Source: Mobula hypostoma (lineage: Eukaryota). From it: DNA of 64,000 bases. Positions 1 to 64,000 of this stretch are shown here, piece by piece. Numbering within the stretch: position 1 is the stretch's first letter; every line of letters starts with the position of its first letter. The notes under the pieces were generated by a model. It did no database searches. It was given only the letters and a program-made list of their open reading frames with translations, and was not told where the DNA came from. Location: NCBI RefSeq assembly GCF_963921235.1, contig NC_086108.1, positions 51,462,001 to 51,526,000 on the forward strand, in the 5' to 3' direction. The position numbers and the translations under genes were made by a program.

Positions 1-1058
1 ATGAAGACAAAATATGCAAATAAAAAACCCGAGAACTTGAGTTGTATAAAGGGTCCTTGAAAATGATTCTATCGGTAATAGAATCAGTTTAGGGTTGTGA
101 TGGGTGAAGTTATCCTTGCAGGTTCAGGAGCTGATGGCTGTCGGGTAATAAGTGTTCCTGAACCTAATGGTGAGGGACCTGAGGCTTCTGTACCTCATGC
201 CCAGTGGTAGTGGCAATAACAGAGCATGGCCTGGATGGTGCGGGTCTTGAATGCTGCTTTCTTGTGGCAGCACTCCATGTAAATGTACTGAATTGTAGGG
301 AGGGCTTCGCTTTTGATGGAGTTTGCTGTATCCACCACCTTCTGTAGTGTCTTCTGTTCCTGGGCATTGGTGTTTCCATACCAGGCCATGGTGCAACCAG
401 TTCAGGTACTCTCCACCTTGCACCTATAGAAGATTGTCAAAGTTTTGGTGACGCACCAAATCTATGCAAACTTCTAAGAAAGTAGAGGCGCTCTTGTGCC
501 TTTTGTGCGATGGCAGCAATGTGCTGGTCCCAGGACAGATACGACCACTGACCCTCTCCACTTCTGACCCCCTAATTAGGACTGGCTGATGGACCTCAAG
601 CTTTTCTCTACTGTTGTTGATCATCAGCTCTTTGTTCTGCAGAATTTGAGTGAGAAGTTATTATACTGGCCCCACTTAATCTGATTTTCAGTCTCGCTCC
701 CATATATCAATTCATCACCACCTTTGATTCAGCCACAATAATGCTGTCAAAACAACAATTTAAATATGACATTGGAGCTGCTTATGGCCTCACAGAATGT
801 ATAAAGTGAGTAAAGCAGGGGGCAGGGAACCCAACCTTGTTGTGCACCTGTGCTGATTTTTGCCAGTCAGTACTTACTGGGGTCTGCCAGTGAGGAAATC
901 AAGTATCTGGTTACACAGGGAGATGATAGTATTGAATGCTGTAATCAATGAAGCTATAGTCCTAATGTGTGCATCATCGTCATCCAGGTGTACCAGAGCT
1001 GAGTGAAGGGCCAATGAAATGGCATCTACTGTTGACCTGCTGTGACGGTAAACAAGCT
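1..1058 (-). mobile_element. Rex1/Babar-like LINE fragment (RT C-terminal part and 3' region), degenerate
   Basis: Minus-strand peptides RSTVDAISLALHSALVHLD..FNTII..CNQILDFLTGRPQ and QDPHHPGHALL are typical of Rex1-type RT. Frames are broken. Confidence 0.7.
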
Positions 1059-1061
1059 GGT

Positions 1062-3043
1062 CTCTGTTCCCTCCAAGCTGTGCGCGTGCACACACGTTTT
1101 TCAACCAGCACAGTAAGGAAATTAATGTGTGCACAAAAGGTTAGTTATCTAAAATAATGTCGTAATTAATAATTATACTTACTGAAAATAATCTCTTAGC
1201 TAAATGTTTCTGTTAACTAGTTAGTGGGTTTTTCAAATACCACAATGAACATCACTAACTTACGTCACCTCCCCTTTCCTGTTCCAGTTTGTACAGCTGC
1301 ATCACGGCAGCAGCCATCTTTGGCGGACAGTGTTCATATCGTAAAGTTTACAAAGATCTGTTTCAAATCCTGTAGATAGCTTACTAAGTTTTTATTGAAA
1401 AAAATCAGTCAAATGACCCTGTGGCTAAATACTGTCACAAGAAATTGATAAACATCACATGCTAAGCAGCTTTACAGGTTTTAAGTGATGCTTTGATGAA
1501 CTGGCTGCACTGCGCAAGATTCTGCAAAAGAGAGGCCTGACACTGATTGATTCACTTCATTTTGCGCAAGGCAAAATTAACAAGATAAGAAAGCAGTATC
1601 TGGGAGACTATGTTTCATGAAGTGACAAAGTTAAAGTTTTGCTAAGCCAACAACATGAAGAAAACATCACAGTAGATACAAGTTCGCTGTTGACTTTTAT
1701 AAATAGTCTTTGTGTTCATTTAGAAGAAAGGTTTCCTGAAGATGAGGTACAAGAATGGTCAGTTTTTGATTTCTCCACAATTGCAGATTGTGACTTCACA
1801 TTTGGCGATGAAGAAGTTAATGCCTTATGTCTAAAATATCATGATTTTCTAGCTGAAAATACTGTAATAGTTAGACAGTTTAATGATCTCAAATTTTCCG
1901 TGCAAGAAAAAATTAAATCCAAACTGATTTCAAACTTTGCTCAAATGGTGGCATTTGTACTTCAAAATGAACAGTTTTGCAACCTTGCACAGTTGATGGA
2001 CATTGGGGGAGCCTTTCTTGCGTCTAGTGCGAACTGTGAGTGAGGTTTTAGCCTAATGAATCAACTTAAAAACAAGCTGAGAAACCATTTAGGTGAATGT
2101 TATTTGGATATGTCATGTGGCGGGAGGAGAAGATGGCAGTGCGACGCAGCGCACGCAGCCCTCCGGTGAAATGATATCGGTATTTGTAAGTAGGACGTGC
2201 ACAATTGTGCACAATTCTGATTTGATGGAGACAGACGTGAGAAGCAGTGGAACATCTGGAGAAATTTCTGAAATGCCCGGTTCGCTGCCGCTGCTACTGT
2301 GCGATCGAGAATCTCCGGAGGGAAGGCCCCAAAGTCACCAGCTTTGCTTGCTGCTGGCGACCGCTGAGGTTGAAGCGTTCGGCAGAGATGGTGCTCAGTA
2401 CTCGGTGTTGGAGGGCTGATTGGAGCTCGAAGTTTTCGGACGACTCAGAGTCGGACTGTGGTCGGGCATGGCAGGGAGAGTTTTCTTCCTTCTCCCGTCT
2501 GCGTGAGATGTGGGATTTTCGAGAGATTTTGAACTTTTTTACTGTGCCACGGCCTGTTCTTCATCAAGTTATGGTATTGTTGCACTGTTGTAAGTATATG
2601 TTATAATTATGTGTTTTTTGTTAGTTTTTCAGTCTTGGTCTGTCCTGTGCTTCTGGGATATCACACTGGAGGAATATTGTATCATTTCTTAATGCATGCT
2701 TTACTAAATGACAATGAAAAAGGACTGTGTGTCCTCATAATCTAATCTAATCTAATATGTTAATGAAAATCAAAACCTATCAATTGGATGGAAGTTCTAT
2801 TAGTCTAGATAAGAGTTTACAAAGAATGGGTAAATGCCAAAGACAGGAGAGAGAGCAAATAACTGATTGACTTAAATAAGTATGTAATTTTGTTGTTATT
2901 CTGTGGTTTTATGTCAAATATTTTGTAAACCTACATAAATTTGTCATGTGTGCATTCAGTGCGCACATACTTTTGTCACAGGAAAAAAATTTGCACATAA
3001 GATTTTTGCGTACACCAACTACTAAAAATTAGAGGGAACATTG
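1062..3043 (+). mobile_element. hAT DNA transposon relic (ZNF862-like transposase C-terminus), internally deleted
   Basis: Imperfect TIRs: ctctgttccctccaa at 1062 and ttagagggaacattg ending at 3043. ORF 1639-2043 ends ASSANCE*GFSLMNQLKNKLRNHL, the hAT dimerisation motif. No TSD found. Confidence 0.75.
2113..2754 (+). mobile_element. ~640-bp non-autonomous retroelement (LINE-UTR-derived, SINE-like), copy 1
   Basis: Starts ggaggagaagatggc and ends with an (aatct)n tail. Flanked by atatgt duplications inside the hAT transposase. Homologous copies at 24777-25350 and 32685-33245. Confidence 0.75.
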
Positions 3044-4140
3044 GACAGCAGTATGACTGAAGCCTGCTGGAAGCAGGTGGGTGCCTCGGACTGCCGAAGT
3101 GGGGGATTGAAGATGTCCATAAACAATCCAGCCAATTGATTAGCACAGGTCTTCAGGTAGGCCATCTAGGCCAGAACCTTTCTGTGGATTCTCACAGATC
3201 AGCCTCAGAGACTGAGATCATAGGGTCATCGCATGGTTCAAGAAGGCGTCTCCATGTTCTATCAATCCAGGCAAGGATAAAAGACATTGAGCTCACCTAG
3301 GAATGAAATCTTGTTGTCATTTATGGTGTTTGGTTTTACTTTATAGGAGCTGATGGCATTCAACTCTTGCCACAGTGTTGAGCATCTCTCTGTAATTCCA
3401 GTTTAGTCTGTAATTTCCACCTTTGCATGTGAGATGGCCTTCCAGAGGTCATACATGGATCTCTTGTGCTTTTCTTGACAACAGGTCCTGAATGCTACTG
3501 CTCCTATCATCAGCAGATTTGGAATCTCTTGGTTCATCCAGGACTTCTGGTTGGGAAAGACTCTGAATGATTTTCTGAGGACACACTTGTCTGCAAGCAT
3601 CTTTATGAAGTGACAACCGTGGCATATTCATTCAGGTCCTCTGATGAGTACTTGAACACAGACCATTCCATTGACTTGAGGCAGTCCCATAGCTGCTTCT
3701 CTAACTCCTGTGACCACCTCTATGTTTCCCTTATCTCTGGTGCCTTGCTGTTTAGTCTCTGCCTATATGGAGGACACCTAGACGGTCAGATTTCCCAAAA
3801 TACGCTCAAGGGATGACATGGTAGGTATTCTTGATGGTAGTGTAGCAGTGGTTTAGTGTGTTAGATCCTTTGGTGCTGTAGGCAATGTGCTGATGGTAAT
3901 TGGGCAGAAATTTCTTCAAGCTAGCCTGATTGAAGCTTTCAACAAGGATGTGTAGGCCATTTCTTGTATGTTAGTCATAGCACTCAATACATCGAGTGCA
4001 AGCATGACATCCGTCTTCGGCAGTACTGGACGGAAACTGTAGTCAGCATCACAGTGGGAAAATTCTTGGTATGTAGAATGGCCAGCATTTAATAATTTGA
4101 TGCTCCAAGTTTATCATCATCAGGTTAATCATTAGATGTT
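3044..4140 (-). mobile_element. Rex1/Babar-like LINE fragment (endonuclease-RT linker)
   Basis: Minus-strand peptide KSFRVFPNQKSWMNQEI. Same strand and family as 1-1058. Confidence 0.65.
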
Positions 4141-5807
4141 CAGAGTAAATCTAGGGATCAAAAACTAGCATGGAGAAAAGGAAGAAATCAATGAAGACTC
4201 AAAGGGGGAATTATAGGTGTAGAGTACCCAAGAGGGAAAAAATTAGCAATTCAAATATACAAATTGCTTTTCTGTGTATTTCCTAATAGTAATACTATGT
4301 TGGAACATTAAACTTCTGCCTCATAAATGCTAGGCATAACTTTCCATATAATCATAGCACATTAAATGCAATTTACATTTATGTTGAATTTTTATAACTA
4401 AATGTATATCTGAAAATTCTCATGAGAGCTTTGCCAGAATACTAATGATATTAGTATTAACTTAAATGTATTAATATTAACTGAATGCACTAAGCTTTAA
4501 TATACAGTATATTGAGCCTTTGCTTACTGTCACTGAGCAATTAGAATAAAATTCAATTGAGCCCTTTGCCTACCTAACGACCTGTACAGGAATATGCAGT
4601 TATGGACCTGAATAGGAACAACTTCTGGCTTGACATAGACACAGTCCTCTCTATGCCTCCTTAGCACCCCTTCTTCTGTCACCCTGCTAGAGCTCTCATT
4701 TAAAGAATTTTATAACTCTTAACCACAATATTTACCTAATGAGAGGGACAATATGCCAAAAATAGCTATCTGGACCACTGGTCTTAATTTTGACCACTAT
4801 TAAACTGGATTTGTTTGGACAAATCTCAAATGTTCAAAAGTTATGTTACTTTCAGATTTTCACAAAAATATAGCCCAACATCAAAATTATGCCTCTGAGT
4901 TCAGAAAAAGAGAGAAGAAATGTGGAGGAGTATTACACTACAGATTGATTCTTTACAAGCCTTCAGCACTGAAAAAGTTGACACCTTTAACACATGGCAC
5001 TGTCAAGTCTCAATAATAAAGAAAACAGGGAAAAGAAAAGTAATCGTGTTAAATGTATAAATAAATGACTTCAGTTTCTGTCAGCCCCCTTCATATTACA
5101 AATGCTGACAACGAAAGAGTTATTTTATCCCCTGTCATCAAAGTGCCATAGATATACAAGAAAAACACAGTTGTTAAGTGCAAATGTGAAAGCTATGTAG
5201 TTCCCTAACCTTGATGGGAATCAGGTTCATAACTACCATTAAGAATGAAACATTTAAAACAAACAGAATAAATTCAAAACTGCGACAAAGTTCTTGTTTT
5301 TTTTAATATCCTATCAGCACATAAATATGAAATATCTATGTACATAAAATATATAGAGTATTAAATTGTGGAAAGAAGTTATTTATTTTCTTTGGTAACC
5401 ACCCAGTTCTCTCAAAGTCAAATATGGTGCTGCAAATGGCCCAAGTCATTTGATCATAAATAAATCTATTCAGAGTATGTGCTGATTCTGGCAACATAAC
5501 TCCAACGTCAGTAATGAATTTGCTGTGGAAAAACTGAATTTATTTCTATAATCTCTCAACACCACAAAACCAGATTTGTCTTTGATCTCTGGTGCTCTAT
5601 GTCATGATATTCCTTTATGAAAATTGACTTTTCTTTTTGTTTATGAAATACTCTGCACTTAGAAATAGTTCACTGGATCTAAAATCTGGAGTACACAGAG
5701 GGCATGTGAAGTTGCTGCAATAATGCAAACTCCAAATTTGCAGGGGACATAAAGGTAGAAAGTGTGGGCAGGTAGTGTTGAGCAGTTGGGGGCACAGGGA
5801 TTTGACA

Positions 5808-5990
5808 AACACAAGAAAATCTGCAGATGCTGGAAATCCAATGTAACACATACAAAATGCTGGAGGAGCTCAGCAGGCCAGGCAGGATCTCAGGCAAAGA
5901 GGAAATGGTCGACACTTTGGGCCAAGGCCCTTTTTCAGGGCCCGATGAAAGGTCTCAGCCCAAAACGACGACTATTTATTCTCTTCCATT
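5808..5990. mobile_element. Short Penelope-derived terminal-repeat fragment with degenerate hammerhead motif
   Basis: tctgcagatgctgg...cccgatgaaaggtctcagcccaaaacgacgact, matching the Penelope ends at 57278-57374. Confidence 0.65.
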
Positions 5991-6179
5991 CAAATATAAC
6001 ACCTTCAGTCCTGTATTAATCACCCTTTTCAATTTTCCTCCCATGTACACTTCATCTCATCTCAATGATTACAATTTTGCCCTATCATCTGCCCGTCTTT
6101 TCTCATACTCATTACACACTGCACATATTTATATAGTAAATGCCCCATTCTCAGCTCTGTCACTCCACTTCAGATAGCT

Positions 6180-7029
6180 CTGACAATTTAGTTTAACCCT
6201 TCCAACAGCCCTGTCCCCTGCACCAATTCCTCAGCCACACATGCATCTGCCAAATCATCCTATTCTTATTCTCAACAGCACATTGCACAGGCAGCAATCC
6301 AGTGGTTACTACTTGGTGGTCCTGCTTTTCAGCTTTCTACCGAACTCCCTGCAGTCTCTCTTCAGGGCCTCCTCCCTTTTGCTATCTATGTTGTTGGTAC
6401 CAATATGTGCCACAACTTCCAGCTGCTCACTCGCCCCCTTTAGAATGTCATAGAGCCAATCTGAGACATCCCTGACCCTAGCACCTGGGAGCCAATCTGA
6501 GACGTCCCTGACCCTTGAACCTGGGAGCCAATCTGAGACGTCCCCGACCCTTGAACCTGAGAGCCAATCTGAGACGTCCCTGACCCTAGCACCTGGGAGC
6601 CAATCTGAGACATCCCTGGCCCTAGCACCTGGGAGCCAAGCTGAGACGTCCCTGACCCTAGCACCTGGGAGCCAATCTGAGATATCCCTGACCCTGGCAC
6701 CTTGGAGCCAATCTGAGACATCCCTGATTCTAGCACCTGGGAGGAAACGTACGTCTCATTGACATCCACAATATCCACTTTCTATTCCTCTAGCTATGAA
6801 ATCCACTCTCACTACTGCAGTCCTCTTCTTCCCCTTCCCTTCTGAGCCTCAGAGGCAACAGCGCCAGAGACCCTATCGCCGCAACTTCCCGCTGGTGGGT
6901 CACCCCCGCAACAGTATCCAAAGTGATAGACCTATTATTGAAGGGAACGACTACATACAGTAAGTACTCAGCACTGTCAGCCTCTTCCCTTTCCATCTCC
7001 TGACAGTCACCCAGGAGCTTTCCTCCTGC
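6180..7029 (-). mobile_element. CR1 LINE ORF1 (esterase) fragment
   Basis: Homologous to 15690-16400 of the near-full-length CR1 (VAHIGTNNI and LPGARVRDVS motifs on the minus strand). Confidence 0.7.
6453..6743. repeat. Minisatellite, 8 x 36 bp
   Basis: Unit gagccaatctgagacgtccctgaccctagcacctgg, with starts at 6453, 6489 ... 6705. Confidence 0.95.
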
Positions 7030-7037
7030 AATTCAGT

Positions 7038-8971
7038 CAGGGCCGGATTAACCTAGTAGCAAAAGTAGCATATGCTACAGCCCCGCCCTAAATGCTTGCA
7101 AACTGCATTCTGGTGAAATCGGCATCTCACCGTATTCTCATGACGATCTGGCAACACTGTTGTTTTCATGTCGGGGGAGCTGCATGCTGCATGGTATGCG
7201 TGCGCAGGCTTGTGTTGGCTCCTTGCTGTGTCATGGTGACCTTTGTGCTATCTCCGCTGGAGGGTGCACCACTGACTTTGACTGTGCGTTATGTTTTGCC
7301 GTCTGGACCAGTTGAAAGATTTGTGAAGTTTTTGGATATGGAAGGTCATAGCGCTGAACAGCTCGCTCAAAGATAACTTGACTTTTTAAAGGAAAATGAC
7401 ATTGATAAAAAAGACTGCCGTGGTCAAAGTTATGACAATGCCAGCAACATGAGTGGCAAGTATAGTGGCTTACAAGCACGAATTAAAGAGCTGAATGAGT
7501 TTGCTGATTACATTCCATGTTTTGCACATTCACTAAATTTGGTTGGAAAATGTGCTGCTGAATGTTGTCAAGAAGCATTAATTTTCTTTCAATTTGTAGA
7601 AAGCCTGTACACATTTTTTTCTGCTTCTACTTATCGGTGGGATCTCCTTTCTGCTGCATTATCTGATGGTGGTGCTCATTTGCCCATTGTGAAAAGAATG
7701 TCAGATATCAGGTGGTCAGCTCGTGCAGATGCAACAAAAGCACTTTTACACGGCTTTTCTGCGATAAAACTAGTTTTGAATGACATTTCAAATAACAATG
7801 ATCAGAAGGCAGAGTGGCGACAACAGGCTCATGGACTACTTTCAACCATGATGAAGTGTGGGATCAAGTATTACAGCATTTTCAAATGACCAGTGCTTCT
7901 TTGTAATCTTCTGCCCAAGACTTGAACACAGCTTGTGCACTCTATGAATCCTTGCATAGATATATTCAAGCTATGTGGTCTACTTTTTCAGACATTGAGC
8001 AAAAAGCCAAGGATCTGACTAAGTGTGAAGATTATCAACAGCAAACTCGAAGAAAACACAAGCAAAATCACACATATGATGATTTCAGTGGTTCCAGCAC
8101 TCTTGATCCACTTGTTGAATCTCAAATGCCTTCTCAGAAGTTTAAAAGCCAAACATTTGTTGCCAATATTGACAGCTTGCTTTCTGCCCTGTCAAAAAGG
8201 CAGAACACTTATCTAAAGGTGAATGGTGTTTTTGGATGCCTTCATCAGTTACAGACTTTTACACCTGAAGATATTGTAAAGAGATAATCAAGTGCTATTA
8301 AATCATATCCGGAAGAAAGTCTTGATGAAGAGTTTGTGCAGTTTACTGAGCTGTTGAAAACTGATCTTGTTTCTTATATTGGTGCCAAACAAGATCTTGT
8401 GGAGTTACTGTTGTACCGTTTGATAACTGACAATTCTTTGGAGTCATGTTTTTCAAATGTAGAAAATGCCTTCTGCATCTATTTGTCACTCATGATTACC
8501 AACTGCAGTGGAGAATGCTCATTTTCAAAACCGAAAAGGATTAAAAATGAACTAAGGATCACCATGGGTCAAAACAGATTGAACAATCTCACTAATGAGC
8601 AACTGTAACGAAAACCAGTTTCCCCCGGGATCAATAAAGTATGACTATGACTATGAACATGAACTTCTGCGTGAAATAGACATTTCAGGTAGCATCAACA
8701 AATTTGCTCATGCTGAATGTCGAAAATGTAACTTTTAGATTGTAGTTTTGTTATTTCTGACATTTGAAACTGATACCTACATGTAAGTAATACTATTACT
8801 GAAGTGTCAGACATTTGTCGTATCATCTGGCTGTATAGCAAATGAAAAAATTGAATTACTTTAATATGCAAGTAAATAGTTTATGTTTTAATACTTGTGC
8901 GCATTTTTTTAAAATTTAGGGCCCCTTTATAACATATGCTACAGGCCCCGCACTAGCTTAATCTGGCCCTG
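7038..8971 (+). mobile_element. hAT transposon (ZMYM1-like transposase), internally deleted and frameshifted
   Basis: TIRs cagggccggattaa / ttaatctggccctg. Perfect 8-bp TSD aattcagt at 7030-7037 and 8972-8979. Motifs GQSYDNASNMSG, YIPCFAHSLNL, RW and NCSGECSFS. Confidence 0.92.
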
Positions 8972-9059
8972 AATTCAGTACTGAAAACCTGTGCTAATCT
9001 CAGCACAATGATGGAGCATTCTGATAACCCCCAAGTTATGTTCTAATGAGTCATTAGAA

Positions 9060-9970
9060 CATAAGTTGGAGGTTATCAGAATGCCACATCACTGAGCTGA
9101 GAATGTGCCCACCAAAATTACAGCTAAAGACAAGGAGCACAAATATTTGAGAGAAGCCTTGAATGCTTGTGGCTACCCTGAATTGGACTTTAATCAAGAC
9201 AGCAACAAAAACCAGCAGAGACATCAGCCCCAACAGACAGAGGTCTGTTGCAAAGCAGACGGAAAAACATAGTCATCCCATATGTAGTTGAAGTTTCAGA
9301 GAAACTCAGTAGGATTTTCAACAAACAGCAAATCCCTGTGTTTTTCAAGCCTACAAACACACTCAGACAGAAACTCGTCCACCCAAAGGATCCTACACCC
9401 AAGCATAAACAGAGCAATATTGCATATGCTATCCAGTTCAATGTGAACTGCACAGATCTGTATATCAGAGAGACGAAACAACCACTTCACAAATGGATTG
9501 CCCAGCATAGGAGGGCTAACACATGGCTGGCTGTATATCGACCCCGAAAGGACAAGGGACACTCCCTTGATGATAACAATGTGCACATTTTGGAGACCGA
9601 TAACAGATGGTCTGAAAGAGGAGTTAAAAAGCCATCTTTGTCAAACTGGAAAACCCATCCCTGAGCAGAGGGGATGGTGACAACACCACGCATCAGCTAT
9701 TTACAATGCAGTCCTAACATCTCTACCCTGGCGTCTCCACGACAGTTCACACCTCCATTCATGCAAAGATAACACCAATGACCCTCTCATTACCTCTACA
9801 ACTCTTAATGATCTCATATGATTGCTATACCTTTAAACAACTCACAGAGTTTATAAACTGGAAAACTACCCACCATGGATTAGAACTGAAGAAGCTCTCA
9901 GATGAGTGGTGAAACATCTCCTGGACCACACAGCAAGTCCAGTTGCCTCGATTTCCTACTGCTTGATATC
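9060..9970 (+). mobile_element. Penelope-like element 3' part (GIY-YIG endonuclease), degenerate
   Basis: ORF 9248-9664: IPYV..SEKLSRIF..NIAYAIQ..LYIRETKQPL. Decayed hammerhead core ctgaaga...gaaac near 9886-9915. Confidence 0.8.
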
Positions 9971-10029
9971 TATCAGCTCCTCATGCCTCCATGTGAATGT
10001 TGTGTTGTATGTGGCAATAACAACATCAG

Positions 10030-11740
10030 TTGGACTGAGCCGGGACTGCTGATGAGGGATTATGGAGCAAAATTGAAAGACTGACGGTGAAAACTACTGG
10101 ATTATTACCTGAGCCAATTACAAATTGGCAAATGGTGAGTAGAATTAGAAAGGTGAATTAGAGTGAGTGGTGGAAATGGATTCCAATTCATGGGACACTG
10201 TCTCTGTACCAGGAACAGAGGGAGCTGCACTATTTGAGACTTAAATCCGCAAAATCTACAGATGCTGGAAATTCAAGCAACACACACAAAAAATGCAAAA
10301 GGGTCACACACAAAAGGGTCTTGACGAAGGGTCTCGGCCCAAAACGTCGACTGTACCTCTTCCTATAGATGCTGCCTGGCCTGCTGCGTTCACCGGCATT
10401 TCTTGTGTGCGTTGCTTGAGACCTAAATCCGAATCTACATTTGATGAGCTAAACTGGCAAGGATACAGTAGAAGAAACATTTGTAAAGCGTGTTAAGGAT
10501 TGCTTTTTAGAACAGTGTGTCACAGAAATTACCTAGAAGCAGGCTTTTGTAGATTTGGTTATGAGTAATGAAGAAAGATTGATCAGAGACCTTGAGGTTA
10601 AAGGTCCCCTAGGAGGCAGTGACTACAATATATCAGAATTTCAAATGCAGCTTGATGGTAAACCATTGGACTAAAACCACTGTCTACAACTTAAATAAAG
10701 GCAATTACAGTGGTATGAAGGTAGTGTGACTAAAGTGGACGGGGCAGATCAGCTAAGAAGTAGGTCAGTAGATGAACAGAGGCAGACATTCAGACAGCTG
10801 GTCCGTAACATTCAGCAGGAATTTATCCTAATTAGAATGAGGGATTCTATGAGAAAGAGACACAATTTGCAGTTAACAAAATAGATCAAAGATAATGTCA
10901 TATTTTTTAAAAATAGGGCTTACGAAGTAGTAAGAGGCAGTTGCAGGCCAGATGACCTTTTCAGATGTGGCAGTCTAAAACAAATAAGCTTATCAGAATG
11001 GAGAGAATTTATTTTGAGAGAAAACAAACAGCAGGAGTTTCTATGGATGTATAAATAGGAAGAAACCAGCTAAGGTAAGAGTGGGACCTTTAGAGAATGA
11101 GGCCAGTAAATTCGTGAAAGGAAACAAAAATGCAGATATGTTAATCACAGACATGAGAAAGGCTGCAGACGCTGGAAATTTAAAGCACTGGGGAAACGCA
11201 GCCGATCAGGCCGCATTCTTGGAAAAGAGTAAACAGTCGACATTTCAAGCCAAGACCCTTCAATTACTTCCCCCGGGACCCATATTCCTTCCCTTTCTCT
11301 TGTTGTCCACTCTCCTCTCCTATCAGATCCTTTCTTCGACAACCCTTGACCTTTCCCATCCACTTCACGTATCACCTTCCAGCTGGCTTCTTACCCCTCG
11401 CCCCACCTGTTTATTCTGGTATCTGCCCCCATTCTTTCTCAGTCCTGAAGAAAGGTCTTGGCTCAAAATGCCTGCGGTAAGATTCCAAACATAACAGATA
11501 CAATATTAGTGAAACTCACCAAGACTAAAGTAGATAAATCATCAAGAGCTCATGGCCTGCACCCAAGGGCTTTAAAGGAGGTTGCTTCAAAGATAGAGAA
11601 ACCAATGGTGAGAATTTTTCAAACATCATTAAATTCCAGGACAGTGACAGATGCTTGAAAAACAATCCATGTGACTCTATTGTAGAAAAGGAAAAAAGAC
11701 AGAAGTTTTGTGGAACTCTTGGCCAGTTAGTTAAGCATGA
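10030..11740 (+). mobile_element. Degenerate CR1 fragment with two Penelope-derived insertions (~10245-10420, ~11150-11475)
   Basis: CR1 ORF2 peptides such as GPLENE and HGLHPRALKEVA; Penelope terminal motifs within. Confidence 0.65.
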
Positions 11741-12621
11741 AGTCATAGAGAAGTACAGCACAGGAACAGGCCCTTCAGCCCATCTAGTCCATGCCGAAAC
11801 CATTTAACTGCCTACTCCCATTGACCTGCATCGGGACCATAACCCTCCACATCGCTACCATCCAAACTTCTCTTAAAAGTTGAAATCAGGTTCACATGGA
11901 CCATTTATGTTGGCAGCTTATTCCACACTCTCATGTCCCTCTGAATGAAAAAGTTTCCCGTCATGTTCCCCTTAAACTTCTCACCTTTCACCCTTAAGCA
12001 ATGACCTCTGGTTGTAGTCCCACTCAACCTCAGTGGAAAAAGCCTGTTTGCATTTACCCTATCTATACCTCTCATAATTTTGTGTACCTCTATCAAATCT
12101 CCCCTCAATGTTCTATGCTATAAAAAAGTACAGTCCTAACCTTTCCTTATAACACAGATCCTCCAGACCCGGCAACATCCTCGTAAATTTTCTCTGCACT
12201 CTTTCAAACTTATTTACATCTTTCCTATGGGTAGGTGACCAGAATTGCATACAATAGTCCAAATTAGGCCTCACTAACATCTTATACAACTTCAACATAA
12301 ATCCCATCTCCTGTACTCAATACATTGATTTATGAAGGCCAGTGTGCCAACCCTCCATATCTGTCATGCCACTTTCAATGAATTATGGAACTGTATTCCC
12401 AGATCCCTTTGTTCCACCACTCTCCTCAAGGCCCTACCATTCACTGTGTAAGACCTACACTGGTCGGTCCTACCAAAGTGCAAAACCACACACCTGTCTG
12501 CATTAAATTCCATCTGCCATTTTTCCAGCTGATGCAGATCCCTCTGGAAGCCATGATAGACTTCATCACTGTCCACTACACCACTAATATTGGTGTCATC
12601 CGCAAATTCGCTGATCCAGTT
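11740..12621 (-). mobile_element. Older CR1 3' part (continues at 16905-17375)
   Basis: Minus-strand peptides KLYKMLVRPNLDYCMQFWSP and RGDLIEVHKIMRG. The reading resumes after the inserted young CR1. Confidence 0.8.
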
Positions 12622-15600
12622 AACATGGAAACATAGAAGATAGGTGCAGGTGTAGGCCATTCGGCCCTTCGAGCCTGCACCGCCATTCAGTATGATCATG
12701 GCTGATCATCCAACTCAGAACCCTGTACCTGCTTTCCCTCCATACCCCCTGATTCCTTTAGCCACAAGGGCCATATCTAACTCCCTCTTAAATATAGCCA
12801 ATGAACTGGCCTCAACTGTTTCCTGTGGCAGAGAATTCCACAGATTCACCACTCTCTGTGTGAAGAAGTTTTTCCCCATCTCGGTCCTAAAAGGCTTCCC
12901 CTTTTGGATTTTATACGTTTCAATAAGATCCCCCCTCAATCTTCTAAATTCCAACGAGTATAAGCCTAGTTGATCCAGTCTTTCATCATATGAAACTCCT
13001 GCCATCCCAGGAGTCAATCTGGTGAACCTTCTTTGTACTCCCTCTATGGCAACAATGTCTTTCCTCAGATTAGGGGACCAAAACTGCACACAATACTCCA
13101 GGTGTGGTCTCACCAAGGCCTTGTACAACTGCAGTAGTACCTCCCTGTTCCTGTACTCGAATCCTCTTGCTATGAATGCCAGCATACCATTCGCCTTTTT
13201 CACCGCCTCCTGTACCTGCATGCCCACTTTCAATGACTGGTGTATAATGACACCCAGGTCTCGTTGCACCTCCCCTTTTCCTAATCGGCCACCATTCAGA
13301 TAATAATCTGTTTTCCTGTTTTTGCCACCAAAGTGGATAACCTCACATTTATCCACATTAAATTGCATCTGCCATGAATTTGCCCACTCACCTAACCTAT
13401 CCAAGTGACCCTGCATCCTCTTAGCATCCTCCTCACAGCTAACACTGCTGCCCAGCTTCGTGTCATCCGCAAACTTGGAGATGCTGCATTTAATTCCCTC
13501 ATCTAAGTCATTAATATATATTGTAAACAACTGGGGTCCCAGCACTGAGCCTTGCTGTACCCCACTAGTCACTGCCTGCCATTCTGAAAAGGTCCCATTT
13601 ATTCCCACTCTTTGCTTCCTGTCTGCCAACCAATTCTCTATCCACATTAATACCTTACCCCCAATACCGTGTGCTTTAAGTTTGCACACTAATCTCCTGT
13701 GTGGGACCTTGTCAAAAGCCTTTTGAAAATCCAAATATACCTCATCCACTGGTTCTCCCCTATCCACTCTACTAGTTACATCCTCAAAAAATTCTATGAG
13801 ATTCGTCAGACATGATTTTCCTTTCACAAATCCATGCTGGCTTTGTCCGATGATTTCACCGCTTTCCAAATGTGCTGTTATCACATCATTGATAACTGAC
13901 TCTAGCATTTTCTCCACCACCGATGTTAGGCTAACCGGTCTATAATTCCCCAGTTTCTCTCTCCCTCCTTTTTTGAAAAGTGGGGTTACATTAGCCACCC
14001 TCCAATCCTCAGGAACTAGTCCAGAATCGAAAGAGTTTTGAAAAACTATCACTAATGTATCCACTATTTCTTGAGCTACTTTCTTAAGCACTCTGGGATG
14101 CAGACCATCTGGCCCTGGGGATTTACCTGCCTTTAATCCCTTCAATTTACCTAACACCACTTCCCTACTAACATGTATTTCTCTCAGTTCCTCCATCTCA
14201 CTAGACCCTCTGTCCCCTACTATTTCTGGAAGATTATTTATGTCCTCCTTAGTGAAGACAGAACCAAAGTAGTTATTCAATTGGTCTGCCATGTCCTTGT
14301 TCCCCATAATCAATTCACCTGTTTCTATCTGTAGGGGACCTACATTTGTCTTAACCAATCTTTTTCTTTTCACTTATCTATAAAAGCTTTTACAGTCAGT
14401 TTTTATGTTCCCTGCTAGTTTTCTCTCATAATCTTGTTTCCCTTTCCTAATTAAGCCCTTTGTCTTCCTCTGCTGGACTCTGAATTTCTCCCAGTCCTCA
14501 GGTGAGCTGCTTTTTCTGGCTAATTTGTATGCTTCTCCTTTGGAATTGATACTATCCCTAATTTCCCTTGTCAGCCATGGGTGCACTACCTTCCTTGATT
14601 TATTCTTTTGTCAAACTGGGATGAACAATTGTTGTAGTTCATCCACGCGATCTTTAAATGCTTGCCATTGCATATCCACCGTCAACCCTTTAAGTATCAT
14701 TTGCCAGTCTATCTTAGCTAATTGACGTCTCATACCTTCAAAGTTACCCTTCTTTAAGTTCAGAACCATTGTTTCTGAATTAACTATGTCACTCTCCATC
14801 TTAATTAAGAATTCCACCATATTATGGTCACTCTTACCCAAGGGGCCTCTCACGACAAGATTGCTAATTAACCCTTCCTCGTTGCTCAATACCCAGTCTA
14901 GAATAGCCTGCTGTCTAGTTGGTTCCTCGACATGTTGGTTCAAAAAAACCTTCCCGCATACATTCCAAGAAGTCCTCTTCCTCATCACCCTTACCAATTT
15001 GGTTCACCCAATCTACATGTAGATTGAAGTCACCCATTATAACTGCTGTTCCTTTATTGCACGCATTTCTAATTTCCTGTTTAATGCCATCCCCAACTCA
15101 CTACTACTGTTTGGTGGCCTGTACACAACTCCCACCAGTGTTTTCTGCACCTTATTGTTATGCAGCTCTATCCATATCTATTCCACATCCTCCCGGCTAA
15201 TGTCCTTCCTTTCTATTGCGTTAATCTCCTCTCTAACCAGCAATGCTACCCCACCTCCTTTTCTTTCATGTCTATCCCTCCTGAATATTGAATATCCCTG
15301 AATGTTGAGTTCCCATCCTTGGTCACCCTGGAGCCATGTCTCTGTAATCCCAACTATATCATAATCATTAATAACAATCTGCACTTTTAATTCATCCACC
15401 TTGTTACAAATGCTCCTTGCATTGACACAAAAAGCCTTCAGGCTCGCTTTTACAACTCTCTTAGCCCTTATACAATTATGTTGAAAAGTGGCCCTTTTTG
15501 ATTTTTGCCCTGGATTTGCCGGCCTGCCACTTTTACTTTTCACCTTACTACTTTTTGCTTCTACCCTCATTTTACACCCTTCTGTCTCTCTGCACTTGTT

Positions 15601-16900
15601 CCCATCCCCCTGTTGTGAACTAACCTCCTCTCTCCTAGCCTGTTTAATTTGATTCCCACCCCCCAACCATTCTAGTTTAAAGTCACCTCAGCAGCCCTCG
15701 CAAATCTCCCTGCCAGGATATTGGTCCCCCCAAGGATTCAAGTGTAACCCGTCCTTTTCGTATAGGTCACACCTGCGCCAAAAGAGGTCCCAGTGATCCA
15801 AAAACTTGAATCCCTGCCCCCTGCTCCAATCCCTCAGCCACGCATTTATCCTCCACCTCATTGCATTCCTACTCTCACTGTCGCATAGCACAGGCAGTAA
15901 TCCCGAGATTATTACCTTTGTAGTCCTTTTTCTCAACTCCCTTCCTAACTCCCTATATTCTCCTTTCAGGACCTCTTCCCTTTTCCTACCTATGTCATTG
16001 GTACCTATATGTACCACGACCTCAGGCTCCTCACCCTCCCACTTCAGGATATCTTGGACGTGATCAGAAATATCCCGGACCCTGGCACCAGGGAGGCAAA
16101 CTACCATCCGGGTCTCTGGACTGCATCCACAGAATCGCCTATCTGACCCCCTTACTATCGATTCCCCTATTACTACTGCCCTCCTCTTCCTTTCCCTACC
16201 CTTCTGAGCTGCAGGGCCGGACTCTGTGCCGGAGGCACGGCCACTGTCGCTTCCCCCAGGTAAGCTGTCCCCCCCACAACAGTACTCAAACAGGAGTACC
16301 TATTGTCAACGGGCACAGCCACTGGGGTACTCTCTATTACCTGACTCTTCCCCTTCCCCCTCCTAACCGTGACCCACTTGTCTGCCTCCCATGGCCCCGG
16401 TGTGACCACCTGCCTGTAATTCCTCTCTATCAACTCCTCACTCTCCCTGACCAGACAAAGGTCATCGAGCTGCAGCTCCAGTTCCCTAACGCGGTCCCTT
16501 AGGAGCTGCATCTCGACGCACCTGGCGCAGATGTGGACGTCCGGGAGGCTTGGAGATTCCAGGGCCTCCCACATCCGGCACCGAGAACAACAAGCTGCCC
16601 TCACACTCATACTGCCCCTCTCCTCAAATAACAACAAAAAATGAATACCAAACCTTCCTCGCCTCGCCCATTTCCACCTGAGCCTGTTGAGCCGAAGCCC
16701 TTAAGCCTTCACTCTGCTCCCGGCTCATTCCGCTGCCCGCTGTATAAGGCTCTGTTCCTTTTAAATCTCTATGCTTCACTGCCTGACTTCACATGCCTGT
16801 GCAGTCCCGCCTCTCTGAACGCCGATGGAAAAAAAAACCGAAAAATTCAAAAATGGCTTCCTCCGCACTCCCACTCCAATTCTCAGACTTCCTTCTCCGA
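12622..16900 (-). mobile_element. Near full-length CR1 LINE (ORF1 zinc finger/leucine zipper + SGNH esterase; ORF2 APE + RT)
   Basis: ORF1 pieces at 16173-16637 (CSRC..CARC, coiled coil) and 15688-16107 (HIGTND, DGLHLN). APE pieces at 15178-15666 and 14611-14997 (GKSDHN). CR1 3' hairpin and tail at 12622-12715. Confidence 0.93.
12715..14373 (-). CDS. CR1 ORF2 reverse transcriptase portion (552 aa open; upstream APE frameshifted)
   Basis: Motifs SPGPDG, YRPVSLTS, LDFQKAFDKV, QGSVLGP and FADDT. Confidence 0.9.
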   Translation of the reverse strand: MKRKRLVKTNVGPLQIETGELIMGNKDMADQLNNYFGSVFTKEDINNLPEIVGDRGSSEMEELREIHVSREVVLGKLKGLKAGKSPGPDGLHPRVLKKVAQEIVDTLVIVFQNSFDSGLVPEDWRVANVTPLFKKGGREKLGNYRPVSLTSVVEKMLESVINDVITAHLESGEIIGQSQHGFVKGKSCLTNLIEFFEDVTSRVDRGEPVDEVYLDFQKAFDKVPHRRLVCKLKAHGIGGKVLMWIENWLADRKQRVGINGTFSEWQAVTSGVQQGSVLGPQLFTIYINDLDEGIKCSISKFADDTKLGSSVSCEEDAKRMQGHLDRLGEWANSWQMQFNVDKCEVIHFGGKNRKTDYYLNGGRLGKGEVQRDLGVIIHQSLKVGMQVQEAVKKANGMLAFIARGFEYRNREVLLQLYKALVRPHLEYCVQFWSPNLRKDIVAIEGVQRRFTRLTPGMAGVSYDERLDQLGLYSLEFRRLRGDLIETYKIQKGKPFRTEMGKNFFTQRVVNLWNSLPQETVEASSLAIFKRELDMALVAKGIRGYGGKAGTGF

Positions 16901-16904
16901 ATAT

Positions 16905-17375
16905 TGTCAAACATATTGTCAACCAGATCATTGATATAGATGACTAACAACAATAGATCCAGCACCGATTGGCATACCACTGGTCACAGGCCTCCAGTCA
17001 GAGAGGCAACCCTCCACTACCACTCTCTCACTTCTCCCACAAAGCCAATGTCTAATCCAATTTACTACCTCATTGTGAATGCTGAGCAACTATCCTTCTT
17101 GTCCAGCCTCCCATGTGGGACCTTGTCAAATGCCTTACTAAAGTTTATGCAGCCAATATTCACTGCCTTGTTTTCATCCACTTTCCTGGTAACTTCTTCG
17201 AAAAACTCTATAAAATTGGTTAGACATGACTGACCACGCACAAAGCCATGTTGACTATCCTTAATCAGTCCATGTCTATCCAAATACTTATATATCTGGT
17301 CCCTTGGAATACCTTCCAATAGCTTTCTCACAACTGATGTCAGACTCACTGGCCTGTAATTTCCTGGTTTCTGTT
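16905..17375 (-). mobile_element. Older CR1 RT fragment (5' part of 11740-12621)
   Basis: SLTSVVRKLLE..QHGFV..FSKAFDKVPH on the minus strand. Confidence 0.75.
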
Positions 17376-17859
17376 ATTGGCAGGATGCTTGAGTTAATGA
17401 TAAGAGTAAATAATAAATGATTTTGGAATGTTGAATTTAATCACTTAGTTAACATGGTTACTCATATTTCACATTTTTTCTCAAATTGTTTGGTGAGATG
17501 ACACACAAAGTTGATAGAAGGGAATCTGTTTATGTAGAGTATTTAAAATTTTAAAGGTATTTAACAAGATGCCGCCTAAGAGGCTAATGCATAAACTGAG
17601 CCCAAGAAAGAATGGATTGAAAATTGACTTGAAAAACACTGGAAAACCAGAGTTGAAATAAACAGAGAGCCTCTTTAGACCAGAGGAATGTAACTAGTAG
17701 AATAGGCCACAGGGGTCACTTCTTAGCCCTCAGTTATTTCCTATTTCCATTAATGATCTGCAAAAAAAGCATATTGATTCATTGAGTGATTGGGTTAAAA
17801 CCTGGCAAATAAAAAAGTCTGAGATAGCGCAGTCTGGCAGGAGGGTGAGTTTAAACTAG

Positions 17860-19550
17860 TCAGTCAGGGAGTTGCTCTGCACTGACCTTATAGTCATCAA
17901 GTTCACTCTACCTGGTGGACACTGAAGCAAAGTATTCATTAAGACTTTCCCAATCTCCTCTGCCTCCAGGCATGTTTCCCCCTTTACGCCTGTGTGGTCC
18001 TACACTCACTCTAGTTATCCTCCTGTTCTTCACATATAAGTAGAGGGCCTTGGGGATTTCCTTAATCCTACTCAGCAAAGCCTTCTCATGTCCCCTTCAA
18101 GCTCTCCTAAGTCTCTTCTTAAGCTCCTTTGGGACTACCTTATAATTCTTAAGGGCCCTGCCTCAATTTGTTTTCTAAATATTAAGCATGTTTCTTTCTT
18201 CTTCTTGAGAAAATGGGCCACTTCTTTTGCTAACCTTTACCATTTTTTCCCTGTCCAGAACATCCTGCAAGTGATCCATAAACAATCTCCACATTTCTGC
18301 TTTATAGTTCCCTGAGAACATCTGCTCTAGTTCTATCTTTAATATCTCTATTTTTCCCTTCCAGGGTTCTTTTGAAGACCCTGACCTGGAGATACACGCT
18401 GACTTCAGTTCTTAGTGAAAATGGGACCCCTCCCAGGGTCTCACGACTGGCCACTATTTGATATACGAAGGATGCGGCCTAGAAGACTGGCGCACCTTCG
18501 TGGTTATGGGATTCCGTGGCTCTGCAGGCGGGCAGGCTCCAGGTCGGTGCCTCCGCAGGAACCTGGTGTGTTGTGGGAGTACATGGAAGATCGAAAGCAA
18601 CTAACTGGCTGCTGGCTGTGTGCCCAGAGACCCGAGTTCTTTTTGCACAGAGCTTGAAAAAAACGACGCAACAGATTTTTAACACTGTAAATCAGCAAAT
18701 TGTTTTGTTATGTCTCCATTCTCGCTGTGAAATGGGGACACCTCTTTTTCCCTTATTAGGGAGAGAGAGAGCCTGTGTAATGTCGAATTACCGGGTGAAT
18801 GAGTAGTCTTTGGGGTATTGCAAGTGTGTGTCTTTATTGATGCTTTGCTGCATGCTTGAGTACCCAGTGGGGTGGCGCCAATGCTTTTTTGTTGGTGGGG
18901 GAGGGGGGATAATTGCTTTGATGCCACTTATGCGTGGGAGGGGGAGCTGGGGGAGACTTTGGGTTTCTAACGTTTAACTGTCATTCATTCTTTGGGGCAC
19001 TCCTCTGTTTTCGTGGATGATTGTGAAGAAAAAGAATTTCAGGATGTATATTGTATACATTTCTCTGACATTTAATGTACCATTGAACCAATTTATACTC
19101 CCAAGTTCCTGCCTAATACCATCATAATTAGTCATCCCCCAATTAAATTCTTTCCCATAGCATCTGCTCTTATCCTTGCCCACAGCCAAGGTTTGGAGCA
19201 AGGAAATGTCAGGGAGTTATAGTCACTATCTCTGAAAAGCTTGCCTACTGAGAGGTCTGTCAACTGACCAGGTTCATTGCCTAGTATGAGATCCAGTATG
19301 TCCTCTCCTCGTCAACTAGCAAATTCTGTCCCTTTTGAGTTCAAGTGTAAATTGTTCCTTCTGTGCTTTCTCTAGAAAAGATCCCAATGATCCATAAATC
19401 TGAAACCCTGCCGGCTGCATGAACTCTTAATCCATGCTTTTGTTGTGAATTTTCCTATTCTTACCCTCACTGGTACGTGGCACAGGCAGTTGAAGTCCTG
19501 ATTTTTAGACTCCTTCCTATCTCCTTACATTCATTCTTCAGAACCTCACC
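17860..19550 (-). mobile_element. Degenerate CR1 fragment interrupted by a ~730-bp non-coding retroelement (~18362-19090)
   Basis: CR1 APE-like sequence on both sides. The insert ends in a Rex-type tail gtattgtatacatttctctgacatttaatgtacc. Confidence 0.55.
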
Positions 19551-19852
19551 CCTTGCTATGTGGATTAGAGGTCATATGCTATAACAGGACAGTGGACAAA
19601 CTTAGCTTGTTTTCCTTGGAGCAGCAGAGACTGAGAAGAGATGAGTATCTTGTCAGATTATAAGAGGGATAGTCAGAGTAGGCAGCCAGTATCTCTTTCC
19701 CACAGTTGAAATGTCCAATATTAGAGGGTACGTATTTAAGGTGAGAGGGGATAAGATATGTAGGGCAAATTTTGTTTTATACAGAGAATGCTGGATGCCT
19801 GAAATGCATTCTCAGGTGTGGTAGTGATGGTAAATAGAATTAAGGCTCTAAG

Positions 19853-20323
19853 TGTGAAGATATTTGCTTCCTGGTTCTTGGTTGTTTGCTGATCTCAGCT
19901 TTCTAAATGCAGCATCTGCCACTTGGAGATGAAAAACAGGTGTAAGTAAACTTCCAACTAACAGTTTGTTTAGTTTCTGATTGTAAAAGGAAATCAGTTT
20001 TCTGTTCTTAAAGTGTAAATGGAATCAGTTTGAATTTAAAACAAACTATTGTCTATGGAGCAGCTTAACAGATGGTCTGTCTGTAAAATCAGATGCTAGC
20101 TCACTACACCTGCGTTATTGTTTCTCAGATGCAGTCTTAAGACATTGGGTTGCTTAATTTGAGCTGTTTAAAACAGACAAACTGACTCTTAAGTTGATTA
20201 TTTTAAGGAAGCTTGCAGAACAGATGGATAATATTATTTAGCACATCAATAACTAATATGTTTTGCAAGTTGAAGTTTTATGTACTAAGTTAACTTTACA
20301 GCAATAAATGTGAACTGTGAACA
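19853..20323 (+). mobile_element. Solo LTR (Gypsy/BEL-type) inserted in a CR1 3' end
   Basis: TG...CA termini (tgtgaag / gtgaaca), AATAAA at 20303, 5-bp TSD ctaag/ttaag (4 of 5 match), CR1-like sequence on both flanks. Confidence 0.55.
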
Positions 20324-20820
20324 TTAAGATGAGATCTATGTCTTCAAGATGCTTTTAAACTATTTGTATTGAAACCATATCTGAGGAAATATCATAAGCG
20401 TGCAAAATCACCCAAGTGGGAAGAAAGGGATAAAAATGTAGAGAGCAGTTCAGGCTTATTAGGAATGGGGTAAAGAACACTTGGAAACCCAGAAAAAACA
20501 CAGAGTGAACTAGAATCTATTCCTCTTGCTTTGGATTCTGTAATAGATGATCCATTTGTCTTTTTTGTAGTACACCTTTTTAGTTTATAAGAATTGTATC
20601 TGCCCTTTGTCCCTTATGTTTTATAAATGCTTTGTGCTTTATGTGAAAGAATTGCTTTATGTTTCAGAAATCAGAATCAGAATCAGGTTTAATATCACTG
20701 GCATGTCATGAAATCTGTTAACTTTCTGGCAGCAGTGCAATAAAATACATAACAAATAAATATAGAGAAAAAACAATTACAATAAGCATATATATGTCTA
20801 TTAAATAGTTAAGTTGAAAT

Positions 20821-21680
20821 CGGGACCCTTCAAAAAGATGAGAAGTCAGAATAAGAAGGTGAGGAGGGGAGGAAGAAATACAAGGTTGTAGGTGATAGGA
20901 GAAGCCAGAAGGAGGGAGGGGTGAAGTGAAGAGCTGGGAAGTGCATTGGTGAAAGAGATACAGGGCTGGAGAAGGAGGAATCTGATAGGAGAGGACAGAA
21001 GGCCATGGAAGAAAGGGAAAGGGGGAGGAGCACCAGAGGGAGGTGATAGGCAGCTACAGAGATAAGGTGAGAGAGGGAAATGGGAATGGGGAATGGTGAA
21101 GGGGGGGTGGCATTACCAGAAGTTCGAGCAATCAGTCTTCAAGCCATCAGGTTGGAGGCTATGCAGACTGAATGTAACGTGTTGTGCCTCCAACCTGAGT
21201 GTGGCCTCTTTGAAGAATTAGAGGAGGCATGGACTGACATGTCGTAAAGCCAATGGGAAGTAGAATTAAAATGGCTACTCTGCTTCATCGTTCCCCATTC
21301 CCATTTCCCTCTCTCATCTTATCTCTCTACCTGCCCATCACCTCCCTCTGGTGCTCCTCACCCTTTCCCTTTCTTCCATGGCCTTCTGTCCTCTCCTATC
21401 GGATTCCCCCTTCTCCAGCCCTTTATCTCTTTCACCAACCGACTTCCTGCGTCTTTACCTCACCCCTCCCCTCGCCCAATTTCTCCTGTCACCTACTACC
21501 TTGTATTTCTTCCTCCCCTCCCCTCCCCTCCCCTCACCTTCTTACTCCGACTTCTCATCTTTTTGAAGGGTCCTGATGAAGTGTCTCGGCCTGAAACTCC
21601 GACTGTTTACTCTTTTCCATAGATGCCACCTGGCCTGCTGAGTTCCTCCAGCATTTTATGTGTGTTGCAAATTTTCTCTT
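20821..21680. mobile_element. Penelope-like element with inverted structure (minus 20821-21276, plus 21277-21680)
   Basis: The two halves are reverse complements (ORFs 20830-21033 and 21351-21566 nearly identical). Hammerhead motif cctgatgaagtgtctcggcctgaaac at about 21572. Confidence 0.8.
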
Positions 21681-21684
21681 GTTT

Positions 21685-22525
21685 GATAAGTACTGCCTCT
21701 AATTATGTCAGGAATGCAGTAGAAATAGATCTTCCCATCTGGTCAGCTACCAGCTGGAGAACACACAGAGGTAAACTGCTTCCACATTTGTCCACATGGA
21801 AAAAATAGTAAAGAATTATTATTGACTAGGTTATTAGTACAGGTGTTATACATCCCAGGAGATAACAGAAATAAACTAGCTGACAAACTAAATAATAAAC
21901 AAGCAAAACAAGCTGTTAGGATGGACCTTACCTTAGTAAGGGATGCCATGGTTTTGGCAGTAACTAAGTAACAAATAATGATGATGTATTCAGGATGATG
22001 TTTGAAGAATTCCCCTAGATACTAAAGAAACTAGTTCTAAAGGTCTTCTAATATGGTACAAATATGACGCTGATGGCAAAGGTAAGGTTTGATTATGCCA
22101 CCTTAAAATAATAAGAAGCAAATACAGCAACACTCACAACACGCTGGAGGAACTCAGCAGGACGGGCAGCATCCGTGGAAACGATGAGTCGATGTTTCGG
22201 GCCGGAACCCTTCGTCAGGACCAGCCCGAAATGTCAACTCATCGTTTCCACGGACACTGCCCAACCTGCTGAGTTCCTCCAGCGTGTTGTGAGTGTTGCT
22301 TTGACCCCAGCATCTGCAGAGTATTTTGTGCTTAAGAAGCAAATACACCCCGCCCCAGGTGGGAAGCACCGATTCAAGAAACCCACCAATGATTTGGATA
22401 CATTCATAGTGGCAGACAAACCACTGATGCAATATTAGCCATATTATACCAGTAGTCTTACATGTTGAGTGCTTGTAAGCAATTTGTTGTAAATAGTTCC
22501 ATTACTATAGGCCAGACAATTGTTT
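21685..22525 (+). pseudogene. pol: Foamy-like endogenous retrovirus pol remnant: RNase H and integrase N-terminal/HHCC domain
   Basis: TASNYVRNAVEIDLPIWSATSWRTHRGKLLPHLSTWKK, ..YIPGDNRNKLADKLNNKQAKQA, KGLLIWYKYDADGKGKV and THQ*FGYIHSGRQTTDAILAILYQ*SYM are colinear with recalled prototype foamy virus Pol. Confidence 0.75.
22127..22332. mobile_element. Hairpin-shaped mini Penelope insertion
   Basis: Inverted-repeat arms and a 15-bp TSD taagaagcaaataca at 22112-22126 and 22333-22347. Confidence 0.85.
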
Positions 22526-22680
22526 ACGTATATCCTGTGCAAAGAGCAATGATCACAGTTGTATACTTACTAAGTTTCCAATAAGGTGGGCTGCCATTGG
22601 ATGCCAGAAATAGGCCTATATAATCAATTTGCCACACCTGCATTGTTGCAGTTGTTTTTGTTTGTCTTGTAGGAGGTGGT
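22524..22680 (-). pseudogene. Inverted integrase catalytic-core fragment of the foamy-like ERV
   Basis: Minus strand QVWQIDYIGLFLAS..YTTVIIALCTGYT, compared with recalled foamy FFIDYIGPLPPS..VLVVVDGMTGFT. Confidence 0.7.
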
Positions 22681-23172
22681 CTTGATGAAGATGATGGCGT
22701 TGTCATCGAAACGTCAGTTATAATTGATACCTGTACCTGGCTGGAAGCCCAAGGAAAGTTCATTCATCATATACACCTGGAAAGCACTAAATTTTTTTTC
22801 AAAATGCCAGAAGTTTTTTCAGATATATAAAGAGTAAAAGAGAGAAGAGGGTAGATAGTGGACGTGATGCTGGAGGGGTAGTAATGGGGGGACAAAGAAA
22901 TGGCAGGTGAACTGAATAAGTTGTTTACAGCTGTCTTCACCGTGGAAAACACTAGCAGTACAATAGATGTTCGAGAATGTCAGGGGGCAGATGTGAGTGC
23001 CATTGCCATTTCAAGGGAGAAGGTGCTTGGGAAGCTGAAAAGTCTGAAGGTAGATAAGTCACTTGGACCAGATGGACTACACCCCAGGGTTCTGAAAGAA
23101 GTATAGCTGCAGAGATTGTGGAGGCATTAGTAATAATCTTTCAAGAATCACTAAATTTTAGATTTAGATTTA

Positions 23173-24774
23173 CAAACCCCATTTCCAGAAAAGTTGGGAT
23201 ATTTTCCAAAATGCAATAAAAACAAAAATCTGTGATATGTTAATTCACGTGAACCTTTATTTAACTGACAAAAGTACAAAGAAAAGATTTTCAATAGTTT
23301 TACTGACCAACTTAATTGTATTTTGTAAACATACACAAATTTAGAATTTGATGGCTGCAACACACTCAACAAAAGTTGGGACAGAGCTAAAATAAGATTG
23401 AAAAGTGCACAGAATATTCAAGTAACACCAGTTTGGAAGACTCCACATTAAGCAGGCTAATTGGTAGCAGGTGATTTATCATGACTGGGTATAAAAGTAG
23501 CGTCCATCAAAGGCTCAGTCTTTGCAAGCAAGGATGGGTCGTGGCTCACCCCTTTGTGCCAAAATTCGTGAGAGAATTGTTAGTCAGTTCAAAAGGAACA
23601 TTTCTCAACGCAAGATTGCAGAGAATTTAGGTCTTTCAACATTTACAGTACATAATATTGTGAAAAGATTCAGAGAATTCAGAGACATCTCAGTGCATAA
23701 AGGGCAAGGTCGGAAACCACTGTTGAATGCGCGTGATCTTCGAGCCTTCAGGCGGCACTGCCTAAGAAACCGTCATGCTACTGTGTCAATTATAGCCACC
23801 TGGGCTCGGGAGTACTTCGGAAAACCATCATCACTCAACACAGTCCATCGCTGCATCCAGAAAAGCAACTTGAAACCGTCTTATGCAAGGAGGAAGCCAT
23901 ACATCAACTCTATACAGAAACGCTGGCGAGTTCTCTGGGCCCAAGCTCATCTCAGATGGACCGAAAGACTGTGGAACCGTGTGCTGTGGTCAGATGAGTC
24001 CATATTTCAGCTAGTTTTTGGAAAAAATGGGCGTCGAGTTCTCCATGCCAAAGATGAAAACAACCATCCAGATTGTTATCAGCGAAAGGTGCAAAAGCCA
24101 GCATCTGTGATGGTATGGGGGTACATCAGTGCCCACGGCATGGGTGAGTTGCATGTATGTGAAGGTACCATTGACTCTGAGGTGTATATTAGGATTTTAG
24201 AGAGACATATGTTGCCATCAAGGCGACGTCTCTTCCCAGGACGTCCATGCTTATTTCAGCAGGACAATGCCAGACCGCATTCTGCATGGGCTACAACAGC
24301 GTGGCTTTGTAGGCACAGAGTGCGTGTGCTTGACTGGCCTGCTGCCAGTCCAGATCTATCTCCTATTGAAAATGTATGGCGCATCATGAAGAGGACAATC
24401 AGACAACGGAGACCACGGACTGTTGAGCAGTTGAAGTCTTATATCAAGCAAGAATGGACAAAATTTCCAATTACAAATCTACTACAATTAGTATCCTCAG
24501 TTCCAATACGATTAAAAAGTATTATTAAAAGGAAAGATGATGTAACACAATGGTAAACATGCCTCTGTCCCAACTTTTGTTGAGTGTGTTGCAGCCATCA
24601 AATTCTAAATTTGTGTATGTTTACAAAATACAATTAAGTTGGTCAGTAAAACTATTGAAAATCTTTTCTTTGTACTTTTGTCAGTTAAATAAAGGTTCAC
24701 GTGAATTAACATCACAGATTTTTGTTTTTATTGCATTTTGGAAAATATCCCAACTTTTCTGGAAACAGGGTTTG
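23173..24774 (+). mobile_element. Complete Tc1-family transposon (1602 bp)
   Basis: TA TSDs at 23171-72 and 24775-76. Near-identical TIRs of about 213 bp (23173-23386 and 24563-24774) with internal direct repeats aaaagttggga. Confidence 0.97.
23534..24556 (+). CDS. Tc1 transposase, intact, 340 aa, DD34E
   Basis: ATG at 23534, HTH region, GRK motif, WSDES / QQDNARPH / SPDLSPIENVW with 34 residues between the second D and E. No stops. Confidence 0.93.
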   Translation: MGRGSPLCAKIRERIVSQFKRNISQRKIAENLGLSTFTVHNIVKRFREFRDISVHKGQGRKPLLNARDLRAFRRHCLRNRHATVSIIATWAREYFGKPSSLNTVHRCIQKSNLKPSYARRKPYINSIQKRWRVLWAQAHLRWTERLWNRVLWSDESIFQLVFGKNGRRVLHAKDENNHPDCYQRKVQKPASVMVWGYISAHGMGELHVCEGTIDSEVYIRILERHMLPSRRRLFPGRPCLFQQDNARPHSAWATTAWLCRHRVRVLDWPAASPDLSPIENVWRIMKRTIRQRRPRTVEQLKSYIKQEWTKFPITNLLQLVSSVPIRLKSIIKRKDDVTQW

Positions 24775-24776
24775 TA

Positions 24777-25350
24777 GATTATGAGGACACGCAGTCCTCT
24801 TTTATTGTCATTTAGTAATTCATGCATTAAGAAATGATATAATTTTTTCCTCCAGAATGATATCACAGAAACACAAGACAAACCAAGACAAAAAAACTGA
24901 CTAAAACCACATAATTATCACATATAGTTACAACAGTGCAAAGCAATCCATAATTTGATGAAGAACAGACCATGGGCACGGTAAAAAAAAGTCTCAAAGT
25001 CCCTCAAAAGTCCCTTCATCTCACGCAGATGGTTGAAGGGAGAAACTCTCCCTGCCATGAGCTTCCAGCGCTGCAAACTTGCCGATGCAGCATCCTGGAA
25101 GCACCTGACCCCGGCAACAGGCAATAGGCAAAGCCGAGGATTTAGAGCCTTCCCCTCCGGAGATTTTCGATCACATAGTAGCAGTGGCAGCGAAGCAGGC
25201 ATTTCTGAAGTTTCTGCAGATGTTCCTCCGTGCTTCTCATGTCCGTCTCCATCAAATCAGGATTGTGCACGGCCGCTATGTAACAAATATGATATCAATT
25301 CGGAGCCGCTGCACACGCTGAGTCGCGTCGCCATCTTCTCCCCCCCCCTC
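24777..25350 (-). mobile_element. ~640-bp non-autonomous retroelement, copy 2 (tail remnant at ~23157-23172)
   Basis: Reverse complement of 2113-2754. The (agatt)n tail is split by the Tc1. Confidence 0.8.
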
Positions 25351-26810
25351 CTGTTCTTCATAGTTCTGAAGGACTGGAAATTCTAGCATGGTTCTGAAGG
25401 ATGGAAATTTGCAAATGTCACTCACCCTTCAAGATGGGAAGGAGGCAGAAAAAAGGAAATTATAGGCTAGTTAGCCTGACCTCAGTGGTTGGGAAGATGT
25501 TGGAGACAATAGTTAAGGATGAGGTTTCAGCGTACTAGGAGGCACATGATAAAATGGGCCAAGGTCAGCATGGTTTTCTTAAGGGAAAATCTTGCCTGAC
25601 AAATCTGATAGAATTAACAAGCAGGATAGACAAAGGAGAATTGATGGGTGTTGTGACCTTGGACTTTCAGAACGCCTTTGACAAGGTGCCATACATAAGG
25701 CTACTTAACAAGATAAGAGCACATGGTATTACAGGAAAGGTATTAGCATGGATAGAACATTGGCTGATGGGCAGGAGGAAAAGAGTGGAAATAAAGAGAG
25801 ACTTTTATGATTGTCTGCCAGTGACTAGTGGTGTTCTGAAGGTATCAGTATTGGGACCGCATCATTTTATGTACATCGATGATTTGGATGATGGAATTTA
25901 TGGCTTTATGGCCAAGATTGCAGACAATACGAAGATAGTGGGAGGGGCAGGTAGTGTTGAAGAAGACAGGAGGCTGCAAAAGGACTTGGACAGATTAGGA
26001 GATGGGCAAAGAAGTAGCAGATGGAATACTGTGTCAGGAAATGTATGGTTATGCACTTTGGTAGAGGGAATAAAAGTATAGACTATTTTCTAAATGGAGA
26101 GAAAATACACAAATCTGAGGTGCAAAGGGACTTGGGAGTCCACATGCAGGATCCCCTAAAGATTAACTTACAGATTGATTTGGTGGTGAGGAAAGCACTC
26201 ATTTAGAGAGGACTGGAATATAAAAACAAGGATGTAATGCTAAGGCTTTATAAGGCCCTGGTGAGGTGTCATTTGAAGTATCGTGAGCCGCTTTGGGTGC
26301 TTTATCTAATAAAGGATTTGATGACATTGGAAAGGGTTCAAAGGAGTCTCATGAAAATGATTCCATGATGGAAAGGCTTAACATATGAGGAGCATTTGAT
26401 GGCTCTGGGCCTGTACTTGCTGGAAGACATGAGGGAGAATCTCATTGAAACCTATCGAATGTTGAAAGGACTAGGTAGAGTGGATGTGGAGAGAAGGTTT
26501 CCTATAGTGGGGAAGTCTAGGACCAGAGGCATAACCTCAGAATTGAGGGACATCCATTTAGAACAGAGATGAGGGGGAATCTCTTTAGCCAGAGGATGGT
26601 GAATCTGTGGAATTAGTTGCCACAGGCTGCTGTAGCAGCCAGATCATTGAATGTATTATTTTTGGTAAGTCAAGACATGGACAATCATGAGGAGAAAGCA
26701 GAAGAATGGGGTTGAAAGGGAAATAGATCAGCCATGATCAAATGGCGAGGCAGACTCGATGGACTGAATGGCCTAATTCTGCTCCACTGTCATATGATCT
26801 TATAGTCTTA

Positions 26811-27310
26811 CGGAAATGACTTTTGGAGTGACTTAATGATTTATTCTATGTTGTGATTCTCAAGATAAAAACGCCACTCAAGTCCAAGGAATGATTTATG
26901 ATGGGTGCAACAGAAAAATCCCAGAAAGACTTGATATTCATCAATAATGGCTAGAAGAATCTATAGCAGTCAAATTAAAAGGACATCTCTCTATGTATTA
27001 CGAGAGTAACTGACTGTCACAATCAGATGAGCGAGGCACTTCTTTCACAAGTTTTCTTTGCAGACTCATGCAATGCACACCCTGATTAGCTTAACATTCT
27101 AGCTGAAACCGTAGCTAAGGCCTTTCCATCTGTTGCAAATTTAGTTTCCGCAGCAGCGAATACAGTTTCTGGGTGGATTGGCATTACTTTAAATTGGGTT
27201 ACAGATTTCTTTATATGGTTTTCCAATGGACAATTCCCATAGGCATTGGAATGATTGTTTTTGTATTGCTCTTTGTGCTGAAATGTCGAAGCCTGCAAGG
27301 TTGGAACCTT
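26811..27310 (+). pseudogene. env: Foamy-like ERV env remnant (TM subunit C-terminus and membrane anchor)
   Basis: IAVKLKG..., then AHPD*LNILAETVAKAFPSVANLVSAAANTVSG and, after a frameshift, WTIPIGIGMIVFVLLFVLK. Recalled foamy Env reads IIAKIKG...DTPAWIQQLAAATKDVWPAAASALQGIGNFLSG...LKPILIGVGVILLVILIFK. Confidence 0.7.
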
Positions 27311-27689
27311 GATGATTTCTGCTTTTTGTATAATGGCTTCACTCTTAAGATTCTGAACTCCCATATCTGATCTGCACTACCATGGGTTACCTCTCGCATG
27401 ACTGCTTTGCTATCCCCTGCCTCATACTCACCTTTTTACCGATTCCTCTGATTCAACTTCAGTCTTGGAAGAGTTAAGAACAGGGACTGTCCTCATCATG
27501 TTATCCTTGCTCTTTTCCTAGTCTGGATCATCAACGATGCGTACAGAGATACCTGTTTCTCACTTCATCTTGAGAGGGGTTGGGATGTGTCTGTTGCAAA
27601 ATAATTGGTCTAATAACACCATCCCACAGAAAGATGAGACAATAAACACTATTTTTCTCTTTTTTACTGGTCCTCACTTTCAATAATTC

Positions 27690-29243
27690 CTCCTTCACCT
27701 CTTCGCACTTCCTGCAAACAAAGGTGTAGCCGTGGGCTCTCACATGGGTCCCAGTTATGCCCGCCTTTTTTGTCAGCTACGTGGAACAGTCCATGTTCCA
27801 AGCCTACACCGGTATCTGTACCTAACTTTTACTAAGCTACATCGATGACAGCATTGGTGCTGCTTCCTGCACCAATGCTGAACTCATCAACTTCATCAAC
27901 TTTGCCTCCAACTTGCACCCTGTCCTCAAGTTTACCATTTCCGAAACCTCCCTCCCTTTTCTCAATTGCTCTGGAGTCAGCTAATCTACTGATATCTTTT
28001 ATGAACCCACTGATTCTCACGGCTACCTAGACCATACCTCCTCCTACCCTGTTACTTGTAAAAGTACCATCCACGTCTCTCAATTCCTCTGTCTCTGGCG
28101 CATTTGCTCTCAGGATAAGGCTTTTCATTTCAGAACTAAGGAGAGGTCCTCCTTCTTCAAAGAAAGGGGCTTCCCTTCCTCCACCATTGACGCTGCCCTC
28201 ACTCATATCTCTTCCATTTCACACACGTCTGCCCTCACCCCATCCTCCCACCACCCCACCAGGGATAGGGTTCCACTTGTCCTCACCTATCACCCCACTA
28301 GCCTTCACGTCCAGCACATAATTCTCCGTAACTTTCACCATCTCCAACAGGATCCCACCACCAAGCACAACTTTCCCTATCGCGCCCCCCCCACACCCCA
28401 TTTTCCACTTGCTTTCAGCAGGGACCACTCCCTCAGCAGGGACCACTCCTGGCACTTATCCTTGCAGTGGAACAAGTGCTACACCTGCCCCTACACCTCC
28501 TCCCTCACCACCATTCAGGACCCCAAACAGTCCTTTCAGGTGAAGTGACACTTCGCCTGTAGTCTTTTGGGGTCATCTACTGTATCTGATGCTCCCAGCG
28601 TGGCCTCCTGTATATCAGTCAGACCCGATGTAGATTGGGAGACCGCTTTGCAGAGCACCTACGCTCTGTCCGCCAGAAAAAGCAGGATCTCCCAGTGGCC
28701 ACACATTTTAATTCTTCTTCCCATTCCCATCCCGATATGTCGGTCCATGGCCTCCTCTACTGCCATGATGAGGCCACACTCAGGTTGGAGAAGAACACCT
28801 TATATTCCGTCTGGGTAGCCACCAACCTGATGGTATTAACATTGATTTCTCAAACTTCCAGTAATGGTCCACACCCACCCCCACCCCCACTCTCCTTCAC
28901 CATTCCCCATTCCCATTTCTCTCTCACCTTATCTCCTTACCGGCCCATCACCTCCCTCTGGTGCTCCTCCCCCTTCCCTTTCTCCCATGGCCTTCTGTCC
29001 TCTCCAATTAGATTCCCCCTTCTCCAGCCCTTTGTCTCTCTCATTAATCAGCTTCCCAGCTCTTCACCCTCACCTTCTTACTCTGACTTCTCATCTTTTT
29101 TCTTCAGTCCTGATGAAGAGTCTCGGCCTGAAACATCGACTGTTTACTCTTTTCTATAGATGTTGCCTGGCCTACTGAGTTCCTCCAGCAATTCATGTGT
29201 GTTGCTCAGATTTGCAGCACCTGCAGAATTTCTCTTGTTGATT
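27690..29243 (+). mobile_element. Penelope-like element (RT C-terminus, GIY-YIG, terminal repeat with hammerhead)
   Basis: MGPSYA, YIDD and GDRFAEHLRSV motifs. Hammerhead agtcctgatgaagagtctcggcctgaaacatcgact at about 29106. Confidence 0.85.
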
Positions 29244-29947
29244 ACTTTTTACTTACCTAGTTGGATGTTACTTACTTACTCTTTAATATGGGCATTCCTC
29301 TATATATAGTTCTTAAGTTTTATAATGTCTTTTGCAAAGGTGTTGTTTATGGCTAATGATGGCATGTTACTATTATGGTTGACTTGTTTGACTTTTAAAA
29401 CCATCTATCTTACTGTATTTCATTATAGCACACAAGACATATCAGGAGGAGAAAGATAGCCACCTCCGAGGAATGCTAGACTCCTGATAACTGACAATAA
29501 GTAGGGAGGTTATGTGTACAACTTTCTTAGTTAGAGAAATGCTTAATCTAAGACAATAAGATGGAAAATATAACCAGCATTCTTTAAAAAAGTATAAATG
29601 TATCTTTTTCAGAATGGTGTAAATTATTGCCCTTTTAGTTTACTTATGAATGCACTCACATGAACTTTGAGTAATGCAGTGTATTAAAAAAGGGGCTAAG
29701 TTTCAGTAAAAGGTGGCTTACATAACCTGTATTATATTTTCTACTTCCTCTATCATTTATTTAATATAATTAAACTGAAAGGCACCAGCACTGTGCCACA
29801 TGTGAGAATCAGAACAAGATATGGGAGATCAAAACCATACATCCATGAGCTATGATGAACAATGTGCAACAGTAAAAATGCATCCTAAAACAGAAAAACA
29901 AGTTTGTTGTGTTTCACTAGGAACATTTAATAACAATAACTTCATTT

Positions 29948-30640
29948 ATAGAAACCATAGAAACCACAGAAACTACAGCACGGAAACAGGCCTTTTGGCC
30001 CTTCTTGGCTGTGCCGAACTATTTTCTGCCTAGTCCCACTGACCTGCACACGGACCATATCCCTGCATACACCTCCCATCCATGTATCTGTCCAATTTAT
30101 TCTTAAATGTTAAAAAAGAACCCGCATTTACCACCTCGTCTGGCAGCTCATTCCATGCTCCCACCACTCTCTGTGTGAAGAAGCCCCCCCTAATGTTCCC
30201 TTTAAACTTTCCCCCCTCACCCTTAACCCATGTCCTCTGGTTTTTTTCTCCCCTTGCCTCAGTGGAAAAAGCCTGCTTGCATTCACTCTATCAATACCCA
30301 TCATAATTTTATATACCTCTATCAAATCTCCCCTCATTCTTCTACGCTCCAGGGAATAAAGTCCTAACCTATTCAACCTTTCTCTGTAACTGAGTTTCTC
30401 AAGTCCCGGCAACATCCTTGTAAACCTTCTCTGCACTCTTTCAACCTTATTTATATCCTTCCTGTAATTTGGTGACCAAAACTGAACACAATACTCCAGA
30501 ATCGGCCTCACCAAATACCTTATACAACCTCATCATAACATTCCAGCTCTTATACTCAATACTTTGATTAATAAAGGCCAATGTACCAAAAGCTCTTTTT
30601 ACGACCCTATCTACCTGTGACGCCACTTTTAGGGAATTAT
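29948..30640 (-). mobile_element. CR1 3' end fragment
   Basis: VRPILEYCVQFWSP..RGDLIEVYKIM, with a (catagaaac)n tail. Confidence 0.85.
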
Positions 30641-30739
30641 AGAGAACTCTCCATGCAGATGTTGTAGTTCAAAGTGTTTTACATTGGGATAAAAGCACGA
30701 ACATGAAAATAAAATTAAAATTAAAAATTAAAATAACCA

Positions 30740-31652
30740 TGTAGTCCCCTGGTAAGCCTCAGGCTCACTCAGCTTGCTTTCGTCTAGGGGGAGCAGCCTT
30801 TGGCCCCGCTAAACTGGGTAATCAAGTTTGTGTAAATGCTGTGTGATGTACCCCACCACGCCAAGTAACAGACAGTACACCATATGCGATTAAATGATTA
30901 CACTTTATAGATCTTACTGAAACTATGTAATTAATAGAGATACAATACAAAAGGAAAATAAAAGGCCCCAAACTTATCGGAGTTCAGCCACTTCGTGCAC
31001 AACTGTTGGAGCTCAATGAACGGGTTCTTTTTTCCACCATGCGATCTCCTCCAACCCCCTCGACCCGCCGCCTGGGACCAACCATGGTGGTCGACCACAG
31101 CGCGTCCAGCACGTCCTTCCTGTTTGGTTCTCCTCCCAAAAACCCTGGGCCTCAGACTTCCGCTCGGGGTCCATTCCGTCGGCCAGCTTACAGCATCGCA
31201 TCTCCTTTCTCTGTCCCCATCCGCCTTCTCCCACAAAGCCCGCGAAAACAATAGCTTACAGACACACAAGAAAGAATAACATCTATCCCCATTGGTTAGC
31301 AAATGAATACAATCACAAGGAAATCTGCAGATGCTGGAAATTTAAGCAACACACATCAAAGTTGCTGGTGAACGCAGCAGACCAGGCAGCATCTCTAGGA
31401 ATACCCTTCTCAGCCCGAAACGTCGACTGTACCTCTTCCTAGAGATGCTGCCTGGCCTGCTGTGTTCACCAGCAACTTTGATGTGTGTTAAATGAATATA
31501 ATTCTCGTTATCAGTAATTATAACCCAAACTAACTGCTATAGAGAACCACCGTCTCAGCAGTTAACAGTACAGAGAAGCCATTTTATTTTAACATAACAA
31601 AGAAGCCATTTTATTCACCTTAGCAGTAACATAAAAGAAGAGACCCCTTACA
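30740..31652. mobile_element. Probable solo LTR carrying a mini Penelope hairpin (31314-31489)
   Basis: tgta...taca termini; no clean TSD for the LTR. The hairpin insert is flanked by aaatgaata(c/t)aat. Confidence 0.55.
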
Positions 31653-31834
31653 AATATGAAAATAAAAGATGAGAAGAGTCAGTTAAAAAGCAAGTTTAAA
31701 TAAATAGTTTTGAGCTGGTGTTTAAACGTGTCAACGGAGTCTGCATCCCTTACGGTATTAGGTATTGAATTCCAGTTTAGGAGCTTAGTTCAGAACAGCT
31801 GACCTGCCAATTATTTTTTGAGGGAGATTGTTTC

Positions 31835-32670
31835 AGGTGCACCATTAGGGCCGGACATCTTGCAAGGGTTCACCATCTCGAAAGATGTTCTGATGTCAGC
31901 CTCCGAGAGGGAGATCACAGGATCACCAGATGCTGCAGGGATTCACACAGTTGTAGTTCTATTCTCCCTTTCAAAGAGCACATAAAAGGCATTGTGCTCA
32001 TCTGGGAGTGAAGCATCACAGCCACTCATGATGTGAGGTTTTGCTTTGTAGGAAGTAATAGCCTGCAAACCCTGCCAGAGCTGATGTGCATTCAATTCCA
32101 TCCCTAACCTCAATTGGAATTGTTTTTTCACACTTAATATCGCAGCTATGAATTAAAGGAGGTTGTAGCTGGACTTCTTGTAGAGTTCTGGATCACCACT
32201 CTTGAATCCCACAGATCTAGCCCACAGCAGACTATGAATCTCCTGAGTCATCTATGGTATTTGGTTTGGGTGTGTCCAGTATGTTCTCAAAGGCACACAC
32301 TCATCCACACAGGTCTTGATGAAGTCACTGACAACTGTGGCGTATTCATTCAGATTAGAAGATGAATCCCTGAATATTGTCCAGTCCACCAAATGAAAGC
32401 AGTCCCTCAGGTGCTGCTCTGCTTCCCTCTTCGGATACAAAATATTTTTCAGATATATAAAGATCTAAATATTATTTAAATGTTATTTATTTGCATTCAT
32501 TGTTTGTATAATTTGTTTTTTTCTCTCTCTGCACATTGGGTGTTTGTTGGGGTTTTTATGGGTTCTTTGGGGTTCCTTGTTTTGCGACTTCCTGTTAAAA
32601 GGCGGATCTCAAGGTTGTATAACGCATACATACTTTGATAATAAATGTACTTTAAACTTTGAACTTTGAA
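31835..32670. mobile_element. Rex1-like LINE fragments (minus-strand ORF2 piece, plus-strand 3' tail)
   Basis: LWQGLQAITSYK and DCFHLVDWTIF peptides; aataaatgtac(tttgaac)n tail. Confidence 0.65.
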
Positions 32671-32684
32671 AAGTAAAGGAGAGA

Positions 32685-33245
32685 CCGGAGTGGATATCGG
32701 TTTGCCGGAAAATTCTGGACAATTCTGATTTGATGGAGATAGATGTGAAAGCACAGAGGAACATCTGGAGAAATTTCTGAAACACCAGTTCACTGCTGTT
32801 GTTACTGCGCGATCGGGAATCTTTCGGAGGGAAGGCCTCAAAATCCCCGGCTTTGCCTGCTGTTGACGACCGAGGTTGAGTTCGAATCGCTCGGATAGAG
32901 ATGACGCTCAGTACTCGGTGTCGGAGAGCTGATCGGTGGCTCGAAGGTTTCGGACTGTGGTCGGGCATGGCAGGGAGAGTTTTTCTTCCTTCTCCCGTCT
33001 GCATGAGATGTGGGACATTTGAGAGACTTTGAACTTTTTACTGTGCTCATGGACTTCTTCATCAAGTTATGGTATTGTTGCACTGTTGTAACCATATGAT
33101 ATAATTATGTGGTTTTGTTAGTTTTTTTCAGAATTGGTCTGTCCTGTGTTTTGTGATATCACACTGGAGGAAATATTGTATCATTTCTTAATGCATGCAT
33201 TACTAAATGACAATAAAAGAGGACTGCATGTCTTTATAATCTTAA
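32685..33245 (+). mobile_element. ~640-bp non-autonomous retroelement, copy 3 (5' altered)
   Basis: Colinear with about 2210-2745 through caataaaagaggactgc..ataatct. Confidence 0.75.
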
Positions 33246-34147
33246 TGACACTGGAGAGACAGTAATGGGGAACAAAGAAATGACAGACGATCTTAATAAG
33301 TATTTTGCGTCAGTCATGACTGTGAAAGGCAGTAACAGAATGCCAGAAATGCAAGGGTGACGGTGGAGGGTGGTGTGGAGGAGAAGTGAGTGTCATTGCT
33401 TTTACTAAGGAGAAGTGTTTAGGAAGCTGAAAGGTCTGAAGGTTAGTAAGTCGCCTGGACCAGATGACTACACCACAGGGTTCTGAAAGAGGTACTAGTT
33501 GAAGAGAATTGTGGAGCCATTGGTACTGATCTTTCAAGAATCACTAGATTCTTGAGGGTCCCGAGGACTGGAAAATTGCAAATGTCTCTCCATTCTTTAA
33601 AAAGTGAGGGAAGCAGAAGAAAGGAAATTATAGGCCAGTTCGACTGACCTCAGTGGTTGGAAAGATGTTGCAGTCCATCCTTAAGGATGAGATTTCAATG
33701 TACTTACAGGCACATGATAAAAAAGGTCAAAGTCAGCATGGGTTTCTAAAGAGTAAATCTTGCCTGACAAATCTGTCGGAATTCTTTGAGGAAATAATAG
33801 GCAGGATAGACAAAAGATTATCGGCGGATGTTGTTTACTTGGATTTTAAGACAACTTTGACAAGGTGCTGCACATGAGGCTGCTTAACTAGTTAAGAGCC
33901 CATGGTATTACAGGAAAGGTACTAGCATGGCTGACTAGCAGGAAGCAAAGAGTGGGTATAAAGGGAGTTTTTTCTGGATAGTTGCCAGTGACTTGTGGTG
34001 TGTCACAGGAGTTGGTGTTAGGAAAACTTTTTTTCTTGTCATATGTCAATGATTTGGATGAAGGAACTAGTGGCTTTGTGACTTAGTTTGTAGATGATAT
34101 GCAAGTAGGTGGACGGGAAAGTAGTGTTGAGGAAGCAGGGTATCTGA

Positions 34148-34700
34148 TGTTATGTTTCGTAACTTCAAAACATGAAACTAAGTTAAGAGAAAACATGGAG
34201 TCCAAAGTGTGAGTCTAATTTTGGGTTTACTTCAAGTGAGGCAACATATATCACACGGTAGCGTGATGACATATGGAGTTCATGTATTTACACATATAAC
34301 CCGTAATGAATGATTAAAGCAAACAAGAATGCTTAATCAAACAATATATTTACAAAATTACTCAAATATTACTGAAATATTAAATACACAATACTCCTCC
34401 CTGCTTAGCTATAAGTGCCAACTCAATAGTGAACGCATCCCAATTATATACACAGTATACTATATGATACAACTACTACATACAGACATTCACAGCACCG
34501 TGAATTTTAAACTGTCCCATTCAGGCCAAAATGATTTCATTGCTGTGGAGGGTTTCTTACTCTTGTGGGATAATGTCTTTCCTGACAAGGGGGGATCAGT
34601 CTGCTTGGCTGTGAAACAATCTCGGGTTATGGAGCCTCCTCCATGGCGGTTGTAGTAGTTGACTCTGAGACTGCAGGAAATGGCTCGGACAGTGGTAGCC
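34148..34700 (-). mobile_element. Gypsy LTR retrotransposon 3' end: integrase tail, PPT and 3' LTR
   Basis: Minus-strand ERHYPTRVRNPP integrase-tail motif, PPT aagcagggaggag (34394-34406), LTR about 34148-34393 ending ...cataaca. Confidence 0.8.
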
Positions 34701-35660
34701 ATCTTTCTTCTTCATCCTTTTTCTTCTTCAGGTTTGTGCATCTTGATCTTGGCAAGGTCCATTTAGTTCACTGGAATGTTCTCTTACTAGTCCTATTGCT
34801 GCCTTTGAGATCTGACCTCTCTTCTTGTTTTCCTCCCACAACATCATCTGATGAATTCTCTGTTTTCATATCTCCATTGACTTCTTTCATTCCATTCATC
34901 CAGCTGGGCTTTGGTCTTTGCATTTACTTTTACAAGCAGCTTTTTGTCTCCCACTTGAAGTTCATGCAATAACCTTAATGCAAGCAGAGTAGATTCTGGT
35001 TCTTTATACTCACAAAAATTGAATGCCTGCAACTTTTCTGAAGCTCCTTGAATTCTCTCCCAGCTTAAAACTAAGCCATATTTCACAAATAATTGCCTGA
35101 TTAACATATCAGAAGCTTTCTCAGGTGTGTAGCCTAAAAAAAACTGTTGTAGTCAGACAACACACACAAAAAGTGCCAGTGAACACAGCAGGCCAGGCAG
35201 CATCTCTAGGAAGAGGTACAGTCGACGTTTCAGGCTGAGACCCTTCATCAGGACTAACGGAAAGAAGAGATAGTAAGAGATTTGAAAGTGGGAGGGGAAG
35301 GGGGAGATCCAAAATGATAGGAGAAGACAGGAGGGGGAGGGATGGAGCCAAGAGCTGGAAAGTTGACTGGCAAAAGGGTTACGAAGCTGGAGAAGGGAGA
35401 GGATCATAGGACAGGAAGCCTAGGGAGAAAGAAAGGGGGAGGGGGAAGCCCAAAAGATGGGCAAGGAGTATAGTGAGAGGGACAAAGGGAGAAAAAGGAG
35501 AGAGAGAAAAAATTTTTTTTTAAATTAATAGTAATTAATAAGTAACGGATGGGGTACGAAGGGGCTGCTTTCGTCACTTTCATAATTCTTCTGAGCAGCA
35601 TGGTCCTTTCTTGATCCAATATGTTTTCCAACCAGAGGCACAGAGGCTGTCACCAACAAA
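34701..35660 (-). pseudogene. RBM25: Processed (intronless) RBM25 fragment including the RRM, split by a Penelope insertion
   Basis: LVTASVPLVGKHIGSRKDH | TTVF..EKASDMLIRQLFVKYGLVLSWERIQGASEKLQAFNFCEYKEPESTLLALRLLHELQVGDKKLLVKVNAKTKAQLDEW..REHSSELNGPCQ matches vertebrate RBM25. Frameshifts and a stop are present; no introns. Confidence 0.92.
35159..35562 (-). mobile_element. Penelope terminal fragment with hammerhead
   Basis: Reverse complement of about 56995-57374. Minus strand agtcctgatgaagggtctcagcctgaaacgtcgact at about 35220-35255. Confidence 0.85.
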
Positions 35661-38002
35661 TGTTTGCCCTCTGCTGGGGAACAGTTCATGGTGTATGGTC
35701 TTGTAGTTATTTCCAATCCCTCTAAACAGCTTCTGTTACCCTGCTCCGATGGTAGTAATGTGAACAGTGCATGTTCAAGATGGAGAAGGTCTTTCATGAT
35801 GGATGAGGCACCACTTGTCAAAGGTGTTCTCAACAGCCGGGAGAGTCGTATCCAGAATGAACTGGCTGTCTACAACCGAAGGGGATCTTAATCAACCAGG
35901 TAAGTCGGCTGAGGATTAACAAATGGCTTTCAGTTTGGATAAATGCAAGGTATTGCATTTTGGGATGTCAAATCAGTGTAGGACTTGTACATGAAAGGTT
36001 TGGGAAGAATGATGAAACACTGAGACCTAAGGGTACATGTTCATAGTTCACTGAAAACAGAGTCACATCTGGACTGGTTGGTGAAGAAGGTGTTTGGCAA
36101 GTTGGGAAATAAATATAGTAGGTGGGCTATATTTTGCAGTTGTACAAGGCACTGGAGAGTCCACACTTGGAGTATTGCATGCCGTTTTAGGTGCTCTGCT
36201 ATAGAAAAGGCATCATTAAGTTGAAATGAATGCAGAGTGGAATCACGAGGGTTATGGCAGGGCTTGAGGGCTTGAGTCTTTGGGAATGCTGGCTAGACTA
36301 GGACTTTATTCCTTGAAGAGTAGGAGATTGAGGGGTGAACTCATGTAAAAACAAGAGGGAGATAGATAGGGTTAATATACATCATCTTTTTTTCCTAGGA
36401 CAAAGAACTAAAAACTAGGTTAAGGAGAGAGGTGAAAGACTTAAAAGGGACCTATAGGGAAATTTATTCACTCAGAGGGTTGTGAGTTTACAGAATGGGC
36501 TGCCAGAAAAAGTGGTCGTATAATAACAACATTCAAAAGACATAGGGAAGAATTCACACAGATGAAGGGCTAAGTGCGAAGAAATGGGGACTAGTTTGAC
36601 AGGCAACATAGTTGGCATGGATTGTTGGGACAAAGGGTCTGTTTAAACTGTGTTATTCTATGATTCTATAAATTCAAGAGACAGCATCTCTTCATCTGAC
36701 TAGCAAATGAACCAAAGGCAACATGAGGAAAAACATTTTGTTCAAACACATGACTAGCATCTGGAATGCATTGCCTAAAAAGGTGGAATTGATTCAATCA
36801 TGCCTTTCAAACTAGAACTAGATCTGTACTTGAAAGAAAGAATTGCAGGTCTACAGGGAAAGGGCAGTGGAGTGGGACCAGCTGCATTGTGCTTTAAGAG
36901 AATTGACATGGACTTGAAATGCTAAGCCTTATGAGGTGCTTTGATTCCAGGCACATTACAGCTTTACAGACTCAACAAATTCAAATAACTCTTTGGTTAT
37001 TCACTTTTACACCTCGTCTAAACTCATTGTTTCCCATAACCACCTTATTTCCCTGCATCACCATACCTCCAATCACTAGCCTTTACTGCTTTCCACCCTT
37101 CCACAAATATTTCATCCTGTTCTTTCCATTTCTTTCTCTTCAACTGTAACTTTTAATAGTTCTGATAAAAGACTAATTGCTTGAAACCGTAAATATTCCT
37201 CTTTGTATGAATGTATCACAAGCTGCTGAGTACTTCCATATATTTTCTGTTTACAGATTTCCTTTTGTTACAGCTTTTGTGTTTAATTTATCGTTAGTTA
37301 AAAGGATGTGATCATCAACTAAAAATGGTAAAGCTTTTGTGGATGTTTTATAAGTCCAAACCTCCGGCAAGTCAAAGTTATGCCAGTGATATGCTGTGGT
37401 ATTCTCTATAACTTTCTGGTCAACAACTCATTCACTTTATCAGAAGATAAAGAATTTTGTCTGAGACATCATTGCTTTCAACAATCTACTGGCAATTGTG
37501 AACAACAGAATAAAGAATGAAGAGGATGGCACCAGCAAACAACATGACCAAGGGCGACATCCTCCAGACGGTTCATGAAATTGCTTCTTCCACTTCTTTT
37601 ACATCTTCTTTTTCTTGCAGATGTGGTTCTGTTGCTGTTGAAGCCTGTGATCTACATTTGGTTGGTGTGTTTTGGGGGCGATTGAATGATCAGGCACTTT
37701 GCTGTCTCCAAGTGTGTTCAATGAGTTATCAAGCGAAGCATGGGGCCTGGAGGCCAAGAAGCCTAAAGGCAGGGTGCAAGTCCATGATTGATGCCATTTC
37801 TTGCCGATCTTGCCAATCACATTGAGGAAGACTGAAACCAACAAGGACAAGAGCAGAGGATGCCAACTACCTGCAGGTGACTGGTCCCTCTCCCCCTCTC
37901 ACTCACTGTAGCCAGATGAAGGTGTCTGCATGTGACCGGTCTCTTATTCCCTCTCGCCGCTGCTCCTGGAGGAAGGTGTCTGTGTACAATCAATATATAT
38001 AT

Positions 38003-38013
38003 ATCTCTCTCAC

Positions 38014-38049
<36 letters not shown>

Positions 38050-38090
38050 CCCTCCCCCCCTCTCTCTCCCCCCTCTCACTCTCTCTCCCC
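38003..38090. repeat. (TC)n-rich microsatellite
   Basis: Visible directly. Confidence 0.9.
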
Positions 38091-39249
38091 TTCTTGCTCA
38101 ATGCTGCCGGAGTCCTTGTTCTTGGGCAAGATTTAGTCAACACGATTTGTGTTTGGGTCGCTGTAGTTCATGTAGTGATGTGTTTTTGGTTGCTCCTTTA
38201 TTTGTCGCTATTTTTGTGTGATTTTGATCAGGCAGACTGAACCTATGGCCTGCAGGTAACGAAGACACAGTACTGGGTTAGGCTGGATTGAAAATGCTTG
38301 GACTTTTTTGATAACTTTGTGGTTTGGTGTTCTGTATTCTGTGCTTTCCGCTCTTTTTTGCTGTTTGCATGATTTGTTCTTTTTTTGTGTGCTGGGAGTT
38401 TGATGCTTTTTCTTTGAACAGGTTTCATGGGTTTTCTTGGTTTCATGGCTGCCTGTGGGAAGACGAATCTCAGGGGTGCATACTCTATACATACTTTGAT
38501 AATAAATGTACTTTGAATCTTTGATATCACTCATAACATGCTCGCAAGAATCCTTTATAAACAGGTAGTGGAGTTTTCCTAATTATTTAGTATAATCTTC
38601 ATTACAATTAAACACAGATAGACATTCTCAAGATTCAGAGATTAATACCAATTTACATGTTATGAAAATGATCTGTCTTATGCATGAATAATAAAAACTT
38701 TAATCTCAGATATTAATGGCTGTCCAGTGGTCACTTTTACAGTCCACGTGTTGATAGCTAGCTGCCAATCTCTCAGATACAGTAGATTTCCTCTATGTTT
38801 TAATACATACCCATTCAATAAAACAAAAAACTGAGTGAAATCCCATGCAGTTTTCTATACACAACAATTGTATTTATGCATTAATTAAAAATGGCTTGCT
38901 TACTGTTATATAGCTTTTTCAAAAACATAATCATATGTTTTAATTCCTATAATAACAAATTACTACAGGCAATATGGAGAGGAAAATAAGAAACCATAAA
39001 AAAACCTCAAATACTGCAAAATAATTATTCATTTCTATACTGTGAAATTAATGCAATTTAGGACTCTCATAACACTATTCTTCTATTGAGGACTTCACTC
39101 AGTATTGAACTTCAGTACTATAGTGTATGCAAAGTGGTCAGCTCCTGTACCAACAATTTTCAGCAAAGGCCTTGGTGTAATTTAAATGTTGATAGCCCAC
39201 TAATGCCTTTGGTGAAACTGAATAGCATTCCAGACTTTTTAAACTATCA

Positions 39250-39575
39250 TACAGTGCAGATCCAGGCCTTTGGTCCATCAAGTCTATGCTCATCATCAGC
39301 TATCCATTCAGACTAATCCTACACTAATCCCATTCTCTCCCACATTCCCATCTCCTTCCCAGATCCCACCGCTCACCAGCACACTAGGACAAATTTACTG
39401 AGGTTAATTAAATTACCAAGCTGCACATTTTTTTATGTGTTGTGGTAGGAAAACAGAGAATACGGTGGAGTATCCCATGGACACAGGAGAATGTGATACC
39501 TTCAGAGGTCAGGATGGAACATGGGTCATAGGAACTGTGAGGCTTCAGTTCTACCAGATGAATCACTGTGCCTCT
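39250..39575 (-). mobile_element. Degenerate HE1-like V-SINE
   Basis: V-domain-like tgtggtaggaaaacagagaatacggtggag..acacaggagaatgtga plus a CR1-type tail. Confidence 0.55.
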
Positions 39576-42500
39576 CCAAAGATAGATATATTTTGGATCA
39601 TCTTTGCTGTAAGAAACATTCCCCATCAAATTGCTGTAAGTATTGCTATGTCTATTTCCAACTATTTTATGTTTTTTCAGGTTAACATTCATTAGCCTGT
39701 TCAGTTGTTTCAGGAATAAATTTATTAAGCAAGTCTTGTATCTGGATCCCATCTGTGCCTATTTCAACAAGCACAGTTATTACGTTCTGCATACGCAAGG
39801 TCCATGTCTATCTTTGTGTGATTGCAGGTTCTGAAAGTAGGAGGTACCACTAGAAATCACCCAAGACCTGGCCTTAGATCACAGTCTACATCAGAAGAAT
39901 TGAAAGAACATCAAAAGATTAAAGAAGGTTCCATGTGCATCAAGTAGAACATTTACTAAAGAGCAGCCTGTAGATCCACACAGATTTAAGTTCTGCCCTT
40001 CCTGGTAGGTGCTCTCAGAAAGTTTCAAAATTGCACATCATCTGGCTGGTATGACAACCAAATGCACTATGTCTCTGTCATCTGCAAACATACTGATCAC
40101 CCGCCTACATTTTTGTCCAGATGAGATCCCAAAACAGAGGAACAGCATTAGCTATGTTCCAGTCCTCCGGGGTCTTGCTTGTGGCTAAAGAGAATGCAGA
40201 GATCTTTATCAAGGTCCCAGCAAACCCCTTTCTTGCCTCTCAGTAACCTGGATGAATCCCATCAGGCCCTGGTGAATAAATTACATTAATATTCTTCAAG
40301 AAACCCAACACCGCTTCCCCCTCAGTATCAACATACTGTTTGATATCAGCATTCCCCTCCACAATCTCAGTACCCTTCAAATCCTTCTCCATGTTGAATA
40401 CCAATGAAAGTAATTCTTTTCCTCGTTTCCTCTAGCTTCAGGCATAAATTCTCTTCTTTGTCCCTGACTACACTTTCCCTAATTACTCACTTGTTTTTAA
40501 TGTATGTAAAAATATGTTAGTCCTATTTGCCAAGAACATTTCACAGCCTGTTTTAGTCCTGTTGACTCTTTGTTTATGTTCTCTCTTTTTCCTTTTATAT
40601 TTCTCTAGGAGCAGACTAATTATAGTTTTCTAAACTTTATGTTTTCTTCTTTCCTTTTGACTAGATTTGCAGTATCTTTTGCCATCTTGTGTTCTCAAAA
40701 CTTGCCATCCTTGACTTTCTTTCTCATGGGAACATGTTGGTCTTAAATTCTGATCAGCTAGCCCTAAAGAGGCTGTAGTTTGCAATCTCCTCTGGTTAAT
40801 GTACAGTTGCAGCCTTGGATTGTATCTGCTGTCCTCGATTACTTTTCTATAGTGCTCAATTAATGAGAATTTGAAGACTCCAGAATTTGTAATTCATGCA
40901 CCTGAGAAGCTAACCAAAAGGTATGATATAGTGAATATAATTACCTCAGATTAATGTTTGATATTATTGGAGCTGATTATTGATTTCATGAGGAGGAAAC
41001 CGGAGTCCATGAGCCATTCTTCTTCAGGGGACCAGAGGTGGAGAGGTCAGCAACTTAAATTCCTCTCTTATCGTTTGTCAGCGCAGCAATAGTGTAATTA
41101 CGAAGAAAGCACAGCAGCACCTCTACATTCTTAGAAGTTTGTGAAGATCTAAAACTTTGACAAATGTCTATAGATATGAGGTGGAGAGTATATTGACTGG
41201 TTGCATCACAACCTGGTACAGAAACACCAATGCCCTTGAACGGAAAATCCTAACAAAAAGTAGTGGATACAGCCAGTCTATTGCAGGTAGAGCGCTCCCC
41301 ATCATTGAACACATCTACATGGACCACTGTCACAGCAAACCTGCATCCATCGTCAAACAGTTCTATCAGTTTAAACAGGTATCCCTAGATATTAGTGAGG
41401 AGTTTCCAGATTTGACTGACCTGGAGTATACTTTTGCTATACCTGAACCTGCTGCCAAGGTCCAGAGCCAATGTCTTTTATTGGCCAAAGCTTTGTGGGT
41501 TGTGATAAACTATTCACACTAAGCAATGAGCTATAAAAATGGTTGTATTTGTCTTGTGTGATCACTCAGAGGGAATTTGCTGAAAAAGCAAACCTGATCC
41601 TCAGTAGCAAGACACTGCCAAGTGATAGTAGCTTCCAAGATATCAAAAAGCCAGAACAAGCCACAGGAGTGTGAAAAACATGTAATGCTGCAGGCAGAAG
41701 TATTTTACCTTCACAGCTCTAAACAGGCTGTTTGTTTGAACAGATTCCCCAGTAGAGCTATGAGTTTCAGAATTATACTCCCATGATGGATTCTGAGAAG
41801 AATTCAATGCCTGAGCACAGTGGTGAAAAACCGATCAGCTGGAAACAGCATTCAGGAAAGCTGAATTGCTCTCTGTTACATGGGAAATACTGGCAGTTAC
41901 AAACGAAACAGCTCGAACATCACTGCAAAATCTACTTATGGTGTTTTAATTTCGCAGCAATAATGAATAGTCCATTTCAGAGAGCAATTAAGAGTCAACT
42001 ATATTGGTTTCAGCCTGAGCATATACAAAGTTCAGTTTGGATAAGAACAACAGATTGCTTTCTTTAAAAGGGAATAATGAACTAGATGAGTTTATTTCAT
42101 TCCAAAAGTTTCATAGTCATCACTATTACTGATGCTAATCTGCAATTTTAAATTATTTAATTAAATGAATTTACTTTCTCTAGCTGTTGATTCTAGATTT
42201 GAACCCTGCCTACAGACCTAAGCCTCTGCAATCATTCCTCACATGAAACTCATTAACAGGCTTCCTGCAGTTCCCTGTGCTGACTGATGCCTGTGACTAT
42301 AGAATTAGATGGTACAAGATTTTGTGAGATGCAAAATATTCTGATGCTGTCACAACAACAATTTTTGACCAAATAAGACATATTCTATTAATCCTGTGTT
42401 TATAAATGCTGGAGTAGCTGAGCTGATTCAGGTGAATAATCCCACGCAATATAGTTATCCTGCACTGGTAACCATTGAATATTTATTTTTGGCCCGAGTG

Positions 42501-45500
42501 AACTTCTGGTTACTGCTGATCTGCAGAATGTTGATGATGGAGAGGATTTTGTGCCAGTTATGTCAGTGCAAGTCAAAAGGAAGTCAGTGGACATTCTTTT
42601 TATTGGAGGTGGTCATCGACTGGCAATTATGTAATGCAAATATTGTTTTCCAGCTATCAAACTAGACCTAGATGTTTTCCAGTTCTTGGTGCATGTGGCC
42701 ATGTTGTGAAGAATTACAAATGGAGATAAATGTCCAGCAATCATGACACAACTTGGGCTCTTATAAATTTCTATGGATATACCATGGAGAGCATTCTGAT
42801 TAGTTCCATCACAGCCTGCTATTGATCCTCAAATGCACAGGACAGCAAGAAGCTGCAGAGAGCTATAGACTCAGACAACTTAATCATGGATACAAACCTT
42901 GCATCAAGGACATCTTCAAGAGGCAGTGCCTCAGAAAGGTGGCATCTGTCATTGAGGACTCTCATCATCTAGGACACGCCCTCTTTTCATTGCTGTCGTC
43001 AGGGAGGATTTACAGGAGCCTGGAGACCCATATTCAATGATTTTGTAATAGCTTCTTCCACGATCGGATTTCTGAACACTCCACAAACCTGTGATTGTAA
43101 CCTCTTCGTTCCTATTTTGCACTATTTATAGATTTAATTTATAGATTTTTGTTGTTCTGCAAAAACAACAAATTTCATGTCATGATAATCTGACTGATTC
43201 TCACCATGTGGTTGACAGTAGGTGTTTGATGAATGAGGGTAAATCTTGGATTGGGATACAGAATTCTAATTTTTTGCAGTTGAATTTCTTATGCCTTGGA
43301 TTTCAAGCATCTTCAGACTTTTGCGTGTTTAAATTTCTTATGTTTGTATTTTCATATCATTATCTACATACATGTAATTTTTCAGTGAGCTTTCTAGTGG
43401 TTGCACTTGTCACTGTATTTTTCTGGAAACCTTGATTTCAGTGGTAGGTGTCATATTACATAAATCTGGCTATCTCATTGGTCAACTGTTACCAATGGTT
43501 ATCAGTAGTCTGATATGACAAGACCACACTGGGTTTTTTTAGCCTTCTGCTGTTTCCTTTGTTCTCTCTCACCATGCTTCTTAGTTTTCATTGTTTTTGT
43601 ATCAATTAATAAAGCGATTGTAAGCAAGAAGTTTCATGCCTCATTCTTGACTTCCAAAGAATCTTTGGATCTGAAAGGCCTAAAATTCCAATAATCCTTT
43701 CAATTTAAGGTAAAGCAGACACAAAGACGTTTTAATAGGAATTTAACTTACCCAAATAATTTACTGCAGTTTTGAGGAGATTTTGGTGAGTCAAAGGCTT
43801 TGCAAGGGCTAGTTTTAATGTGCAGATTTTAATAAATGACTCACCGTAGCATTGACTGGGTTCAATAAAATTTGCCACAATAACACTGGATGGAGTGTAT
43901 CTAGTTTCTTTGAAGGTGGAGACATATGAAAGAACCATTAGGAATCACGATCTTTCAAAATTTGGTTCAAAATATTGATATAATTTCCAAACTCAACTTT
44001 TTCATGCATTAGGCCCGGTTGACATTGTGGATAGTCATGCAGCTCTCTTTTCTTAGCTTCTTGGTTGTTTGATTGTTGCCAAGATTTTCTGATGTGAAAT
44101 AGCAATGATACTGTAATTAAGGAGCACATAAAAATATTGCAGAATGAGGATTGGACAACCGAAATTACAATCAGTTTTATCAGCCTGATCATAAGTTCCT
44201 CTCTGGTGCCTCTGGAAATGTTTTCCTTCTTTCCCAAAGGAATAAACTGTTAAAGCTATTGAACTCCACACAAAATGTCACTGAAGAACTGATTGAAATG
44301 TGTTCCATTGAACATAGCTCCCACTTTATAACAAAAGGTTCAATTCAATAATATAAAAAACTTGACTTTGTTCCAAAATATTTTCCTTCAAGCCCATGTG
44401 TGCTTTGTGATTTGCAAGTTTTATTTGATCATATCAGTAAGAGTCTTTTTCCATCAATGTACTTACATTAATGGTTACCAATGCAACTCTCATTGTAGCA
44501 CAGTTCTGGCTGATGAAGTGGTTCTCCTAAATGTACTCCAGCTCCAACTATATCTTCACTTGCCCTTAATCCTCTATAGCTCAGAGCAAAACTCTCTCCC
44601 CTCCAGCGATTCAAAAGAAACTAAATGTTGCAATTCACTGTAAATTTGGAAGAGAGGTTTATAAAATCACATTAAGTAGTTTCAACGTAAAGTGATGTGA
44701 AAAGATTTTCTTGATATAAATTGAACACTTCTTTATATTTTACTATAATTCCATTAAAAAGGCTGATGGAACATCACAATATGTTGCTGAAAGGCCCATC
44801 AGGGCCTGTACTGTTCTGCACCCTAATAGCACATGAGGAAGTTGTGGGTGCAGAGACCATAATCTTTCAATGCTCTTTGTACCTCAAGATGGTAGCAAAG
44901 TAGAGAATGGCCAATTGATATAACACCCTTGCTTAAAAAGAGAATAGAAATAAAGCTTTCAATACAATTTAATCTCAGAGGTAGGAAAGGCTTTTTAAAT
45001 CATTGATCTAGGATAGAACTAATAAATAACCTGGATGAAAATGGATTAAGCAAGGCAAACCAGCACAGATTTGTTAAACACATATTGTGCTAAAAAAATT
45101 GATTAATGTTTTAATGAAGAAAAATTGATGATAGTTATGTGGTGTTCCTGGAGCAAAAAACCCTTGATAGCATGGATGCAAAATTGTCTGAGTAACAGAT
45201 GACAAAGGTCGTGGTGAACAGTTGTTTTGAGGACTGGACGAAGATGAAAAGTGATATTGTCCAAGGATCACTGTTAAAACCATTGCTCCAGGTTAATGAC
45301 TTATACTTGGGGTGGGTGGAACCAACAATTACCAAAACTTGGCAATGTGTAAACTGAGAAGGATGTAGTAATAAATTGCAGCAAGATATGATAGACTGGT
45401 AGAATGGGCAGATGTATGGCAGATGAAGTTTAATCTGGAAATATGTGGTGACACTTTTTGATATTAAGAATGAGAAGACACAATACAGAATAAAATATGG

Positions 45501-45639
45501 TGTTCTGCAAAGCAGAGGAACTTGTGAGTGTAAATGTACAACTTATTCAATGTAGTAGAGGAAATTAAGAGAATGTTTAATAAACTATACAAACCATCTT
45601 CAGGCAACTAATGGATACTGCTATTTTTAATTTTTTTTC

Positions 45640-45900
45640 TTTAGAAACGCAACACGTTACCAAGCCATTCCAGCTCGAATAGCCCGCGCCGCCCAGCTAT
45701 TTAACCAAATTCCATTTACAGCCATGTGACCAACTAACATACTCACTTAACTTTGGAAAATGGGAGGAAACCAGAGCACTTGGAGGAAACACACGAGGTC
45801 ACAGGGCAAACGTACAACCTCCTTACAGAGAGCAGTGCAATTGAACCCGAGTCACTGGCGCGGTAACAGCATTATGCTGTCGCTACGTTACTGCGCCGCT
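45640..45900 (-). mobile_element. HE1-like tRNA-derived V-SINE
   Basis: Minus-strand A/B-box-like head (gtagcg..; gggttcaatt), V domain gggaggaaaccagagcacttggaggaaacacacg, CR1-like tail. Confidence 0.7.
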
Positions 45901-46239
45901 CTGATTCCATAGGTGCCCTTAAGTTGATCTTGTCCATTGGTCAGAGGTTACTTGATACAGGGTTTTGAAATGAATGGCATCAAAAGAAACAAAGACTGAT
46001 AAGGAAGAGCAATTACTAACAGTGGAAAGAGAGGAAAGCAGTTCTGCTAGTTTTTGGAACAAACATATGAATGTACATTGAACTTGTAGATTTAATAATA
46101 TTCTAGGAGCTCATTCATATGTTGGAGTGCCCATAAGTCAATGTTCATAACCCAGTAACGTCTTGTACACATTTCTGGGCATTATCAACGGAGGCACAGA
46201 GTATAAAAGCAGGGAACTCATGCTGAACCTTTACAAAAT

Positions 46240-47230
46240 GGGATAGGGTTCCTCTTGTCCTCACCTACCACCCCACTAGCCTCCACTCCAGCATAACTTC
46301 TGTCCTTAACACGAGTAATTTTTCCGTAACTTCTGTCATCTCCAATGGGATCCCACCACCAAGCTCATCTATTTGTGTCCCTCCCCCCACTCCACTTTCC
46401 ACAGGGATCCCTCCCTACGCAAATCCCTTGTCCACTTGTCCCTCCTGGTACTTATCCTTGCAAGCGGAACAAGTGCCACACCTGCCCCTACACCTCCTCC
46501 CTCACTACCATTCAGGACCCCAAACAATCCTTCCGGGTGAGACGACACTTCACCTGTGAGTCTGCTGGGGTCATCTACAGTATCCGGTACGCCCGGTGTG
46601 ACCTTCTGTATATCGGTGAGATGTGATGTAGATTCGGAGACTGCTTCGCTGAGCTCCTATGCTCCGTCGAGCTCCTATGCTCCGTCCACCAGAAAAAGCA
46701 GGATCTCCCAGTAGCCACCCATTTCAATTCTACTTCCCGTTCCCATTCCAGCAAGTCAGTCCACGGTCTCCTCTACTGCCGTGATGAGGCCACACTCAGG
46801 CCGGAGGAGCAACACCTTATATTCCACCTGGATAGCCTCCAACCTGATGGAATGAACATTGATTTCTCAAACTTATGATGATTGCCCCCCCCACCTCTCC
46901 TTCACCATTCCCATTTCCCTCTCTCACCTTATCTCCTTACCTGCCCATCACCTCTCTGGTGATCATCTTCCTTCCCTTTCTTCCATGGTCTTCTATCCTC
47001 TCCTATCAGATTCCCCCTTCTCCAGTCCTTTATCTCTTTCACCAGTCAATTTCCCAGCTCTTTACCCCTCCCCATCTCCTGGTTTCACCTATCACCTTGT
47101 ATTTCTTCCCTCCCCTCCTCCACCCACTTTCTTATGCTGACTTCTCCTCTTTTTCCTGTCCTGATAAAGGGTTGTGGTTCCACAGATGCTGCCTGGTCTG
47201 CTGCGTTCTTCCAGCATTTTGTGTGTGTTT
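46240..47230 (+). mobile_element. Penelope-like element 3' part (GIY-YIG)
   Basis: GTYPCKRNKCHTCPY..FTCESAGVIYSI..LLYIGE. Confidence 0.85.
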
Positions 47231-47909
47231 CTCTGGCAGAGAACTGCCAAAGACACATAGAACAGAACACCCTCCTGTGCAACACCAATTTTGTGATTCT
47301 ATAATTCCTTCTGTCTTTTTACCTCCCAAAATAGTAAAAAGTAATCATAGATGTGCAAAGAATGGATTTACAAAGTGAATGCAGAGGAGACCTGAATTAA
47401 TAAGGGATAGGATTCCATGTTCAGCTTCTCTTTTGGGCCCTAAACTGCCCAGAAGTTGGTTGAAAAACCAAAATGTTGGTTCTTGTCCACATCTTGCAAG
47501 GAATGGATGTGGCAGATGTGTTGAGGACCTGAAAAGGAATGAGAAGTCGTAGTTTTTGCTACATGTGTAGCACAGCTGAAAATGTTTGACAAGTTAATAC
47601 ATATAGTCAAGATCTCATTGTGAGCAGAGAACAGGGCAGCATCTGAGAAATAAAGCATAGAGAGAGCAAGTCACTTTTTCCATGGAAGTAAGTGTAGGGA
47701 CCGGACTAATGTGTGGTTCCGGACATCAGATGAGAGAAGTAAATAAATGCAAAGTTATCAAGAGAGGAGAGTCAGATGTTGATCAATGTACATAATGGGA
47801 GGATGCACATGTGGGACTGAGCGTTGTAGTGGAATTGCATGATGACATTCAGAAAGCAATGCTGCCCGATACGATCATGTACTGCAAGTTGGGAATTGTA
47901 ATGAAGAAT

Positions 47910-48578
47910 ATACAAAGTCATGGAGTCAGAAAGCACCCAGAAACAGGCCCTTCAGCCCTCTGGTCCATGCCTACATGTTTTTCTGCCTTGTCCCATTTAC
48001 CCACACTCAGCCCATACCCCTCTCATCCATGTCCTTATGAAAACTTCTCTTAAATGTTGGAATTGAACTCCCATCTACCTCCTCTGCTGGCAGCTCATGC
48101 CATATTCTCATCACCCTCTGAGTGAAGTTAGTTCCCCCTCAGGTTCACCCAAACATTTCCCTGCGGTTGGGTAAGAATAGAATCTCTAGTTCTCGTCTCA
48201 CCCAAGCTCAGGGGGAAAAGCCTGCAATATAGTTACCCTATCTTTCCCCTTCATAATTTTGTATTAGTTCTATCAAACCTCTCCTCACACTCCTGTGCTC
48301 CAGGGAATAATGTCCTAAACTATTCAACTCATGTCCTCAAGTGCTGGCAACATCCTTGTAAAGGGTCTCTGTACTCTTTCAAGTTTATTGATATCTTTCC
48401 TGCAGGTAGGTGAACAGAACTGTACACATAATTCCAATACCACTAACCATACATTGTACATTCTGATCCAAATCATTGATACAGATTACAAACAACAATG
48501 GGCCCAGCACAGATCCTTGAGGCACACCATTAGTCACAGGCCTTCATTCCAAAGCCTACCTTCTACCATCACACTCTT
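47910..48578 (-). mobile_element. CR1 3' fragment
   Basis: Homologous to 11740-12300. Confidence 0.7.
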
Positions 48579-48579
48579 A

Positions 48580-50316
48580 TGGGTAATTACAGGTTGCGGG
48601 GAGCCTGGGGTTTACAGGGATAGAATGACCCAATATGTAAAAGACCTTTGTAACCAACTTAAAGTGTTGAAGGACCAAGCAAAACAACAGCAGCGAATCG
48701 CTGATCAGAGAGAGCCAGAGGGAAAGGGGATAGTTCTTCCACAGCCCAGCGACCAGGTTATGGTGAAAGTGCTGCCAGAAAGGCCAGAATTTGCCCCCAG
48801 GTGGATAGGACCACAGACGGTACTCTTAACGAATGATACGTGTGTCTGTGTACAGACTCGGCGAGGCAGTCAGTGGAAACACTGGACTCAGGTTAAAGTA
48901 TATGACTCACCCTCTTGTTGTTCCCACAGACAGAGTGGGGAACCAAGTGTACCCAGTAACCATGTAATTACAGAGAACCTAAGAGAGGAACACCAGCCGG
49001 CCATGCCAGACCCGACCACAGCTGATTAAAACATACCCGGAGGAACCGCAAAGGCAGAAAACACTGAGAGCGTGGCAGAAGACACTGAGAACATGTTGGA
49101 AAACCATGAATAACCTGCTAAAGTGTGATGACGATGGTACTCTGTAAAGAAGGCTGGTTGCTGAAGGTAGGTGATTAATTTTATAGCATAGTATAGAAAT
49201 TTATTGGGAAATAGACAGGGAGGAATTTCTGAGTTAAAGCAGAGACGGCAAGTTCCACCACTTTGATGGCATTTCAGACTGCACACGGCATCTGAAAGCA
49301 GTCACCCCGAGTCTGAGGAGCTGGGCCCTTTTCAGCAGTTGAGCCAGTGATCGACCGGACAGTTCAGAAGGGGGTGCCACCGGGGAGAGGTCCTTGCAGA
49401 CATTTACATAGAGCCCACCCCAACCCCTTCCTGTACATCGATGAGAGAGCCTGTGGGCGCTCCTGGAAGGAGAGTTTCAGCGACCAGAGGATAAAGGGCT
49501 GAAACAAAGGAATGTGATTAAGATGCAGTCAGCCTGCAGGCACATGAAAGGAGCTGCATTCCTAAAGACTTGGAACAGCCTCTCTGCTTAACATTTGGTA
49601 GGTAGCGGTTAGGGAATGCTAGGATAGATATCGAGGTACATAAAATTGGGGGGGATTTTGAGACAGGACATTTTTGCTGCCTTATTTGAGCAGATCTCCT
49701 AGGCTGGCCTTTCCTGACACAAACTTAATTTTTGTCCAGGAGGGCCAAGAGGAAGAACTGTCAGAGTGAGTTTCTTTGGGTAGATGATTTGTTTACACTT
49801 AAATGACTTTGGCCACCAGACTTCTATTTGACAAAGTACTGTGGATTGAGTTCACAACAATGCGCTTCCTAAAAAGGTGTGACTACCAGATGCTTCTGGC
49901 ACTGTAGTTTGACCTGATGCTGTAGTTTCAAAGACAGTATCATCTATACATTATAAACATTAATTGTCTTCTATGTTAGCACGGGAAATGCCAAATAAAT
50001 GTATCATAGACTTAACTTGCATTCCTAAAGGCTGTAGATACCAACCCAGACATGTTGGCGTCGGAAGGTAACGATGGTGTGATATTTTGTATGTAGCTTC
50101 AATAGGAAGCATTGTCTATGCACTGTCTATAACTTTTTAAGTAGTGATTGCTTTTGTGTTTAGCATGTAAATATCGAGCCCATGTTGAGCTAGCAGACCT
50201 TTCTGCGGAAAGCATCTCTGTCCGTAGATGCCTGCTGTACCTTGTTGTGTTGAATGAAGAAGCTGCTTTGTATCTACCAGTGACTCTGTCTCTCCGGTAA
50301 TTTCACCCACGCTACA
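48580..50316 (+). mobile_element. Endogenous retrovirus 3' end (epsilon/gamma-like integrase C-terminus, PPT, 3' LTR 49659-50316), no env recognised
   Basis: QPSDQVMVKVL..FAPRWIGPQTVLLTNDTCVCV..WKHWTQVK is a retroviral integrase C-terminal domain. PPT aaaattggggggga at 49642-49655, then an LTR tgagac...gctaca. Confidence 0.8.
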
Positions 50317-50319
50317 AGA

Positions 50320-50960
50320 GGCTCCCTATATTCAGTCCACATGACCTCATTCCTTTCTCTCCTTTTGTACTATATGACAATATAGATACTGAAAGCTGTT
50401 CACCCTCTCTCTTGAGAATGTCCTGTGGCTGCCCCATGGCATCCTGGACCTTGGCACCAGGAAGGTCACACCATTCCACAGTCCCTTTTCCAGTCACAGT
50501 ATTTCCTGTCCACTCCCCCCACCCCACCAACTATCAAATACCCAATCATCAAACTGCTTGCTTCACCCCACTCTGCTGAGCCTCAAGGCCAGTCCAGATG
50601 CCACAGACCTGGCTACAGCTGCCTTTTCTGAAAGGACATTCCCCCCCCAACCGTATCCAAAATGGTATACTTATTTTCCAGTGGAATGGCCACAGGTGAA
50701 TCCAGCACCATCTGCCTACTCCCTTCTGCTCTCCTAGTGGTTGCCCAACTGCATTCTCCATGTATCTTAGGTGTGCCTACCTCACTAAACTCATATCTGT
50801 GATACTCTCAGCATCTCAGATGATCCTGAGTGTGCCCAGCTCCTACTCCATTTGTAGCTGGACACCCTTCCCACAGGTGTCGTCCTCAAGGACACTGAAA
50901 GTAACCCAGATCTCTCACGTCCTGCAGGGTGAGCATGCAGTTGCCATAAAGGCCAACTGA
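50320..50960 (-). mobile_element. CR1 ORF1 fragment
   Basis: CDLPGAKVQDA..QDILKREGEQ, homologous to 15700-16600. Confidence 0.65.
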
Positions 50961-51590
50961 ATGCTCCAATACTAAAAAGGAAATTCAAGGAACTTTACCT
51001 GTACCCCTGCTCATTGAAGCTTCATGAGCTAAAGCCTCTTAATATCCATTCAAACACTGGTTCACTCTCACAATGGTCTCTTCACAACAGTCATTCTACA
51101 ATATCTATGAGTTTTCTATGTTCATGAAGCTAATAGATGGTCTGAACTAGGACCAGGCTAAGATAGAAGCCTTGAGGGACTACCACGTTGCTACATGCAG
51201 GTAATTTTAAAGAGTCTTAATGATCCCACAGATGCTTATACCTTGAACCTACATGAACAGATGGATCAATACATTTTAACCAAGGCGAGGCTAGAGGATC
51301 AGAATAATGATAGCCAAGTTACATGCAATGAAAACCGTCCAGGGACATGAGGTCCAAGTCACAAAGGGTCATCTGCGGTACAAAGGGAGTTATGATGTCA
51401 AGGTCTGTATGTGCAGGCGTATGCGTGTGTAAGGCAAGAAAATGAGAACCATTAAGAAAATGTTTACTTGAAATTACTCGTATTGGGTTTGTGGTTCTTG
51501 GAAATATTTTGCAGATTATAAATGTAATTAGTATGGCAACAGAATTATAGTTCATGTTAAGTTTGTAAATTACAATTAATGTGGAGAAAC

Positions 51591-52038
51591 TGTATTAGTG
51601 GCCGTGCTTAAATAAATTAATTCATTAGTACAAGATGTGAGATTTGCCTTATGTGGTGTATTACAGGAGCCATTTATTGAGTATATTGGCTTCAGAGGTA
51701 CTCACTGTTGAATCGTTAAGCCTAGTTTATATTGTCTCGGTATAGGTTATGTTTAGCTAAATTTGTAGTTGTAAATAATTACTTAAATAATTTTATATGC
51801 ATTTACTGTAAGTAGTTAGAAATTAAGCAGCAAGTGTCATGAGCATAATTTTTACGGGAATAAGCAGTATTATACTGTATATATTGTAGGTGTATCCTGT
51901 TAATAATTGTATTTGCCAGCTGGTATGATGTCTCATACATTGTTACATCAATCATTGTAGTAAGCTTTGAAAGCTATTCATCATCAATAAAAGGTGTATG
52001 GCTGCAAGTTCTATCTTCATTATTTCCTTTGTAAACAT
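51591..52038 (+). mobile_element. Possible old Gypsy-type LTR
   Basis: Purine-rich gtggagaaac before tgtattag, AATAAA at 51986, ends gtaaaca. Weak evidence. Confidence 0.3.
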
Positions 52039-55000
52039 CAAATAGAGAAGAAGCTATAGATTCTACCGTCTCAATCATTTTTGCTCGCCTAACAAAGAGA
52101 ACTGAAACATTGGGGCATACAGGAACAATTTGAAGATACCCCACAAGCCTGTGCTTGAACTCAGGTAATCACATTGCTGTGTTTACTATATCCCAGCTAG
52201 AATGATGAAACTTGTCAACACAATATGCCTATTGTGTTCGGCAAGCAAATTGGAAGATAATTCAAAAATTTAGAGTCCATATCAAGTTAATCAAAAATGA
52301 CTAAGAAACTCTCTTTGCAGAATATTTGTTTTATTAGTTCTTTTCAGACATCATATCATTGGCTAATGCTTATCTTGTCAGGTTTAAGTTATACAGTGCA
52401 AGCTATCTTTTTATTTATTGTGAGGCTTAATCCTATATCAATTCTCAAATGGATACAATAAAAATATATTAATTTGAAATGATAATATTTCATTTCACTT
52501 TTCCCAGCCCATTCAATTGGAAAGAAGAAGATTCTAAACTCATCGGTTTAGAGACAGTATGTTTCATTAAAAGTAGTCAACATTCGATTTCTCAGCCAGC
52601 CTAAAAAGGCAATGCTGATTAGTCTTCTGCCCAAGAAGGGCTTGATAGAATTTTATCTTTACATGTAATGGGCTATTTGCTCAGCAAAGACTTAGATAGT
52701 GGTTGCCCAACACCGCTAAAGCCCAGGCATGTTATAAATGTTCACCACTTTTACTGGCATCTGGAATTCATGTACAAAACTGCCTAAAAATGCTACAAGA
52801 TTTATGTCCCAATGAAGAATTAAGCAGTTGAACTGAGAATAATTGGATCCCATATGGGAACAAGATGGACAGATTCCCTTTTTATATTTAGCAATGATTG
52901 CCTGTTCCAGTAGATTAAAGAACAGTAAAAAAAAACTAGATCCATAAAGGGTGGGATATTTCTGGCATACAGGTTTTGAAAAATTATGTGCCATTTTTTT
53001 AACGTGCCAGATAAGAATGCTTCATCACCAAAATTATTTTGTGCATACCTTGAATGCAAGCAAACCATTCCATAAAAAGTTACCTAAGAAATTTCAAAGT
53101 TAAGGCCCTTGGGGGTTATGCTGTATCTACATAACATTGGTCTTGAATTTCCTTTTGTCTTTTTTTGCACAAGACTATTTGAATTATCCCAAAGGAGGTA
53201 AATACATTCATGCCCTGCAGAATTCCAAATTACATCTCTTGATCTGTTGCCTTAAACTTTCCTTCACTGTGTAACTAAATCCATGATTCTGCAATCATTT
53301 TGGGATTTTATTACTGGGTTAACAGTTGTCAGAGAACAAGACGAAAAAATAAAACCTAATGAATAGCAGAAGCAGGAATGCTGGAAAATGCTGACTGTCA
53401 ATCCACATTTGAAGTAAATTAGATTAGCATGCCGTCTGTAACTTCATTAGAAATAATTCCCAACATTGAATAATAGAAAATATGGAAAGAGAAAAAAAGT
53501 GATGGCTTTAAGCTAAAAGTGAATTTCTTTTGATGACTAATATCATAGGGAAGCAGAAGAAATAAGACGTACGACGGATAAATGTTGCGGGGAGATGGGA
53601 ACAGAAGTGATAGGTCAGATGATGAAGCATTTGGTTTAATGGTAGATGCAATGTGTAGAGACAGTAAGGAAGGATGGGCAGTGGTCAGAGCATGATCTTG
53701 GTCAGTTGGATGGGTTGAAATATGTTTACTTTTATGCGAGAAGAATGAAGAACAAGGGTGATGAACTTAGAGCATGGAACAGTATATGGCACTATGATGT
53801 TTACAGGGATGTGGCAGGAACAGCTGCTGGATTCTCCATGGGTTAGATGTTTCAAAAGGGACAGGGAGAGATGTAAAAGAGGTGAGGGAGTGACATTGCT
53901 AATCAAAGATAGTATCACAGCTGACATCTGGAACTCATGTAAAAAACTGCCTAAAAATGCTACAAGATTTATGTCCCACTGAAGAATTCAGCAGTTGAAC
54001 TGAGTCCTGGATCCCATATGGGAAATGAGTGGACAGATTCCCTTTTTATATTTAGCAATGATTGCCTGTTCCAGTGAATCAAACAACATAGAAAAAGTAG
54101 ATCCATAAAGGGTGGGATATCTCCAGTATAATGGAGGACCTCATGGAGGGATCACCTACTGAGTCAGTATGGGTGGAAGCCAGAAACAGAAAGAGAAATC
54201 ACTCTATTGAGAGTATTCTATAGACTCCCCAGTAGCAACAGGGACATTAAGGAGCTTAATGGTAGGCAGAATTAACAGGGTTGTTGTCAGGGGTGACTTC
54301 AATTTCCCTAATATTGATTGGCACCTCCTCAGTGCAAGAGGTTCAGATGGGGCATAATTTGTTAGATGTGTCCAAGAAGGAAGTCTGATCCAATATGTGA
54401 ACAGGCTGACTAGAAAAGAGTCCATACTGGATCTAGTACTAGGCAATGAACCTGGGGAGGTGACATTTCTCTTGGTGTGTGAGCAGTTCAGAGATAGTGA
54501 CCAGAAATCCCTGACCTTTAAGATGGCTTTGAACAGGGTTAGGAGCAAAGTGTATGGGAAAGAATTTAATTATGTAAAGTTAATTATGGTGCTATTAGGC
54601 AATAACTTGGGAACATAAACTGGGAACAGATGTTCTCATGGAAACGCACAACATAAATGTGGAAGTTGCTTAGGGATCACTTGCATGGGGTTTTGTTAGG
54701 TTTGTCCAATTGAGGCAGGGAAGGGATGGTAGGGTGAAGGAATCATGGTGGACAAGATAAGTGGAACTTTTAGTTAAGGGGATGAAGGAAGCATACTTAT
54801 CATTTCAGAAGCAAAGATTAGACGGGGCTGTTTAGAGTTATGAGGTAGCCACGAAGGAGCTTAAAAAGGTACTTGGGCAAGTATGGTTAAAGAAAACGTA
54901 AGCTATTCTACACATACATAAAGAACAGGAGAATGACTAGAGTGAGGGTCAGACTGATCAGTGATAAAAGAGAAAACATGTGCCTGGAGTCATAGGGCAC

Positions 55001-55399
55001 AGGGGACGTCCTTATTGAATTCTTTGCTTCAGTATTCATCACTGGGGAACGTGAGCTCAGTGTAGAACAAACTGAAGTGCTGGACATGTCAAGGTTAAGA
55101 AAGAGGATGTGTTGGAACTTCTGAAAAGTGTAAAGATAGATAAATATCCCACGCCGGACTGGATATACTCATATTTAGCACAAAGCGAGGGAAGAGATTG
55201 CCTTGCCATTGGCAATGATGTTTACATCCTCACTGACAATAGGAGTAGTACCAGAATAGAGAATGCAACATGTTACTCCTTTATTCAAGAAGGTAATCAG
55301 GTTAATCCTGGGAATTATAGACCAATGGGTCTTACATCAATGGTGGGAAAACTATTGGAGAGGATTCATGAACATTTGGAGAAGCGCAGTCTGATTAGG

Positions 55400-57374
55400 C
55401 GCAAACAACAGGAATTCTGCAGATGCTGGAAATTCAAGCAACACACATCAAAGTTGCTGGTGAACGCAGCAGGCCAAGCAGCATCTGTAGGAAGAGGTGC
55501 AGTCGACGTTTCAGGCCGAGACCCTTCGTCAGGTCTAACTGAAGGAAGAGAGAGTAAAGGATTTGAAAGTTGGAGGGGGAGGGGGAGATCCAAAATGATA
55601 GGAGAAGACAGGATGGGGAGGGATAGAGCAGAGAGCTGGACAGGTGATAGGCAAAAGGGGATACGAGAGGATCATAGGACAGGAGGTCCAGGAAGAAAGA
55701 CAACGGGGGGGGGCACCCAGAGGATGGGCAAGAGGTATATTCAGAGGGACAGCTTACACGGATAAGTACCAGGAGGGAGATCAGTGGGGAGGGATGGAGG
55801 GGATGAATGGACAAGGGAGTTGTGTAGGGAGCGATCCCTGCGGAATGCAGAGACGGGGGGGAGGGAAAGATGTGCTTAGTGGTGGGATCCCGTTGGAGGT
55901 GGCGGAAGTTACAGAGAATAATATCCAACTTTCACCCTGCCCTCAAGTTTACCTGGTTCTAACTTCCACCCTGCCCTCAAGTTTACCTGGTTCCAACTTT
56001 CACCCTGCCCTCAAGTTTACCTGGTCCATTTCCGACACCTCCCTCCCCTTTCTAGATCTTTCTGTCTCTGTCTCTGGAGACAGCTTATCCACTGATGTCT
56101 ACTATAAGCCTACTGACTCTCACAGCTATCTGGACTATTCCTCTTCTCACCCTGTCTCTTGCAAAAACGCCATCCCCTTCTCCCAATTCCTCCGTCTCCG
56201 CCGCATCTGCTCTCAGGATGAGACTTTTCATTCTCGGACGAGGGAGATGTCTTCCTTTTTTAAAGAAAGTGGCTTCCCTTCCTCCATTATCAACTCTGCT
56301 CTTAAACGCATCTCCTCCATTTCACGTACATCTGCTCTCACTCCATCCTCCCGCCACCCCACCAGGAGTAGGGTTCCCCTGGTCCTCACCTACCACCCCA
56401 CCAGCCTCCGGGTCCAACATATTATTCTCCGTAACTTCCGCCACCTCCAACGGGATCCCACCACTAAGCACATCTTTCCCTCCCCCCCCGCATTCCGCAG
56501 GGATCGCTCCCTACACAACTCCCTTGTCCATTCGTCCCCCCCCATCCCTCCCCACTGATCTCCCTCCTGGCACTTATCCGTGTAAGCGGAACAAGTGCTG
56601 CACATACCCTTACACTTCCTCCCTTACCACCATTCAGGGCCCCAAACAGTCCTTCCAGGTGAAGCAACACTTCACCTGTGAGTCGGCTGGGGTGATATAC
56701 TGCGTCCGGTGCTCCCGATGTGGCCTTTTATATATTGGCGAGACCCGACGCAGACTGGGAGACTGCTTTGCTGACATCTATGCTCTGTCCGCCAGAGAAA
56801 GCAGGATCTCCCAGTGGCCACACATTTTAATTCCACATCCCATTCCCATTCTGACATGTCTATCCACGGCCTCTTCTACTGTAAAGATGAAGCCACACTC
56901 AGGTTGGAGGAACAACACCTTATATTCTGTCTGGGTAGCCTCCAACCCCTTGGCATGAACATTGACTTCTCTAACTTCCGCTAAGGCCCCACCTCCCCCT
57001 CGTACCCCATCTGTTACTTATTTTTATGCACACATTCTTTCTCTCACTCTCCTTTTTCTCCCTCTGTCCCTCTGAATATACGTCTTGCCCATCCTTTGGG
57101 TCACCCCCCGTTGTCTTTCTTCCCGGACCTCCTGTCCCATGATCCTCTCGTATCCCCTTTTGCCTATCACCTGTCCAGCTCTTGGCTCCATCCCTCCCCC
57201 TCCTGTCTTCTCCTATCATTTTGGATCTCCCCCTCCCCCTCCAACTTTCAAATCCCTTACTCACTCTTCCTTCAGTTAGTCCTGACGAAGGATCTCGGCC
57301 TGAAACGTCGACTGCACCTCTTCCTACAGATGCTGCTTGGCCTGCTGCGTTCACCAGCAACTTTGATGTGTGTT
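55400..57374 (+). mobile_element. Penelope-like element with inverted 5' copy of its 3' end
   Basis: 14-bp TSD gcagtctgattagg at 55386-55399 and 57375-57388. 55400-55925 is inverted; 55926-57374 is sense with PFLDL, YKPTDSH and GIY-YIG (VIYCVRC..LYIGET). Confidence 0.92.
57278..57313 (+). ncRNA. Minimal type I hammerhead ribozyme motif (Penelope-associated)
   Basis: agtc-CTGACGA-a-ggatctcggcct-GAAAC-GTC-gact: stem I agtc/gact, conserved cores, palindromic acgt stem III. Confidence 0.8.
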
Positions 57375-59411
57375 GCAGTCTGATTAGGGATAGTTTGCAT
57401 GTCTTTTATGAGGGGCAGGCCATGCCTCACAAGCCTGGTTGACTTCTTCAAGGAAGTGACAAGACAAATTGATGAAGGTAGAGTAATGAATGTGCTGTAT
57501 AAGGGTTTTAATAAGGTGTTCGAAAACCTTCTCTATGGTAGGCTCAATCAGAAAGTCAGGAGGCATAGGATCCAGGGAAACTTGGCTGCATGGATTCAGA
57601 ATTGGCTTACACAAAGATGGCAGAGGATGATAGGAAACGGAGAATATTCTGCCTGGAGGTCTGTGACTAGTGGTGCTTCGCAAGGATCTGTTCTGGGACC
57701 TCTGTTCTTTGTGATGTTTATAAATGACTTGGATGAGGAAGTGAAAGGTGGGTTAGTATGTTTGCAGATGACATGAAGGGTTGGTAAAGTTATGGATAGT
57801 GTGGAGGGTTGTCATAAGTTGCAAAGGGACATTGACCAGTTACTGAGTTGAGCTGAGAAGCGGCAGATGGTGTTCAATCCAAAAAAGTATGAAGTGATAC
57901 ACTTTGGAAGATTGAACTTGACAGCAGAGTGCAAAGTTAATGGCAAGATTCTATTGATCCCTCAAAGTTGCTGTGCAAGTTGGTAGGGTAGTTAAGAAGA
58001 CATATGGTGTGTGGTCTTCATTAGTTGAGGTTTGAGTTCAAGGGCCATGAGGTAATTTTGCAGCTCTCCAAGACCCAAATAAGGCCACACTTAGACTATG
58101 ACGTTCACTTTTGTTTGCTTCCTTACAGAAAGAATATGGAAGTTTTAGAGAGAGTGCAGGGGAGTTTTACCAGGCTACAGCCTGAATTAGAGAATATGTC
58201 TTATGAGAGAAGTAGCAACCTAGTGCTTTTCGCTTTGAAGCAAAGGAGGATGAGCGGCGACTTTCTAGAGGTGTATAAAATGATAAGAGGCATAGATAGG
58301 AGTGGACAGCCAACACCTTTTTACCAGGGAAATAATGGCTAATACAAGAGGACATATTTTAAAGATGGTTGGAAGAAGGTATCAGAGGTAGGGGGTGGTG
58401 AAATAGATAGATTCATTAGGGAGATTTACAAGACTCTTAGGTTGGTACATGGATGAAATAAAAATGGAGGGCTATGTGGGAGAGAAGGGTTAGATTCATC
58501 TCGGAATGGGTTAAAAGTCGGAACAACATTGTGGGCCTAAGGGCATGTACTATGCTGTATTGTTCCATGTTTTCAAAATGTAAATAGACCTCTACAACGT
58601 AGACAAATCTTGCTGCCAACTTGTTGAGCCCTAGGCCCCAGACTCAACCTTGCTCTATTCTTCTATAGTTGAATAGTTGGACCATGCCTTTTTAAAAATC
58701 TATTGAAGGTTTACCGATGTTGTAATGTTCCAAGTTTATCTTTTGCAAATACTTAATCTGTTTTATGTCTTAATCTCTTCTCTATTTTGATATGTTATCA
58801 TACGTCATCAAAAAAGACACCATAAGGGCTGTTTTCCTCGAAAATCATCCATTTTGCAATTTCCGTAACACCAATCCTTTCTTACTCCCATTGAATCCCA
58901 TGTTATAAATGGAGATATGTTCCTGCAGGAAGTTTGACACTTGACAGTAATGTCACAATGGATTCACAGTCTATGAGCAAATGAATTTTGATTGTCTTGT
59001 CTTGTGTCTTGTGCCTAAGAGCTGTTATTGTAATTAATTAGAGATGGACATTACATGTTTGACCAAATTATACAAATATCAACAGAAAAGTTGCCTTGTC
59101 AAAAAAGGTAGCGAAAACAACACTCAAAGTGTATATTGCAATGCATAGAGTATAAGAAATAAGATGGATGATCTGTTACACTATTACAGATTGTCAGGTA
59201 TGATGTTGTGGCCATCAGTAAATCATGGCTGAAGGATGCTTGTAGTTGGGAGCTCTAAGTCCAAGGTTATGTGTTGTATTGGAGGGATAGGAAGGTCAAC
59301 AGAGGGGGTGGTGTGGCTCTGCTGGTAAAGAATGGCATCAAATCAGTGGAAAGATGTGACAGGATTGGAAGATGTTGAATCCTTGTGGGTTGAGCTAAGA
59401 AACTGCAAGGG

Positions 59412-61643
<2,232 letters not shown>

Positions 61644-64000
61644 TGTAAGGGTAAAAGGACCCTGACAGCAGTTATATACAGGCCTCCCAAGTGGACCACA
61701 GATTACAACAGGAAATAGAAAAGGCATGTGAAAAGGCCAATGTTATGATAGTCATACGAGATTTTAACATGTAGGTTTGATTGGGAAAATTAGGCTGGTA
61801 ATGGATCTCAAGAGGGCGAGTTTGCTAAATGCCTATGAGATGTCTTTTCAGAGGAGTATGTTGTTGCACTTACTAGAGGATCAGCTATATTTGATTGGGA
61901 GCTATGTAATAAACCAGAGGTGATTAGGGAGCTTAAGGTAAAAGAGCCGTTAAGAGCCAGTGATCATAATATGATTGAGTTCAACTTGAAATTTGACAGG
62001 GAGAAAATAAAGTCTGACGTAGCAGTATTTCAGTTGAGTCAAGGAAATTACAATAGTATGAGAGAGGAGTTGGCCAAAGTAAATTAGAGGGAGCTGCTGG
62101 CTGGGATGACAGCAGAGGAGCAATGGCATGACTTTCTGGGGAAAATGAGAAAGGTGCAGGACAGATGTATTCCAAAATGAAGAAATACCCAAATGGCAAA
62201 ATCGTACAACGTGGCAGACAAGGAAAGTCAAAGCTAATGTAAAAACAAAAGAGAGAGCATACAACAAAGCAAAAATTAGCGGGAAGATAGAGGATTGGGA
62301 AGCTTTTAAAAACCTACAAAGAGCAACTAATGGAATCATTAGAAGGGAAAAGATGAAATGTGAAAACAATATGAAAGTGAATTGTAAAGCCTTTTTCAAG
62401 TAGATATATAAAAGAAGAAAGATGAGAGTGGATATAGGACCACTAGAAAATGAGGTCGGAGGAATAATAATGGGGGAACAAGGAGATGGTAGATGAACTA
62501 AACGAGTATATTGCATCATGGAAGACACTACAGATGTTGTACTATGTGTAGTCAGTTGTTGTAGTATGTGAAGGAAGAGAAGTGAATGCAGTTACCATTA
62601 CAAGGGAGAAAGTGCTCAAAAGACCTAAAGGTACTCAAGTCATCCAGACCAAATGAACTGCACCCTAGGGTGCTGAATGGGGTAGTGTTAGAGATTGTGG
62701 AGGCATTAGAAATGATCTTTCAAAAATCTTTGGTCTCTGGCATGGTGCCAGAGGACTGGAGAATTGCATATGTCACTCCACTCTTTAAGAAAGGAGGGAG
62801 ACAACAGAAAGGAAATTATAGACAAGTTAGCTTGACTTCAGTGATGGGGAGGATGTTGGAATCAATTGTCAAGGATGAGGTTCTGGAATACTTGGTGACA
62901 CAGGGCAAGATAGGACAAGGTCAGATGGTTTCCTTAAGGAAAAATCTTGCCTGACGAACCTATTGAAATTCTTTGAGGAGATTATAAGCAGGATAGATAA
63001 AGGGGATGCAGTGGATGTTGTATATTTGGATTTTCAGAAGGCCTTTGACAAGGTGCCACACAGGAGGCTGCTTACCAAGTTAGGAGACCATGATATTACA
63101 GGAAAGTTTTAACATGGCTAGAGCAAGAAAGTGCAATGTTGGAAAATGCATGGACATACTTTGGAAGAAGAAAGAAATAAGAAACTATTTTCTAAACAGG
63201 GAGAAAATCCAAAAATCTGAGATGCAAAGGGACTTGGGAGTCCTTGAGCAGAACACTCTAAAGGTTAACTTGCAGGTTGAGTTGGCGGTGAGGAAGGCAA
63301 ATGCAGTGTTAGCATTCATTTCAAGAGGTCTAGAACATAAGAGCAGGGATGGGATGCTGAGGATTTAAAGACACTGGTGAGGCCTCAGCTTGCGTATTGT
63401 GGACAGTTTTGGACTCCTCATCTAAGAAGAGATGTGCTGGCATTGGAGAGGGTCCAGAGGCGGTTCACTAGGATGATTCCAGGAATGAAAGGGTTATCAT
63501 ACGAGGAACATTGGAATGCACTGGGTCTGTATTTGCTGGAATTTAGAAGGATGAAGGGGGATCTCATTGAAACCATTTGAATGTTGAAAGGCCTAGACAA
63601 AGTAGATGTGGAAAGGATGTTTCCCATGGTGGGAGAGTCTAGGACAAGAAGGCACAACCTCAGGATAGAGAGGTGTCCATTTAAAACAGAGATGTGGAGA
63701 AATTTCTTTAGCCAGAGAATGGTGAATTTGTGGAATTTGTTACTAGAGGCAGCTGTGGAGGCCAGGTTTTTGGGTGTATTTAAGGCAGAGATTGATAGGT
63801 TCTTGATTGGACACAACATCAAAGGTTGCAGGGAAAATGCCGGGAAATGGGGTTGAGGAGGGGAAAAAGGGATCAGCTATGATTGAATGGTGGAGCAGAT
63901 TCGATGTGCCAAATGGCCTAATTCTGCACCTACGTCTTATTTTGTGTGTGTTACTTAAACATAAATATTGCTGATTTTAGGCAAATTTCTTCTTGAACAG

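Follow-up and report, generated by a model that had tools for sequence, protein, structure and literature searches.

The analyzed window, a stretch of 64,000 nucleotides from the genome of Mobula hypostoma, carries between positions 19853 and 29492 what we read, with a probability of roughly 0.7, as a dead copy of a large and old foamy-virus-related family that was founded by an element with a short env, included a deleted form copied in trans, and later decayed. The family layout is LTR, gag, pol, env, a putative accessory region of about 1.9 kb, and LTR. An initial annotation of this DNA had proposed a foamy-like endogenous retrovirus (ERV), and matches of the family's Pol, Gag and Env, together with non-coding hallmarks, support that proposal.

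Results

The window holds a single broken, dead foamy-like provirus copy that reaches from 19853 to at least 29492, so that the bounds given initially (20340..27370) were too narrow. The retroviral order then noted for its remnants recurs in dispersed copies. At the left end lies a 5' LTR remnant (19853..20671, plus strand), comprising the first ~850 of ~1,150-1,200 bp. It starts with TG at a border common to other 5' and 3' LTRs of the family, and window positions 19857-20670 align with positions 19-864 of the LTR in copy L086 (E 1.5e-108). The initial annotation had read 20340-20670 as a weak RT connection; we rejected this reading since the alignment identifies the segment as LTR and the same DNA is found downstream of env in L071, L077, L078 and L079. 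The window copy lacks the LTR 3' third, the primer site, gag, protease, RT and the first half of RNase H. Where this large gag-pol loss sits, younger inserts occupy 20672..21682, an inverted pair of retroposon 3' ends (arms 20858-21114 and 21270-21526) with repeats matching in many loci, which we take to be Penelope-like.

The provirus continues with the C-terminal half of RNase H and the start of integrase (21683..22126, plus strand), frameshifted and with stops present. A palindromic SINE-like insert (22127..22332; arms 22126-22205 and 22221-22300), bordered by identical 15-mers at 22112-22126 and 22333-22347 (a 15-bp direct repeat), separates this piece from the integrase zinc-binding region (22333..22525, plus strand), which adjoins the 21683-22125 piece in other copies. 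The start of the integrase catalytic core (22526..22684, minus strand) is locally inverted in the window copy, as the nine copies carrying this piece among L041-L050 all have it in the opposite orientation. A CR1/L2-type LINE fragment (22816..26810, plus strand) with an RVT_1 domain at 25539-26078 lies at the site of a loss of ~2.2 kb that, measured against L053, took the rest of integrase and the 5' three quarters of env. The fragment is split by a Tc1 element (23168-24779; transposase at 23501-24553, DDE_3 E 3.7e-17) and a second insert (24775-25341), and both LINE halves are contiguous in copy L042. The SINE-like, Tc1 and LINE inserts thus bear out the younger transposable elements that had been described as nested in the provirus.

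Further downstream are the putative env 3' end (26812..27300, plus strand), a broken membrane-proximal region and transmembrane anchor, and the first part of the post-env region (27301..27660, plus strand), which is shared with other copies 3' of env and lies at the position of the foamy accessory genes. ERV sequence resumes on both sides of a younger retroposon insert (27666..29239, plus strand), presumably Penelope-like, that matches repeats in L043 and L044 and has two ORFs without a match in a Pfam search. The second part of the post-env region (29241..29492, plus strand) is contiguous with 27660 in other copies, and the remaining ~1.3 kb of this region and the 3' LTR are missing. An Rfam search of the window gave no match. 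The sequencing-run search listed no RNA data set, and the small shares (0.07-0.17) that it returned in six further organisms are no evidence. Most likely the window provirus does nothing today. The locus belongs to the more damaged copies; taken singly it adds little.

Copies of window segments 21670-22130 (72-78% identity) and 26811-27480 (72-79% identity) were found dispersed in the genome, in each case in 40/40 scored genome copies, so that the paralogs whose existence had been raised initially are there. First-look searches of the same genome returned more than 200 candidates for internal parts and ~4,600 for the LTR; together with foamy-like ERVs of sharks and rays already in print, these numbers contradict the earlier description of such elements as rare. 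Its description of the provirus as old stands: copies are ~22% apart in a star-shaped family, and paired LTRs differ by K2P 0.155-0.252, or 155-252 Myr at 0.5e-9. A pedigree rate for the epaulette shark, given as 7e-10 per generation in PMC10587355, was not applied as the resulting ages are implausibly old.

The RT palm was missing in eight places read. Fingers were likewise missing from 7/7 palm-deleted places seen and kept in 6/6 palm-bearing ones. The palm deletion is shared by at least 39 copies, as 39/40 scored genome matches run through the palm junction. With the palm itself as query, 40/40 scored genome matches carried most or all of it, which rules out a loss of the RT palm across all copies. 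Deleted and palm-bearing copies did not separate by sequence (503/1,716 relabellings were as extreme), leaving the shared junctions as the sole evidence that the deleted form arose once, and the window copy is assignable by sequence to neither form.

Foamy references were prototype and marmoset foamy virus Pol (PDB 7KSE, 7KSF, 7O0G and 7O24), PFV integrase, and Pfam models PF03408, PF20672 and PF18103. Among the chains in the PDB, the RT, RNase H and integrase of the family are nearest to foamy Pol. The RT palm of L012 matched foamy Pol with 87 bits (E 1e-23), followed by 8R0S (34 bits), 7SR6 (23 bits) and Ty3 RT (22 bits), with HIV RT and MLV RT at ~15 bits each. The RNase H of L065 and the RT thumb of L041 matched foamy chains alone at E<=10. 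PFV integrase was the sole PDB match of one integrase-core frame from L042, a second frame giving chance matches only, and the family integrase-core profile scored 70 bits against PFV integrase versus 28.5 for HIV and 22 for Ty3. On the Ty3 and MLV scores for the palm, and the Ty3 score for the integrase, we rejected a Ty3/Gypsy or gamma/epsilon-type ERV. Elsewhere in pol, the stretch of L067 homologous to 22333..22525 matches Integrase_H2C2 (E 8.4e-6) and one of nine integrase C-terminal frames matches SH3_11 (E 1.8e-4).

In the window itself, the RNase H peptide reported initially is present from 21695, and all five PDB matches at E<=10 of the 38-aa piece encoded at 21692-21805 are foamy Pol or RNase H chains (best E 0.0088). 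The reported N-terminal integrase peptides were located at 22039 and 22402, and the integrase-core start at 22608-22637 (minus strand). Another window frame from the RNase H/integrase region had no relevant PDB match, and Pfam gave no significant match for 14 window frames. To our knowledge, the PDB contains no ERV-L, snakehead, epsilon, lokiretrovirus or fish foamy-like Pol, and consequently the foamy-first ranking is no tree. No homologue scored in searches with an L041 frame, the integrase alignment and the L135 RT palm, phmmer found no match among 1.84 billion representatives, and a viral-contig search gave one weak 31-residue match (L159). A genome search with the Spuma protease model PF03539 found nothing and is insensitive and uninformative. 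No copy found has an open pol.

Gag_FV_central was matched by one of eight gag-region frames (E 5.8e-4, below the curated cut-off), and a Cys-His box (CX2CX4HX4C) was seen in 0/12 gag regions, a motif that decay would erase in most copies. Among 21 LTRs with both ends present and no primer site, target-site duplications (TSDs) of 4 bp were perfect in 8 (control 0.7%) and within one mismatch in 13, and perfect 5- or 6-bp TSDs were found in none; PMC5210030 describes the 4-bp TSD as also a gammaretrovirus trait. The primer site agreed with the genome's own tRNA-Lys(CTT), the one tRNA compared, at 9-13 of 18 positions in 8/8 copies, where random DNA attains 9 in 5.7% and 11 in 0.4%. A script found the GGGTG border motif at 3/13 3' LTR borders, all 13 of which are purine-rich and G-rich ahead of the TG. 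The region from env to the 3' LTR is conserved (1.8-2.0 kb), with a longest open frame of 95 aa (three copies) and no protein assigned to it, and the integrase-env gap of ~270 nt in L042 has no room for an extra gene.

The Env-TM peptides claimed in the initial annotation are present in two frames at 27090 and 27233. The window piece (26811-27480 region) has no Foamy_virus_ENV, Pfam or PDB match of its own, and its spumavirus resemblance reached significance in no search; sister copies do match foamy Env further upstream (PF03408; L047, L043 and L096). As judged from collinearity with this gene, 26812..27300 is env. Foamy_virus_ENV was matched by two of eight N-terminal pieces (E 5e-4 and 0.015; profile 102-210) and one of 14 other env pieces (E 0.017; profile 343-390), all below the curated cut-off and collinear along env. 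Twelve long mid-env frames had no Pfam match and Env pieces none in the PDB; a genome-wide PF03408 search found nothing, being insensitive and uninformative. Hydrophobic segments occur at the anchor position (16/21 copies) and N-terminally (13/17).

From profile position 390 to the anchor, env measures ~890 nt versus ~1,700 expected, and it is ~270 codons shorter than foamy Env in 11/11 copies spanning mid-env. These are 11 distinct loci, collinear across mid-env and including one palm-bearing copy, from among hundreds. Since the spacing up to profile 390 approximates that of mammalian foamy Env, the shortfall falls where gorilla foamy Env, as described in PMC11468914, has its cleavage-site linker (544-570) and HRA (576-651). 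An env lacking just the receptor-binding domain was ruled out because profile 343-390 lies inside that domain. Furin motifs (R-x-K/R-R) formed no cluster in these decayed copies (<=2 copies per 50-nt bin; minimal RxxR lay outside the scan). Ten further palm-bearing loci were searched for a long-env copy; six had env, none with extra env-like sequence. A 2-kb insert in L166 matches other repeats.

Discussion

Our best reading is that an env-damaged lineage multiplied in germ cells, carrying defective copies along, ~80-250 Myr ago at the rate assumed. The germ line would have been invaded by a foamy-type virus that used tRNA-Lys as primer and generated 4-bp duplications on insertion. The founder would already have been short of ~270 env codons downstream of the receptor-binding domain and ahead of the membrane anchor, and consequently would have relied chiefly on retrotransposition within germ cells to multiply; a primate foamy virus is described in PMC3705263 as able to retrotranspose inside cells. 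A derivative without most of the protease/RT fingers and the RT palm may have retained LTRs and primer site and been copied in trans by Pol-competent members. Most insertions would then have collapsed to solo LTRs, and the window copy would later have lost gag to RT, most of integrase and env, and the 3' LTR, with 160 bp inverted and younger elements gained. A bolder version, which we consider possible if somewhat doubtful, has a true foamy virus turning into a germline intracellular retrotransposon of a cartilaginous fish over 100 Myr ago, with loss of the Env fusion core, LTRs left in the thousands, and a Pol-dead satellite that equaled the Pol-bearing form in number.

The same foamy-like family could instead have had a naturally compact, working Env of ~680 codons and spread through successive infections, a helper being required for the pol-deleted form only. 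Both env ends are kept in every copy, as far as the hydrophobic segments tell (13/17 and 16/21), and a long env was seen in no locus examined. Moreover, PpERV-1 is described in PMC5210030 as a fish foamy-like element with a natural Env of 718 aa that has furin sites, so that a short Env need not mean deletion. However, no furin-motif cluster was found here, and the shortfall coincides with the cleavage-site linker and HRA of gorilla Env (PMC11468914); we therefore regard a compact Env as unlikely.

A much smaller chance is given to the shared pol deletions having originated repeatedly in already inserted copies, at short direct repeats and without a helper-dependent sub-lineage. A short direct repeat does border the palm deletion, the deleted copies form no clade, and a distinct deletion affects the same region in L084. 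Independent origin would nevertheless uncouple the two separate deletions, which occur together in 7/7 places seen and in 0/6 palm-bearing ones, and the palm junction is common to at least 39 copies. Least probable of all, to the point of being hardly credible, is that the family is an ERV-L, snakehead-type, lokiretrovirus, epsilon or Gypsy element that appears foamy only for want of better references. The comparison did lack ERV-L, snakehead, lokiretrovirus and epsilon references, and the homologue and representatives searches were empty, but the Ty3, MLV and HIV enzymes present in the PDB scored far lower, spumavirus-specific Gag and Env models match at collinear positions, and the 4-bp TSD is accompanied by a tRNA-Lys site. 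ERV-L elements have 5-bp TSDs and are not known to carry env, which counts against that identity.

Wang, Chen and Cui reportedly described in 2023 (J Virol 97:e0181622) a foamy virus endogenized in cartilaginous fish, covering sharks and rays. Our family may belong to that lineage or be its sister; a literature search found no full-length account of a ray foamy ERV. Exogenous foamy viruses (Spumaretrovirinae) give the best matches for the family's RT, RNase H, integrase, Gag center and Env, and share with it a long LTR, the tRNA-Lys site, the 4-bp TSD, an N-terminal hydrophobic Env segment, a region between env and 3' LTR, and the lack of room for an extra gene between integrase and env. Unlike them, the family is endogenous, dead and high in copy number, its env is ~270 codons shorter, and only 3/13 borders have GGGTG. 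As described in PMC5512871, PMC5210030 and PMC10699275, AciFLERV, DrFV, PpERV-1, CmiFLERV and ERV-Spuma.0-Sca have in common with the family a tRNA-Lys site, 4-nt TSD, a post-env region, a fish host, and no Cys-His box found. Teleost foamy-like elements, according to the first two of these sources, have ORFs between pol and env, for which our family has no room, and the DrFV Gag and Env show in those accounts no detectable foamy virus homology, whereas Gag and Env of the family match foamy models. The oldest LTR of the catshark ERV-Spuma.0-Sca is put at ~36 Myr at 0.5e-9 (PMC10699275), compared with 155-252 Myr for our LTR pairs.

In conclusion, foamy fossils of sharks and rays are already known, and the spread of this family seems to postdate a partial loss of env. 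Foamy viruses are rarely endogenized in mammals and provide the chief timescale for the deep history of retroviruses. An old and numerous family offers many insertions datable by presence or absence across related species, and such orthology dating would give minimum ages in place of rate-based guesses. Our results suggest that env damage and helper-dependent copies, known in other ERV classes, also shaped a foamy lineage. If the bolder reading is true, ray or shark families would have insertions of this kind in common, and few foamy integrations that orthology can date would be older.

Results

The provirus in the window is real, old, foamy-like and dead. The peptides named in the initial annotation are present in the sequence. 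On the plus strand, RNase H is read from 21695, integrase pieces lie at 22039 and 22402, and the two Env pieces are found at 27090 and 27233; the start of the integrase core is on the minus strand, at 22608-22637. The integrase piece that had been read as reverse-complemented is indeed inverted, since 22526-22684 has the opposite orientation in 9/9 other copies and is inverted in the window copy only. The segment at 20340-20670, earlier taken for an RT connection, is LTR: its DNA recurs 3' of env in sister copies elsewhere in the genome and aligns to the LTR. Window positions 19875-20671 were found again downstream of env at four loci (L071, L077, L078 and L079), 19857-20670 aligned with positions 19-864 of one 1.2-kb LTR, and 5'- and 3'-type copies have a common border starting TG, preceded by a purine tract in the 3' copies. 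The element therefore spans 19853 to at least 29492. In the window copy, all sequence between the first two thirds of the 5' LTR and the second half of RNase H is gone, as are ∼2.2 kb of integrase and env; the 3' LTR is also absent, along with ∼1.3 kb of post-env sequence.

As annotated, younger transposable elements are nested in the provirus: a SINE-like insert with a 15-bp duplication, and a LINE fragment interrupted by a Tc1 element. Two retroposon stretches inside the provirus are presumably Penelope-like. The Tc1-type transposon at 23168-24779 looks young: its terminal repeats are 96% complementary, and its 351-aa frame (DDE_3, HTH_Tnp_Tc3_2) is open. Elsewhere in the window, an open frame at 48319-49029 with a weak MLVIN_C match (E 0.0066) is probably what remains of the integrase C-terminus of a separate gamma/epsilon-type ERV. 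On the minus strand, 12715-16299 is a CR1/L2-type LINE whose RT frame is open over 552 aa and has a GDSL-esterase ORF1 upstream of it, and 6417-6776 holds a 36-bp tandem array of ∼9 units, one related unit lying at 16063-16102.

The paralogous copies that the initial annotation had proposed to look for were found dispersed in the 3.48-Gb genome, at 72-79% identity to the pol and env pieces (40 scored for each), and they keep the identical order of pieces, in agreement with the retroviral order first read from the remnants. The pol and env pieces gave 225 and 238 first-look candidates and the LTR 4,643, numbers that do not equal copy numbers; since LTR candidates are ∼20 times those of the internal region, the excess points to mostly solo LTRs. 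Sister copies are ∼22% apart, the window copy 25%, and the tree is star-shaped. Among 30 non-cognate LTR pairs the mean K2P distance is 0.25, and six cognate pairs are similar, with distances of 0.155-0.252. At the catshark rate assumed in PMC10699275 (0.5e-9 per site per year) these pairs would be 155-252 Myr old, or 78-126 Myr at double that rate. Both divergences uphold the description of the provirus as old. In sequencing data from a second organism (4 runs from a single sample of one study), 54-55% of the 31-mers sampled from window positions 26811-27660 are present, equivalent to ∼98% identity and far above any paralogue in this genome; judging by this match, a sister species probably carries the provirus locus as well.

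Some copies have local histories of their own. L066 and L084, both on contig C91, are ∼97% alike from RT thumb to integrase and differ in their upstream pol deletions, which suggests that a segment of the element was duplicated, or transferred by gene conversion, at a later time. One provirus (L065:5900-7260) contains a ∼1-kb tandem duplication over the protease/RT junction region. A 420-bp insert common to L041:4581-5000 and L043:2122-2541 (90% identity), at different internal sites of two proviruses, is a younger element.

Foamy affinity was assessed in protein searches whose queries were individual natural frames from sister copies, stops being written as X. The RT palm of one copy (L012) scored 87 bits against foamy Pol in the PDB, where the next three chains reached 34, 23 and 22 bits, and ∼15 bits against HIV and MLV RT. 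RT thumb, RNase H and integrase core matched foamy chains only, and integrase profile scores were 70 bits for PFV, 28.5 for HIV and 22 for Ty3. Below the model cut-offs, SH3_11 was matched in 1/9 frames, Gag_FV_central in 1/8, and Foamy_virus_ENV in 2/8 N-terminal and 1/14 other pieces, the three Env matches being collinear. Fourteen frames of the window copy itself gave no significant Pfam match; its 38-aa stop-free RNase H piece matched foamy Pol/RNase H chains only (5 in the PDB; best E 0.0088). The Env-TM claim stands as to peptides and position, and fails as to a foamy Env match of the window piece: neither the window's own Env end nor 12 long mid-env frames gave one. The env identity of that piece thus rests on position and on the hydrophobic anchor, present at the env 3' end in 16/21 copies.

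The LTRs are ∼1.15-1.2 kb long with TG and CA ends. Of the 28 LTR loci inspected, 21 retained both ends without carrying a primer site; 8 of these 21 showed a perfect 4-bp duplication and none a 5- or 6-bp one (mismatched-pair control 0.7%). The site 3' of the 5' LTR matched the genome's own tRNA-Lys(CTT) at 9-13 of 18 positions in 8/8 copies, and env is separated from the 3' LTR by a conserved region of 1.8-2.0 kb. Among the foamy traits given in PMC5210030 are priming by tRNA-Lys, duplications of 4 nt, a GGGTG motif at the border and the lack of Cys-His boxes. The GGGTG motif occurred at 3/13 borders only, and Cys-His boxes were found in 0/12 gag regions, a weak test. The non-coding marks agree with foamy affinity. 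Together with the Pol, Gag and Env comparisons they bear out the reading of a foamy-like provirus, and on this sequence evidence we judge the family to be a foamy-related ERV with a probability of about 0.95.

With the palm as protein query, family matches all fell within short or interrupted frames. Many contigs also carry long open RT frames (dozens, ≤1,580 aa) with 27-32% identity to the foamy-like palm; these are different, much younger LTR-retrotransposon families.

Discussion

Two defects are shared among copies. In env, the distance from profile position 390 to the anchor is ∼890 nt, where foamy Env needs ∼1,700. Eleven distinct loci, one of them palm-bearing, are collinear across the shortened part, and no cluster of the furin motif R-x-K/R-R was found across the decayed env copies. 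In gorilla foamy Env, as described in PMC11468914, the cleavage linker and HRA fall within the corresponding interval. In pol, 8 places (7 loci) lack the RT palm and share a single junction, next to which lies a short direct repeat; 6 loci retain the palm. The protease motif is joined directly to RT in 7/7 palm-less places checked and in 0/6 palm-bearing ones. Genome-wide, 39/40 scored matches cross the palm junction; when the palm itself served as query, it was wholly or mostly present in all 40 scored matches. The window copy is without the region diagnostic for either class.

Because of these two defects, we hypothesize that a founder with damaged env multiplied by retrotransposition within germ cells, and that a Pol-dead derivative of it would have been copied in trans. 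A primate foamy virus is capable of intracellular retrotransposition, according to PMC3705263. The model should be interpreted with some caution, since the palm-less and palm-bearing classes are inseparable by sequence, and since PMC5210030 describes a natural 718-aa Env in a fish foamy-like ERV. Weighing these points, we regard env loss plus a helper as a fairly likely history.

Compared with the teleost elements, the family looks more like canonical foamy viruses, in that pol and env have no gene between them and its Gag and Env are detectable with foamy models. Wang, Chen and Cui (2023) reportedly treat, by title, a cartilaginous fish endogenous foamy virus. Foamy-like ERVs have already been published from a chimaera (PMC5512871) and a catshark (PMC10699275). 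The interest of the present case comes little from the single locus, and lies in the size of the family, its age and its shared deletions.

Follow-up and report, generated by a model that had tools for sequence, protein, structure and literature searches.

On the minus strand of the DNA analyzed here, a stretch of 64,000 nucleotides (hereafter the window), a fragment of the host gene RBM25 is joined directly, and in the same orientation, to the 3' end of an LTR retrotransposon. The question that this locus raises is how a piece of host mRNA came to lie within such an element. A preliminary description had proposed a single chimeric retrocopy, made by an LTR element rather than by a LINE. To examine this, we performed homology searches with the window, which is vertebrate DNA rich in LINE-type and Penelope-like repeats, and placed contigs from four of 24 listed runs on positions 33950-35950 at 80% likeness. 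Runs X1 and X15 come from one organism (A), X5 from a second (B), and X9 from a third (C); the run types are guesses, with X15 taken as RNA and the other three as DNA.

The RBM25 fragment and its spliced origin

A minus-strand reading frame at 35152-34847 matches the Pfam RRM_1 profile (E 6.8e-6), and its top database match is an RBM25-like protein of the shark Heptranchias (80% identity over 85% of the query). When shark RBM25 was compared with the window by tblastn, it aligned in colinear blocks at 35695-35564 (64% identity), 35140-34877 (80%), ~34900-34840, and 34835-34701 (54-57%), with the linker between the RRM block and the last block sitting in another frame (shark isoform X2). The fragment is broken by frameshifts and one stop codon, and consists of two parts: a 3' part with the RRM and the following linker (34701-35152, minus strand), and a 5' part (35565-35695, minus strand) in which 12 codons of an alternative segment are spliced to the VLVPT exon, the whole corresponding to residues 3-46 of shark isoform X2. 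It stops about a quarter of the way into the RBM25 coding region. The peptides quoted in the preliminary description were found in the sequence; the start of the fragment, which had been set at 35660, moves 35 bases further 5' to 35695, and a 412-bp repeat at 35153-35564, missed in that description, splits the fragment.

The 12-codon piece of the 5' part scores higher than any other of the 127,924 six-frame positions in the window. The corresponding upstream segment is present in three of 291 fetched proteins, namely two shark models and one protein of the same cluster. Together with the shark protein as the top RBM25 match, this shared segment points to a cartilaginous fish as host, perhaps a ray to judge by its repeat types. 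The captured RNA corresponds to an alternative RBM25 splice form, in which a YTMN segment is joined to the nearer of two acceptors lying 12 bases apart. This segment also occurs in other copies of the family described below, as 100 contigs cover position 35660 in X1.

The fragment passes four exon borders of its parent gene without a gap, that is, four introns are missing, in agreement with the earlier description of the segment as intronless. Three of these positions lie in the 3' part (35084|35083, ~35029, and 34873|34872). The four borders are defined jointly by read-through proteins, partial proteins, isoforms, and one genomic exon. First, in 88 of 106 short database proteins the RBM25 match starts at AFGFCEY without the preceding residues and stops at NG-V without the next exon, so that they behave as read-through of a single genomic exon and mark two borders. 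Second, partial proteins end or start at borders: 13 terminate at KLQ and three at the K/E-rich stretch, and two each begin at KCG and at VLVP. Third, an intron is placed before VLVPT because two shark isoforms differ there by four residues. Finally, in an amniote-type RBM25 gene fragment (L001), the sole RBM25 locus among the 576 pattern matches listed from metagenome loci, the last captured exon is preceded by AG and followed by GT.

LTR, purine tract, and coding-like tail

The element end comprises a 246-bp LTR with 30% GC (34148-34393, minus strand), which is the 3' LTR of the element. As the preliminary description had noted, it is directly adjoined by a putative polypurine tract (34394-34406, minus strand; 12 of 13 bases are purines, including all of the last nine), so named from its position. 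An LTR with inverted termini together with a purine tract is a hallmark of non-autonomous LTR families that this copy retains. The outer edge of the LTR is marked by a CA end and a terminal inverted repeat, in which five of seven bases match in this copy, and is further supported by a CR1 reverse-transcriptase frame that halts at 34147. At the inner edge, 859, 836, and 856 contigs of the three DNA-type runs leave the window at 34391 into non-matching sequence (agreement 0.37-0.38). Such a pile of departing contigs is what the starts of numerous 5' and solo LTRs would produce, and the consensus of the loose ends opens with the canonical LTR dinucleotide. No second LTR was found anywhere in the 64-kb window, consistent with the earlier statement that no 5' LTR is visible, and a 23-base pattern spanning tract and LTR matched nothing in metagenome and viral contigs.

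In each DNA-type run, about 555-561 contigs match the first 70 bases of the LTR and then diverge at 34325, a pattern suggestive of other LTR subfamilies that have just the beginning of U3 in common. Peak depth over the LTR (21,000-37,000 times single-copy) therefore overstates the size of the RBM25-carrying family.

Upstream of the purine tract lie a stop codon and a 3' untranslated stretch of the internal region (34407-34539, minus strand), with a depth of ~700-1,350 times single-copy in the bins at 34419-34552. These are preceded by a coding-like tail of 58 codons with one internal stop (34540-34713, minus strand), which, from its resemblance to a known motif, may be the C-terminus of a Gypsy integrase. 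Neither a word-indexed protein search (three candidates, none with E<=1) nor a phmmer search against 1.84 billion proteins returned a match for this tail, which as a short, low-complexity query makes such results weak evidence; Pfam also gave no match over the stretch, in a different frame. At the internal stop, 95% of the laid depth in X1 carries a different letter, so this stop is private to the present copy, and the tail frame of the family is probably open at that site.

The junction between RBM25 and the element

The alignment to the L001 exon, together with the contig and the joint described below, delimits a purine-rich junction zone (34701-34715, minus strand) that can be read either as the end of an RBM25 exon or as the start of the tail. 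The match to the L001 exon continues right up to the last base of that exon. The terminal 14 bases of this alignment are low-complexity purines that match the amniote exon at ~9 positions and could just as well encode the opening codons of the tail, in frame with the KKKK run. Because these purines fit both readings, the switch point lies somewhere in 34715-34701, 0-14 bases before the exon end. Microhomology at the junction is plausible, since the junction falls within 15 purine-rich bases, although this tract stops where the parent exon does.

A reverse transcriptase jumping between templates within this tract is the origin that we favor, and the position of the tract raises an alternative. 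A sense-oriented LTR element residing in an RBM25 intron could have had the exon donor spliced to a cryptic acceptor in its tail, producing a chimeric RNA that ended in the LTR, was packaged, and required one recombination at its 5' side. RBM25 homology does reach the last exon base in the genomic locus, and both the partial proteins and the read-through models put an intron right after the K/E-rich stretch. Nevertheless, the ambiguity of the terminal 14 bases weakens this coincidence, a break this near an exon end would arise by chance about one time in ten by our estimate, and template switches near exon junctions have been reported for BLASTOPIA elements (PMC5131818, in the text accessible to us). 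We therefore consider splicing into the tail an unlikely origin.

Past the junction, no homology was detected to later RBM25 exons, nor to the L001 intron (score 22, against 21.3 +/- 3.1 for shuffled sequences), and no poly(A) follows the RBM25 fragment, as the preliminary description had observed. That description had also pointed to target-site duplications around RBM25 alone as a sign of independent insertion; the sole direct repeat of at least five bases between the flanks is one 5-mer, 39 bases upstream. The loss of such a duplication is conceivable, the 5' flank of this copy being secondary.

These observations bear on two further origins. One is a LINE-made RBM25 pseudogene that landed inside an LTR element and lost its 3' part and poly(A), along with part of pol, to a deletion before non-autonomous amplification. 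The end product would look alike, the window is rich in LINEs, and deletions act at this locus, where the 5' part of the copy is gone. On the other hand, this course of events requires an extra step, neither later RBM25 exons nor a poly(A) have left a trace, and the shared orientation and the position of the junction in a common purine tract fit template switching, making a LINE origin improbable in our view. The other is an RBM25 circular RNA serving as template, a source that has been suggested for the mouse circRFWD2 pseudogenes with LTR sequence at their flanks. The internal exons, the terminus at an exon end, the lack of poly(A), and the adjacent LTR resemble that case as described in the accessible text of PMC4897178, but the exon order here is colinear and includes no back-splice junction, so that a circular template appears very improbable.

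We also asked whether the same chimeric junction occurs in further copies, a check proposed in the preliminary description. At contig level it does: a 16%-diverged record of X1 (record 2; 34648-34888) spans the junction, reaching 53 bases into the tail and ~170 into RBM25, and one joint in X15 also crosses it. Direct linkage thus comes from one DNA-type contig and one X15 joint among the 32 pieces listed of 258,797. Depth in the junction bin is 596, 778, and 1,092 times single-copy in X1, X5, and X9, respectively, which falls between the values of the neighboring bins, and no pile of loose contig ends was seen at the junction among 24 of 5,588 rows listed, a weak hint in the same matter.

X15 joints at 34699-34715 and 34760-34836 show contigs of depth 151 that have a different 15-base stretch at the junction and leave out 75 bases further along. 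Given the guessed run type, these contigs possibly represent one expressed copy of the family.

Insertion site and later history of this copy

The element was inserted into the reverse-transcriptase region of a CR1-type LINE (33251-34147, plus strand), which forms the left flank and was identified by a Pfam RVT_1 match (E 2.3e-5, below the curated cut-off) and by homology to other LINEs of the window up to the LTR end. The right flank consists of an unrelated LINE-like repeat fragment (35729-35876, minus strand), ~63% identical to window positions 184-302 and 42943-43019, and of the 3' part of a CR1-type LINE (35839-36517, plus strand), which by tblastx and blastn to other window LINEs is a different copy from that on the left. 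A single LINE cleanly split by the element was considered and rejected, as the flanking CR1 pieces overlap in reverse-transcriptase coordinates and differ in type; the right piece is 56% identical to a window copy that matches the left flank at 72-74%.

Contig depth falls from ~500 to ~13 times single-copy at ~35695, where the family match ends, placing a deletion breakpoint there, followed by 33 unassigned bases beyond the family match (35696-35728, no strand assigned). Such a deletion best explains the missing 5' LTR, upstream internal region, and target duplication. In A, B, and C alike, own-locus contigs span the breakpoint, with differences of 3.1% (B) and 7.6% (C), and since those of B and C cross it, both the insertion of the element and its 5' deletion predate the split of the three organisms. 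Divergence of the paralogues is roughly double that of the A-C orthologues.

The 412-bp repeat that interrupts the RBM25 fragment (35153-35564, minus strand) is a later insertion of the 3' end of a Penelope-like repeat, 80% identical to window positions 56995-57375, and is skipped by contig joints in all four runs. We presume the repeat to be Penelope-like on the basis of a GIY-YIG-like motif in a frame upstream of 56995-57375, and Pfam returned no match for this frame. The depth of the inserted repeat at 35491-35557 is ~18,000 times in A, ~32,000 times in B, and ~13 times in C, and this subfamily probably expanded after C split off. Because a contig across the edge of the insert is present in B, none is found for C among the contigs listed, and the subfamily is scarce in C, the insertion itself is probably later than the split of C.

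Other repeats were recognized elsewhere in the window. At 55434-57375, two inverted Penelope-like pieces (arms 55438-55710 and 57104-57376, 96% complementary) enclose a long open frame (55602-56558) and the GIY-YIG-like motif, with no Pfam match. At 23168-24779, inverted arms (23220-23386/24563-24729 and 23168-23236/24711-24779, 96% complementary) lie ~1.2-1.5 kb apart, possibly as a DNA-transposon remnant. A tandem array with a 36-base period and ~10 units occupies 6417-6776. An Rfam search over 33500-36600 returned nothing at E<=0.5, and the window contains no tRNA gene.

A high-copy family carrying RBM25

Contig depth was expressed relative to that of the own-locus contigs (20.4 in X1, 9.23 in X5, and 17.3 in X9), leaving aside bins that overlap the 412-bp insert. 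On this scale, the mean summed depth over six bins of the RBM25 part is 1,129, 1,643, and 2,221 times in X1, X5, and X9 (range 417-5,374), and that over four bins of the tail is 1,237, 1,867, and 2,399 times; summed contig depth is not a copy number and varies six-fold between bins. In X1 it drops to ~8 times single-copy at 34807-34822, a stretch with indels in this copy.

At each of six RBM25 sites, at least 92-124 contigs per run carry a letter other than that of the window. That letter restores the shark RBM25 residue at all four non-synonymous sites (the other two being synonymous), indicating that the changes in this copy are private decay from an RBM25-like founder. In addition, divergence of 10-19% was measured for 18 long pieces of the three non-RNA runs, the majority of which span at least one intron position. 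These 18 are what remains of the 32 pieces listed after removal of eight from X15, four from the own locus, and two belonging to a split record; 258,765 further pieces lie outside that set.

RBM25 and tail depth are similarly very high, and other intronless copies are present in three organisms; at contig level, therefore, RBM25 and the tail have multiplied as a unit. Depth, contig counts, the diverged intronless pieces, and the bridging contig indicate at this level many copies sharing the rearranged structure, and contigs of X15, the run guessed to be RNA, also cover the chimera. The RBM25-carrying element seems to exist in hundreds or thousands of copies, a figure that derives from contig depth rather than from counted loci. 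In the protein searches with RBM25, no further family copies were recognizable among the 120 matches listed of 230, nor in 106 of 106 short proteins, and the metagenome loci contained none among the 576 pattern matches listed.

The parallel multiplication also bears on whether an RBM25 retrocopy and an LTR element were inserted separately and fused by a local deletion. The locus is indeed a mosaic of nested, truncated repeats, and a single DNA-type contig bridges the junction among the pieces listed. Yet the junction recurs in another copy that is 16% diverged, the depths of RBM25 and tail agree in three runs, and hundreds of separate RBM25 copies would have needed a means of spread of their own; chance neighbors are thus very hard to credit.

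Proposed origin of the chimera

Taken together, we think it likely that the locus is the dead remnant, with its 5' part deleted, of one member of an old non-autonomous LTR family carrying an RBM25 mRNA that was captured once, probably by template switching. The preliminary view of a chimeric retrocopy made by an LTR element rather than a LINE is strengthened by the lack of poly(A) and of an RBM25-only duplication and by the presence of the chimera in other copies; the notion of a one-off event gives way to a high-copy family.

According to this model, an RBM25 mRNA with the extra upstream segment would have been packaged together with the RNA of an LTR element. Having copied the 3' LTR, then the purine tract and the coding tail, the reverse transcriptase would have switched to the mRNA within a GAA/AAG-rich stretch common to both, and a second jump would have taken it back to the element further upstream. 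As seen at contig level, the resulting chimera has multiplied as a unit, presumably mobilized in trans by an autonomous partner. The present copy lies in a CR1 LINE, and its 5' LTR, with all sequence beyond 35695, was already gone when A, B, and C diverged. It has since received the Penelope-like fragment, probably after C had split off, and appears to have decayed neutrally, with nothing intact encoded.

The ratio of RBM25 to tail depth is ~0.9 in the three runs. It is conceivable, though doubtful, that this near equality reflects a chimera that came to outnumber its own helper, and that the captured exons, which belong to a conserved splicing factor, aided the spread of the element, either because silencing them by small RNAs would carry a cost for the host or through RNA processing and export signals. 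If they did, the host would possess on the order of a thousand RBM25-exon copies from which small RNAs targeting its own gene could arise.

Such a family in a vertebrate, with diverged copies numbering hundreds to thousands across three organisms, would permit dating of the capture, recovery of both switch points from many copies, and a test of the effect, favorable or adverse, of a captured host fragment on a retrotransposon. In addition, such copies risk being mis-annotated as an expansion of the RBM25 gene family, can cause the genuine RBM25 gene to be masked through repeat libraries, and can divert RNA-seq reads away from it.

Comparison with known captures

Host mRNA has entered LTR genomes in the human HERV-K/FAM8A1 capture and in transducing retroviruses, in both cases with loss of the coding genes and dependence on a helper. 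The former is a single locus and the latter are exogenous virus stocks, neither being a germ-line family of the size suggested here. Both are mentioned by Tan et al. (2016; PMC5131818), who described LTR-mediated retroposition of host mRNA from fly to human.

According to the accessible text of that study, nine fly retrocopies occupy 18 insertion sites and each vertebrate genome contains 3-8 such loci; secondary retroposition and one-sided loss in older copies are reported, as are the switches of BLASTOPIA near an exon junction. Like those retrocopies, the RBM25 copy is a partial, intronless, 3'-truncated mRNA piece in the interior of an LTR element, without poly(A) or target duplication, where it replaces internal sequence; its loss of one side and its presumed spread as a non-autonomous element also resemble them. 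It differs in that LTR-element sequence, expected on both sides of such retrocopies, lies only on the 3' side here, in that depth points to hundreds or thousands of copies in three organisms, and in that the host is a cartilaginous fish, a group outside the sample given in that text. For maize Bs1, the same source gives 1-5 copies, three donor genes, and a proposed protein, whereas the present family has one donor gene and, judged by depth, a far higher copy number, and the copy studied is dead. Our searches found no report of RBM25 capture in cartilaginous fish, of RBM25 retrocopies linked to LTRs, or of an RBM25 expansion in ray genomes; they covered mainly sources other than subscription literature and repeat databases.

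A further parallel is provided by the 33-42 circRFWD2-derived mouse pseudogenes beside LTR sequence (MMERVK10C-int) described by Dong et al. (2016; PMC4897178). As far as the accessible text goes, both cases comprise many copies of the internal exons of one host gene, without poly(A) and with an LTR adjacent, and they differ in that the mouse pseudogenes have a back-splice junction while the RBM25 copy is colinear. The copy number here is apparently one to two orders higher, as estimated from depth. Within the accessible parts of these two papers, then, the mechanism is known and previous cases range from 1 to 42 copies, and it is the scale of the RBM25 family that is unusual (PMC5131818; PMC4897178).
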